From assembly GCA_051362555.1 (NCBI GenBank), contig CM120640.1, positions 8,184,001 through 8,248,000 on the forward strand: a stretch of 64,000 nucleotides of DNA, in the 5' to 3' direction. The notes beneath the pieces are model-generated. The model searched no databases. It was not told the origin of the DNA and saw only the letters and a program-made list of their open reading frames with translations. Below, in pieces: positions 1-64,000 of the stretch (the first letter of the stretch is position 1; each line of letters begins with the position of its first letter). The position numbers and the translations under genes were made by a program. Source of the DNA: Lingula anatina (taxonomy: Eukaryota > Animalia > Brachiopoda).

Positions 1-913
1 AAAGCAAGCAGAAGGAGTAGGAGTCAGTAAAACAGTTAGCAAGATTACGTTAATGACACCACGCAAGCAACTCGAGCACTTGTGCGGCCTCTTAAATACC
101 AGCTAGTTTTCATTGGCAGTTTTGAAGTCGGAGAAAACGTAGATGGACGGTTAAGCAGCGCGTGCGAGGAAAACAGAAGGGGAGACGGGGGTTAAAGTGG
201 AGCTGACTTCTATGAGCTTCGACAGATCGAACAAGTCAGTCGACCGGAACGCGCCTGGTTGGCCACACAATACATGTAACATCATATTAATCGTCGGCCG
301 TATTTCCTTAACTAACTAGAAGACTGCGTTCAAAAATCTAGTCCCTGTTTATTAGTCAAAAACCGCGACGCAGCACGAGTCGATGGTGCCATCTTCTTTA
401 ATTTGCTGTCATCTCGTCTAATTTTCATCTTTATGCAAATTCTGATTATCGCTAGTGCAGTCAGGCAGAGGAGCTGACTCGATACCAAGTCGAGGAACAA
501 AAGCGGTTTCCATTTAAGCTGAGAATGCATTGAGAGGCCGGCTCATAAACGGCAACGGGATATATATATATGACAACATCACGATAATTGAACAACTGAT
601 TTATACCATAGAGAAGATCATTAATTTTGGATTGTGCTTTCATGGACATAAGGCAGGCATTATTTTTGTTGGTGCAGAAAAATTCGGTAGGGTAAACAGG
701 TCCCAATAACTCACCGCTAATGGACTAGCAGCGTGAAGAAGCAATATTAATAGAGTTGCCGCTACTACCGGTTGATGTCTAGAGGGGAATTATTTGTTGT
801 GCAGACGGCTTCAGTGCTTTCGGGTCGAGGGAAGTCCACTGGACGACACTTCTAATCGAAAGTTTTGCCATCAGAGAAAAACAGAAGTTTTGAGAAGAAC
901 GACAAAAACCACT

Positions 914-3900
914 ATGTCTTCCGGATCAGAATCGGACGACAGCTGCAAGGAAACTTGTATGGACATATCAACATCGCCTTCATCGTCAGATTTTTATGAG
1001 CCCATCAAGAAACTAGCGAGCGTGCAGCTTTTTCCTCCAAGAAATCCGGAGAAACCTTTCACTCCGTTTTCCATTAGTGACATTCTAGCTCCAAGAGACA
1101 ATAAGCCATATATAACTAATAACAATAACAACAATAACAGTAGTAGCACCAACAATAACAATGTACATTTTGTCCGGCCGTGGGACACAAGTAGCACCAG
1201 TAGCAGTAATGGGCATATTGCTGAGGACGAGGAGGAAGATGAAGACATTGAGATAGACATTGTTGACAATGACAAGGCTATTTTAGACAGGGTGAAGCCA
1301 TCGCCATTAGATGCACTTTTCCAAATGACAAGTAAAACATTTGAGGGTCTCGATGCCCATGGCAATCTACGAGAAGGTGAGGTGGTTTTCATTTTCAGTA
1401 ATATATATATTTTTCGTATTTCATATTAATTCTAATTTGGCGTAATAGGACTTAATCTTCAAATCTTTGGGGATTAAAATCATATACAAACTTTTACTTT
1501 GTACTAAAAATTTTCAGAATCATATTATTTTCAATTTAACTTATTGTTCAGTTTTTTAGAAAAGCCTACATGTGGTTCACAGAAAAAGGTACTAAAAGCT
1601 AGTCATTGTTTAGTCATCATAATTTTGAAAAATGTTCTTCGCGGTCATTGGACATTCAAAGATAACATCAATGAATAAAGGAAATTCATTTTAGGCTTTT
1701 CCTATAAAAACTTACTGATGGTAAATTGTGAGAAAATACAAGCAACCACAATTTATTAAAAAATCTATTTAATAAAAATGTCAAATGTAAACAGGTAATT
1801 ATTATTTAGTAGGAAGGAAATGGTATTATTTGAATTTTTTCTCTGCATTGACTAAAAAGTGCTTTAAATAAGTAAGATTTTTAAATTTTTTTCTTATTAT
1901 TTTTAAAACTCGAGCGAAGATATTCTTTATTGCCAAATTGAAAGGGTGATATGAAAACCAAAATACACCTTTAAATACACCTATTAAAATTACATAAACT
2001 GAATTGTTCGAAATATGGTGGCACTTTGGGGCCAGGTAACATGTTGAACTTCTTTAATCAGCAAAGTCCTAAAAATAATTGCTTTTATCGCTAAAGACGT
2101 AAGACGCGAAAGATAACCATAACGAGCATTCTTTGTGCTTTACCTTAAGGTTTTGAAACAAAATTACCTTTTAATTTGGGATAATTATTACGCTATAAAT
2201 GAGGTCAGACGCTGTGTCATTTCATCCTTGTCGACCCTTCATCAATCTCTCCGTCCATGTTGTCCCGGGCCCGTCCAGGTGGCTGGCGTTCATCAATCAC
2301 CGCCGTCCCGCCCGTTCTCGGCTATTGCGCAAAGATCATGAGATAGCCGGTGCACCAAGACACTTATCTGATAGACTACTTAACACGTGCCTTCTGGTTT
2401 GTTCTGTGTTTTCTAATAGTGAAACCATTATGTTCTTGTCTCTAGCGTTTTACGTGTATCACACCGATCAGGATAATTGTAAGTTATTTGTTTAAATAAC
2501 CGCAAAAGTAGATATCAGTGAATATTAGATGTGAACGAAAATATTTTCCTGAACATTTCATGAAATATTAAACATGTTCTTTCTTAAAATATATTATTAT
2601 CTTTCTTATTGCCTCTCAAACGTAGCCGATGGTGAGAAAAATACGATTTTGTAATATTAAAAAATAAATCCTATTTAACAGTGTCATTATAACTTCCATA
2701 TTTCGATATGTCTTTATTTCTCATTTTCATTTTCTCAATCGTGTTGTCCTGGAAGCACCGTCACCGGGTCCATTTACCTGTCTGTGTCAGCGACGGAACC
2801 GCCATAGCCTGCACGATCCTCTTCCCAAATACTTGTGTCGGACCGAAAGTGACAAAGCATCAGTTATCTTCCATTAGTAAATCAAATTGCTTGGCGCAAC
2901 GACAGATTTGAATTTTAACTAGATCTGATCAAACGAACAAAACACATTTCTAAAAAATTCTCAGCAATCCGCCGTATTTATTCAATAATTGATGCGCCAA
3001 GTAATGGGAAGTGACAGTAAGACAAGGCAACTCTTTACTTCAGGCATGTGATTAGGAATTGCAATTGTTACTTCGTGATAGGAGCTCTAACAAAGCGTCT
3101 GACAAACACAAACAAGAACAGGAATATGGAGTCAAGTATGTTTCAGTTGAAAGTTTCACCATGAAAAAAAATTCATTTGAAATTTAATCAGTTTACAGCT
3201 TAATCAACAATCTTATTCATGTTGCAGAAGGTATTCTAATTTGCTTAACACTTATAGCTGTATCGTATGATATGCTCATTTTTTAACACGTTGGAAATTA
3301 CTCCCATGCGACACATTTGATTTTAATAAACTCTCAACGTTCTCGTTAAACTGTATTTCCAGAGACACAGGCTGTCCCGAAAATTCTGCCATTTGTGTAA
3401 GCATAAACGGACTATTCATCAAAACCTCTTAACAATACCTAAACGATTAGATAATCAAGATTACATCCCCATTATCATATATCTCTGAACTCCATCTCAT
3501 TTAATAGATAAGGTCCTTAAAGCTCGTTTGCTCGTTTACTCGTCATAGGAAGAAAAAATTACCTGGGCAATTAACGAGAAGAGACTGATACGGACAGATA
3601 GAGATCGAGCAATCTTTGAAGAATTTTCTGGTTGGCGCTGGGCGTCCTTCAGTGTGTACGATTTCATTAAGCTTACCCCAAAACAAGACATTTCCTGCAT
3701 TATTCTTACAGCCATTACACTGCATAGTTTTTTATCACTAACTGAACGAACAAAGGGGCTTCCTGTTAGGGCTGTCAGCATAGCTGCACTAATCAGGAAA
3801 AGGACTGCTTGAAAGCCGCCCTGTTTGCTGAAAATAATATTTCATCAACCTTCCAAATAGTCTTCACGCTATTTTTGACTATTACTTCGGCTAAATTATT

Positions 3901-6900
3901 CGGGCTTTTTGTCTGTCTCTTTATATATTATTATTTAATACTAGTTTTCTTTTCTGTCAATATTTTAGCATTTCTTTCTTGTTACTTCCATAATAAATGT
4001 TCCTGTGGCTCTCATTCTACACAAATTCATTGTAGGCGACGTTGATGAACTCAAGGTTTCTTTGTTAAAGTTTTTTATGGGCCTGGGTGAGAGTCGTGAC
4101 TGTCATACGCGTTCACAGCGTCGGTTCGCAGCCAGTGGGCATCACCTAACTGCCGGTTATGACAGCGGCGAGTTGCAGTTCACTCCTACTCGCCTGCTGA
4201 ATTATTCCAAGTTACTTACTTTATGTCTCTTTTCATCAACATCTTGTTTTTTTACGAGAGATAACAACGCATATTATTTCACAGCACGTGCCCCCTTTAT
4301 TCCTATACATACTTTGTACTTGATGTTGTGGTGCATGTTCATTTGAAAAAAAAATGAATAAATAGAGATGCGGAAGGCGGCATTGCTGCTTATTATTTCG
4401 GTTGGAAAAATATGGATGTGAGGTGCTTATTTTCAAAGTATTCTTAATATTTTTGTTCGGTAGCGTTGTATTTATAAAAAACGTACATAACAAATCCCAA
4501 ACTAACGCATCTTTTCAAGGAAAATCTAAGGGCGTCACGTAACGGGAGCGTCTTTCTCGCAGCGAATTCAGTATAGAAGCCATAATTTAATCATGATCAA
4601 TTACACATAAGAAGCGATAAAACCCTGTCTAGGGCAAGTGAAGATAGATATCAGTTTTACAACGAGTTCGTACCCCAGGCCCACGCAGCCACTGTATCTA
4701 CGATCTGACGCTACAAACGGACAAGCCCCTCATTAACAGCCTCATTCTGACCATTTTCGTCTACTTTATGCTTTCAATGGTCTTTTCTTGTGATTGGATG
4801 CGACGTTGATCGCAGGATGTTTAAGGTGTACACAGCTCCGCGGTCCTCCGGTAGCCTCGTAAATCTGCTCCCCGCTCACTTTATCATCCCGAAAGTAGCG
4901 GTAAACAAGCTGCTCACCTCTCACAGACCTGCCAGGCGCCAGCCACTTAAAGCCTGCTAAATTACCAAGTAGTCGTTAACAGATAATGATTTTATTAACT
5001 AATGGATAGAGTGTCAGGGGTTAAATTGATCACCTCTCTTTACATCCTCTTTCGCCCCCTGCTCCCCCCCCCCCCCCCCCCCCCCATCCCAAGCTCTGTC
5101 TCAGAGTTTCTAACTTTACCCATTTTGGCATTTTTGACTATTGATGGTCCTTACGCTTACTCTCTTTATATCTCTATCCCTTTCTATCCCTCTCTAAACC
5201 TCTTTCTCTCTCAACGCTTTTTCTCTTTCTCTCTCTCTCAATCGTTTATTCATTACCGATCGTTAACAGGGCACACCAAGAACCGTGTAGCTCTTATCTG
5301 CTGGGTTGTTATGAGAGTTTCTACAGGCATCACGAGAAAATAAATCCATTTAAGTAATCTTTTATTGCCTGATGTCGAGGCAAATTACCTAAATAATTAA
5401 GCGTAAAGGAGCTATAATGACCTACTTTAATATTTCATGAAGCTGAAATGGATCAGTTTCACACTCAGGAGCGGATCAGTCGAGCTGTTAATTACATTTC
5501 GTGTAATCATCTAATGGAATTCATTGTTTAGGATAGATAGACTGTGTCAGTTTCAAGTGGCTTATAGATTGAATGAAATCTCCTAAATAAGAATTACACT
5601 TAGAGAAGGGGTGATTAGCAATGGAAAAATGGATGTAATTCAATTAAGAGGTATTTTAGTGGGCTGATTATTCTTAAATGAGGTTTTGTGTTTCACTGCC
5701 CAAGCTAACTATGATATACTGCAATAATGCGTTAACCTTTCTCCCGGCTGCGCCTCAAATGCAGCATATAAAAGACTCGCTCGTGTTTGAACCGCAGAAT
5801 ACTTTGTCTTTATACCCCAAAATAAAAGATATAATTCTGTCAAACAATGGACATCATTTATTATACATTTTAATCGGCTGTTTATAAACTATTAAGACGT
5901 AACGTCATCAGTCCTTGTCGTCTGAACGGACTACTAATCGGACGTTCCTTGAACCCCCGCACACTGCGTGGTTGTTGAAGACGAGGAACGTTATCCGTGC
6001 CTTGTCATGATAAAAAGAAGATAAGATATTTTTTGAAAAATTAATTATTGTACTTGTGACAGTCTCATTCTTCACCTGTCTTCTTTTTGCATTCTTATCC
6101 TCGTATTCTCAAAAATGGAGCATATCAAAGGCTCTCTCGCCACTCTTGCGGACAAAGAGAAGATAGTAAGGCATTATTGTGAGTAGTAATGTTGAAGATT
6201 AGCGTTGGAGGATGCCATATTTTGTTATAACTTCTGTCATGCACAGCCCATCTATTTATAATTTAATTTGAATATAATATTCATTTTCCAAAAGACAAGT
6301 CCAAATCATACGCGTAATAACAGGAGCAAACATAACCTTGGGTAGTAGTAAAGGTTTCAAAGAGAAATGTATAGTGGCACGTACCTCAGCTACTAACAGC
6401 CCCCGTTAACAAGTTGAAAAAAAGCTGTTTGAGTGTAAGAGGTTAGGCTTGTTGTAGAGTATAGTTATCCCATCCAAATTATGATTTGTGCCTCAGTATT
6501 GCCACGCACTTCTTAGTGTCAGGCGCGGAGATAGCGGACGGCCATTTGCGGTAGGGGGAGATTGGAAAACTCTTTGATGGTAGCACCGTGTTGCCAATTG
6601 CGGAAACTTTAATTACAGGTCGAGTTCTACTCGCAATAAAATCTAACCTCTTTGAGTTCGTTCTCCCTGTTATCTAGACGGCACGGGGATCCCATTCCCT
6701 TTTAAGCGCGCTAAATTTCAAACATTTATCACAGATTAATTATTTAAATGTTCCAGAGGAAAATGAGCCGGAGCCATAAAGAACGATAAAAAGCGACAAG
6801 CAGCTGACTCCGTGAAATATAGGTTCAGATGTAATAATACTGTCAATTTTTAAAGTGAGATTATCGTCTTTCAAGTTAGTTGCTAAAAGCTTCGTTTTGG

Positions 6901-9310
6901 TGTTATTGCGAGTAGCTGGATGATTGGTTAAAGTGTCTGAATATTTCATCTTTGTTGGACAACGCTGCGCGTTTTTGTTCCCAGGACAAAACATTAGGTG
7001 CTTTTAAAGAAAATATATGAGCTAATAACCGAGAGAATCACAACCATTTATATTATTCAATTAAATTACCCCCATCAGACCTTGGGGCCTCCTAGCAGGT
7101 AAAAAGGATACTTGAAACAAAGCCAATTTAGCTTTATTGGGAACTATTTAAGGAGAATAATAGCTGACAAAGATTCATTGCCAAAAATTATGGCGCTATC
7201 TGAAAAACTAAATGCCATTGCAAAACATTAAAGAGTTTTGATAGTTAGTATATTTTATCTACCACTGTGTGCGTGAATAGTCCTCCCGACATAACATTTC
7301 CATTTAAATTTTGTACTTAACCTGCCAAAGAAGTTGTCTTTTCCTCATTATTTTTAAACATCACTATTATAAAACGGTTCCACTGACAACTAAAGTGTCT
7401 GGGCGGCCCATGAATCAAGTTTCTTTCATCTTTATATTTTGGGTTGAACGGTTAAACGTTCTTTTATTCCTGTTTTGCATGTCGTTAACTATCGGTCTTT
7501 TAACCTGTACAAATAGCACATGCTCTGCTCTCTGAAATCGCTACTCTACCTAGCACATAAAAGTGCATATTGTTGGGAAGCTATGATCAATAATAGTTGA
7601 GGGGGAAATGCACTGTTTAGTTGGCCAGCTTAACTTTACATGTCTAAGAAGCAAGGCCAACAACTTTCATGATCTTCATCAAGAAATAAAGTAATAATAT
7701 AAATCAAGCGTTAAATAACTCGATTGTTTTGTCGGCTGACAAGTCCAACAAATCATCTGTAACCTGACGCGATGAAGAACATTAAGAAGTGAAGGATGAC
7801 TGTTTCTCAAAATAACAAGATGTAGAAGAGCAACCAGTGGCAGCCGGTTCTGATACCTGTTAAACCTACATCATCATAAAACATGGTAGAGCTTGCGTGA
7901 TTAACTTGTAACGCTCATTTAGTGCTTTCTGTACCTTATATTTGACTTTTTCCGGGGTTTCGTTACATCTGGTTTACAAGTAATCATACATTCTTCCGGA
8001 ACTGAGGATAAACAAAGTACAGCAGATTCCCTTACATTATGATTACCGTATTTTTTCAGTACGCGTTTGTACATGGGTTACAATTATCTATATATTTCCA
8101 TACTTATAGAAAAAAAGTTTAAAGCATATGCTTTTTCACTGGCGGATACAGATACTAAAATAAGGAAGGGGCGGCACTTTTTAAACTCTCCTCCCCACCT
8201 TCTTTACTGCAAACATTAAAAAAAAAACCTTTGGATCCGCCTATGTTTATCATTGCTCCACTACATTCACCATATTTGAGAAGATGTTTTTATCTTTGTC
8301 TCTGAATGTCTGACAACACATTTGTGAATGAGAATTATGTGCTTAATTGAAAATGCAAGAAAGGTTTGATGTAACCTAGTCCTGAATGATGGAGACTCCT
8401 TTTTAATGAATCAATAAACGCTTAAATGAATAAAAGAAATAAAAAATTAAATAACCCTCTAATTAACTTATATAAAACTTGGCAAAGGGAAATTTATTTT
8501 ATTAAATTGATTTTTGGAACGATAAACAAAAAGAACTGGTATAAAAAAAATTCACACAAGCTACAAATGACAAGTATATAAAAATGGTCCTTTTCAGCAA
8601 AAAATAATAATAATAAATAAAAAGAGAAAAGCTCTTGCACCTCCGTTTCGGTACCATTAAGCAGGTCCAAATGCATACTGTAAATCAAATTTACTAAGCA
8701 AGACTGCTTGATTTCGAAAATAACTACACTGAAATGGCATTGTTATGCAGAGAAAATCGTTTTTTCCCTTGTTCTTTGTCACAATATGAGTTAATCATTA
8801 AGATTTATCAAACATGTCTGATATCACATAGTTTCTTCTTCTCTTGTTGTTATTATTTTTTTTCATTCATTTATTTATTTACATTTTGTTTGTTTCTTTT
8901 TAGAATCCTCTCGGCGGGACCATTTGTCGGTCTTCAGCAAGCAGCCAGCTTCAAAAAAGAGGAGAAAATCCCGCACTGCTTTCACAAATCAACAAATCTA
9001 TGAACTCGAAAAGAGATTTTTGTATCAAAAATACCTGACACCCGCTGACAGGGATGAGATTGCTCAAACTTTAGGACTTTCGAACGCACAAGTGATAACC
9101 TGGTTCCAGAACAGGAGGGCTAAACTGAAACGAGACCTCGAGGAACTGAAGGCCGACGTCACGGCCACAGCGAAAGTACACCCAGTGCACAAGGTGCTGA
9201 TGGAGCAAGTTGAAGACATGAATGCAAAACGGAACGAAATTCTAAAAAAGAAAGAAGAAGCGGCCAAAAGACTGGCCCTAAATATAACAAAAGACGATTT
9301 TAAGGAATAA
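914..9310 (+). CDS. Lbx: Ladybird (Lbx) NK-class homeobox transcription factor; join(914..1376,8904..9310), 289 aa
   Basis: Exon 1 has the eh1 motif TPFSISDIL, VRPWD and the Lbx-type SPLDALFQMTSKTFEGL, and ends at a phase-1 donor (G|GTGAGG, 1377). Exon 2 follows a polypyrimidine tract and TAG (8901-8903) in matching phase. It encodes KKRRKSRTAFTNQQIYELEKRFLYQKYLTPADRDEIAQTLGLSNAQVITWFQNRRAKLKR plus DLEELKADV, diagnostic of Lbx. AATAAA at 9724-9729. Confidence 0.96.
8137..8245. mobile_element. Degraded short MITE (GGCGGAT...ATCCGCC ends) in the Lbx intron
   Basis: Ends CACTGGCGGATACA and TGGATCCGCCTATG are imperfect inverted repeats of the same type as the element at 22942-23210. No clear target-site duplication (TSD). 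Confidence 0.5.
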
Positions 9311-12300
9311 TGAATGGGTTTTGTTGTGGGTGTTTTTAATGATGCACATAGTGAAAAATAATCCCAACTGCACGTCATTGTATCCACGTCGTTCCCAATA
9401 TTGAAAGAAAACAGCGCCAACCTGACCGCAGCGGATTATTGAACCAGAACGCGCAAAAAAATCAGACGAGCACGTGATTTAGTGCATTCGTTGCTATATT
9501 TTATTGGTGCTAAGCATTCTCGAAAGACGATACGTAAAAATAATGCAGTGCTAGTTACTGTATTTGGTGCTTCTTATACTCGGTACCGTGTAAATTCATT
9601 TTGCTGTGCAAGCGGTGTCGAAGCCATTGTTATACGGTGGGGGGCCCACCTTGACAATATGCATTTAGACATATTCTTTGTGAACGAGACGGCATTCGAT
9701 TTGTGGTTTGTATGACAAAGTCTAATAAAGGGTTAGTATGTCTTGCAGAATACTATTTTAATAGCTTTGTTTTTTAATTGGTGGATGACAAAAGATCAAA
9801 GGTGGCCTGGATTTTGACATTCCGCACGTGCTCCTTTCTCCATGAATTGATCTCTTACTTTATGTTCCGTCAAGCGTTTTTTATGACAAGGCCTTGAAAA
9901 AGACATGCGAACTCAACATAAAGCACACGAGGCATTATTCCAGAAATTAATTTTTTTCATTTCAAAAACAAAAATGATACTGGTTGTTTTTTTTTTTTTT
10001 ATAATTTTCAACTTTAGTTCTGAAGATATTTTAGCAGTTTTTAAAATATATTTTTGATTCCTTTGCCCTGAAAGGAATCCAAAATTGTGGAAGAGATACT
10101 TAAAGATATTACTTTAAAACATGACCCAATTTATCCAGAACTAAAAAACCATAACAACTAGGTATTTTGACCAAAATGTTTGCTTGTACATGTCATATAT
10201 ACTTTGGTCTGCAACAACAGTTTGGAAAGCAAACGTGGAAACTGCAATGTAAGACTCCTTCTATCAAAACATAATGAAAAGAAATAAAGAAATAAAACAT
10301 ATATATATATATGCACGTCTAAAAATTATGTATATACATAATTATTTGCATATGATATGATGTGTATGCATATATAAATATAAATAAACGAAAGCGGCCT
10401 CATAGAAATCCTTTGCAAGTTCCTATTACGGTACATGTACATTGAGTTGGTGGTGAGTATTCAGAATAATGAAGCTACTTTGTTTTTCTCCACTCCTGTG
10501 GCATCAATCGTTGAAAATTTTATATATTTTGTTAATGGAAATGCTGACGTCGATGCACCTTATATCACCCCGGCAGTGTCTTGCATCAAAATGTCTACCT
10601 AATCGATTTGCTTTCCCTATCTGTTGTTTTAAAAAGTGGCGCATTAAATGCTATTCTACTCCAGTGCATACTTGTCTAATCTAATATTTAGTCAAGAAAT
10701 GAATCTATTTCCCGTAAATTTTCATGTACAGGCCAAAAAAACCTGATCTACAGTAAACCATATCTTATAGTCCTTTTCCGTGTCATTATTAGTTTAATCA
10801 TGTGCTCGGCATAATTTATAATCCAACGAACAAAGTTCATCCCTCTCCTTATCCATATCATTTGTTTTCGCTGATGACTACATTCGCTACATACTTTAAA
10901 TGCTTTTTTGCTTAAATTGATTACTAATCACATTCGTTGCACAGTGGTCCTCTGTCATCCGTTAGCACAAACAATCTTTTATAAAGCAGTATTGTTTTTA
11001 TACCGTGGCAGCCTTTAATTGACGGAGGAAGGGCTTTAGACAACATATGACAATAAATCCTCAGTAGATTGACCAGGTGCGGAGTGGACGCTTAGTTCAA
11101 TGGCTTTACTCATGCAGCGTCTCATCATCATCACAATCATCATCATCATCATTATTATTATTATCATCGCGAGACCTTGCCACGCGACAATGTAACCTTC
11201 CACCTTCAGAAACGTTCTCTTAATGAGGGACATTGACTTTTTCTTGTTTAAATCTAACTGACTTTTTAGGAAGCCAGTCCTTATATCTCAAAACCAAAAA
11301 TAAATAAAGATTTATTCCCATTCAAAATTGCATTTTAAGTGAAAACCTTTTTTTATTTAAACGAGTGGAATTAAGCCGTTTGTCTAAAGATAATTCGATT
11401 TTTTCCTTAACCTGCTATGCAACCAAGTAGGTCTAGGGTCTATAGGTCGTAGATTTAATCTTGTTTTTCTTCTCCTTCTGACCATTTGCAAACTAGTGCC
11501 GTTTTCGCCACAGGTTCAACAGTATCAGGGTAGAGCCTTAAGCTTATTTTTAATTCGGATCTCGAGAGAGAGATGGCTTGTAAGAATTAAAAAATTACGC
11601 TAGGAAAATAAGTTTTAACTTTGTTCACCCAAAAAGTCCTTACATTTATGTTGTAATTTATTTTTGATCAATATTATTCATTTATTCATTACGGGAAGCA
11701 AAGAGGGTTATTTCTCAAGATTATCTTAAATGTTTCAACGTTCATATTGATGTTTGACGAACAAGGCTGTGCTAAATTCTTGTATATCGGATATCGTTTA
11801 TGGCAATATTTTGTGCAAAATTTTGTTCCTACATTATCTCATTTACTTAGCCTTGTAATTAACTCTTTTAAACTTTTTATAACTTAAGGTTATTAAGTAA
11901 AAATTTGCTTACCAACTCTGCTTAAATATAAGAATAATTTGATTGTTTTGAAACATCTACAGTTTTACATACGCCAATTCAAGAAAAATTGGAGATAGAA
12001 AGCTAGTAAAATTTGCCTGACTTTTAGACAATTAGATGAAGACATATATATATTTGAAATCCATCATATATTTAAGTCATAAATCTGTTCAACCTGGACT
12101 CAAAAAGGAAGAATTGCACTTGTAAAAACAATAGGAAATCAATAGGGAAAATTGAAGGCAAAGTTCAGCTCCCGAGTGTTATTCTCGGTCGGCAATTATC
12201 GCACGCTTGGCTACTCAATTTAATTTAATTGTTCGACTATTTCTATCCACTCTTTTTTGTGTAATGAGTTCGTTGCAAATTGATCTCCACAAGTGAAAGA

Positions 12301-12710
12301 ACGACAGACTTATAATCAATTAACAGAGGATATCAGTGCCTCATGATAACATGAAGGCAGGCTAAGATAAAAACAACCTTGTTTTTGAACAATAGTAAAT
12401 TATTCTTAAAGGGATGATTAGCATTTTAATACGTTCCTCGAGTTCTCTATTGGAGGTATATGTTGTAATAATCAATAATAATACAGCAGAAATTCTCATT
12501 TTTGCATTATGAGAAATAATGTCCATTTGATGACTTAAGATAAATAAATTCTAATCAAATGTAGCAGTTGATAAATCAGTTTACTCTTAGCTAATTTCGG
12601 TTTGTTCCCCCTGTGATCTTATTATTTCAGATTGCATTGTTGTAGAAGCTCAAGGAAAGCTAAGGGTTTCGGAAAAGTGTAATCAGAAGTGGAATCTTCC
12701 AAAAATCTAC

Positions 12711-12760
12711 AATCAAATATTATAGGAATTAAATTTATTATAGGAATCAAATATTATAGG
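12711..12760. repeat. Short tandem repeat, about 3 copies of AATCAAATATTATAGG
   Basis: Read directly: aatcaaatattatagg aattaaatttattatagg aatcaaatattatagg. Confidence 0.7.
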
Positions 12761-15700
12761 TTCTCTCGCCAGCCCCTGATTGGCAGTTATTACAAGTACC
12801 TCGATGTATTTTTCCCTTGCACGTGGAACTGGCCGGTACAAGATGCTACTTAAGCTCGAAAAATGACGACAGATGTACCAGCTAGTCGTTATGAAGAAAC
12901 TCCCAAAGTTTCAGTTTCGATGATTGTCCCTATAGTAATATTCGTTTGAGATCAATTCTAGGGACGAGAGCAATGGGTTGACATGGAAATATGCCAGAAT
13001 AGAAATTGAGAATGGTTGATAAACAATATTTCGTTAGTTATATAAACAAAGTTTTTTTATTGAAAATGAACAAGATTTTTCTAAGCCTCTAGAAACTATT
13101 ATTAATTTTTTTTTTTTGGGGATCTAAACCTTTTTCTGGGGGCTGGCAAGCTTTGAACTGAGATGGCAAATATGTTCTATTACGTCATGCAATGCATGCA
13201 ATCTTTCAACCCAAACACGCATACTGTATAAACACATCATAACTTTGACAAGGACAAATTCGTTTCATTTTTGCGTGGATTTACAGTGTAAGCATCAATC
13301 ACGGGTATCCATTGTAGCTTGCACAAAAATATTAACTTTTTAATGTACTTGTCTTCTTTGTAGATAAAAATGCACCTTTAAATAGAAATCAACTTACATT
13401 AAACTTGATCAATTAGAAACAAAATTCATGTTGAGGCATATTTAAAACATTTTCTTATTCACCAACAGTAAGTTTTTGTGCTTTAAATTATCATTTTCTG
13501 TCCCAACGGTCTGCCTCCCAATAGGTTCCAACCCAACAGCCCCACCCCTCTTCCATTACTTTATGGTGTAAAAGAGTAAAAAGTGATTATAACTGGGTCA
13601 TACCAAATCGTCTGCATTCCATTTATAGATGGTTGAGTTCATGAAGCAGCAGCACTACAGTGTTGGAGATCTTTGTATTGGAAATAAAAAAGATTTTGAC
13701 TTATATATTTTGACTTTGACTTATTTAATTTTAACTTTCATCCCTTGAACAAAAGGAACTCCTTACATTGTCTTATACGGGGAGAAGAATATCCCGATCA
13801 ATTTCAGGCACAGAAGAGACTGTAACACAGCCACTTTATGTAACATAGCCTGAATCAATGTTGCTGCCAACTGGGTATTGCAATACATGTGAAAAACAAA
13901 ATAATACAACAAAGGGATTATAAATCTAATTTGTCTTTTTAACATAACAAGTTTTCATAATAATGCATTTTCCTCCTGGTGCCACCAGCGAAGAGGGCAA
14001 AGAATGAAAGCAATCTATATACCAGCTTCTAAACCAGCCTTCGATCATATTTAGAGCCTGTCAAGTCGTTTCCTCTCGTACAAGCGACCATTTTTTAGAG
14101 GTTCGAGGGAGTGTTGTGGCCTTTTGCACCGGGTGAGTCTTAATGAGGGCTCCTGTCTAACTGACATTGGCAGCGGTTGACAGTGGCACACTTCGCCTCT
14201 CACAATCCGAGAAGCACGACGCCGATATGGGACGTCAAATCCATCAGCAAACAATTCATTAGAATGTTATGCAGATCAAAGTTGATGCCAGATATCCTAA
14301 GAAAAATGATGAAACTGAGTAGAGGTGACAGTGAGTAAAAAGTGTATCACTGTTGACAGAATGGGAACTTTTGACGTTTAAAAAAGAAAGGAAGCACTGC
14401 GCAGAAAATTGTTCTAAACATTTTCTCATAGTTCAAAAATTGACTCTGTATTTGAACGCAATCTATTATTATATTTGAAGGGGTCAGCTCCTTTGTGGAT
14501 CCACATCTGTTACAGATTTGCCCAAAAGTATTTTGTTAGAAATCAAGCGAGGGGGGATCTAGCGAGAGAGTGCAATATTAAAGACTTATGACAACTTCAC
14601 TGGGATTTTAGAACATATTCGGCATGCAATGAATTTTGCTTTCTTCATGACTTTGGCTTCCTGTAGTTATCGAAGACTACGCTGGCCCCATCAGCTCTCC
14701 CCGTGACGATGCAGTTCTTATTTCTATGCGCTGAGTCAAAGAGAAAAAGAGTAAAATTTCTTTTATTTTAGCCGTTATTAGACAGCATGCTTCAATATGG
14801 TTACCCCCACGAAGGACCATTTTCCCCCAATAAAAGCATCCACCCACATAGTTTTTTATTCCTGCTCTGTCCCATTGTTCTTTATATTCAGGTTTCCTAT
14901 ACATCATCGCTAAATCACTTTGAAGCTTAAATCTCCATTTCAACGAGACCAAACGATGAATTGGCAAAAAAGGTAATCGCGGAAAATCATTGCAATGGAA
15001 CACTGACTCATGTTCGCGATGTTATTGAAGATAAGGCCACATGGTTTACAGACAACGTGCAAGCTAAAGTGTGGGGAAATCCACACCTTTGGAAATATAC
15101 GAAATGTTTATTACCCGAAACACAGAAAACGACCATTTTATCTGATCTCTTGTGATATCAAGATTTCAGCGAATGGTTCGAATTACTCAGCCCGTGTCTT
15201 TAAGTCCGTCGCCATTTAACTTGAGATGGGATCTGCACTTAACGATATGATTCCTGCATAGCTGCGCGTTTGTACAGCTGTTACATTTAAGGTGGTCATA
15301 GTTAGTTACAGATCCCATTATTCATAATTAGTTGGAAATTAATACATCACCCGTGCAATAATGCATCTTTCACTGCTAAATGGCATGGAGTAAAACGAGG
15401 CACAGGTGACCGACACTACACAGAGACACGATCAGTAAGAGCACTTTAATCCAGCAACAGTTTACACTTGTTAAGTGGTTCAACTGATACCTGAGCACCG
15501 TTCGGGACCAATACAAGCTCAGGCAGCAGATAAACAGATTGATTGCACTGCCTCAGGAGTCGCATTATTGAACATATAATACTATAAATGCTGCAGAATC
15601 GAATACTAACTTGTCAGTCACTGGTAAGAACAAAGCGCACACCAGGGTCGGACAGCAGTCTTGCCAAGTGTAAATGCAGCGTTAGTCTTTAAAGCGGGGC

Positions 15701-16753
15701 CTTGTTAGGAAACTGATCACATCTAACGCATTATTTTGCATGGACAATCGCTATGAACTGGAAAAATGGTTAAGGTGGCCAATTAACTTAAGTGCAACTA
15801 TTCCTGTCGTGTGGCGGCGAGTAAGAATAACTGATAATAAATAACTGTGATCAAATTTATAAAAACGTCTAGGGGTTTACTTCATGTTTTTTCGGAATAA
15901 ACTTTCTGCGTTCGATGGGAGGCAAAGTAGGAGTTATCGAAATGCAATTCTGAAAAAAAAAACATTTTTTGGGTGTGGGACCTTTGGTGAATAAAATAAC
16001 ATAATTAGAAATTATGCAGAATTTTGGTTACGGTCTCTATATTTTGGTGTTAATTATTGGGTGTTGAACTTTTTGATAACTATTTGTATGATTGTTCTAA
16101 GGTAATGTGTATGTAGGCCCTATGTGCTAATGTATTTTGACGTAATATCAAAATATTATGAACAACCACAATCTACATATACTTATTAAGAACAATTCCT
16201 ACAACAGTCTTTACAAAAGAAAAAAGATTACACATATTATCATCGTTTCCCTTCTTTCATGAGACTGAATTTGGATTTTACACAACTAACACACTGAAAA
16301 AGGCGGATGTGCATTTTGGATACAGCACAATCACCAGATATGCCCAGACGTTAATATAGTAATTCTGAGTTAAAAAAAACACAGGGCAGGTCCTATGGAA
16401 ATAATCTGAGATAGCTCAAAGTCTCTTAACTTGGCCTAAAACTCAAGTGAGATTTCACGGGATTTGGTGGACAGTGGAGTCAGAATAATGCAGTACAGCA
16501 AATATATTAAAAGCTTGTAGAATTTCCGGAAATGACAAATTTTACCATTTGTTGTTTGACATGAAAGGTCCCCAGGCGCCAGCCAATTTGAATGTTGAAC
16601 TCGAGAAGAAAATTACAGGCGCAAAAATGAACGCGTTTCAGACATTTCCCTTAACGCACGACGTCCACCTTAGCCTTTGCATTTCTTTGAACTTCTGCAA
16701 CCAAACAAAAGTCACCGGCTTCGCTGGTCATGATAGGTCAATAAAGACACACA

Positions 16754-16755
<2 letters not shown>

Positions 16756-16803
<48 letters not shown>
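16756..16803. repeat. (AAT)n microsatellite
   Basis: Uninterrupted trinucleotide run. Confidence 0.95.
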
Positions 16804-16805
<2 letters not shown>

Positions 16806-17880
16806 TGTATATATAAAATGTATATTAGACATTCGTTAATGTTCGAGCTCTTTAAAGTGAAATATAAAACCATGAATGTTTAAGATGTTAAAAGAAATAT
16901 ATTAATTTATATTTCAAAAGACAATTGAATTAAAATAAATAGTTAAAATAATGAGCAGCTGAAGTGTAAAAGTTCTTCCAAAAAAGATAACTGTTTTTTT
17001 AATGTTCAAAGTCACTTGTTACTAGATGGATTTTTTAAAATAAAAGCTGGATGACAAAAGAAACTTATTGTGTTCCCCAATGGTAGTTCATGTCCAGTTA
17101 TTTTACTGCATAGACAATACTATTCAATTTCCATTTATACAACTGAGTTGCGACACCAAACCATTTGATTGAAGTAAATTTTAAAATGCCCTCTACTGAA
17201 GCTCTGTAAAAGTTGATTAAATACTTGACGTGTTTGTAAAAACTTTAAGCTTTCTTAATAAATAAATCCTCACCAGAATTCGTGTGTTAATTTGTTGCTC
17301 ATGTAGACCCCTAGATATTTAAACTTCACTTTGCACCTCAACACTTTGCACTTCAGTGATTTTAATGGACTTCGGTAACTTAATAGTTTAGTTCTTTCAA
17401 CACTAACTCGTTTTATAATCAAATCGTTTGCAAATCAAATCGATGTAATTACCTCTTTGTAGGTAGGTCATCATTCTGGCTCATAAGACCAACTAGTGTG
17501 GTATCATCCGCATATTTCATCAAATTAAAAATGTGAACATTGTACACAATCACGGGTTAAAGAGATAGAAGGCCTGATAATTACGCTCTCTCAAGGACTT
17601 CTGGTGTTTAAAATTGTTTACAATAGATGTATTACCTTTATTTCACCTTCTTTCCCTTCAGCAGACGTATTTCAAGTATCATGATAACCGTGTTACAGTG
17701 CTACATTTACACATTAAAGCTAGTGTATCTATGCATCTCATAAAGGTCACGTGGTAAGCACAGCAAACACGGAGAGATATCCCCTCAGTTTTGCAAGACT
17801 TATCGGAAAAAAGGGCGCTTACCGGTAGTTTTTGCTTGTTCAAGTTTTTCTATTACTTCATTGGTCATTCTTTGCTAAGG

Positions 17881-17928
<48 letters not shown>
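17881..17928. repeat. (ATA)n microsatellite, probably the distal part of the LINE 3' tail split by a HINE insertion
   Basis: Uninterrupted run; the same repeat resumes at 18757-18776 on the other side of the inserted element. Confidence 0.9.
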
Positions 17929-17930
<2 letters not shown>

Positions 17931-18759
17931 TAGACTGAAACTGGCTTAAGCCAGTGACGAGGATTCCCCTGTAAAATAGGCGTGGAAATGCTCTTACAAG
18001 GTCATGTGAAGGTCACTGGTTAAATTTGACCCCATATTCTGAAAGAGCATGTGCGAATTGGGGGGGGGGGGAGGTCAACAAAACATCTCTTTTAGCTCAC
18101 TTCAATATTTCTCCATGAAATAGCCGAATGACCTTGAAAATGAGGGTCAAGGTCAAATTTGACATTTGATTTGGGGGTTTTGGGTATATGTTTGGGGTAG
18201 TTTACTATAGCATGCTATGACCAAAAACCAGTGTTTCATGGAGAAACTGCCAAACTCAAGATTTCTGCAATGTCATAAATATTTAAAAACCTATATTAAA
18301 AAAGTAATTAAGCAGTCGCTACCAAAGTATGGCTAACCTTAGATATATATATATATAGGGCATCATTTGCCACTATGATTGGGGCTCTGGGACTACCAGT
18401 TTCTGAGATCTCGGAGACGAACCTTTTTTGAGCCCGTTTGGCCATTAGCGACCTTGACCTACTTGCATAAAAGTAGGTCATTATATGTGGATTTACCTCA
18501 GTATTACTGACCATAAGGCCCATAGCCATACAGCTTATACTTAAGGCCTAATGTCAATTTCAAATTTTACAAATTTTGCCTTTAAAAGCCCCTGTGACCT
18601 TGAAAATTAGGTCAAGGTCACTGAAACTGGGTCTGTGGCATATTCTCGCCATAGGCTACCTATGATAATTATATCAGATTTTTTGCAAAAAAAAACGCGT
18701 AGAAAGAATAATAATAATACTACCAAAAACAATAGTATTCCCCTATGGGGAATCCTAAT
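17929..18759 (-). mobile_element. Non-autonomous Helentron-type element (HINE/DINE-1-like architecture)
   Basis: Subterminal inverted repeats AGGATTCCCC (17960-17969) and GGGGAATCCT (18747-18756); palindrome ATTCCCC-TAT-GGGGAAT at one end next to a short (AAT)n; stem-loop ACTGGCTTAAGCCAGT (17940-17955) and CTAG terminus at the other; core rich in TGACCTTG/CAAGGTCA motifs. Confidence 0.8.
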
Positions 18760-19262
18760 AATAATAATAATAATAAAGGTTTATTGTGTTCTTTGCAATA
18801 TATAAGACATATATTGAATGTATATGTATAAAAGTATAAAGATGTAGTATTAAAATAGAGCTTTAAGATAAATTCTAAATTATAAAAACAATAATGAGGT
18901 TAAAAATGGTGATTCGTTGTTCTTTTCAAAAGCTAAAAGTTCATGGATAGACCTTGATCATTGACACGTATATACAGTGTGGGATAAAAGTGTTTCTATA
19001 TCTTTTTGTCTGACATTTTGGTAAAACATATCTATAAACATTCCTTAGGTCCTTTTCTATGACACGAGTGTTAGGTAAAAGATGGTTTAATCTATGTGTA
19101 CACAGTTTTATCTCATTAAATAATTTTTTGCACAAGGCAGTACGCCGAGATTTCAAGGTAGGTAATTCAGTGATGTCCATTGCTTCGTTGTAAGTGAGTT
19201 CAGGGTATATAATATGAAGAGCCCTTATTTTGGATGTTCTCTAATGCTTTAGATTGCTGTGC
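18757..19262 (-). mobile_element. 5'-truncated LINE (CR1/L2-group-like) 3' fragment: ORF2 C-terminus, 3' UTR and tandem-repeat tail
   Basis: The minus strand reads ALENIQ(frameshift)RALHIIYPELTYNEAMDITELPTLKSRRTALCKKLF...HRLNHLLP...LR..Y.LPKCQTKRYRNTFIP, the typical post-RT C-terminal region of these LINEs, followed by AATAAA and a (TAT)n tail. Confidence 0.8.
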
Positions 19263-20757
19263 GGTTGCGTGAAAAAATATTATATGGTTTGAAGCATCGT
19301 TACTTAGTTTTTTTCAATGAGTGATATTGGGGGGGGGAGCCAGATTTACCTGTTGTATGCAGTCTAATGAATCAGAACAACTTGTTTCAGCATATATATA
19401 TTACATGAATGATTTTTTTCTATTGAAACATGTCTTGTTCTGTAAAAGGGAGTTATATGTTAAATACTTGTGCTGTGGCACAAGTAAATTGGAAAGAAAC
19501 TGTATATTTTAAAATCTTACAGAAGAGGGAGAGGGGTGGTGTATTACGGTATTTTCTCAAAGACATCACTGCTTTCACTCTACAGTATAAAAGTCTTGTA
19601 ACTAGGACAACTTGTTTCAGCATATCTATTCATTTTATGTAACTTTTCTTTAAGACCAGCATTTGTTGGTCTAAATAATTGTATTGATGACCAATATACA
19701 TTTTGTACAAGGTTCTGTAAAAAAATGCTGAAAGCAAAATGCTGTTACAGTAGCAAAAAATATCATTTGTAAAAGCACTCTAAATAGCTGCATGTATTTG
19801 GAATCTTCCCAATAACCATAAAATAAGCAAGATATAAACTGACCCAAAATAATGATAAGGTAAAAGTAAAAACTGAATGAAAATAAAGTATACATAGTAA
19901 CAGTTATGGCCAATAATCTGTATGACAATGATATCAAATAATAAAAAAGTATTTCATATGATTATAAGTGTGATATAGACCTTGTATAGCACTGCAATAG
20001 TTACATTATACAAAATATACAAATATGAGAATAAAAAATGTATTTAAAAATCATCACTTTCGATCTCACTAATACTGTCACCACTTGATTTTGGTAAATA
20101 TGAGGCATCTAAACAGCCTTTTCCACAACATAATTTTTGACTGTATCCCTGCTTCATGGCAAACCCCATTTACCACAGGACTGAAAGTGATATGTGCACA
20201 ACTTCCAACTGTCCAACACCTACTTAACACTGACAGTACCAGCCACTGATGGATCTGGTATTGCTACGGGAGGTCTGAATCCATAGTCAGTACCAGTGGC
20301 TATAGCAATTAAGTCAATAGGTTTTCACTGATCTCCTTGACAACAGGAGCCATTCCTAGCATTTTGGCAAAAAAATCACAATGCTTTCACAAATAGTGCT
20401 GGTTTGGAAGGTTAAATCATGAGTAACAAAACTAGGGTGTTTGTGATGGAGCCCTTTATTTTATTTTGTATGCAAAATAAATGTACCGGGTATTTTTCTT
20501 TTTTGATAGCATGCATTACATGAAAATGAATTTTGTTTTTCTGCTTGCAACTGAAAATGTTTTACTAATTCTAACCCCTGCTTCCCTTTGAAACCCCTAC
20601 AATTTTTTTCAGAGTTGTTCTTTATGTAGAAAAGATACACTTTGTCTGTCTACCCATCCTAAGTAAGCATGTAGCAGCTACCTCATGGCAGGAATAAAAA
20701 TGGCTGCCTGCTAGCATATGGACTGAAAATGTCTACATAAGTTTGAGTAGATATCAA

Positions 20758-20850
20758 ACCCTTCCCTAAGACAAGCTGATTTTCAAATATATCTCACCTT
20801 ATATTCATGTCTCTTCAACCACGAATAATTAGCTTGTCTTAGGCAGGGGC
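20758..20850. mobile_element. Small palindromic MITE-like element
   Basis: CCCTTCCCTAAGACAAGCTGATT and AATTAGCTTGTCTTAGGCAGGGG are imperfect inverted repeats about 50 bp apart. Confidence 0.55.
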
Positions 20851-21396
20851 TCATATAAAAAATGAAGATCTTTTATCCTAAAAGCAATAAAAGCAATCAA
20901 AATATTGATCACAAGCAATGCTTGGCCACTAATTGATTCTTTTTCAAACTGGCACCCTCTGTACCCAATTACAAAATTTCACAGTTGTCACCTTACTACA
21001 ACTATAGGAATGTATCAATGTATTTCAGTACTCCCCTAAGACACACATTTGACAAGGTCATTTTGACATTACTTTTTATATTTCAAAATTTAAAAAAAAA
21101 TTTACAGTGAATCATAAAATTGTAAGAATTTAATTTTCTTTTGATATCAATTTTTTTTTTTTTATTCATTTACAATTTATTTTTCATGTAAAAAGGTGAG
21201 CACTTTTACACTCTTATCAGCGCTCAATGGAGTCATCCTTTGTGATGGAAAGGTGGGTTATCATTTTTTCAGTTGTTTTGCCGATTAGTATCAGTATGTT
21301 GGATCTAGGATCCTAGATTGTATGTTGAAGCTTATTATTTTCACTAACATGAAGTGAATTTTGTGCAAAAGTAAATAGGGTACAGTCCGACTCGGA

Positions 21397-23806
21397 TTAC
21401 TTCCTAGCTACAAGCACATACATATCCGTTGCATCAGAGAATTGTACTTCTGGTGTTTGGCAGCTATACCACTTTATATCCCTCAGTCCTGCCTTCTCCA
21501 CACCTTTGATGATGGTTTCCTTGCCTACACCAAGTGTCCTGAACCATACACCACCAATTTTGTATCTGGTTTCGTCGAGAACATTACCCAGAATGAGCAC
21601 TCCACCATCTTTCAAGAGTGATGAAACGTTTTTGATGACTTGTTCGAAATCGGTTCCATCTCCACATGCCTGTTCCAGACAAAAGAAGCTGGTGACGCAG
21701 TCGAATGGCTCACAAATCACAGGGTGAAGGGGGTTGTCCTTACGTACGTCGCATGCGTAAATGTCAGTCATTTTCTTGCGAAAGTTTTCTTTGTCGGTTT
21801 CCCACATGATCCTTGAAGTAGAAAAGAAACTGGCCGTAAGAATTTTTAAACGTTTTTTTTTTCAAGGTGGGATGTGAAGTACTTTAATTTGAAAGGATTA
21901 AGACATAAACTTTCATATTAGCAACAGATCGAGGCGTCTGATCCGAATTATATCGATTCTTACTCATCGCCCTCTAGTCCTGCAACGTGTTTAAAAGCTG
22001 GATCCCAGTCAAACACATCCATTTCACCATCTTTCCATTTTTGGAGGGCCTCTCTGTTGCTTGCTGTAAAATCACTGAATATCAGCTCATTGAACCAGTT
22101 GGCGGCACTAATATGATTATTAATTGATGGACCGCTGCCAAGGTCCAGTAGTCGTTTACCATGAATATGTCCTGTAATAAGATATGTATATAGTAAATTA
22201 ACATCGTTTTGGAAATTCAGTCTAATTATAAATGGTAAAGCGTATGGTTTCCATATGCATTTAACCTAAAGTAGGCCTTCCTTTCATTATTATTTAATTC
22301 CTTGGTAATCTAAAACAGAGTAAAGCGTTTTTTATGTAAAGAGGATAATAATTCTTTCTTACAGACCGTTCAGTGCATCTAGATCAAAATGACGAAAAGC
22401 GATGACGTATGCAAATGCCATATTATAATATAATGTGAATTCGACAAATTATTTGACTTGTCTGTTTTATTTCCCAATGTAATTGTGACGTTCGCTTTGT
22501 TGGAATATTTGATTCATTTTTATTTGCACCGTGTCTCTGCACATTTTTGTACCCTTTCCCCCAACTTCATAACTACGTACAATCCTATGGAATACTGAGA
22601 ACAATATTCTCCTGCATAGCTTATTTGGAACTAATAAACTATAGTTGCCGTTTGTGATCTCGAGTGCCGAATGATTACATGATTACTTGTCGCGAGCATC
22701 GCAAGGTAGCGGGAGTGCACCGTTACTGATTTGGCAAGCTTTTATCCGGGTTTCTCTCTGTTTACAAACAGTAAACATGTACTTTCAATATGGCAAAAGC
22801 AACAGCGGACTGCGCTTCCTAGCTTTCAGAGATTTCAGTCAAGAAAGACATTTTCTCTCTCCATTAAAACGAAAAGGATAGGATTTCTGATTTCCATACC
22901 AAGGCTTAGGCCTAAAGTTTCAAAACGTTTAAGTACACCAGCAGTGGCGGATTTAGAGGTGGGGGGCCCTGACCCTCCCCTCCCCCCCCTTCCTTCGATT
23001 TCTGGTTTCCTCTTGAAATTTGAATTTTGACTAGCTGAATCAAAGTTCTAAACCATACCAAATGGCACCGTTCCCCCTCTAAAATAACAATATTTTCGGG
23101 GCCCTTCAGCGGGCCCCAAACCCCACGCCAAGTGGGCACGGGTGGCGGTCGGCATCGCATCCGCGGACCCCCCCCCCCCCCCCCTTCAAATAATCCTGGA
23201 TCCGCCCCTGCACCAGTCTAGTCATATTTCTGTAAGACTGTGCAGACTGTTATAAATAATCTGCCTGGCTATGTATATCTGTTCCGCGCCATTCTGACTC
23301 AGAGCAACAGCGTGGTGACACACTGCTTCGCTCAGTTCAAGCACCCTAAAGCCGCTCACCTGTACATGCAAAATTTCAAAATCTACTTTGCAGCCGTTGG
23401 GGACCAGCCCAAAGATGCATATAACGAAACACAGCAGTGCTATAGACAAGGTACATGTAGTTGGTCAGTTGGTTCTGACATACCTGACTACACATTTCTC
23501 TGTTCACATACTCATGTGAGACAAAAGTTTAAAAAATCAATGCATTTTTACCAAGACATGCTCTATAAAATGAAATGTTCCATATTAAATGTCAAGTCTG
23601 TGTAAACAGTTCAATTACGCAATGCTATAAAACTGTAGCTGCACCTTAAAGGAGTAGTTTATTACTTTAACCACTATCAGACAATTTAGGAGAAGAGGGT
23701 TATCGTTTCTCAAGTCTTACCAAGGAAGTGTATGAGAAGACCTTCTCAAACATCTCCTTGGTCTACAGGGTAACTAACCCTATTTCTCTGTTACACAGTG
23801 TACCCC

Positions 23807-23853
<47 letters not shown>

Positions 23854-25058
23854 GAAACCAAACGACCCGTGAATATCTCAAGGACTTTACGTCATTGCCT
23901 TCGTTGATTTGATAGTTAACAGGCTAATACCAAAGGTAATGGATGGGTTTTGATTAGAAATTTTTGGTTAGGTCAGAAATGGGCTAACAAAGATTTTGGC
24001 AGCAACCCATTAATTAATTAGTCAATTAATTAACTGGTCAATTAAGAAATTGCAGCCTGCTTTCTTTGAGTGCTTTCTATTTTTTTATCATGATTTTGTA
24101 ACGTTGTGTCTTTTTAAAATTAACTTGTACCCAGTGAAAAATGTTATGGGATGCAGGTTTTTTGTAGAGTCATACTTCACACACCCTGAGCTTCAGAGCT
24201 AACTTGACACTAACCTTTTCACTGTAGCCTATCTCCATCGTGTCAAGTAACCTCTGACCAGATTCGAGTGCCCCCGCCGCCCGCCAATCAAATTTAAAGC
24301 CCGCACTCAATGACTCATTGAACGATCTAGCCAATGAACGCGAACGAGTCAAAGCGCGCTTTGTTCAAATCCGGACCAATCAAAGATAAGGCTGAATATC
24401 AGGGACTTGCCGTAACCTGTGGGCAGCACGCAAAATACATCATCCCTCAGTAGATAATGATGCAGGGCATCATACTGCTCTGGTTTCAATTCCGATATAC
24501 TCCATGCTTTCTTTGTGTACGGTTATGCACTCGGAACCACTCGGAACTACTCGGATGTCTCCGCACTCGACAATAACTATGTTGTTAGTATGGAGCTTGC
24601 GGAATCAGCCGAGGATTGCCGATTGACGATCAACCAATCAGCGTTTTCACCAAACTTTGGTGAAAAATTTTGAAACATGGATTCGATTGGCTTATATAAA
24701 ATAGGTCAAACTATTTTCGTCAGAGGTTACTTGACACGATGGAGATAGGCTACAGTGAAAAGGTTAGTGTCAAGTTAGCTCTGAAGCTCAGGGTGACTTC
24801 ACAAGACGGATAGGTATAAGTATTCAGGTCATGATCTTACCGTCGACTCTAAATGCATACAAAGATGACAGTGAGCATTGGCCTGTACCTACCCCTGCTG
24901 AAAATACCATGAAACACATTCCTTAGGGTTACGATATGGGGTAAATCACTTCCATAGTATTCCTTCAGATACGCTTGAGTATCGAACAGAGAATGGTAGT
25001 CCTCTCCGTCATGTAACACTTGCTCAGATTGAGCTTCACTGTCCTTGTTGGTAGACAT
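21397..25058 (-). CDS. NNMT/PNMT/INMT-family SAM-dependent N-methyltransferase; complement(join(21397..21811,21964..22171,24893..25058)), 262 aa
   Basis: Motifs: YHSLFDTQAYLKEYY (exon 1); GKRLLDLGSGP, FSDFTASNREALQKW, FDWDP (exon 2, absent from the ORF track); CDVRKDNPL, FDCVTSFFCLEQAC, LLKDGGVLIL (exon 3). Donors GTAGGT and GTAAGA and acceptors CAG and AAG are in matching phases 1 and 2. Length and 3-exon layout fit the family. Confidence 0.93.
22942..23210. mobile_element. MITE with CAG(T/G)GGCGGAT termini and 6-bp TSD (hAT Tip100-group-like ends), in methyltransferase intron 1
   Basis: Starts CAGTGGCGGATTTAG, ends CTGGATCCGCCCCTG; flanked by CACCAG at 22936-22941 and 23211-23216; G/C homopolymer-rich interior. 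Confidence 0.85.
23807..23851. repeat. (TTA)n microsatellite
   Basis: Uninterrupted trinucleotide run. Confidence 0.95.
24182..24795. mobile_element. 614-bp non-autonomous DNA transposon with perfect 77-bp TIRs and 8-bp TSD (hAT- or P-like)
   Basis: 24182-24258 is the exact reverse complement of 24719-24795 (CACCCTGAGCTTCAGAGC...AACCTCTGAC). ACTTCACA is duplicated at 24174-24181 and 24796-24803. Confidence 0.93.
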
Positions 25059-25299
25059 GTCGTATCCGGCTGTTGGCGCAAGGGCTCAAGTGCGCAGCCC
25101 CATCACGCATGGGGGGGTTCGTATTAAAAAACATCTAAGTAGTGGTTGCACTATAATTTTAAGTGGCTGAATTGATATGCTGGAATTTAAAAAAATTTCA
25201 TGGGTTTTGGGACAGTGCCCCTGCAAGATGTTTCAACTTATTGGAAAGTAAAATGATCCCTTTAGTTTTAAAAAAGCTCATAATGACCCATGATGAAAA

Positions 25300-25779
25300 G
25301 TTCATTTCGCGTTATTTTTGTTCAAGTTGCCATGTTTTTTTTCGTGTTCATCATCACACATCGCACGGACTTTCCTTGGCCATCGTACTAGCAAGATGTC
25401 AATCCCCCAGATTTTTTTCCTTTGGGGGTACCTTATAGAAAGGATCTATGCTGACAATCCACTAACTCTAGACACTTTTAAGACCAACAAACGAAGAGAA
25501 GTAGGAAACAGTCCGGCTGACACGGGTACAAGAGTCACTGCCAATTTCAATGATTATGTGTCCGCTGTTATTCAGCAGCGAGGAGCGTGGATAGAGCACA
25601 TTATCAATGATTAGAATTTGGCTACCTTAAAGGTTTTAAACTTCTGCAGAGTTTGCAAGGATAAAATGGTCATCCTTATGGAACAATTTAGTGAAAGAAA
25701 GTTGGTAATATCTTAATTACATGTACATCAAAATTATTATGGAAAATGAAATAGGTCTTTTTTTATGGACCACTCTGTA
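25300..25779 (+). mobile_element. Decayed Tc1/mariner-superfamily (DDxD-type) transposon, 3' part
   Basis: Reads WPSY*QDVNPPDFF(frameshift)LWGYLIERIYADNPLTL...NF...VIQQRGAWIEHII, matching the WPPxSPDLxPxDFFLWGYLK...GGHFEH transposase C-terminus. Ends ...GGACCACTCTG followed by TA, a typical right TIR and TA target. Confidence 0.8.
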
Positions 25780-27144
25780 TATTAGGGATTACTGACAAAC
25801 TTGTTTATATTGTGAGTTATCGCTTTTCAAAGAGACCTGTCCAATATAATTTCACGTGATAGCAGATAAAACCAGAAAGAAGTCATTAAAAAGAATTTCT
25901 GGTATCATTTTGAGGTACCTACATCCAGAATTATTAATTCTGCTGTTTAAATGATTTTGATTACTGTCCTGGTGCTAGAGAAAATCATAAAAGCAAATAA
26001 GGTGTTTTTCTCCCCCCAAAAATGTGGAAAGTATGACTTATTTTTTAATAGCAAATAAGAACAGTTGCATTCTTTGTACGGTTTTATCCATTTCCCCCTT
26101 AACCCCTGAGAGCGCTCGATATGTAAACAGTTTTGATTCATCTCTATTTTCAACGTATCCCTGCACAGTTTTGTATTTTTGTATGTAAGTACTAAATAAA
26201 TAGATAAATAAAAATAAAGAGACATTATTGAACACCACCAAGAAAGGAAAATTAACTTATTTTGAAAATGTTGGAATGTTTTGAAAATGCTGAAATGTTG
26301 GAATATTCCAACAAAATATTATGTGTGCATCTATGAATTAAATAAGATGCAAGTAAGACAAAATGCATCATTCAACCAGCTTATTTTGTTCATTTATTAA
26401 TTTTTTTCGTTGTAACTTCAAGTGGCTGTATATATTTTTTTTATTTTGTATAACCTTTTTTTTATTTTGGTACCTTTGTGGTAATAAATTGCATATTTGG
26501 TAAATTATTCATAACGCAAATCAAATGATCCAAGTAGGCATGGATTGATGACCCGTAAAAATGTGCCAACCCCTTTTTACCAAGGAGATTTTTGTCAAGG
26601 AGATTGCGTTTTTGCATTAGTTGGTTTGCTAGTGAACAGGTTAACGCCAAAAACCATGGAGGAGGTTTTATTAGAATTTTTAAGGTGAGACAAAAACGGG
26701 TTACCTTAAATTCGATAAGATTCTGGCGGAAATCCATTAATTGATGGTTTTAATTCATATTGGCTGGATACTGGAGGCCTGCCATGTAAATCCACATATT
26801 GGTAAAAATTGTCATCTCAAGCCCTAGCAAGGTGTAATCTCAGTCCAAAGCTCGGTGTTATCTCGGGGTGTGGCATCTAAATACCAGTACTCTTTCCCAT
26901 ATAAATTTGCACGCGAATTACTGAAATAAATACGCTTCTTTTCATTTTTCGGCTGTCATTTTACATCTGAACATCTGGTTTTAGAGTAATTTGGTATAGG
27001 CGTTAAGGAGCTTTAATGTTGTTACAATCATTGCTAAAAGATGGCGCCACAACAAAATCACAAAAGAGTAATAATGCGGGTACAATTATTGTTCTGTAGT
27101 TTAGATGGTATAAACACGACGACTCAATGAGACCGTGACACCGG

Positions 27145-27219
27145 ATTGAATAGATAATAAAAATGATATGTTGATACATATCATTTTTATTATCTATTCA
27201 ATGATATGTTGATACATAT
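27145..27219. repeat. Perfect 27-bp-arm palindrome overlapping a 20-bp direct repeat
   Basis: ATTGAATAGATAATAAAAATGATATGT-tgat-ACATATCATTTTTATTATCTATTCAAT; AATGATATGTTGATACATAT occurs at both 27162 and 27200. Confidence 0.9.
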
Positions 27220-30200
27220 TAACATATACAGTATGTATACATGTTAAGTAGACTATACGCCGTGAAAAGGCTTAAATAAGTCGAAATTATAGATGGAAGG
27301 AATAGATTTAAATTATATGTTAAATGAAAGTGCAATTGGCAATTGCCCAATATGATAAGAATATAAATATTCAAATGTAATATTATTTTATGGATAGGTT
27401 TTAGTTTTCTTTTACGTCTCCTAAGTGTTAATTTTTTTAAAGATAGATGGGAAGACCTAAGTTCCACCTAAATTCCACCAAGGAGTTATAACAGAGTATA
27501 ACTCCTTGATTCCACTAGGAACTATTATTTTAAAAGCTTTCTTCCCGTAAGTGATTACTGTTGCTGGACAAGTCTTTAAAAAGTTTATATGCCTCAGGGT
27601 AGAAGTGGTATAGTGTGAAACCAGTTCACAATGCAACCCTGATCTGCATTCTTCTTGAGAAGAGCAAGACCTAAAATTTATCTGGCGCACTGCTACAGTT
27701 GAGCCCAGACCGTAAGAAAATGATTTTCACAGCTACCACACTTTTCCCCTAACTGGAACTTAGTTTTGCGCTGAAAATCCTGGGATCGTGTTGTTTTATT
27801 CCTCTTCCATACACCTGCTTATACAGTCAAGGAAGATAAACAAATAATTCAAAAAGTGTCTGTGAAACTAATAAAAAGTCCTGAGCTGAATAAAATGCAA
27901 AAGAGAAAAAAAAAGAAAACAAATGTCTGAAGACAAAGTGCACTCGACTCCTTGACTAAAGATATAAATTTTCGCGTGAACCATATAAGAGCATCTCTCA
28001 CAGATGCGGATAATATTGTTATCTCTCAATTCCTCTGGGCCTTTTATCTGAAGAAACTGGCGTATTAATAATCTCAAACCTTCTGGCAGCTTGCATCCAT
28101 AATCGTTGTACAGTGCTTTTTAATTGAATTACACCTCGTCGAGAATGGGATTAAAGCGACAGCTTATATATGGCCAAGAAGCGAGTAAATGGAGTGTAAT
28201 GGAACCAGCAGCCATTAAAATAACTGCAGTCTTTACAAATCGAATCAGAAACCCACGGGGGCCTCATTCAATATGCACAATTCCCTGTAATCAGCCTGAA
28301 GAGACACTTATTAATACTTTTTAATACTAAGCATTAACAAATAAACATTAAACGCAGTAATTATTGGAGCTAGAGCTACAGGAATAATTAATCATAGCGC
28401 GTCGTTGGAGTCTCAGATTACTTGTCATTATATTATACCCGAAAGAGGCGTTTGACCAGATAAAAGCTTTGCTGCCCCTAAGTGATGTAAGATCAAAAGG
28501 TTACCTCATACACACTGTAACAGCCAGCCAACTGTGTATACTGACCATTACAGTGGATTGAACTGGTCGCCATACATGCACGTTTCCAACTACCAAATAC
28601 AAAATTATGCGAAAACAGCTCATGAATAGACAATTTTAATAACGTTTCGACAATATTTTTACGAATATCTGAGTAAATGGAATCATTATTTTTTACTTAT
28701 AGGACATACAAAGCTAATGTGCAAAATGTTATTATGGATTTGATCATGGTTACTAACTTAAGTCGCTTTTTAAATGCAATGAAAACACGTTGTAATTAGT
28801 ACTCAAGAGATGAATTTGAACAAAAATCCCTTTGAAAAAAGAAGGGAAAAATTAATAATGAAGTGCTGTATAGTAATCTTCTTAATAGTTGCAGATCTCA
28901 AACCTGTGTTATTTCAAATTTTTTCGACGTTATTCAAACTTCACGCTTTCTGGAAAACCGATCGAAAAATACGTTTAGATGAAAAAAGTGAAAATGTGAA
29001 GAATAAAATGTATCCCAAAATAAAAATGGGCAATCCATCAGAGCCTTGATCTAAGAAGGATATCTTCATACTTTACTGCTGTAGATTACATGTTAGCCCT
29101 TACATGTCTAATATTTTTTCACAAAGGATTGAAAAAGGAAAATCAGATTCTTAAATAATTACTGAAAGATAGAAATGAATTCACACTGGAGGCTTTCATA
29201 AGCCGTGAAGATGAAAATGAGAGAGAGAGAGATGCATTCATTTATTACATGATATACCGTTCCTAGTTTGATGGCGTCCCCTGGGAAAATTCAGGCCATG
29301 TAATAAATGTCTTATTTACCAGGAAACGTTCTTTTCAGGTTGACAAATTGCTACATGTATTGCTTCTGTTGCCATGGCGCCATGGAGATAATGAAACAAC
29401 TAATATTTTAGATAAAACATACGAGGGTTTTACGTCTAATTTTACAAGGAAATATTACCGTCTGAACCAACTTAATTCACAATAATGGCAATTGAGTAGA
29501 TGACACAGCATACCAGCTTTAAGAAGCTCCCTAAAATGAAAGACTTTCAGGAACGCCTAGAAGAATTTTTTTTTCTGTTTTAATGCATTCTTTTTTTAAA
29601 TGTCGTTTTGAGCGTTTATATGAAAGATAAATGCCCTTGATATTGCTCATGGGCGTTTCATCATATCTGTCATTTTTCCGGAGCAACATTTTTCCTTACA
29701 TTTTTAAAGTAACGCAAGTTACTTCTGCGTCAAGAAGCTTTCTGCATAAAGTGGTTAAAAACGTTGAGCCATCAAATCTTATTTTATCCTACGTCACCTC
29801 ACCTTACCTCTCAAAAAAAAAGTTTATCGCGGACGAAAGCATAATATGGATAAATTCTTTTAAAAGTTTCTTTCCAAATACTTCTACTTTGTGCAGGTCA
29901 CCGCATTCCAATCTCTCTGGAACAAAACTGAGTAAATCATGACGTCAAAATCTGTGACCCGATAAACAAAAGTGTAGCAACTGATATGATATTTTAACGG
30001 CTATCAACCCATACACTATCCATCTGTTTAACATAGGATGCATCTAAATCCACTACCGCTGAATGTCTAGCTGCCACATCAAATAAGATCACTTATGGAT
30101 ACCTGAATACACTTTCAGTCTGGCGCATATATTAATATTATTTCATTTAGCCTCCCCTCCAACTTTCTCTACTTTGTTTAGTTTTCTTAATTTATTGATA

Positions 30201-33200
30201 ACCTCTCTACTGGATATTTCAGTATTTTCTTTTTTCTTTTCTTTTCTTTCCATTTCTTCTTGACTTGTACGTTGATGCCTTGCGTGCTTACAGTGTGTCA
30301 CTGTCATCACAACAAGGCACAAAGGATATATATCATGGGGCTTAATCATATGTTGCCAAAAGTGCGAAAAGGTACACCTTGAGGCGTGTGGGTCAAGAGC
30401 ACTGCTTTTTTTTTTAAATACAATAATTAAACGTTAAAATATATGATGAATTTTAACATATTAAGATTTTTGCTTTTTGATCATTGTTTGGTGCAAAAAT
30501 TGACTGTAGGCACATATATCTTTTATGTCTGTGAAGCTGTTGATCGCAGTGTCGTAATAGCATGATAGGCAATACATCCATGTGTGAGATGCATATGGTG
30601 GGGTTTTAATGGAAAATATAAGCCACTACTTCCAATTTTGTGCGGTGCAAAATTCAGTCGTACTTCAACTAGACAACCTACAGTGTTAAAGTAGAGATAT
30701 TTTTACTATATTTTAATTCAATTCTCTTGAAGTTTAATTTTTAATTTTTTTATTAAGTATAGCAAGCCCCCTCTTTCGCTCCATTTTGTCCCTTATTGCC
30801 TCAGCAGCTAGACAAGTTGGACATCATAGTGTTGCACATGAGATCAGTAGAGGAGTATATGTCACTCGCTGGAGGTGTCCCCCATCTGACGCCAGCCTGC
30901 CATCAACGTCAACTCACCTGTTTAACACGAGAACAACTTACTTCGAGACGTTTTTGACAACTATAAAATTAACTTGTTACATTTACGACCTTATTCTCGC
31001 GGCAAAGGTATTTAGTTATGGTCTCATGCGGTCGCATGGTGGATGCATCGCCATTTTCCTTACAGCTACATATGTTAAAATATGTAGCATTAGTGAGTCG
31101 TGATAATCACAAAAAGAAACATATCTCTATTTATTTTTCTTGTTTCAATCTTAGCAATTTGGGCAGCAAAGTTGATAAATGTATTATCTAAAAAGGCAGT
31201 AAAACCAGCCATTAGGTCGTTTATCTGCTTCCTAACATTTTATGGGATTGTCATCAAATCCGATAATGTTTCAAAATACACCAGGTGGTATAATTTTGCT
31301 TGACTAAATTAATAACAATCTTGTTAGCGCTTTTAATATCAAAGCTGCAAAACAAGTGTCATCTTCTCGTGTCGCATAGCTGGCGGACCTGCCGCGTTGA
31401 GGGGAGTACACGCTTTGTGAAAATGATGGCAGATGCGCATCGGGAGAAAAGTTATTATAATATATGATTGTCAATAAAGGTGGTTTTGACTCCGGTAATA
31501 AATTACGAAGTTAATCGAAAGCTAAATTGTCGAGTCGACAAAACAGGGGTGAATTTAATGAGCCATAATAACCGTTGAATGACTAGACATATTATTTATC
31601 TAAAAAAACTAATGCCTGGAGCCTCGGGCAATTTAGTTAAATTACAAATACATAAAGAAACACTGCGCACTGAATCTATTCTAATTACCACCTTAAAACG
31701 GATTTCCATCTCCAACTGACAGTACTGCGGGTGCAAAAAAAAATATCGCTCCAAGTGAAATCTGTTTTCTGACAATTTTCACTTTTTGGCATCTTGTTTC
31801 TCTCCTAATGTCCGACCTAGGATAAACCCGCGATTTGGAGACCGGCTATTAGTGTCATTCAACTGTCTTACGTCGCGGTAATATAACGAACATCATGTCT
31901 CTACGGACAGACGTAATTGAAAATATTTTGGCCTTCAGCAGGTTAGGGAGACGACACATGCTCCTATCTACGGTTCACTCTGTTGTCACAAGCCGAATAT
32001 GTTCTTGTCATAACATCAGTAATAAGCTAAGTACACGGTTTGGGCAGGGCTTGTCTATCTATTGAAATGTAGCCGCTGGCAGCGTTATTAAAAAATCATA
32101 AATGTGGCAAAACACCCCTTTAAATGGTTTAAAGACTGCCAACTCCAAATTCTTCGCAAGGTTTTATGTAACAGTAACTCTGAGTTTGCATTGAAATTCG
32201 GTTTCTATAGTGGCGACAGCTCTAATGCTCTGACTACCTTGCCTCACACCAAACCATGTCACAGTCAGTGCCTGGCGACCAAGGATTGGCAGCAGAACAA
32301 AAAAAAAAAAAAAAAAGAAAGAAAGAAAAACGTTGACCAAAATATTGTTCGAGCACCCCTCTTCCAGAGTCAATATGGAATCTCTCCACTTCCTCCACGT
32401 CGACCACAGCTGTGTATAACCCCTCCCCACTCCTCCAGTCCTCTTCACTCTAAAACTTGCAATACTGACATAAAGGCTATAGCAAACCTACCTTTAACTG
32501 TCTGATAATTATAGTGTAGGTATAGGTGTGGAAGTTAGAGGAGTGAGGAATGCTGTGATTATGTTGAAAAACATAGTTGTTAAGACGCTCAATACCCACA
32601 TCCTTTTTTCTTTTTAATTTAAAAATTAAAAGATTGATAGAGTTAAGTAATAAATTGAAAGTTTCACATTGTTTCAATCTATAATTTTTTTTAAATCAAC
32701 TTCAGGCAATTTTTTAGTTTTAGAATGAATAAAGCACAAGCACCATCGCGGTACCTTCTTTCTGGGTACATGCTAAGGATTAATGTAAAAGAAAATTTTA
32801 ATAAAATGTGGGAATGAAAAAGACTTTTACTCCCTAAAAAATGTGGGAGCCATTTTTGCTACATTCAGTCTATAGCCAGTGTTTACACGTCCATTTTCAC
32901 TGTTTCTGCAAACAACGAGCTCCGTGTTTTCATAGCCTGAGCCGTGTCTTGATCAGGAGCGATAGAAACGCAATCAGCTGTAACCTATCAGGGGTTGCCC
33001 AATCTCAAACTACTTCTGATAAGACGACCGACCAATTTTCGTGTTAACTCTGATGACGATTCTCATTTCTAAATCATTCACTATGTCTCAGTTTTGATGA
33101 AGATTTGATGAAGGCATCCAATCCCACGTTTCTTCGTCCGCCACTCCATTAAAGCTCATCATTGTGTCAATTGCTTAATGGTAATTCCAATTTCTCTGTA

Positions 33201-33939
33201 CTGACAGCTTTGATTTTTGTTTACATAGATCTATAGCTTATAATGGGAAAATAACCTGTGCACTTAAAACTAGATACAGGATTAATGTACTCAAAATAGT
33301 TATTTTGTTTATAGACAAATTGGAATATGGCCGATGGTAATTAGGACTATCATTCCTTTTCGTCTTAGTGATGAAATACGATGTCCAGAAAATACTCCCT
33401 GTCAAATTTAGAAGCGTTGTTTTGTCCTTAGGGTTAGTCTTGTGTCAGAGATCTAATAAGACATGTCACGAACTTACGACGGTCGAATTCCCACATCGTG
33501 TTTCACACTGACAGGAAATTTCAAGAACTAATCGCCTATTTTCGATCTTTAATACAATCATTTTGCAACAAATATGGTCATCTGTCTTTCAATAGAATTG
33601 CCATCGCTAGAAGTGATTTGGTCTTTTGAGAATTTTCCTCTGAGAGCGTCTTAAAACAGCAATAATATGTTTAAACGAAGCAATCTCAATACGTTAGCTA
33701 GTTTTCTTAATCAAAAGCGCACTTTAAGAATCAGCAAACGCCACATTAAAAAATAACATTTACCGGCATGAACCCAAAACTATTAGTTAAAATGTGTTAA
33801 TAGTTATACGCTATTACATATATTGATATGTTAATATCAGTTTCATCTTAAAGTATTCTTCATTCTTCTCTTCCGGAATTATATCTTCTATTCAGAAAAT
33901 ATCATTGAGATGTTAGTTTTACAAGATGTAGAATTATTC

Positions 33940-34122
33940 TGTGCTACGTCAGACCGTTGCAACCAATCAGCGCTAGCGACTTAAACCCATGCCTAGACTC
34001 TTGACAGATTGAGCCTATTTGTGTTTAATAGTTGATTCATGACTGAGCTGTGGCAGTGACTGTTTAACTATATCTAGCTTCAGTACGAGAGCGATTGTAG
34101 GCAGTGAATACACAGCACAAAG
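33940..34122 (+). promoter_or_regulatory. Putative Tlx proximal promoter / 5' UTR
   Basis: CCAAT box (33963-33967), TGACAG (34002-34007), TGATTCATGA (34033-34042) and an Inr-like TCAGT (~34080) within 180 bp of the ATG. Motif inference only. Confidence 0.4.
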
Positions 34123-37100
34123 ATGACTGACATCGGCACAAAACAGGAGCAACAATCTCCAAGGCCTCCGAGTACGAGAAGCTCAGGGACAGAGGAGCGT
34201 GGGGGCCCCGCTGGACAGTTGTCCTTCAGCATTAGCAAGATTCTGGGAGAATCTCACGTTACACGCCATAGCCGCGAACTCTCTCCCTCGCCAGCCACCC
34301 GAACACAGCCCGGTTCTCCGGCTCCTCCGGGTCCCAGTCTCCACGCCTGTCTACCCAACACCTTGCCGGGGTACGTGCCGACGTCTCTGCCACCCTTCTT
34401 CAGTGGTGTTCCGTGTCCGTCCCCTGGGTGTGGGTGTGGGGGTGTGGTAGTCAATGGCATTATCAAAGTACCTGCACATAGGCCGCCTGCAATCCCAATG
34501 GGTCACCTCCCTCCGTCTCTTCAGTTTCCCTGGATGGAAGCTCGAAAAGACCGACTTACAAGTAAGTTCAACTTTTCACAAACAAGTGCAAATTGCTTTC
34601 TTAACTCCAGCAAGTGTTGCACAAAGGGTATCAAACTGAAACATCGCCTAATAGGTAATACCGTTTTATCACAAGATTTTACAGGGATTGCGATATTGTA
34701 TTACAGCATAATATGTGGTTTTAGACGGTTCTTATTATGAACTTGTGTCGCAAAACAGCATGCTTTTTGTTGTTATCGTATTGCAATCAGATTTAAAACA
34801 TTTTAAAAGTGATAATTTGGCAAGAAGACTTCCTGAAAAATTCCTACCAACCACGAATTTATAGCTTGTCAGAGTATTCACCCACAGAGAAAAAAAAAGA
34901 CGCATTCAAATTATAACACTTTTTTATTTTATTTAATGCCCTTAGCGATACTAGTTGGAGAATTTAAAGAATAAGATAAAAGACTCACACACGGCAATGG
35001 AAATTTGTCAAACATTATGCCAGCGTCTTAACATATGCTATAGGCTGAATTAATTTTCATTAAAATTGGCGTTTAATGGAGTTTTAGACAATATTGTTTT
35101 TAACTTTCTCAAAGTTGTATGTCGTGAGAAGATTTGTATTTTTGCCATTCCATTTAGGCAATCAATACACGATGTCGAAACCTGATGAAAACATTAATTT
35201 AAGCCGATGGTATCGCGACAGACCTCAAATAAACAGGGACATGTGAAAATCGGTTTCCCAAGACTTGGAACAGCGAAGGTTAAATGTATCAAGCGCTCTC
35301 TTTTAATTGAATTTTGAGCGATATTTGTTTGGGGAACTAATTATTCGAACTGGTGTGTCTGGTGAAATTCGGCCTAGAATGTATGGGGTATAAATAAACT
35401 TGATTCTATAAACTGTTTGTTCTGTCCAGTGGGCCTATTTGTACACTGCATAAACGAGTGTCTAGGCAATGTCTCATAGATTATGGAGAAGTTATCGTAG
35501 ATTACAAGTACACGTCGTCCACGGGCTGCCTCGGCATTCTCAGCATAGTCGTACATGTAGACAGCTGCTACGTTTTTACCACTTGACGAAAAATGTCCAA
35601 CAGACAATATCATTGAACAACTTGTCATAAACTGTGGTCTCCAGGCTTTTTCAATTCATCGTCTTTGCAACAGACTGGTACAACGCGTGGCAGGAATGTG
35701 GGATCATCTACATACGCCGCGCTATTTTTGCTACTCGTGTTCTCGGGCAATTCTTGTTTGAAATGGAATAATATTAGTATAATAATATAAACACTCAATC
35801 TATTATTGCAACATTACCGCATTGCTTCTTGGAAATATTAGGTAGAATAACGTCTCGGGCAATTTTGTCGTAAAACATGCATTTACAAATTCGCTCTGCT
35901 TCAAGGCATCTCTTTTAATAACATTCTTTAAGTGCAAAGCTATTTGAATATGTTGGTCAAATAAAAGTCAGAGCTGTGGACAGTGTGAAATTAATAAAAA
36001 CTGTGAATTAAGCCACAGCTATTTTAGACAATATCTGATAGAAGATACTTCAGAAGTGGCTTTACGCACTGACCACTTTTACACCGTGTACACACCAACT
36101 GGAGGCTGCACGCACTGCCCGCGGAAGTAAATCAGTTTAGTATTACGCTGAAGGTGACAGGTCATTTCAATTATTAAAGACAAAAGACGCTAACTGCAAA
36201 CTGACCATCTGCTGCGTCACCTCTGAGGAGAGCCTGGCGAGTTGAACTTAGGTGACGCTTGCCGGCGATGTGCCAACTAAACCAGCGAGCTGGCCGGTCG
36301 ACTGGTCAGTAACTGAAAATGCCTCGATCGTGGCTTTGTCGTGTGGCATTATCCTTTTATAAAGAACTCTATCGCACTGTGAGAAACCGGACTCAACGGT
36401 AGCGGCAATAGTTTATAGAGTCGACACGGGAATCTGAAATTAAGTCGTTTTTAATATTAATTTTTTCCGCTGTAATGATGAAATGATGAAACGGATACCC
36501 GCAGATGTAAAGATGACACTTTGTTAATAGACGTTTATTTTATTTAAAGTTCATACAAAATGCGTTTTTAATAGCTGTTGTGTCGACATGAGTACGAGAG
36601 TATGTAACATTCTTTGCACGTAACGTTGACACTCATCAGTTGTTGAATTGATTATACTTAGAGGGTTTGAAGGAAACGGGAAATAAGAGTGCATTTTAAT
36701 ATTTTATGTTTTGTTCGTGGTCTTGGTATTATATTGAATGTGTTAACAATAAAACCTTTGTGATAAAAAGAAGGCTTGCCCTCATAAAAAAGTAAGTCCC
36801 ACCTACTTGAATCCATATTGACAAAATAATTTCTGCCGGGTTTTTATCCTTAAATTTAGATAGTTCCAAGTATTCAGTTACTGACAAAATTTAAATGAGA
36901 AATTGTATTCTATCAGTCAAAAACGTGTAGAATCTTATCAACTAAAAACGTGTACAAGCTGTATACAAGCTGGCTGTTTAAAAACTCTGTGTTTATCTCA
37001 GGTTCAAATAAAACCCGCCGAATTTCATATCTAGAAATATACATGTAGTTGGTGCTGACTGAGAACTTCATTAATTTTTTTAAACAAAACTAGACATTCC

Positions 37101-38460
37101 CCAACTTATAATAAAATTGATATAGAAATGCAGTTTTCACGAGTATCTTTCATAACGACTTTCTGTAATATGCATGATCCCTTGCCGGCGTAAATTTGTA
37201 TTCTTCATCAGTAAATGAATTGCATAAAGATTTTTCAAAACAATTCCATTGAAGAATATCCCTTCTTTCAGTTAAAACTGCTGATCTGGTCAATATTTGA
37301 TAAATCGTTTATCAACTCATAGTTGACATATATTAATAAATGCCATTGAACTTTTAATTTGTGAATTTGCTACTTTTACGGTAATTTTTTATGACAGCAA
37401 ATGTATACATTTCCTCGCCTGACCTAAACCTTCAACAGTAGCTTGCTAAATGCACATATCTCGCTCAATTGACAATTGTAATATATCAAACTCTATTTGT
37501 TTTACATCCGATACAAACAATTGCTACAAATTATCCACTTACATCAATGTGTTAATGTAACAAATATATCATGTGTGTCTCTCATCTCACATTTTTCCTG
37601 GATGAATTTTTCTCTTAATTTCCCGCAAACTGAGTGAAAGAAACTAATTTTAGGAGTGCATCAAATGCTTGCTATGATTATTCACTTTTCTAGTCGAGGT
37701 AAAATGATCATTTGTCGATTTATCCCACATCCAATCGTAAATGCCATAATTAAGGGCTCCATCTGTTACGCCTGTTGTACATAATTGAGTCTTTTTGATA
37801 GCAAAGTGTGATTCTAAATTATCCTTTTTCGTGCAGCCCTACTATTTTGGCGTTGTTTTTCCTGCAAATGGGCAGATGATTACATTTAATAATGCTTACA
37901 TACCTGCATAAATTTACGCTCAAATATCTAATAATTTATTAACGGAAAGTACACATTATGTGTTCTGCTCGATCGCTGTTTTCAATTAAAATGCTTTTCA
38001 CAGTTATGAAATGGAATAATAAATACAACTAGCCGTTAACTATTAAAGCAAAAGATAAAAATACTAAGTTAAAAATAAATGATATACTAATAATAGAATT
38101 ATCTCATATGCAATACTTAAGGAAAAGAACGGTCTTGCTGAATTTGCAAATGTTGTCAACTATTGAAAAATTTAGCATCACAATTTATCGAAGTATTTTT
38201 TGCCGTTTTTCCAGTCACCAGACGCATTGGGCACCCTTACCAAAACCGTACTCCTCCTAAAAGGAAGAAACCACGGACGTCATTCTCGAGACTACAGATT
38301 ATCGAGTTAGAAAAACGCTTCCACAGACAAAAGTACTTGGCCTCAGCAGAACGGTCGGCCCTGGCTAAAGCTCTTAAGATGACGGACGCACAAGTTAAAA
38401 CTTGGTTCCAAAACAGACGGACAAAATGGAGGTAGGGCAAAGAAAAAAAAATGCACCCTC

Positions 38461-38525
<65 letters not shown>

Positions 38526-41500
38526 CGTGCGTGTGTGTGTTAATCTAAAAAAACATTGTTTAACGCCATTTATAGCAAATTATAACACTACTCCAAAATT
38601 AATCTCAAAATAAGATATTAAATTGAGGTATCAAGTCACGCACATGAAAATATTAAAAAACATACAGGAAGAGATATGCCAGTCTGCCCGCCATATTAGT
38701 GTTTAATCTGAAATAACGTAAAGCACCCCGCTGCTTTGTGTGGAGTTCGATGCCGTTTTAAAGTAATAAAGACCGATCTCATCGTTTAACGCATAAATTT
38801 CTCTCTTTAAAAGCATTAATAGTCCAGCTCTCGGTGCGCGCTTTCCCAGTGGAGTTCCATTCACTCGGTCGTGGGTGCGGGCACCTTGAATAGGTGTGGG
38901 GCTGGGGTGATGGGTGAAGTGTCATTAGCACCCTCTTTACACGCAGGATATAATTAATACACATAAATTTGATTAGTAAGGCAGTCAAAAAAAGTAGAGA
39001 TAAATCACAAGAAAAGCAAATGAGAACATTTCCTTAAGTTGTTCAATAAATCAATTGTGGCACTTTTTTGCGACAGTGTCGTTCATAGTACCTGCCCCAG
39101 GGCAGAACGCTTCTTAGAAATGTAAATTGTTCTGTTGACAAGAGTGATAGGGAAAGGAAAGGTGACAGAACCATTTGTTCCTACGGTTGACATTGTTCTT
39201 TCATTTTTCATGAATATAATAGACTTGTCAAATTAAAGAAATTATTATTTGTAATGCACATAAATCACACAGAGCCTACAAACACTGGTTTTATGGTGCA
39301 TGCGAAAAGATACTGCATGTTGGCTTTAGCAATGGTTTTCAGGATGGCTTAACTTATTCGGGGAAATATTTGATGAAACTCAACTGACTGACTTTAAAAC
39401 AACGTGAAACGGTTTTAACAGAATTATCTAGCGTTAAAAAAGGGCACTCTGGATTTTTTGTTGTTGTTTTATTCAGGTGTTGGTTGCCGTCTTAAGTGAT
39501 TGCAGTCAGTTTTCTGGGAATGTTTTAAAGCCTACCCAGAAGTGCACGGTTTGTTTGATCGAATTTAGTCAAGACTTGAAGCAATGGGACTTAACTTGGA
39601 ACAATCTTATTTCTGAAGTGAAAACGATAGTTAAAACAAAGATTCTCGTGGGTCTCGCTTATTGTCTGTAAATTAATTTAGAAACCATTTTGCTTTTAAA
39701 TTACTCTTAATTAAGTGCGCCGAGTCTGAGAACAATGAAAAATTTATTAGCTGTGCAGCAAAGTCCGGATATTCATGGAAAGAAAGCGCCGTTACACGAA
39801 TATAGTGGGTGGAAAATATACGCTATTCTAACTCCAAACAGACTAGGCAGAGAGAAATGAATTTTCTTTCTTTTTTTCATTACTACTGTGTATGTTTTCG
39901 CCGATATATAAAACACGATGTTTGGCGTTTCCAGTTAGAATTTACTGGCTGGTGAGTGCTTAGATTTCCTTAATGTGCTACTACACAGTAATTCGTCTGT
40001 AGCTGCGAGACGAAAAGGTGTTTCCTTATTGGTAGTTTTCACATCAGCTTGGGTTCCAACATTTATCATGGCTTTATCGCCCCGTATTTACCGATGATCT
40101 ACTCTGAAGGACTACATACGTTACGTTTGGATTACTACTCGTAGCGAGAGTTCAGAAGCTGTCGATATTAATCATTCGTTCAATTGGCGCCTTGACGACC
40201 CATGAAAAAATTCTCGAACACTTGTCTTCATTCACGTTTTGCTCGTGACAGATGAAAGTATGTAATATTTAATACGCTAATGGCCTTTTGCTTAAATCAC
40301 CTTGATGCCAAAATGATTAGATCAGGTAAATGTGCGGCTTTTACAGCTTAGCTTTTAAGGCATCGCCCAAAGAAAATCACAATAATATCTTTTCAAACTA
40401 CTTTAACTGCCTGTAGATGACCTCGTACTACTTCTTGATATCTGGTCATGGGATGCAAAATAATTGTTTCGTTTGCCAAATTGCATTCGTCAAATACAGG
40501 TCTACTCTGTTTTCAAAATAGCCACTACCTTTCTTCTAAATAGCAAATTACCCGGTCATAACTGAATCAGCAATGGCCACAACACATAAGAGAAATATCT
40601 GACATTGAATATTATAGAATCGCCATATTTGTATTTGTTTTGAAATGGTTACATCATCTGACATTTATCGGTGAATTTATAGGTCTTCACAAAGGTAAAT
40701 CACGATGAATAAAAAGATATTTATATTTAAAAGAAAAAAGTGTGCTAATTAAATCCACTGTGGCAGAGTGCTCACTAAAGTCATAGTAGACTACGGTGAT
40801 GATTAGTCAAAGAACGATTGATATTATCATATCTAATCGTTCCCTTATTTCCTCTCGACCGTCACATCTAGTTTTTCATTTGCGATTACCGTTATTTCCT
40901 GCCTTCGATATGTGTGCATCAGAAGTACCTACAAAAAAGAACACTAATATATTGCTATCATTATTTCATTAAAGAGGTGTCACTGCGGAAATCCAACTGG
41001 AATGAAAATTGATAGGCTATCCGCGAAATAGCCGCTTCTGGGACGCTCGAAATGACTAATGAATGGATTCTGCTAAACAGTTGAAATATTGTCGGAGTAA
41101 GAGTGTTTGTCTTTTAAAAAGCCGTTTGAGTATTTTATGAGGCACAAAGTCCCGTTTCATTATCCTTTCAAAATCTAATTCAGGCGTCAAAGCCGTCCCA
41201 TGGGAACTCGGAAATACTGCTTTCGTTGGATTTGAATAGCTATTCAATTATTCAGAAGCGCTTCTTTTCCTGAGTTAGAATCATGACGCGTTTATTTCTG
41301 AATTAGAAATCAACACATGGTGTAGAAACGAACCATTTGAATGAAATAACTGTCGGTAAAATAAACATTAGATAAAAGAAGGTTGCATCTGCGGTGCACG
41401 CCCCATATATTTGTATTATTTTGAAATCGTGTTTTTTTAGGTTTAGAGTAAGCCATTTGTTCTTTTTATACTTGTAGGCGACAAACCAACGAGGAAAGAG

Positions 41501-41839
41501 ATTCAGAGCATCATGTAGTCAATATGTACATGACGAACCAAAATTTCATAATTTAGATATTATGCAGGACGGTGAAATTTGGAACTCTATTTGTAAACAA
41601 GGACTTTCCTCTGCTCTTCCAGGAGACAAACTGCAGAAGAGAGGGAGGCGGAACGACAAGCAGCAAACCGCTTCATGATGAGTCTCCAGGCAGAAGCATC
41701 AAAGACCATATATGACACGCGGGACCCCCTCGTTCTTAGCAACGCGTCTCTGCATGCTCTGCAAAATCTGCAGCCCTGGGCCGAGACAGAAAACAGCGAA
41801 GACAGGCCCAACTATCACGACTCTCCATCTTTGGTTTAA
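34123..41839 (+). CDS. Tlx: Tlx (Hox11/C15) NK-class homeobox transcription factor; join(34123..34561,38215..38431,41623..41839), 290 aa
   Basis: Exon 1: eh1 [19 protein letters not shown], hexapeptide FPWME, KDRL. Exon 2: [22 protein letters not shown]...[13 protein letters not shown] (Thr47). Exon 3: [16 protein letters not shown]...[11 protein letters not shown]. All junctions are GT-AG with consistent phases (1, 2). AATAAA at 42156-42161. Confidence 0.97.
38464..38540. repeat. Compound (CT)n-(TG)n microsatellite near the 5' end of Tlx intron 2
   Basis: Read directly; begins about 32 nt after the exon 2 donor. Confidence 0.95.
41478..41556 (+). CDS. Tlx: Putative alternative Tlx terminal coding exon (diverged duplicate of the exon 3 start): (R)[25 protein letters not shown]
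   Basis: Acceptor TTCTTTTTATACTTGTAG|G is in the same phase 2 as canonical exon 3; the peptide aligns without gaps to [19 protein letters not shown]. Confidence 0.7.
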
Positions 41840-44800
41840 ATATGTAGGCGCTGACAGCGTTCTGGCGGTGACAATATACTATATCTTTATCAGAGTAATA
41901 AGGTAACAGATGATATTGCAGAGAACACACATGAGACTATTCTATCGATAGACGGGGATTTATAAGTGTGGATGGCCGGGTGTATATTGTAAATTTAGTT
42001 ATAGGATTGAAATTGATTTTCCTTGCATAAACAGAGGCGAGACTTATGACCTAGTGCAACGGGCAATTCATGACATTTAGCTGTATAAAAGTGAGAGAGA
42101 CAAAAAATATTTATATAAAAATAACTTTAATTTTTGGTTTCTTTTTTCATTTTTTAATAAAATGTTGCCTTCTTGTGTATTTTTATTTTTATTTTTTTTC
42201 TTTGTGTGTGTGTGTGACTTTTCAGTCCGTTTTCAATATCCATAAAGCTGTTGTTACTTTAAAAGAAATTGCAGTTTTAGGGTTTGAAATCTTAATCTAA
42301 TATAATTACATCCGGTTAACAATCTGTTGTAGTGAGATTATCTTCATTGATTGTAAAATTAACAACCTCAAAAAAAGTTTGTGAACGATATATCGCGTGT
42401 TGCGGACGCCCATAAAAAGCACTGTTGAACTTCTAAAGCGAAGTGACTTTTTCCATTAATTTGAACAAATGGCGCTTCCTCGGTCACAACAAAGAGGAGG
42501 GCAACACCTTTTGCGACATTGCTTATGACCTTATCTTTAGGCACAGAGTTCTAATGAGGAGGCACTTGATGCAAATACTGAATATTCCAATTGTTCGAAC
42601 GACACGTTTGAGATATATTTTAATACATGATTAATATTCTTTTATTTTAGTTCATTTTAACCAAGCTTAAAATATTTAGTTTTGCTTTAAAAATATATAA
42701 AAAAAAGAATGATCATTTTCTCATATTGAGATTATGACTATTAGCAATGCGCCCCTAACAGAGGTCCTGGTATTTAGTTGCCGTTATGAACCTTTCTTTT
42801 TAAAAAATAATAGATACACTGGTACTGAATGAAGGATTAGCTTGAATAAATACGGAAATGTTATTAAAAACATTATATAATAATGTGCATCTGTATTATA
42901 CTCTGAAGTTCAACGAAACAGATGGAATTAAATATTTAATTCTTTCACACTAGACGACTTTACAAAACAAATTAAAAGAATAAAATGGATTGATCGAACA
43001 AGACTGTAGTCAAGTCAGTGAAATAAAATATACATAATCGCAGCAAATCAAGCTTGTGGCCAGGTTTTAGAAGCAAAGCTCAGAAGCTGCACAAGGCCTC
43101 GTCCTGATCGCATTGTTAACTCTTCTGTGCAGCGCAACGACAAAGCAACCCGAAGCTTGACTCAGAGAGGAAACATAACATCAATATAATGTACATGGGA
43201 AGTATGCGTTAGTGATGTGAACTAAATCTTTAATATTCTATCAACCCACTCTGAAAAAGAATGAAGATTAAACGTTGCTATCAATTAATCTTATTGGCGA
43301 TGATTTAGACCATCAGCCAACCTAATGGACAATTAATCTGACTTTTGTTTTAACAGTAGATGAATTTGTGCGCATGGTTGCACCTGCTGAGAAATAAGGC
43401 TCTGGGTTTTTCGACGACCTGAGGGATAGACTTTTTTCAATATTATCCATTAGAACACCGATCTTAGGTTATTAGCTGAAAACGTACAAGCCCTAACGAT
43501 TTGTGGTAAGCTTCTCATTCCTCTAGGGACAAGATATTGCAAACGCATCATTTATTCAAACACTGCCATGCACAATAGAATAAATGGTGGTAGTCAAACA
43601 ATACATAATCATCATACAAGGGTCAGTTCATTTGAAAAGTGATTATCGGTGAATTAATTGCGGTAATTTGTGGCTGGGTAGCGATTGCAGATCTATTAAG
43701 TGAACAACCAATGTAATTACCAAACAGAGAGTATTGGAAAACGCTTTTGAGCCTGAAGTTTAATCAAGTGATAAGCGCCGTGAAACAGACCAGATCCAGT
43801 GCTAATATATGGAGAATTCAATTGCTACTGTACCTTACACTAATTCAACATCAGAGTTATTTCATTAAGGTTTTATAGGATCGGTGAAAGCATTGAGTTT
43901 ATGAGAGATTTCTAAAAATCCATGATTCTACCTTGGTCGCCTTTACTTTGTCTAAGCTGCACTGTCGGTGCAAGGATATTGCATTTTCAATAAACACGCT
44001 GTACACTTCAGATACTTAGAATTGACTTATTGCTATAAATAATGTACTTAGCTTTCACCTTTTACGCTGTCCAGTTGCGTCAACGGACTAAGAGAAACTA
44101 CTAGGCTTATGTGTGAAATACGTCTTTCGCTGTGTAGCTTCAGTTACGGCAGAGCATGATAAGTAAGTATCTCTTCATTTATGTTTTTGTGAAATCCTGA
44201 AATGAACCTAAACGCATTTTCTTGTTTTTAGGGCCATAAAAATTATTATTCAAATAATTACGCTGCGATTTTACAATCACTGACGAATGACTTTGTAATA
44301 AATAGTCTGCGAAAAAATTACATTCGATTTTACATCATTATTTGAGGTAGTCATGATTTCTGGGTTATAGATAATTGAATTATTTATCCGATGTTAACTT
44401 AATAAGGTGCCTGTTCTTTTTTTAAACAGATTCAACATGGCAGGAGGAAATTTACGATTGTGATAAAGACAAATATTGACTAGCGATGTGTGAATCAAGC
44501 AGAGATTTGATGATTAAGTTTTTTGTTGACCTGATATAATACAACTTTTATTTCCCTCAGCGTTTATGTCGACATCACGCAGGCCGCTTCGCATGAAAGT
44601 ACAATTAAACGAAGACATGTTTGCCCTGTTAACAAATAGATTTACTTGTGGAATTTTTGTATCAAGGGAAATTTAGAAAAATCTCCAACATTCAATATTC
44701 ATGCATCTCAAAACTACGTTGCATCAACTAAAACGTATTAAACTTCATTCGACGTAAGGAGCATATTCAAAGTATGCCTTCCAATGGGACGTGTCACCAC

Positions 44801-46526
44801 AAACCTGTCCGCATTCAACTCACGTACTAAAAGTACATGTTAATCGAATTCCCTGTATCTCGGCAAAGTTTGAGTACTACGGTATTACCCAAGTAGATTT
44901 GATTTTTTCCTACCCGAGTCTGGTAAGTGTTCTCTAAAACAAATTACGGCCTATGATAGCTATCAACTTAAAAGGCCTTTAATTACTTTTGCCCCCGGAG
45001 TTAAAACAATATAAATTATACAAATGGTGAAGAGCGTTAATTAAAGGCACTGACAAAGAAAGACCAGACCACCCTGTTTAAAAAAGAGCCGCCAAATCTA
45101 CATGCAAAAAAGTGCAAAAAACAATTAGGTATTGGGCATCGTTTTCCTTGATGTGCCTTAGCAGAGGATGTATTTCCGCCCAACGTAAATAGAACGAAGC
45201 TATTTGAAAGATGTACCATAAGGGTCGGTTATAATGTCATAAACCAACGTCTTGATTTGTAAATCCACATCCCCTATCAAGCACTATCAGGGGCTTTGTG
45301 TTTTATATCAAATGCTTAAAGCCACTGGAGTTTAGATTGAAAGTTGTTCTCTCATACCCTAATGTGCAAAACAGTTACGTCTATCCTGCTTTACCAGAAG
45401 CGTCTTCTTAAAAAACAATTCCGTTTAGTTTATATTGCCATAATTACTCCATGTAATCTTGCCACTTCTGGGCTTTCATTGGTCTCTGGTTTCTCTCAGA
45501 GCATAAAAACCTCAAGTGCCCGGGAATTATAGTTAGCTCCTATTCCCTTCTTAAGCATGGGTGGGCAAATGGTGAAGTTCAAAAGTGTCCAACAAAATCC
45601 CCATTGCTGTGATATAAACTTTCACAGCTAACGCATTTGAATATAAAGCACCCAATAGAAAAAAACGCCCCTTGATTGCTTTAAAAGCAAATGTCAATAG
45701 AAATATACGTCGGTAACTAAACTACACTACAAGTCCATTTACCAAAGTCTCTTGAAATTTTAGGTTCTTTGCTAATTAACCACTAGCTGGGTCAGAGAAG
45801 GACTTGTTTCGCTTAGTATTTAGAGATATTTCTCTGGGTAAATTCTGTGCGCATTCCTGTCCAGCGAGAATTTTTGCAGATTTGTTTTGTAGGCTACAGA
45901 ACTGATGCCATCACTCAGCTGGCCTGTAATAGAGATTATTTGTTTATTTAACTGTGATGCCCAATCCTAACGCCTTTTCCTTCTGGATAGCATTTATCAT
46001 TTACCTATATGTGTTGTATTATTTGTCAACTTCAGTCCTTCTATGTCGTTGGTTTATCTAAAATTTTGCATTTTACCGCTAGACCTATAGGCCTATATTT
46101 CAGTGTAGACATATATGTGTGGATAGCCTGGAGTCTTTAGTCTTGACAGATTTGGTGGCCACAGTCCTGACCGTGTAATAGTTTTGGAGCATTCGAGTCC
46201 AGCAATATCAAATGAAGGTTTATTCTATCGTCTTAACGATATATACACGAACAACTGAATTCATATTAACAAATAGAAAAAAAGGTGAAAAACGGGGAAT
46301 AAATGATCGATTTATTGGAAAATATTAGCTAATATTTATTAACAAATCATTTATTGATAAATATAAGCTGATACCGTCCTTAAGGAAAGAACTAGATAGA
46401 AATTTTCTCAATTATGAAAAATCTGAATACAAAGTTCTTGTAAAGATATTGTGTGATATATATTTCTCCATGCGTTTGGTTAAGAACTCACTCTTGTGCA
46501 CTGGAGGAAATAAAATTGCTACCCAA

Positions 46527-49500
46527 ATGGCCGCTCAAGGAATAAGCGGCAGCGTGCTGCTGCTGCGACAATTAAAGCGGCCTACTACTCTAAGGTAATG
46601 CTTTTTATTGGGTTGTTAGATTGTCATTAATGTCCAAAATTAGCCTCGCCAAAAGGATGTTTTTCAAAACACATTAAGGTATGGGTTTTTGTAAAGTAAT
46701 TGATGGAAAAATTTTGGTCGTCTTGGTATTCTAGAAGTCGGGAGTGACCTACCTTACTGCAAATCAAATGTGTTTACAACTCGGTGACTAGTACTACTAG
46801 TAGCACTAGCACGAAAATTCATGCTTTAGCACTCCAGTCTCTGATATGCACTGTTGCGCTTAGTCATGAAAGATATGGCGCCTGTAACTGTAAAATGGCG
46901 ACAAGCTTGCGCATCCACCAGGCTGTGGTGGCCCTGAAAGAAATACCGGTGTGGCGTGTACCGCTCGGACCGTGAACCATCCGTTCTGCTCATGCACACA
47001 AAGCGGCGGCAAATCTGAGATACTTCCAGCGTGTATGTCCGTCTCTATAGAGTCATCAATACATTCTTAACCTTTAATAAACAAACACTGTTGAGAACAT
47101 ACTGCAAATTCAAACGTAATCTTTAGAAGTATTCATATCTTATAGATGTTCACCTCTACTGCGATTTCCCTCAGGTGGTCATATCAACACACTAGCCTAG
47201 TAAAATCAATACAAAAATAGTAGCTAGCAGCTGAATAACGACGGCCCGTCCATGGTAGGTTCATCTATGCGTCGAACTGTAATTTGACGCTGATTCTCTA
47301 TGAAAATTATCAATTAACACGTGAATTTTATCCCCATCATAGTAAATGTATAATTTGGTAGGAAATGAACTAGCCGAATATAACAGTACTGGTGAATAAC
47401 AACGGATCATTCACGGAACGGCTCATACACGCGTCTGCTGCGTGTACAATCAGTCAGCACGGATGGTTCACGTGTACGGTCCGTTCTGCGTGTGTTGATA
47501 TGGCCACCTGAGGGAAATCACAGTAGAGGTGAACATCTAAAAGATATGAATACTTCTAAATATTATGTTTGAATTTGCAGTATGTTCTCAACAGCGCATG
47601 TTTATTAAAGGCTAAGAATGTATTCATGACTATTGAGACGGACTGTACACGCCGGAAGTCTCTCAGATTTGCCTGCGCTTTGTGCGCATGAGCAGAACGG
47701 ATTGTTCACGCTCCGAGCGGTACACGCCATACCGGGATATTTATTTTTCCTCTTATCTCCTCAAGTTGCACACTCCTGGAACAGTGATTAAGGTAAAATT
47801 CATCGGCTCGTCTACCAGTTTTGTTACCGTGAAATCACTTACCCTCAGAAAAGAATTGAGTTGAAGTGGCCACTAAGTATGTAAGGTGCCCATTGTTTCC
47901 TGCCCATCAGCAAACTCTCAAACAATCTTGAGGACCAAGCAAATTCTGCCGCATTTGATCCTGTACACTACCTTGTTTCTTGGAGGAGAATATATTATGT
48001 CACTCGTGTTCCTACCATTTGGATTCCAGTGATGGCTGCATCAATCCCCATTTCAATGGGTGTGTGATTTCAGAGCAAGATAACTTGGTAGTCGAGCAGA
48101 TAAATCTTACCTCAAAATTACATATAAAGTGAGGGTTGATTCCCTGTGAGACATATTAATCACTTATGTCAATTTTGTTTATGTTACTCAAATAAAGGCC
48201 ACATGCAAAAGGACAAACTTAATTTATCACACGTTCATGAATAAAAAAAAAAAATCGGTATTCTGTCTCTGAAGTGAATCAAGTCAGAATCTAAAACAAA
48301 TAGGTTTGACAAAAATAATCTGAGATCTTAAAGTTTTGAGATCTTCCCAGATATTTATGGTCCCAAAAGTTTCAGAGACTTGATTAAAACCCTATACTCT
48401 GTCCATCTTCTATGTTAAATGATCTTTTGCAGTACAAGGTTTCATCGGCATGTTAGTGTAAAGTTACCAGCTAGTATACGCTGGAGAGAAAAGCTGGCCG
48501 GGCATTACGAAGAAGATATTCCTTTTTTTACTCAAGAGGAACTGTCTGCTCCAAAAGGTATGTGCCGTGCCAAAATGGGCATGATCTGGTTCAAACTTCA
48601 GTTACCATGCAGGACATGGTCAGGTTTTGACATATTTTTCCTAACAAGACTATATTTTTGGGCACTTTAATTGCCATGGTCAGATGTTCAGCTAATGCTG
48701 CAGAGTAATTTCTAACTTTGTTTCCCCCCCCCCTCCCAAAAAAAAGTATAGCGTATCTCTCATAGGCATGCCAAATTTACTTAGAATTAAGAACATTTCA
48801 GACTTCATTTTTTTATGTTCACTATCTGTTATATCCAGATTTATGTAGACAATCTGTTATGTGTTATAGTGCCAATGGTTAAGCATTACAATTTACTTTT
48901 CAGATGTAGAAACAGTGAACCCTCCAAATAAAGTTCCAAGGTAGGGTTGGTGATATATTTTTTATATTTTTTCCTTGAATGATTGCTTGTACAAGGATAT
49001 AAAAAACATGCCAATAGAATTTAGGGGTGGTTAAAACATGCCAATAGAATTTAAGAGGTGGTTAAAAATGAGCCCATAGAAAAATGATATAGTTGCTGTA
49101 ACAGTTCATCATTTTTTTCATCTATTTATGTGTACATGTAATTTTGATTAAAGAACTGGTTTTCTGTGGGAAATTTATGTCAGACCTTATTTTTCTGTTG
49201 GGTATATCATTGAAAAAGTCTGCAAAATGCAAAAAACCTGTCTGGAAATCACTATTAGAGGTCACTTTCTCTAAGAACTGACACAAAAGCACAGGGCTCA
49301 ACGTTAAAGACTGTCCAACTGTTAGGGAACAAAAATTTTGAATACAATTTTTGTTGCTTACAAATGTCTCTTTGCTGCAATTTGTTTATACATGGAAAAG
49401 CACCAGCCAGTTTAAAGTTGCTATTAACAGCTACTAAACTGGCACATGTTCTAAGGTATATCAAGCAAGTGATGTCATGCTGCAAGCTTCTTGGTTAGTA

Positions 49501-52500
49501 TATATATAGCTTGCAAAGTCACTGGATGATTCAAGAGCTCTTTTTGGGAAAGCTTGAAGTTGCACATTAGAGTCATTTTCAAATACCAATTTCATGGAGA
49601 TTTATGATTGATATGATCTTAAATAACACTTTCTATGTAATGAGTAAACCTAGTATGGAGTTAACAGGTACGAAAAACGAATCATACATTTTTCCTTGGC
49701 GATTTTGACCATTTTGGTTGAATATTCTTGGTAATAATTCATAACTGTCTTTTCTTATATTACTAGCAAAGCTTTGCCCATTGTACCATCAAGCTGTCAT
49801 TTGGACAGCCACTGGCATTACTGGACGGCCTATGCTTTCAAAGATGGCTGGATGGCTTATAAATTTTTTGAAAAAAGACCGCTCGACTTGGTGGCTGTGG
49901 ACATAGTACAAAATTCTCTTTGAGTAATTTGATGTACCCAGCGTGTATGATATGTCCAATTGAATAATACTACTACTTTGTAGTGCACACTTTTTTCAGT
50001 CATGAGGAAACTATTACTAGTACCTAAAGCTTACAAAATACAATATAATACAATTACTAAGGGAGTTTGTTCACCGAAGAGCATTAGCGGGAGATTATCG
50101 ATTATTTAAACCCCCCCTCGATTTTTTTTTTATTTTATCCCCCTCCCCTCCCCTGCTGACAGCACTTGGAAAAGTTGGAACCCCTGAAATTTTGAAAGAA
50201 ATTACAGATGGCAATTTTAGACCCCAATCCTCGAACCTGTCTTGTCATATATTTCCAGTAATTTTAATTTGAAAAATGTACGTTTACTGTTATGAAGTCA
50301 TTAAAATGCCTTCATAACGGTAAACGTACATTTTTCAAGGTCACATTGTATCTTTCATTGATAATTTATTAATGAAAACATTTACAATTTTTTACGATTT
50401 TTTTTAATCAGGAAAATATTTTTTTAAGAAAAAATAGTAAATAAAACAACTTTCCCTCAGGGAAAGTAAGTTTTTTTTTAACATTTTGACCCTGGTATGA
50501 GTATTATATACTTATTCTAGTGTACTAATTCAATTCCAGAGATGAGTTGTCAATTCTTCAGGCTTTAAACTCTACAGTTGAAATAGTAAGTATTCATAAA
50601 TCCATTCTTTAAGAAACAAATAAGCCAATATCAGATTTTTTGTATGTTTTTTTTTAAATTGCCTATAATTATGAAATGGATGCACAATATAATAAGTTCA
50701 TATCAAACTGTGTAAGTATATTTACATATTTCTAGGATTGGACAGCACCAAGGTATGATTTGATAGACCACCCAAAGGCTGCCCCTTTCCATCCAGTACC
50801 TGTGGTTAGTATTTTACGTTTTTTTTAAATAATTTCTTCACAGTAAAAATAGATACAAGTGTGGAGAAAATCCTTGATACAATTTGGCTACTAGTAACTG
50901 TTTTATCCGGTTACAAAAATAATTTGCTTATTAATCGTGTAATGTTTGGTAATTATAATAGTTAAAATTGTCTTTTTGTTTTATTTGAATAGAAAAAGAA
51001 TGAACTCAGTAAGGCGGCAGGGAAAGCTGCTGCCAGATGGTTTCTTAGTAACAATAAAAATGTCATGAGGTTTAATGCAGCTGAACCACCAATAAAGGTA
51101 TGTAAATATAGAAAACTACATACTGCTTAATTAAAAAATATGTTTGTGTTGATAGTATTTTTGCTTAATAAGTTTGACCATTTCATTTTTTAGGATTAAA
51201 AATGTGATCTTTAAAGAAGCAATAGCCTGTACGGCTATAACGGGCATGTTTATTTAGATATGGCAATTAAAGAAAATATTTTAATGTTTTTATCTTTAAG
51301 GAGTTTCATTACAAAAGCTTTGAGCCCGGTTTTATTGGTGTTGCGTTGAGGCAGCTGAAGCAGCCTGAGAATTATGGAAAAGTGAAACATATCATTGCAA
51401 ATACAAAAAATAAATCTGGCAATCCATTGATACACCCAGACAGATTTGAAGAAGAAATCAAGGGCTTCATTGAACATAGACAGTATAAAAATGCATTTAC
51501 AATGTTCAAAATATATCAGTATTGCGGTGAGTGAATTGCCTGAATTTCCTTATTTCAGTAATAATGCAGTATTATTAATGATATTTATTATTTTTGTTTT
51601 GCATACTTTTTGTCCGCAGATGGAATAAAGATACCAATGCTCATCTGTCAAAATGTGTCTACATTGTGCCATTATAAAGGGTGTCAAATAAAGCATTTTT
51701 ATTCAGTTTACCATGGGACCAAAAAAATTAATTTGATATACAGTTTCGTGTCACTCCTATGAGAAGTGTTTTGAATTGACTTTAGCTGTAGCAAGTGCTG
51801 AAGACCAACCAGAAGGGTTTCGGCCCATTTCACAAGAATGTTTCAATCGTTTGTTGGATGCGATGGCACTGCACGCAGGCCACGACCCATTGAGAGTGCC
51901 CAAGGATCCATCAGAAATATTCTATGGATTCAGGGGCGTTTCACCATTTTATGATGGAAAAAAGTGGAAGTTAGTATTGCTTCATAATAAATGTTTTAAT
52001 TATTCTGTACTTGTAAATTGAACAGTTCTAAATAAATGCCTTCTTATGGAGGAGGTTGATTAAATAAATAAGATTAACTGTGCTATTTTAAAGCTATGAG
52101 ATGTAGAGAATTAACTTGAGAATTTTATGATTAAATAAAATGCATCATAAAGTTATTAGGTCTTCTATGAAAATCAGCATAATATGCATCTTTTGGGGAT
52201 TTTGAAGCTATTTGAATTATTATTTTGACATTTTTGCAGACAAACAAATGCTGCCCACTTCGTGTTTGAGAATATGCCAGAGAAAAATGCTTGGGCTTAC
52301 AACAGTATGCTTATGGGAATGTTGACTGTAAGGAGCATTTAGAATACATTTAAAAGGGCTAAGTTTATTAAATGTCTCTGTAAAGCATGTTGTTACTACT
52401 ACCTTTTTGCTAAAAACTTTTAATTGCTGGTAAGCTTTGAAACCCCTATTGTTTGATGGAGAGAATTTTGCTTAGTAGAAATCATAATTATTTATGGGTC

Positions 52501-55500
52501 TCTTATGGTGCAAGAGGCCATTAGTACTTATTCTGCAGATACCGAAAAATGTTGCAAAGTGTATAAATTAAAAACTTAATGCAAAAATCTTCTTGTTGTG
52601 CACCAGATTACCTGCAAGGGTCCAAAGTGTAAATTAATTAAATATTTATTTCTTTAATAAATAATTTGTTTAAAAATTAATGCAAAGATAAAACATGAAT
52701 TAAAATGAATTCTGTTTAAAATATATTTTTTAGCATAAAGCCTATGATGAAGCACAAACGTGGGTCACGGCCATGAGAGACAAAAATATTCCAGGTAGGT
52801 AGTACATTTTTTATGGACAGACAAATATCTGGAAGTACGTATCACCATCACCTGTCTTTGTCACTGCCAATGATATTGCAGTGTACTTTCATGAAACTTT
52901 ACTTGTTCGCAAAATTAAAGACCTGAAGCCTTGTTGTAGTTATGTTTCCTGAATTCCACAATAATAAAGTTTATAATTAAAATTGGTTTGATCATGCTGT
53001 TAAGCATTTTTTACTGTATTGAAACATTTTGTGCACTGCCATTGTAAAAGGGAAGTGGCGCTTTAAAAATGATTGATTGAAAACAAGTTTTGTTGAATTT
53101 ATTTTTGTGTAAGTTGAGATTTTGAGTTTTTTCAAAAATTGACATATACTAGGTGTGAGTTAAAACTCCCGTATCCTAGGTATGTTGTCTGAATGTCCAC
53201 AGTAGTATGAAAATTGAAAAAAGACAATATGTATGTTTGATTTATTGATTAATTGTACCACCAGGGTAGGCACTGGTGGTACACATGGTTTTAGTCCCGA
53301 CCCGTCTCATCCACCCTATCCACTGGCATGTATCCGTTACCGCTTCTCCTCCTATACGACAAGAGCCTGCGTACCCATCTCTTGCATTTACGTCACAATT
53401 AATCTCATCTCGATGCACGTAAATTTTTGGTTTTGTTGGCGCACAGGTCTAGGTGTGGCACTCGTAATGCACCCTTGTTCAAAATTTGCAAAATTAAATG
53501 CTAAGCATGTATCAAACCGAAAGAATTATGGGAAAATATTATTAGATGGCTCACCGAAAGTCATGTGTAGATTTCAAACATGACCTTGGATTTGACCATT
53601 GACCTGTATATCTAGGTCAAACAGGCCAAAATTTTCTAAAAATGGATATTTTGAGTTCTCACTCAACTATTGAGGAATCAACACGTCGTTGTCTGAACCC
53701 GCTAGCTCACAACAGTTACCACAGGCCACGCAGGTGACTGTCCTCACCACCTCTACTGTGCCGCTATCTGTAAGCACTGCAGCCACGAAAGCGAGATACT
53801 TTTGTAAAAGTATGGATATCGTCACAAGCGAAACACTTGTGCAAACATTTCACACTGTGATTTGCCAAGCAGACACACATACAAAGGCGAGACACCTTTG
53901 CGGAGAAAGTCCTACAACACCAGGACTAACACTCCATCCTGTGATAACCAGAGCGTTAAACACAGTACTGACCACCCCTCTCTCTAACCCCCCCTTTTTT
54001 AGGACTCTGCAGCTGATGAAGGTCACTTGTTGACCTAAAAGCGCATTCTGCAACCAGTCCAACCCCCCCTTTCGTTTCCCCCATCGCACTGTGCGTATCT
54101 TGTCCAATCAGCCCTTCAGGTCAAACACATACAGAGGCGAGACACCTCTCTCACATCGTACTGAAGTGAAACAACAGCCGATAATATTGAATACGTCAAT
54201 AAATAGTAATCTTATAATTTCGAATCAGAATTATAAGACAGACACGTTCTATCACCGTTTTCATCTCTTCACAAACACGTGATAACGCATTAAAAGGAAC
54301 TTTTATACTTCAATCTAAACTCTAACGTCCCAAAAGCAATCTCAAAGCTTTTAACCAGGGGCGCTGTCAAAACACACGTCCCCAGGGGCCCAGTCCTGGA
54401 TCGTGTTATTTTGATAAGAGTTAGTTTAACTAAGACATGAGCCGGCCACTCCCAAACAATTTTTATTTGTGCCGATTTGCAAAAACTTCTCGGACCTAAC
54501 CAAATATATTTTGGACAGGGGGTTACACTAAGGGTCAACTTTCATCTTTGTGATTTTGGGGTCAATCAGTGCATTTTTACAAGAGAAGCAGCCATAAGAT
54601 GCCAAAACTGAAACTCTCTTAAGTTCTGGAACTGTAAATGCTAGAGACCTCTTGTTCTTTGCATTTAATAGAGCTTGTCAAGCACAAAACTGAATGTGGC
54701 GGCTGTTTTTTTTTTCTGTATGGTTTACGAGTTGCACTATATCAAAGAGTAAAACATTGCAATATTCAGTGGTGAAAATAAAATGTGAAATAACTCCAAG
54801 ATTGGCATAGATACACCCATAGTTACTATTGAACTTGAATATGGTGTCATGTACTGGCAATCTAACTGTGACCTTGAAATTGACTTTTGACCTTTTTTTC
54901 ACCATGAACCGAAGTTTGTAACTTTTCTGCCCCTTATGTCTCCAAAACTGGCAGAGATACACCTGTAGTTACTATAGAAGTTGAATAGGAAGTCATGTAC
55001 TGGCAATCTAACTGTGATCTTAAATTTGACCTTTTACCTATTTTTCACCAAGAACTGAAGTTTGCAAATTTTCCATCCCTTATATCTCCAAAACTGGTAG
55101 AGATAAGCTCATAGATACTACTGCACTTGAATAGAAAATCATATATTGAGACTTTGACCCCATTTCCAGAGATTAGATCGATCTACTTTAGATCGACCTA
55201 ACTCCCTGGGGGTTCACGCTAAATAGCTGTCAACCGGGCGAACACGAAAGTTAATTACCCCCTTACAGCTTGTAGTAGGCGGGACGGACATTTAAGCCGG
55301 GTTATCTGACAGTAATCTAGTGAGACTCCCCGTGGGGATAGATCAATCTAAAAGCTCTGGGAATATAGCCTTTGATTTTGACCTTTGACTTACTTTTCGC
55401 CATGAACTGCACTTCACATATTTGGATTTGACCTTTTACTTTTCCCCATGATTTTGTTATAAATTGTAATTTTCAACAAAGAAAATGGAGCACTCTCATT

Positions 55501-58500
55501 TACTGCATTTTGTAGAGCTAGTCATGCATAACACTAGAGGTGGTGTCCCTTTTTATTTTCCATACAAATGTGCTTATTCCAGCTGGTGGTACATACCTCT
55601 GATCCTCTATTTGATTTGTGGTCTGTGACCACAACCTTCAAACCTTAAAGTATCATCAGCCTGCTTCAAAGATCTCAGTGATTATATTTTCTTTTATTAT
55701 GTTACTTGAACTGATTTTTTAATTTTTTTTAGTGGAGCTGGAGTGCTACAATGGATTGATTGATTGCATACAAGAAAAGAGTGATTTGGCATGGGAGATG
55801 GTCAAGGTAAAGCTATAATATTAAGGGGTAAACTAATACCTAGTAGACATGAAATGGCTCAGACAAGTTCTGAAAATTTGTGTTATTCTGTTTGCCATTG
55901 ACGACTGTGGGCGACTTTGCTTAAAATGGTATCAGTTCCTAATTATTTCCAGTTATTCCCTTTACTAAATAATGGGTAAAGTGGCATCCATTGTGCATGA
56001 TATTTCCTGACCATGTTATTGCCTAGGTATTCTATAAAACAGGTTTACACTTGCCATAAAATGTTGATCATCTGAGCTCTGAACTTTTATTTATGGTATA
56101 CTTATGGTGATAAGTCAACCTAGTAGTCTGCTGACAGACTCCAATTGTTTCATAATTCAGATGTTTTGTTAAAAGTGGTCTCAGGAAAGTGTGCTTGCCT
56201 GTCAGTTTTATTTCCTTACTACCACATTAAAAAGGACACTGGACGCCACTGCATCTTCTTAGGTCTTAAATATACTTCATTTGATATTTTTGATATGTTG
56301 CAAAGCATCAACCATCCTTTGCAAAGCCATTTTAGGCCACCATTACCATACCATTACCACACAACAAATTTACTCCATGTTGTATCATACTTGGACCCCA
56401 GCATTAAGTGCTGCTACATCAACTAGAAGTTCATTTATAAAAATGTTGAATGGTAAGGATGACAATACATGTTCTTGTTTTTGTCTACATCTCACTGAAA
56501 ACCAGTTGATTGTCTTCCTATGATACTAGATTCCTACTATGATAGATAATAGATAAATTTGTTGACCAGACAGGGATTGCCACTGGGATAAGGAGTGCTG
56601 GAAATTATTGTAGTGCTCTGGGTACTAAAAGAGTGAAACTCTCCTCATCTGTGGCTAACTTAGGTTGAATAATGTACACTCATAAACTTTAAATCATTCA
56701 CTTCTTCCATTTGTGCCTGTAGTGATAACTTCACAAACTTTGATGTTGTTTAGATCTTCTGTAAAAGGGTTTAGTGTAACATTTGTTGCAAGTAGCTCAG
56801 CTAAGATAAGAAAGAATAAGCTAAGGTAAACATGTCTTGTCAGTAATGAATTCTTTTTAAAAATTAGCATTTAAAAAGTCGTCTTAATTTCTTTCAGAAA
56901 CTCCTGCAGGAGATGGCAAAAGCAGATGTACGACCAAACCTTATCACTTTCAACAATGCCCTGAGGGTATTAGTTCATTCAAAAGACAAATTGGTAATAC
57001 AGCACATTGACGAACTCCTTGGAGAAATGAAAGCCATGGATATAGGTGATGCCCAATGTTTGTGGAAGGATTATTTTATTTTCATCATCTTTAACCTCTT
57101 TCTGTCAATAAAAGGCTATATGCTGCTACTTTACTAATATTTGCTTCAAAAATGTATCAGTATAATGATCCATATAATGTTAGGGAAGGGTGGAATTGTC
57201 AAATTTAGGAATAACAACCAGTGAAAAAGAGTTCAATTTTGAGGGAGTTTCAGGGATATCATTGTGGATAACATTAAAGACTAATGGTGACTTTTTTTTT
57301 AATTATTTACTAGAACCAAGCCTTGCTACATGGGATGCATGTCTAGTGCATGTATACCTGAAAAAAGGTAGGTGATAGTTTGATGTATTCAGTATAGAAT
57401 GGTGGTTAAATGGTGTAAAAGCATTAATGTTAACTATTCTTACAAAACTCAGAAGTCTCCCATGTTGCCATATTCCATCTACTTCACATATTTTATTTTG
57501 TTTCTATACAAATGAGGTTATAGAAGACTTTTATGTGAGAGCGCACGCGCACTAGTGCATATCTTCAATTTCTGTTTTTGTCGTGCACCAATGGCTGCCA
57601 AAAGAATCATAGACGTCCCATATAAATACTAGACAGATGAATCACCAAGTGTTGATAATACTGGTTTAGCATGCTCTGCAGCTCCTAGAGGAATAGAGAA
57701 CAGGCTAGTAATAGATGTTTATCAAGAGGCAATAGAGGTACAAGAGATGGCATTGATAGAAGATATATTAATTATAGTTCTATAATTATACATCAGAAAC
57801 AATAAGTTGCAAAAAAATTGCCAAGCAGCATAGCACTACTTAACCCACTAGATGTAAACATATTATTGGAATTGAAGTTTCTAGATCACCATGTTGAGGC
57901 ATCATCGTTGAAATGCACAATGAAGAAGGATAGTTTGTTCACACATTGTGTACAAGGCCTAAAAAGATGTCACAAAAAGGGATGATATTGGGTTATATTT
58001 ATGGTATTTATTCAGTTTTTTTTTTTTTCATAATTTTGGTGACATTTGCCCCATAACTTCCAAACTGTATTTTTGCTTTACTATAAATGTACTGAATGGC
58101 TTTTTTTAGTGAAGAGGCAGGTTGCTTTAGAAAATGGCACAATAGGATATAGTAATTTAACTGAATCATTTGCTATTTTTCAATGTCCATGTTACCTGTA
58201 GTACATAATGTAAGAGGGTAAGAGTAATTATGCTGTTTTAAACTATTATGTAACAGTGCATCAAAATTGGCCAAAACATTATTCTGTGCACTTTTATTCT
58301 GCATGATGCCTGTATATTCGCTAGCTTTGCTGTCTTGTTGAAAGTTAGTGTCCCTGGGATCCTTCTGCTTAGATAGTTATCTTTTCTTTTGGACCAGTCA
58401 TAGGGACAGAACGATCATGCTTTGTTGTTGATTTGAGAATGAGGTAGTGCAGTAATTATGCAATTCACAACTTCTGCACAGTTCATGTATTCTATATATT

Positions 58501-61038
58501 ATAGTATAAATTCATCTGTGTAATATGCTGCCTACGGTAATTCTCCAATCTATACGAACGCCGCAATAATTACGAACGAAACGTTTTTTCTCTTGTCTCC
58601 GTTCTGTACGAACGATCGCTAAACTCACCTTGGGCACAATTTAAATTTTCCGAACGCAAGAAAGTGTGCCCAATTGAAACTCGCCCCATGATTCGTTAAA
58701 GCGAGTTTTCAGACCACCGTTCCAAACAAAGGAACTGCCACTTGACAGGAGAGATTGTTATCATGTATTTGTGCTGTTTTTGAATGAGACGATAGAAGGA
58801 CTCAACCTGCCCGCCGGCAGCTGCAGGCCAGTTTTAAAACCCTATTGTTATTTAGAAATTATTGAAAGCATCAGTACACATAAATTACTGTTTATTATCA
58901 TTTCTTAACTTCTGCCGGCCGACTGGATCATCAACATCCACCATCGGTGTTTCACCGATAACTGGTTTCCAGTAAAATCTATAAACGTGAAACCCACACA
59001 CAACAGAAAAGTATGAGAAATCCATAGTCAATGATCGAGTTTTTCATTTGTTTTTGGGAGTCATTAGGAAATAAAATTTTTAAGAGGAGTTCTGTCTTGT
59101 ATTTATTTTTCTCATTTGAGTTGTGATAAAGTTCATGCTTTTTGTTTGTTTGTTTGTTTGTTTTTCCTTGTTAAAGACCTTGTCTCATGAACAACCATTA
59201 GGTAAACCTTACTTACCGGTATATTGGTGATTGTGAAAAATAAAGGTGCCGTATGACTTTATACAAATTTGCCTGCAGTTTTCTGTATTTTTTCTAACTA
59301 AGTTTACATTGATTGCGTGCAAATTAATATTCTGTAAAAGACTTTCATAAATAGACGTGAATTGAGCTGATGTTATTTTTTTATATCAAGTATAATCTCT
59401 ATTAACGTAAGTGATATCTACTGTGAGGAGTTTCAAGTATTTTGTTTTGGCGGAAGAAATTTATGTAGGCCTAATTGGGGGGGGGGGGGGGGGACATTAT
59501 CAATATTGCAAATTTTCTATATGTGAAATCATATTAAAAGTAAACAAGCAATGAATAAAATATGAAACTGGTTACGCAAATATTCTTGTCTGTTTTTGAC
59601 AGAAGTTGGGAAAAACGATGTTGTCCTGTCTTGGTAAAACATAACAGGGAAAAACGATGTTGTCTTGTCTTGGGAGAAATGTAACTCTTTAGTATGAAGA
59701 AATTGTTTCTTAACTTGAATTCCCGACTTTTGTTTAGTTTGTTTTAATTCACTGCAATATCGCAAAAATAATTTGTTTGTGCTAAAAGCTGATCACAGTG
59801 ATTTAATCTGAAAGTAATGCTTACACTTAGCAATGTTAGTTAAGTGGAAATAACTTCCGGTACAGCCGTATTCCATTCGTATTTCAATGGATACGAACGC
59901 GTGGCAATTTTTAGCAGACTGAATTTCAAGCCTTACGAACAAAATGATTATCTTCCAAAAATAATTAATTTAAATCGTTCGTATAGATTGGAGACTTACC
60001 GTATTTACTTTTTACACTAATGTAACTTTGTTATTTATTTGTGTCACTATGTGGAAAGTTGTGTTGGTCTGATGATTGTTCCTTATTTGTTAAGGTGTAG
60101 GCTATATGAATAAAGAAAACTGAATCTGTATATAGCAGCGCACACTTGTCTTGATTTCAGAATACGTGATCATGTAACAAAACAGTTAGATACTGTGTTT
60201 AGGTCACCTTATGGAGATATTTTCAGCTAGGCTTATCGTCATGGGACTTGAGCCTCTGTCAATTGTCCCATTGTCGGGTTGAATATCAAGGTTACCTCAT
60301 TCTATTATATGAACTGCCACCATAAGCAGTATAAAGGAAAATAGTTATAATTATAATAATGCCCAAACTTGAAAAAAGTGAATCTTGGGACTAAGATACA
60401 GCTTGAGTTGGAAAACCATCCTTGTTATATTCTTTTTCCTTAAGCCACACAATTTTTTTTGTAAAATGTTCATATTTCACATATTGGGATTTTCATTGTT
60501 TGCATTTGAACTCACATTGGCCTGAAGCCGTATGCTGACTAACATATTCTTACTGTTCATGTTACCTGTTGTGCATAATTTAAAATTGGTATTGCTTATG
60601 CTGTTAACGGTTATGTAATAGTGTATCATTATTGTACCACCAGCATAGGCGCTGGGGGTACACATGGTTTTAGTCCCGACCCTTGACCTTTGACCTACCT
60701 TACGATGAACTGAACTTTGATTGTACCATTTTAGTTATATATATTTTTTTGCATATTTTGAGAATTCTTGTTGATTGCATTTTTTACAGCTTGTCAAGCA
60801 CAAGACTGGTGGTGGTGTCCCTTTTTTGTGGGGGGGGAGCTATATGATCGCGCTTACTCCGGCTGGTGGTACAATAATCGGAGGCGGTATCACCTCTCTG
60901 ATCCTCTAGTTTTAGTTTTTTATTTGTATGTTTGATTGCTTTGCTGCCTTTTAGGTTCTAAAGACATAGGTTACCTGAAGAAAATTTTTGACTCTTACAT
61001 AAAAGGAAGGCAATTTTTAATCAGGGATCCAGAGGATT
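46527..61038 (+). CDS. PTCD3: PTCD3/mS39-like mitochondrial pentatricopeptide-repeat protein, 5' part; join(46527..46594,48433..48557,48904..48940,50540..50585,50736..50804,50993..51097,51301..51526,51786..51969,52240..52327,52734..52794,55733..55806,56898..57045,57314..57367,60955..61038), 3' incomplete
   Basis: Fourteen exons join in frame (456 codons) with GT-AG sites. The Arg/Leu/Ser-rich N-terminus looks like a mitochondrial targeting peptide. Recognisable blocks: RDELSILQALNSTV, DWTAPRY, SKAAGKAAARWF, AEPPI, VFENMPEKNAWAYNSMLMGM, MAKADVRPNLITFN, LGEMKAMDIEPSLATW, GRQFLIRDPED, collinear with PTCD3 as recalled. The exon 8 acceptor could alternatively be 6 nt downstream. Confidence 0.9.
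46946..47735. mobile_element. Foldback-type non-autonomous DNA element with ~247-bp imperfect inverted arms, in PTCD3 intron 1
   Basis: 46946-47192 is the reverse complement, with scattered mismatches, of 47490-47735 (CCGGTGTGGCGTGTACCGCTCGGA... / ...TCCGAGCGGTACACGCCATACCGG). No TSD recognised. Confidence 0.85.
49003..49067. repeat. Two tandem copies of a ~30-bp unit
   Basis: AAAACATGCCAATAGAATTTA(G/AG)...GGTGGTT occurs twice. Confidence 0.8.
50269..50338. repeat. 70-bp near-perfect palindrome in PTCD3 intron 3
   Basis: 34-bp arms TTGAAAAATGTACGTTTAC(T/C)GTTATGAAG(T/G)CATT with 2 mismatches and a 2-nt spacer. Confidence 0.9.
53250..55610 (+). mobile_element. Long Helentron-type HINE with internal ~146-bp tandem repeats and nested insertions, in PTCD3 intron 10
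   Basis: 5' TGTACCACCAG...CTGGTGGTACA palindrome; 3' subterminal CTGGTGGTACA (55583-55593); end TGATCCTCTAT. Repeat unit phase marks at 54810, 54956 and 55102; many TGACCTT motifs. Confidence 0.75.
55161..55366. mobile_element. Palindromic MITE nested in the HINE
   Basis: CATTTCCAGAGATTAGATCGATCTA and TAGATCAATCTAAAAGCTCTGGGAATAT are imperfect TIRs, and inner segments are also inverted. Confidence 0.6.
58535..60001. mobile_element. 1.47-kb non-autonomous Tc1/mariner-pogo-like DNA transposon, in PTCD3 intron 13
   Basis: 26-bp TIRs CGGTAA(T/G)TCTCCAATCTATACGAACG with one mismatch, flanked by TA on both sides. No intact transposase ORF seen. Confidence 0.85.
60629..60910 (+). mobile_element. 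Short, internally deleted copy of the same HINE family as 53250-55610
   Basis: Shares TGTACCACCAG...GTACACATGGTTTTAGTCCCGACCC at the 5' end, and GGTGGTGTCCCTTTTT...GCTGGTGGTACA, a stem-loop and a TGATCCTCTAGT terminus at the 3' end. Confidence 0.8.
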
Positions 61039-62531
61039 GTAAGTACTTTTTCTCTGCTAAGCTTGCTTGTCAAGAAAATGAGAATAGAATGAATTTAATA
61101 AATGACCAAAAGTGTGAAGAACAGTGAAATAACTAAGAATAAATTGAAATTCCCAAACAATTTTCGCCATTCATACCATTTATTCCAATTTTTTTCTTAT
61201 ATGTATAATTTTGATTGACTGGACCAGGTGTAAAATGTTGCGGTTTTCGCAGTTGAATAGAAATTATTTCCATATTTAAAATGTTTAAAAACAGCTTATG
61301 AACATTTATTTCTATCTTCATATTTTTTTCAGTCCAATTTTTTACTACTGCAATGAATTCTGTAAGTAATGTAAACCACTTGTAAATGTATATCTGCACA
61401 TCTAAGATACTGGGTAACAACTGGGTTATCATCTTTGAAAGTCTGTCAAAATATTCCTATGTGTTGGATTACATTGGGGGTGCTTTCATGTGAAAGGGGA
61501 TGGATTTGTCTTATTATAACAAACAATTGTGTGTTTCCAAACATTGCAGTGTATTTAAACTTTTTAATTCTTAGCAGTAAATGACACTAAAACAGCTCTT
61601 AAACCTGGGACACAGACATTCCAGTCTGATTTGCAGCTGGACATTATGGAAAAGAAAAGCTCTCAGAATTGTGTTGTCTTGTTTTTTGGTCATCTCAGGG
61701 ATAATTTGTTGCACACACACTAGAGAAAAACAAAAATTGCTCTTCATCGCAACTTATGATACACAAGGAAAACGGTTTGTTGTTTATTATTGTGAAAATA
61801 GTTTCATTGGATCTTAGTTTTTGATAGTCAGAAAGGTTTCATTTATGCTAGATCCTGAAATTTGATTTACCTGTTGACTGTTTCGTCTGTTCACTCTGAC
61901 AGACTTGGTCACAGTTGTCACTTTCATGTCAACTCTATTTATCCACCCATTCAGTCTGCATCGTGCTTTCCCAACTCAGTGAAGTTAAGTGTATTCTTTC
62001 TTGATAATCTTTGAATGTGTTTAATATTACATTTTCCAAAATTTATGAATATAAATCAAAATACGATGCATATTCTAAGCAGAAAGGGTGCTCACAAGAT
62101 CAATGCCATGTTGCCCATGTCCCAATTTTGTTACCCAGTATGGACATGCAGATAAGTTAATTTCTAATCCAAATGTTTTCCTCCAATAAACTAAATGAAA
62201 TGTCGGCATTGCATGAGGACATATGAGGCAATGAAACATCCACGAAAAGTTGGGACTCCCCTTTTATCAGTAAAGTTGACTCTTTTCTTTAAAAGCAGAA
62301 CAAAAGCAGCACCCCAAACATGGTTAATATATCTTAACTGTTTTGCAATAGACTATCACAGACTTTAAAGGAAAATTACCAGAAAAAATATCTGTGAATG
62401 AATTTTGTCAGTTTTGAGTCATTGTTGCACTGCACATGCTAGTGTCCCATTATTTGTGACCCGAATTTCCTCAAATTCTAGTGAAATCCTGCTTGATATA
62501 ATGCTATGTTGTGAAACTTTGAGCTGTCTTG

Positions 62532-62664
62532 GGGTGCTTTCAGAACAGATGCTCCACAGACTTACTGATCCACGGACTAAATATGGCCAACCCCACTAAA
62601 AAGCAAGCCACCTAATCCCCTGATGGTTTCCCAGCCTCTTGGATCATCTGTTCTGAAAGCAGCC
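62532..62664. mobile_element. 133-bp MITE, possibly PIF/Harbinger-like
   Basis: GGGTGCTTTCAGAACAGATGCTCCA and TGGATCATCTGTTCTGAAAGCAGCC are inverted repeats; TTG flanks both ends. Confidence 0.7.
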
Positions 62665-63179
62665 TTGGTTTGATTTCCATTTTATATTTGAAAAGCCTTT
62701 CCATTAATTTACCCGTATTTCAACTAAACTAACACTTACCTATACCTGAATCTGTAAAGTAATGTTTGTATATATGGACGTTTTGCTGTCTAGTCATGTT
62801 TTATTTATTTATTTATTCATTAATTTATTTATTAATTTTATTTTTAGGCATATTTGAGCAATTCTTTGGCCCTTGCCAATGAGATTAATGAAACTGTTGA
62901 AATTGGCAAGAATCACTATCTGCTTGGGAATCAAAAGAATACAATAAAGTATTAGTAAGTTTGCAGTCATATGACACTTTATGCAAAAAAAAAAAAAAAA
63001 AAAAGAAAGAAAAAAAAAGAAAAGCAACTTCAAGGATAAAGAAACATATTAGAACATCTTGTGCTGTTGTTTCATGAAGGCATAAAGAAAAGTGTACTTT
63101 TTTACATGGGTAAATGATTCAATGCAAATTGGTATTTGTACAAATATTTTTATGTACAGACACAGATGTGTTTGTACAT

Positions 63180-63850
63180 ATTGCCATCACCTGCGTCTGT
63201 CGTCGCCGATCATGTTGCCGTCGCCGTGCACTTTCAGCGTTAACACCATAAGTGGAAGACAGTTTTACTTTTTGGCTTTATATTTACAGAGCTGACTAAT
63301 ATTCATAAAACGCAGGTCAAGTTCGAAAATCAGCATGATCGGCCCATTATTATAGAATTTATGCTGTTTTTTCACTTTTTAGCATATATGCAACACTGTT
63401 AACACATTTCAAGGAAAACCGATAGGCCTGTTGTCATGAAACTCACAGGAGTATTCAGTCTTACTAAAAGGCAGATCAAGTTCGAAAATCGGCATGATCG
63501 GGCCACTACTTTAGTAGTTATGCTGTTTTTTCACTTTTCAGCATATATGCAACACTGTTAACACATTTCAAGGAAAACCGATAGACCTGTTGTCATGAAA
63601 CTCACAGGAGTAATCAATCTTACTAAAACGCAGGTCAAGTTCGAAAATGGGCATGATCGGGCCACCATTTTACTAGTTATGCTGTTTTTTACACTTTTCA
63701 GCATATGTGCAACACTGTAAACACAATATAAGAAAAACAGATGGGCCAATTGTCATGAAAGTCACAGGAGTGGTCAATTTTACTAAAATGCAGGTTGAGT
63801 TCGTAAATCAGCATAATCGTGCCATTATTTTAGAAGGTATGCTGTTTTTT
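63180..63850. repeat. ~159-bp tandem satellite array (about 3.5 units), probably inside a HINE-type element
   Basis: GCAG(G/A)TCAAGTTCGAAAAT recurs at 63312, 63471, 63630 and, degenerate, 63790. A CGTC/GTCG-type microsatellite-like tract precedes it at ~63194-63228. Confidence 0.85.
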
Positions 63851-64000
63851 CACATTTCCTCAGATTCAATTTTTAGGCATGTTAACAGTCTCATTATTAA
63901 ACTAATAAGATACGTGAAAGTGTTTGTTTGACATTTCCTGCATCTTTACAACATTGTTAGTTGATTTTGTAAAAATGATGGTAAACATGTTATCGTGTAT

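What the first reader, a model, noticed from the sequence alone, without database searches (positions are those of the whole stretch)
41455..41839. Duplicated, selectively constrained alternative terminal exon predicts a truncated Tlx isoform
Seen: 145 nt upstream of canonical exon 3 is a second strong acceptor (TTGTTCTTTTTATACTTGTAG|G) in the same phase 2, encoding [25 protein letters not shown] versus canonical [22 protein letters not shown]. Nine of the first 18 full codons give identical residues, and 7 of those 9 use a different synonymous codon (CGA/AGA, ACC/ACT, GAG/GAA, GAA/GAG, AGA/AGG, GAG/GAA, AAT/AAC); several other changes are conservative (D/E, S/A, V/A, Y/F). That pattern indicates an old duplication kept by protein-level selection. 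Both versions complete homeodomain residues 57-60 (RRQT), but the 244-aa form lacks the conserved [12 protein letters not shown]-terminal motif of the 290-aa form. Its stop would lie in the last exon, so it should escape EJC-dependent NMD. Inference: a splice switch giving two Tlx proteins with the same DNA-binding domain and different C-terminal output. I know of no description of this in Tlx genes.
Basis: partly seen in the sequence, partly recalled or inferred. Interest (0 to 1): 0.8.

Follow-up and report, generated by a model that had tools for sequence, protein, structure and literature searches.

The report
Brachiopod Tlx with two spliced tails
In the lamp shell Lingula, RNA of the Tlx homeobox gene is spliced about equally often to either of two look-alike starts of its last exon, which is predicted to give a normal protein and a shorter one with the same DNA-binding domain but a rewritten tail that likely changes how it works with partner proteins.

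Summary
Real and spliced. The window is the Lbx–Tlx region of Lingula (the exons match RefSeq L. anatina Tlx but for one residue). RNA reads join exon 2 to the upstream acceptor (41478) 38 times and to the canonical one (41623) 50 times in three runs of one study. The short form is already an automatic RefSeq model (XP_013378783.1, isoform X2, 244 aa). One correction: this is an alternative 3' splice site, not a separate terminal exon. The upstream transcript runs on through the canonical exon, which becomes 3' UTR. The copy keeps codon positions 1–2 (26/36) while position 3 is saturated (5/18); neutral decay gives this in at most 0.9% of simulations, and 145 nt show no differences in individuals about 6% diverged at silent sites. 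The replaced stretch is the helix after the homeodomain, present in the Clawless–Aristaless–DNA crystal construct, so the short form likely binds the same sites with altered partner cooperativity or output (untested). No orthologous copy was found outside Lingula, but no other brachiopod was reachable. Tick and abalone Tlx models alter the same module by unrelated splices. Tissue regulation and protein are not shown.

The parts
34123..34561 (+). Tlx exon 1, coding part (eh1-like motif, FPWM-type motif); shared by both forms
   Evidence: joint 34561>38215 in 21, 33 and 23 reads; matches RefSeq X1/X2 except V108M
38215..38431 (+). Tlx exon 2: RRIGHPY arm and homeodomain to the second base of the Arg57 codon; shared donor GT at 38432
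   Evidence: Pfam PF00046 E 3.2e-21; joints
41455..41477 (+). upstream acceptor (T-rich tract and TAG)
   Evidence: sequence; 14, 10 and 14 junction reads; no read depth 41200-41445 in X7
41478..41556 (+). exon 3A coding part: diverged copy of the start of exon 3, 25 codons and stop; ends the 244-aa form
   Evidence: identical to the tail of XP_013378783.1
41557..41622 (+). 66-nt spacer: 3' UTR in the short form, intron end with the canonical acceptor in the long form
   Evidence: depth about 15 across it in X7 and no poly(A) hexamer; no differences in RNA reads
41623..41839 (+). exon 3B coding part: canonical Tlx tail (post-homeodomain helix, [14 protein letters not shown] motif); 3' UTR in the short form
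   Evidence: 12, 22 and 16 junction reads; 906 homologous proteins; identical to XP_013378782.1
41840..42183 (+). shared 3' UTR with AATAAA at 42156; end approximate (reads are cut at a repeat 42169-42221)
   Evidence: depth table; hexamer scan

Best explanation
Lingula Tlx has two competing acceptors at the end of intron 2, both used in RNA; the upstream one opens a diverged tandem copy of the start of exon 3 and is predicted to give a 244-aa protein that likely binds the same DNA sites as the 290-aa form but with altered partner cooperativity and transcriptional output. Shown: both splices, read-through of the upstream transcript into the canonical exon, identical N-terminus, arm and 60-residue homeodomain. 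Inferred: origin by a short tandem duplication across the intron-exon border; selection on the copy's peptide. Inferred mechanism: the copy keeps R-Q-T and the acidic residues E5, E6, D8, E10 that continue helix 3, changes the Ala/Arg/Gln face of the extension (R11H, Q12H, A13V, A14V, R16M) and stops before the [13 protein letters not shown] motif. It would keep eh1 (Groucho/TLE) repression and solo DNA binding, lose or weaken C-terminal activation and Aristaless/Arx-type cooperative binding, and so compete with the long form.
For: Junction reads 38 vs 50 in X7-X9, 43% (Wilson 33-54%). Codon positions 1+2 26/36, position 3 5/18; pN 0.29, pS 0.97. With the canonical exon frozen at protein level and the copy neutral, the position contrast is reached in at most 0.9% of simulations for codons 1-18, 0.5% for codons 4-18 (homeodomain end removed) and 4.9% for all 25 codons. 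RNA individuals carry 15 listed fixed coding differences from the window (12 silent, pS 0.058), none in 41478-41622; neutral expectation 8.3 over the 145 nt (P 2e-4) and 3.6 replacement changes in 3A (P 0.03). The RefSeq assembly has the same 25 residues. [quoted passage not shown] AlphaFold models continue helix 3 to residue 250 (long) and 243 (short). [quoted passage not shown] D8, H11, H12 and Y17 of the copy also occur in Trichinella Tlx.
Against: No protein-level evidence. No sign of regulation: three runs of one study, P=0.20; of the other four runs laid, three had 0 reads and one had 2. No orthologue: 0 of 72 metagenome Tlx exon-3 loci have an upstream copy (many are short and none is shown to be a brachiopod); only the Lingula protein has this tail among the best 120 of 1007 hits and among 2 hits in 1.84 billion representatives. 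The copy changes 8 residues at positions that are about 85% or more invariant in 157 Tlx tails (positions 4, 8, 9, 11, 12, 13, 14, 16), which also fits partial decay. The 18-codon window was chosen after seeing the match; the 25-codon test is only borderline. Against the neighbouring exon and UTR (also constrained) the lack of differences is weak (Fisher P 0.08). The short-form model was folded on an alignment of canonical tails and may over-predict helix; the copy's helix propensity is poorer (0.49 vs 0.28, scale values recalled). That the C-terminal extension contacts Aristaless is recalled from Miyazono 2010, which I could not read; PMC10336111 credits the N-terminal arm, which both forms keep.
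Confidence: 0.55

Rival explanations
1. Tolerated relic: the duplicated acceptor could not be lost or was never selected against, and the copy's peptide is constrained only enough to be harmless (a weak or near-equivalent Tlx), with no separate job.
For: Constant ratio near 1:1; similarity fades after codon 18-20; no orthologue found; 23 of 158 Tlx proteins lack the distal motif by my pattern, mostly Hymenoptera, Trichinella and a schistosome, so it can be dispensable.
Against: A single AG change would remove a useless acceptor, yet it has lasted until silent sites saturated (pS 0.97) and is unchanged in three haplotype sets; constraint reaches beyond the homeodomain end (codons 4-18).
Confidence: 0.27
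2. RNA-level dosage control: the upstream splice mainly diverts about 40% of transcripts away from full-length Tlx or lengthens the 3' UTR (about 620 vs 340 nt); the conservation reflects splicing elements rather than a working protein.
For: The 66-nt non-coding spacer is as invariant as the coding copy (0 differences, 3.8 expected); the short transcript carries the whole canonical exon as UTR.
Against: The codon-position contrast points to protein-level selection; the spacer holds the canonical branch point and acceptor, which explains part of its conservation; the short transcript is about as abundant as the long one.
Confidence: 0.15
3. Chance similarity, dead pseudo-exon or assembly artefact.
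For: The match is short (18 codons).
Against: Score 49 vs next 20 among 7033 frames; 38 junction reads in three runs; same peptide in an independent RefSeq record; reads run unbroken across both copies.
Confidence: 0.02

Closest known systems
RefSeq XP_013378783.1 (Lingula anatina Tlx isoform X2) and XP_013378782.1 (X1)
   Same: The same two proteins, 244 and 290 aa, one residue (V108M) from the window.
   Different: Database names only; the duplication origin, constraint and usage ratio are not part of what the tools showed for them.
Tandem exon duplication-derived C-terminal substitutions (Martinez Gomez et al., PMC8373072 and PMC9741552; passages read)
   Same: Two homologous coding stretches in tandem, one or the other translated, homologous C-termini; 77 of 236 human events are C-terminal.
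   Different: There C-terminal events are put down to alternative poly(A); here two acceptors compete over one poly(A) region, the copy is partial, and the unused copy stays in the mRNA as UTR. The word 'homeobox' does not occur in either main text.
Drosophila Clawless/C15 with Aristaless (PDB 3A01; PMC5402979 passages; Miyazono 2010 not read)
   Same: The crystallised Clawless piece ends with the 20 residues that exon 3A replaces; C15 binds DNA with or without Al.
   Different: No such splice form was seen for C15; contact residues could not be mapped here; no Lingula Arx/Alx partner was examined.
Hard-tick Tlx isoform X1 and abalone Tlx isoform X2 (RefSeq/GenBank models)
   Same: They alter the same module: a 15-residue insert exactly between KWR and RQTAEE in 7 tick species of 5 genera; a 220-aa form that keeps the helix and drops the distal motif in 2 Haliotis species.
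   Different: No sequence likeness to exon 3A, so likely independent origins; only protein models were seen, no DNA or reads.

Membership tests
Tlx/HOX11 (NKL homeobox) | Homeodomain of Tlx type with Thr at position 47 | tested here: met
   PF00046 E 3.2e-21; 92-99% identity to the 25 best Tlx exon-2 matches; VKTWFQNRR; Thr47 named as family feature in PMC2949800 (passage)
Tlx/HOX11 (NKL homeobox) | RRIGHPY N-terminal arm and EH1 motif | tested here: met
   both present in both forms; features as defined in PMC10336111 (passages)
Tlx/HOX11 (NKL homeobox) | Conserved post-homeodomain helix and distal [10 protein letters not shown] motif (common, not universal) | tested here: met
   met by the 290-aa form; the 244-aa form has a diverged helix and no motif; motif in 135 of 158 proteins
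Tandem exon duplication-derived substitution | Two homologous coding regions in tandem in one gene | tested here: met
   9 of 18 identical residues, score 49 vs background 20
Tandem exon duplication-derived substitution | Transcripts code for one or the other region, not both | tested here: met
   38 and 50 junction reads, no joint between the copies; the stop at 41554 leaves the second copy untranslated
Tandem exon duplication-derived substitution | C-terminal type made by alternative polyadenylation of separate last exons | tested here: not met
   continuous depth 41487-42140, no end pile-up, no poly(A) hexamer before 41873: alternative 3' splice site instead
Tandem exon duplication-derived substitution | Both proteins are made | not testable with these tools
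   no proteomic or ribosome data
Tandem exon duplication-derived substitution | Deep cross-species conservation (typical, not required) | tested here: inconclusive
   conserved across Lingula haplotypes; absent from 72 distant loci; no second brachiopod available
Aristaless-cooperating Tlx (Clawless type) | Cooperative DNA binding with a paired-type homeodomain | not testable with these tools

The most novel reading that the evidence does not exclude
The helix that follows the Tlx homeodomain is a splice-controlled partner switch invented at least three times in bilaterians: by a duplicated, retuned exon start in Lingula, a 15-residue insert at the same junction across hard ticks, and an early exit in abalones. 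Lingula offers a natural pair of proteins that differ only in that helix and the tail, one working with Aristaless/Arx-type partners and one without.
Probability: 0.3. Interest if true: 0.75.

Novelty: new variant of a known kind. Interest (0 to 1): 0.5.

Why it matters
Tlx is among the most conserved bilaterian homeobox proteins just past the homeodomain, and the job of that extension and of the [10 protein letters not shown] motif is poorly mapped in what I could read. A near 1:1 pair of natural isoforms that differ only there makes that job directly testable. It is also a clean case of a homologous C-terminal swap made by competing acceptors after a partial exon duplication, in a homeobox gene. 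If the tick and abalone models are real, the same module has been put under splicing control repeatedly. Limits: one genus so far, the isoform is already in RefSeq by name, and function is untested.

Tried and rejected
No whole genome was held, so no paralogue or Arx/Alx search. Run finder: no RNA holder listed by index; nine raw-read runs added by species label; 7 of 9 were laid (X1, X2, X4, X5, X7, X8, X9); X1, X2, X4 gave 0 reads and X5 2 reads, which is no test of splicing. Separate terminal exon with own poly(A): rejected. Intron retention as the source of 3A reads: rejected, depth 0 over 41200-41445 in X7. A second splice from 3A back into 3B (possible GT at 41572): no joint listed. Neutral decay of the copy beside a frozen canonical exon: rejected at about 1% (18 codons) or 5% (25 codons). 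Idea that the 66-nt spacer and canonical acceptor are decayed exon-3 codons: best alignments fall on diagonals 142-143, near the 145 offset, but scores are not significant (shuffle P 0.04-0.26, 0.14; acceptor-like controls 0.08); left as a lead. Orthologue searches empty; P0204 is a tandem-repeat protein and a chance hit. Pfam has no family for either tail. No complex prediction was sent: no partner sequence was at hand and the known pair forms on DNA. Earlier scan notes: none found. Literature searches (listings and abstract starts) showed no paper on Tlx exon-3 duplication or Lingula Tlx isoforms; most subscription journals are not in the library and no supplements were read.

Full report
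Setting. The window holds an Lbx gene, an NNMT-family methyltransferase gene on the minus strand and a three-exon Tlx gene. A search with Tlx exon 1 returned one protein among 52 candidates, Lingula anatina 'T-cell leukemia homeobox protein 3 isoform X2', XP_013378783.1, 244 aa, whose cluster mate is isoform X1, XP_013378782.1, 290 aa. Both match the window's exons except V108M.

Observation. The upstream acceptor (AG 41476-41477) and the canonical one (AG 41621-41622) are 145 nt apart and in the same phase as the donor after 38431. Nine of the first 18 codons give the same residue, seven through another codon; identity is 14/18, 12/18 and 5/18 at codon positions 1, 2 and 3. Among 7033 AG-started frames in the window the copy scores 49 against the canonical exon and the next best 20.

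Splicing. Seven of nine listed RNA runs were laid. Three runs of one study hold the gene. Joints 38431>41478 number 14, 10 and 14; joints 38431>41623 number 12, 22 and 16; the exon 1-2 joint 21, 33 and 23. The upstream share is 38 of 88, 43% (33-54%), with no significant difference between runs (P=0.20). X1, X2 and X4 gave no reads and X5 two, so they test nothing. In X7 depth is 0 over 41200-41445, about 15 from 41487 to 41609 and about 25-32 from 41651 to 41978, with no joint inside and no pile of ends; the first poly(A)-like hexamer lies at 41873 and AATAAA at 42156. The upstream transcript therefore reads through the canonical exon: this is an alternative 3' splice site with a shared 3' end. 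The early stop has no junction after it and the form is abundant, so strong NMD is unlikely (inference). The libraries give both mate directions, so strand comes from the GT..AG ends.

Constraint. pN is 0.29 and pS 0.97 over 18 codons. Because the canonical tail is nearly frozen in bilaterians, I simulated a frozen canonical exon with free silent change beside a neutrally decaying copy. The observed contrast between positions 1-2 and 3 was reached in at most 0.9% of runs (codons 1-18), 0.5% (codons 4-18, homeodomain end removed), 4.9% (codons 1-25) and 3.4% (codons 4-25), maximised over seven divergence levels (joint-tail versions agree). The 18-codon limit was chosen after the fact, so the 25-codon figure is the cautious one. 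Independently, the sequenced animals differ from the window at 15 listed fixed coding sites (12 silent, 3 replacement; 31 weaker rows were not shown) but at none in 41478-41622 (complete list for X7). At the silent rate of 0.058, a neutral 145 nt would carry 8.3 differences (P 2e-4) and the copy 3.6 replacements (P 0.03). Against the neighbouring exon and UTR the contrast is weak (Fisher P 0.08). Constraint is thus fairly well supported; it does not by itself prove a separate function.

What changes in the protein. Both forms keep the eh1-like motif, the FPWM-type motif, the RRIGHPY arm and all 60 homeodomain residues. The copy keeps R1, Q2, T3, E5, E6, R7, E10, N15, M18 and changes eight positions that are about 85% or more invariant among 157 Tlx tails; D8, H11, H12 and Y17 also occur in Trichinella Tlx (one lineage). 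It stops before the [13 protein letters not shown] motif, present in 135 of 158 Tlx proteins. AlphaFold extends helix 3 to residue 250 in the long form and 243 in the short one, with a low-confidence helix at 260-266 in the long form; the short model used canonical tails as alignment and may be biased. The first 20 residues of the canonical exon match the end of PDB chain 3a01_A, the Clawless piece in the Aristaless-Clawless-DNA crystal. I recall from Miyazono et al. 2010 that this C-terminal extension contacts Aristaless; the paper is not held, so this is unverified. [quoted passage not shown]

Mechanism. Most likely (0.55) a short tandem duplication across the intron-exon border gave two acceptors; the downstream copy kept the ancestral tail and the upstream copy was kept as a short, retuned helix. 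The short protein would occupy the same sites, keep eh1 repression, and differ in partner cooperativity and activation, competing with the long form. The splices are shown; duplication and selection are inferred from sequence; protein, partner effect and regulation are untested. Rivals: a tolerated relic (0.27), RNA-level dosage control (0.15), artefact (0.02).

Spread. No other protein with this tail appeared. Cluster look-ups for 20 chosen Tlx proteins gave isoform pairs; of 10 pairs aligned, 7 differ in the linker before the homeodomain, 1 near the N-terminus and 2 in the post-homeodomain module: hard ticks insert 15 residues exactly at the exon 2-3 junction (7 species, 5 genera) and two Haliotis species have a 220-aa form lacking the distal motif. 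These are protein models, unrelated in sequence to exon 3A, and the pairs were picked by me, not at random.

Comparison and verdict. [quoted passage not shown] The case meets homology and either-or coding but not the alternative-poly(A) route those papers give for C-terminal events, so I file it as a new variant of that kind. Ten literature searches (listings only, plus passages of PMC6118893, and reference-list passages of PMC11832328, PMC10723402 and PMC12102336) showed no account of it; subscription journals and supplements were not seen. The finding is real, well expressed and constrained, already present in RefSeq by name, so far confined to Lingula, and functionally untested: interest 0.5.

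Noticed in passing
P0072, P0075, P0208, P0209, P0213, P0219, P0220 (tick proteins): Hard-tick Tlx models in 7 species of 5 genera carry a conserved 15-residue insert exactly between KWR and RQTAEE, with acidic and proline residues that would break helix 3 from its extension.
   Followed up: partly
P0223, P0226 (Haliotis rufescens, H. cracherodii): Isoform X2 (220 aa) keeps the post-homeodomain helix but leaves before the [10 protein letters not shown] motif, like the Lingula short form by another route.
   Followed up: partly
window 776-9307 (+), 21400-22265 (-), 34123-41839 (+): Lbx and Tlx are linked in tandem (NK-cluster pair, recalled) with an NNMT/PNMT/TEMT-family methyltransferase gene between them on the other strand.
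   Followed up: no
window 41557-41622: The spacer and canonical acceptor align weakly with canonical exon codons on diagonals 142-143 and are GC-richer (39%) than the other two acceptors (26%, 29%); the canonical acceptor may be exon-derived and the upstream one the original. Not significant.
   Followed up: partly
window 38432-41261: Intron 2 has low, patchy read depth (up to about 6 in X9 at 39253-39539) while intron 1 has almost none; the donor reads straight into TAG, so retention would end the protein at Arg57.
   Followed up: no
window 34099-34111 and whole Tlx gene: The RNA individuals lack 9 nt of the 5' UTR and differ at about 6% of silent sites, so they are a distinct population or cryptic species from the window, which itself nearly equals RefSeq at protein level.
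   Followed up: partly
L059-L061, L069: In these loci the exon-3 frame leaves the Tlx consensus after about 22-30 codons, suggesting an extra intron inside exon 3 in some animals.
   Followed up: no
P0274, P0263, P0055, P0183, P0300, P0228, P0232 and mates: Seven of 10 Tlx isoform pairs aligned vary in the linker between the PW motif and the N-terminal arm, at the exon 1-2 junction region.
   Followed up: no
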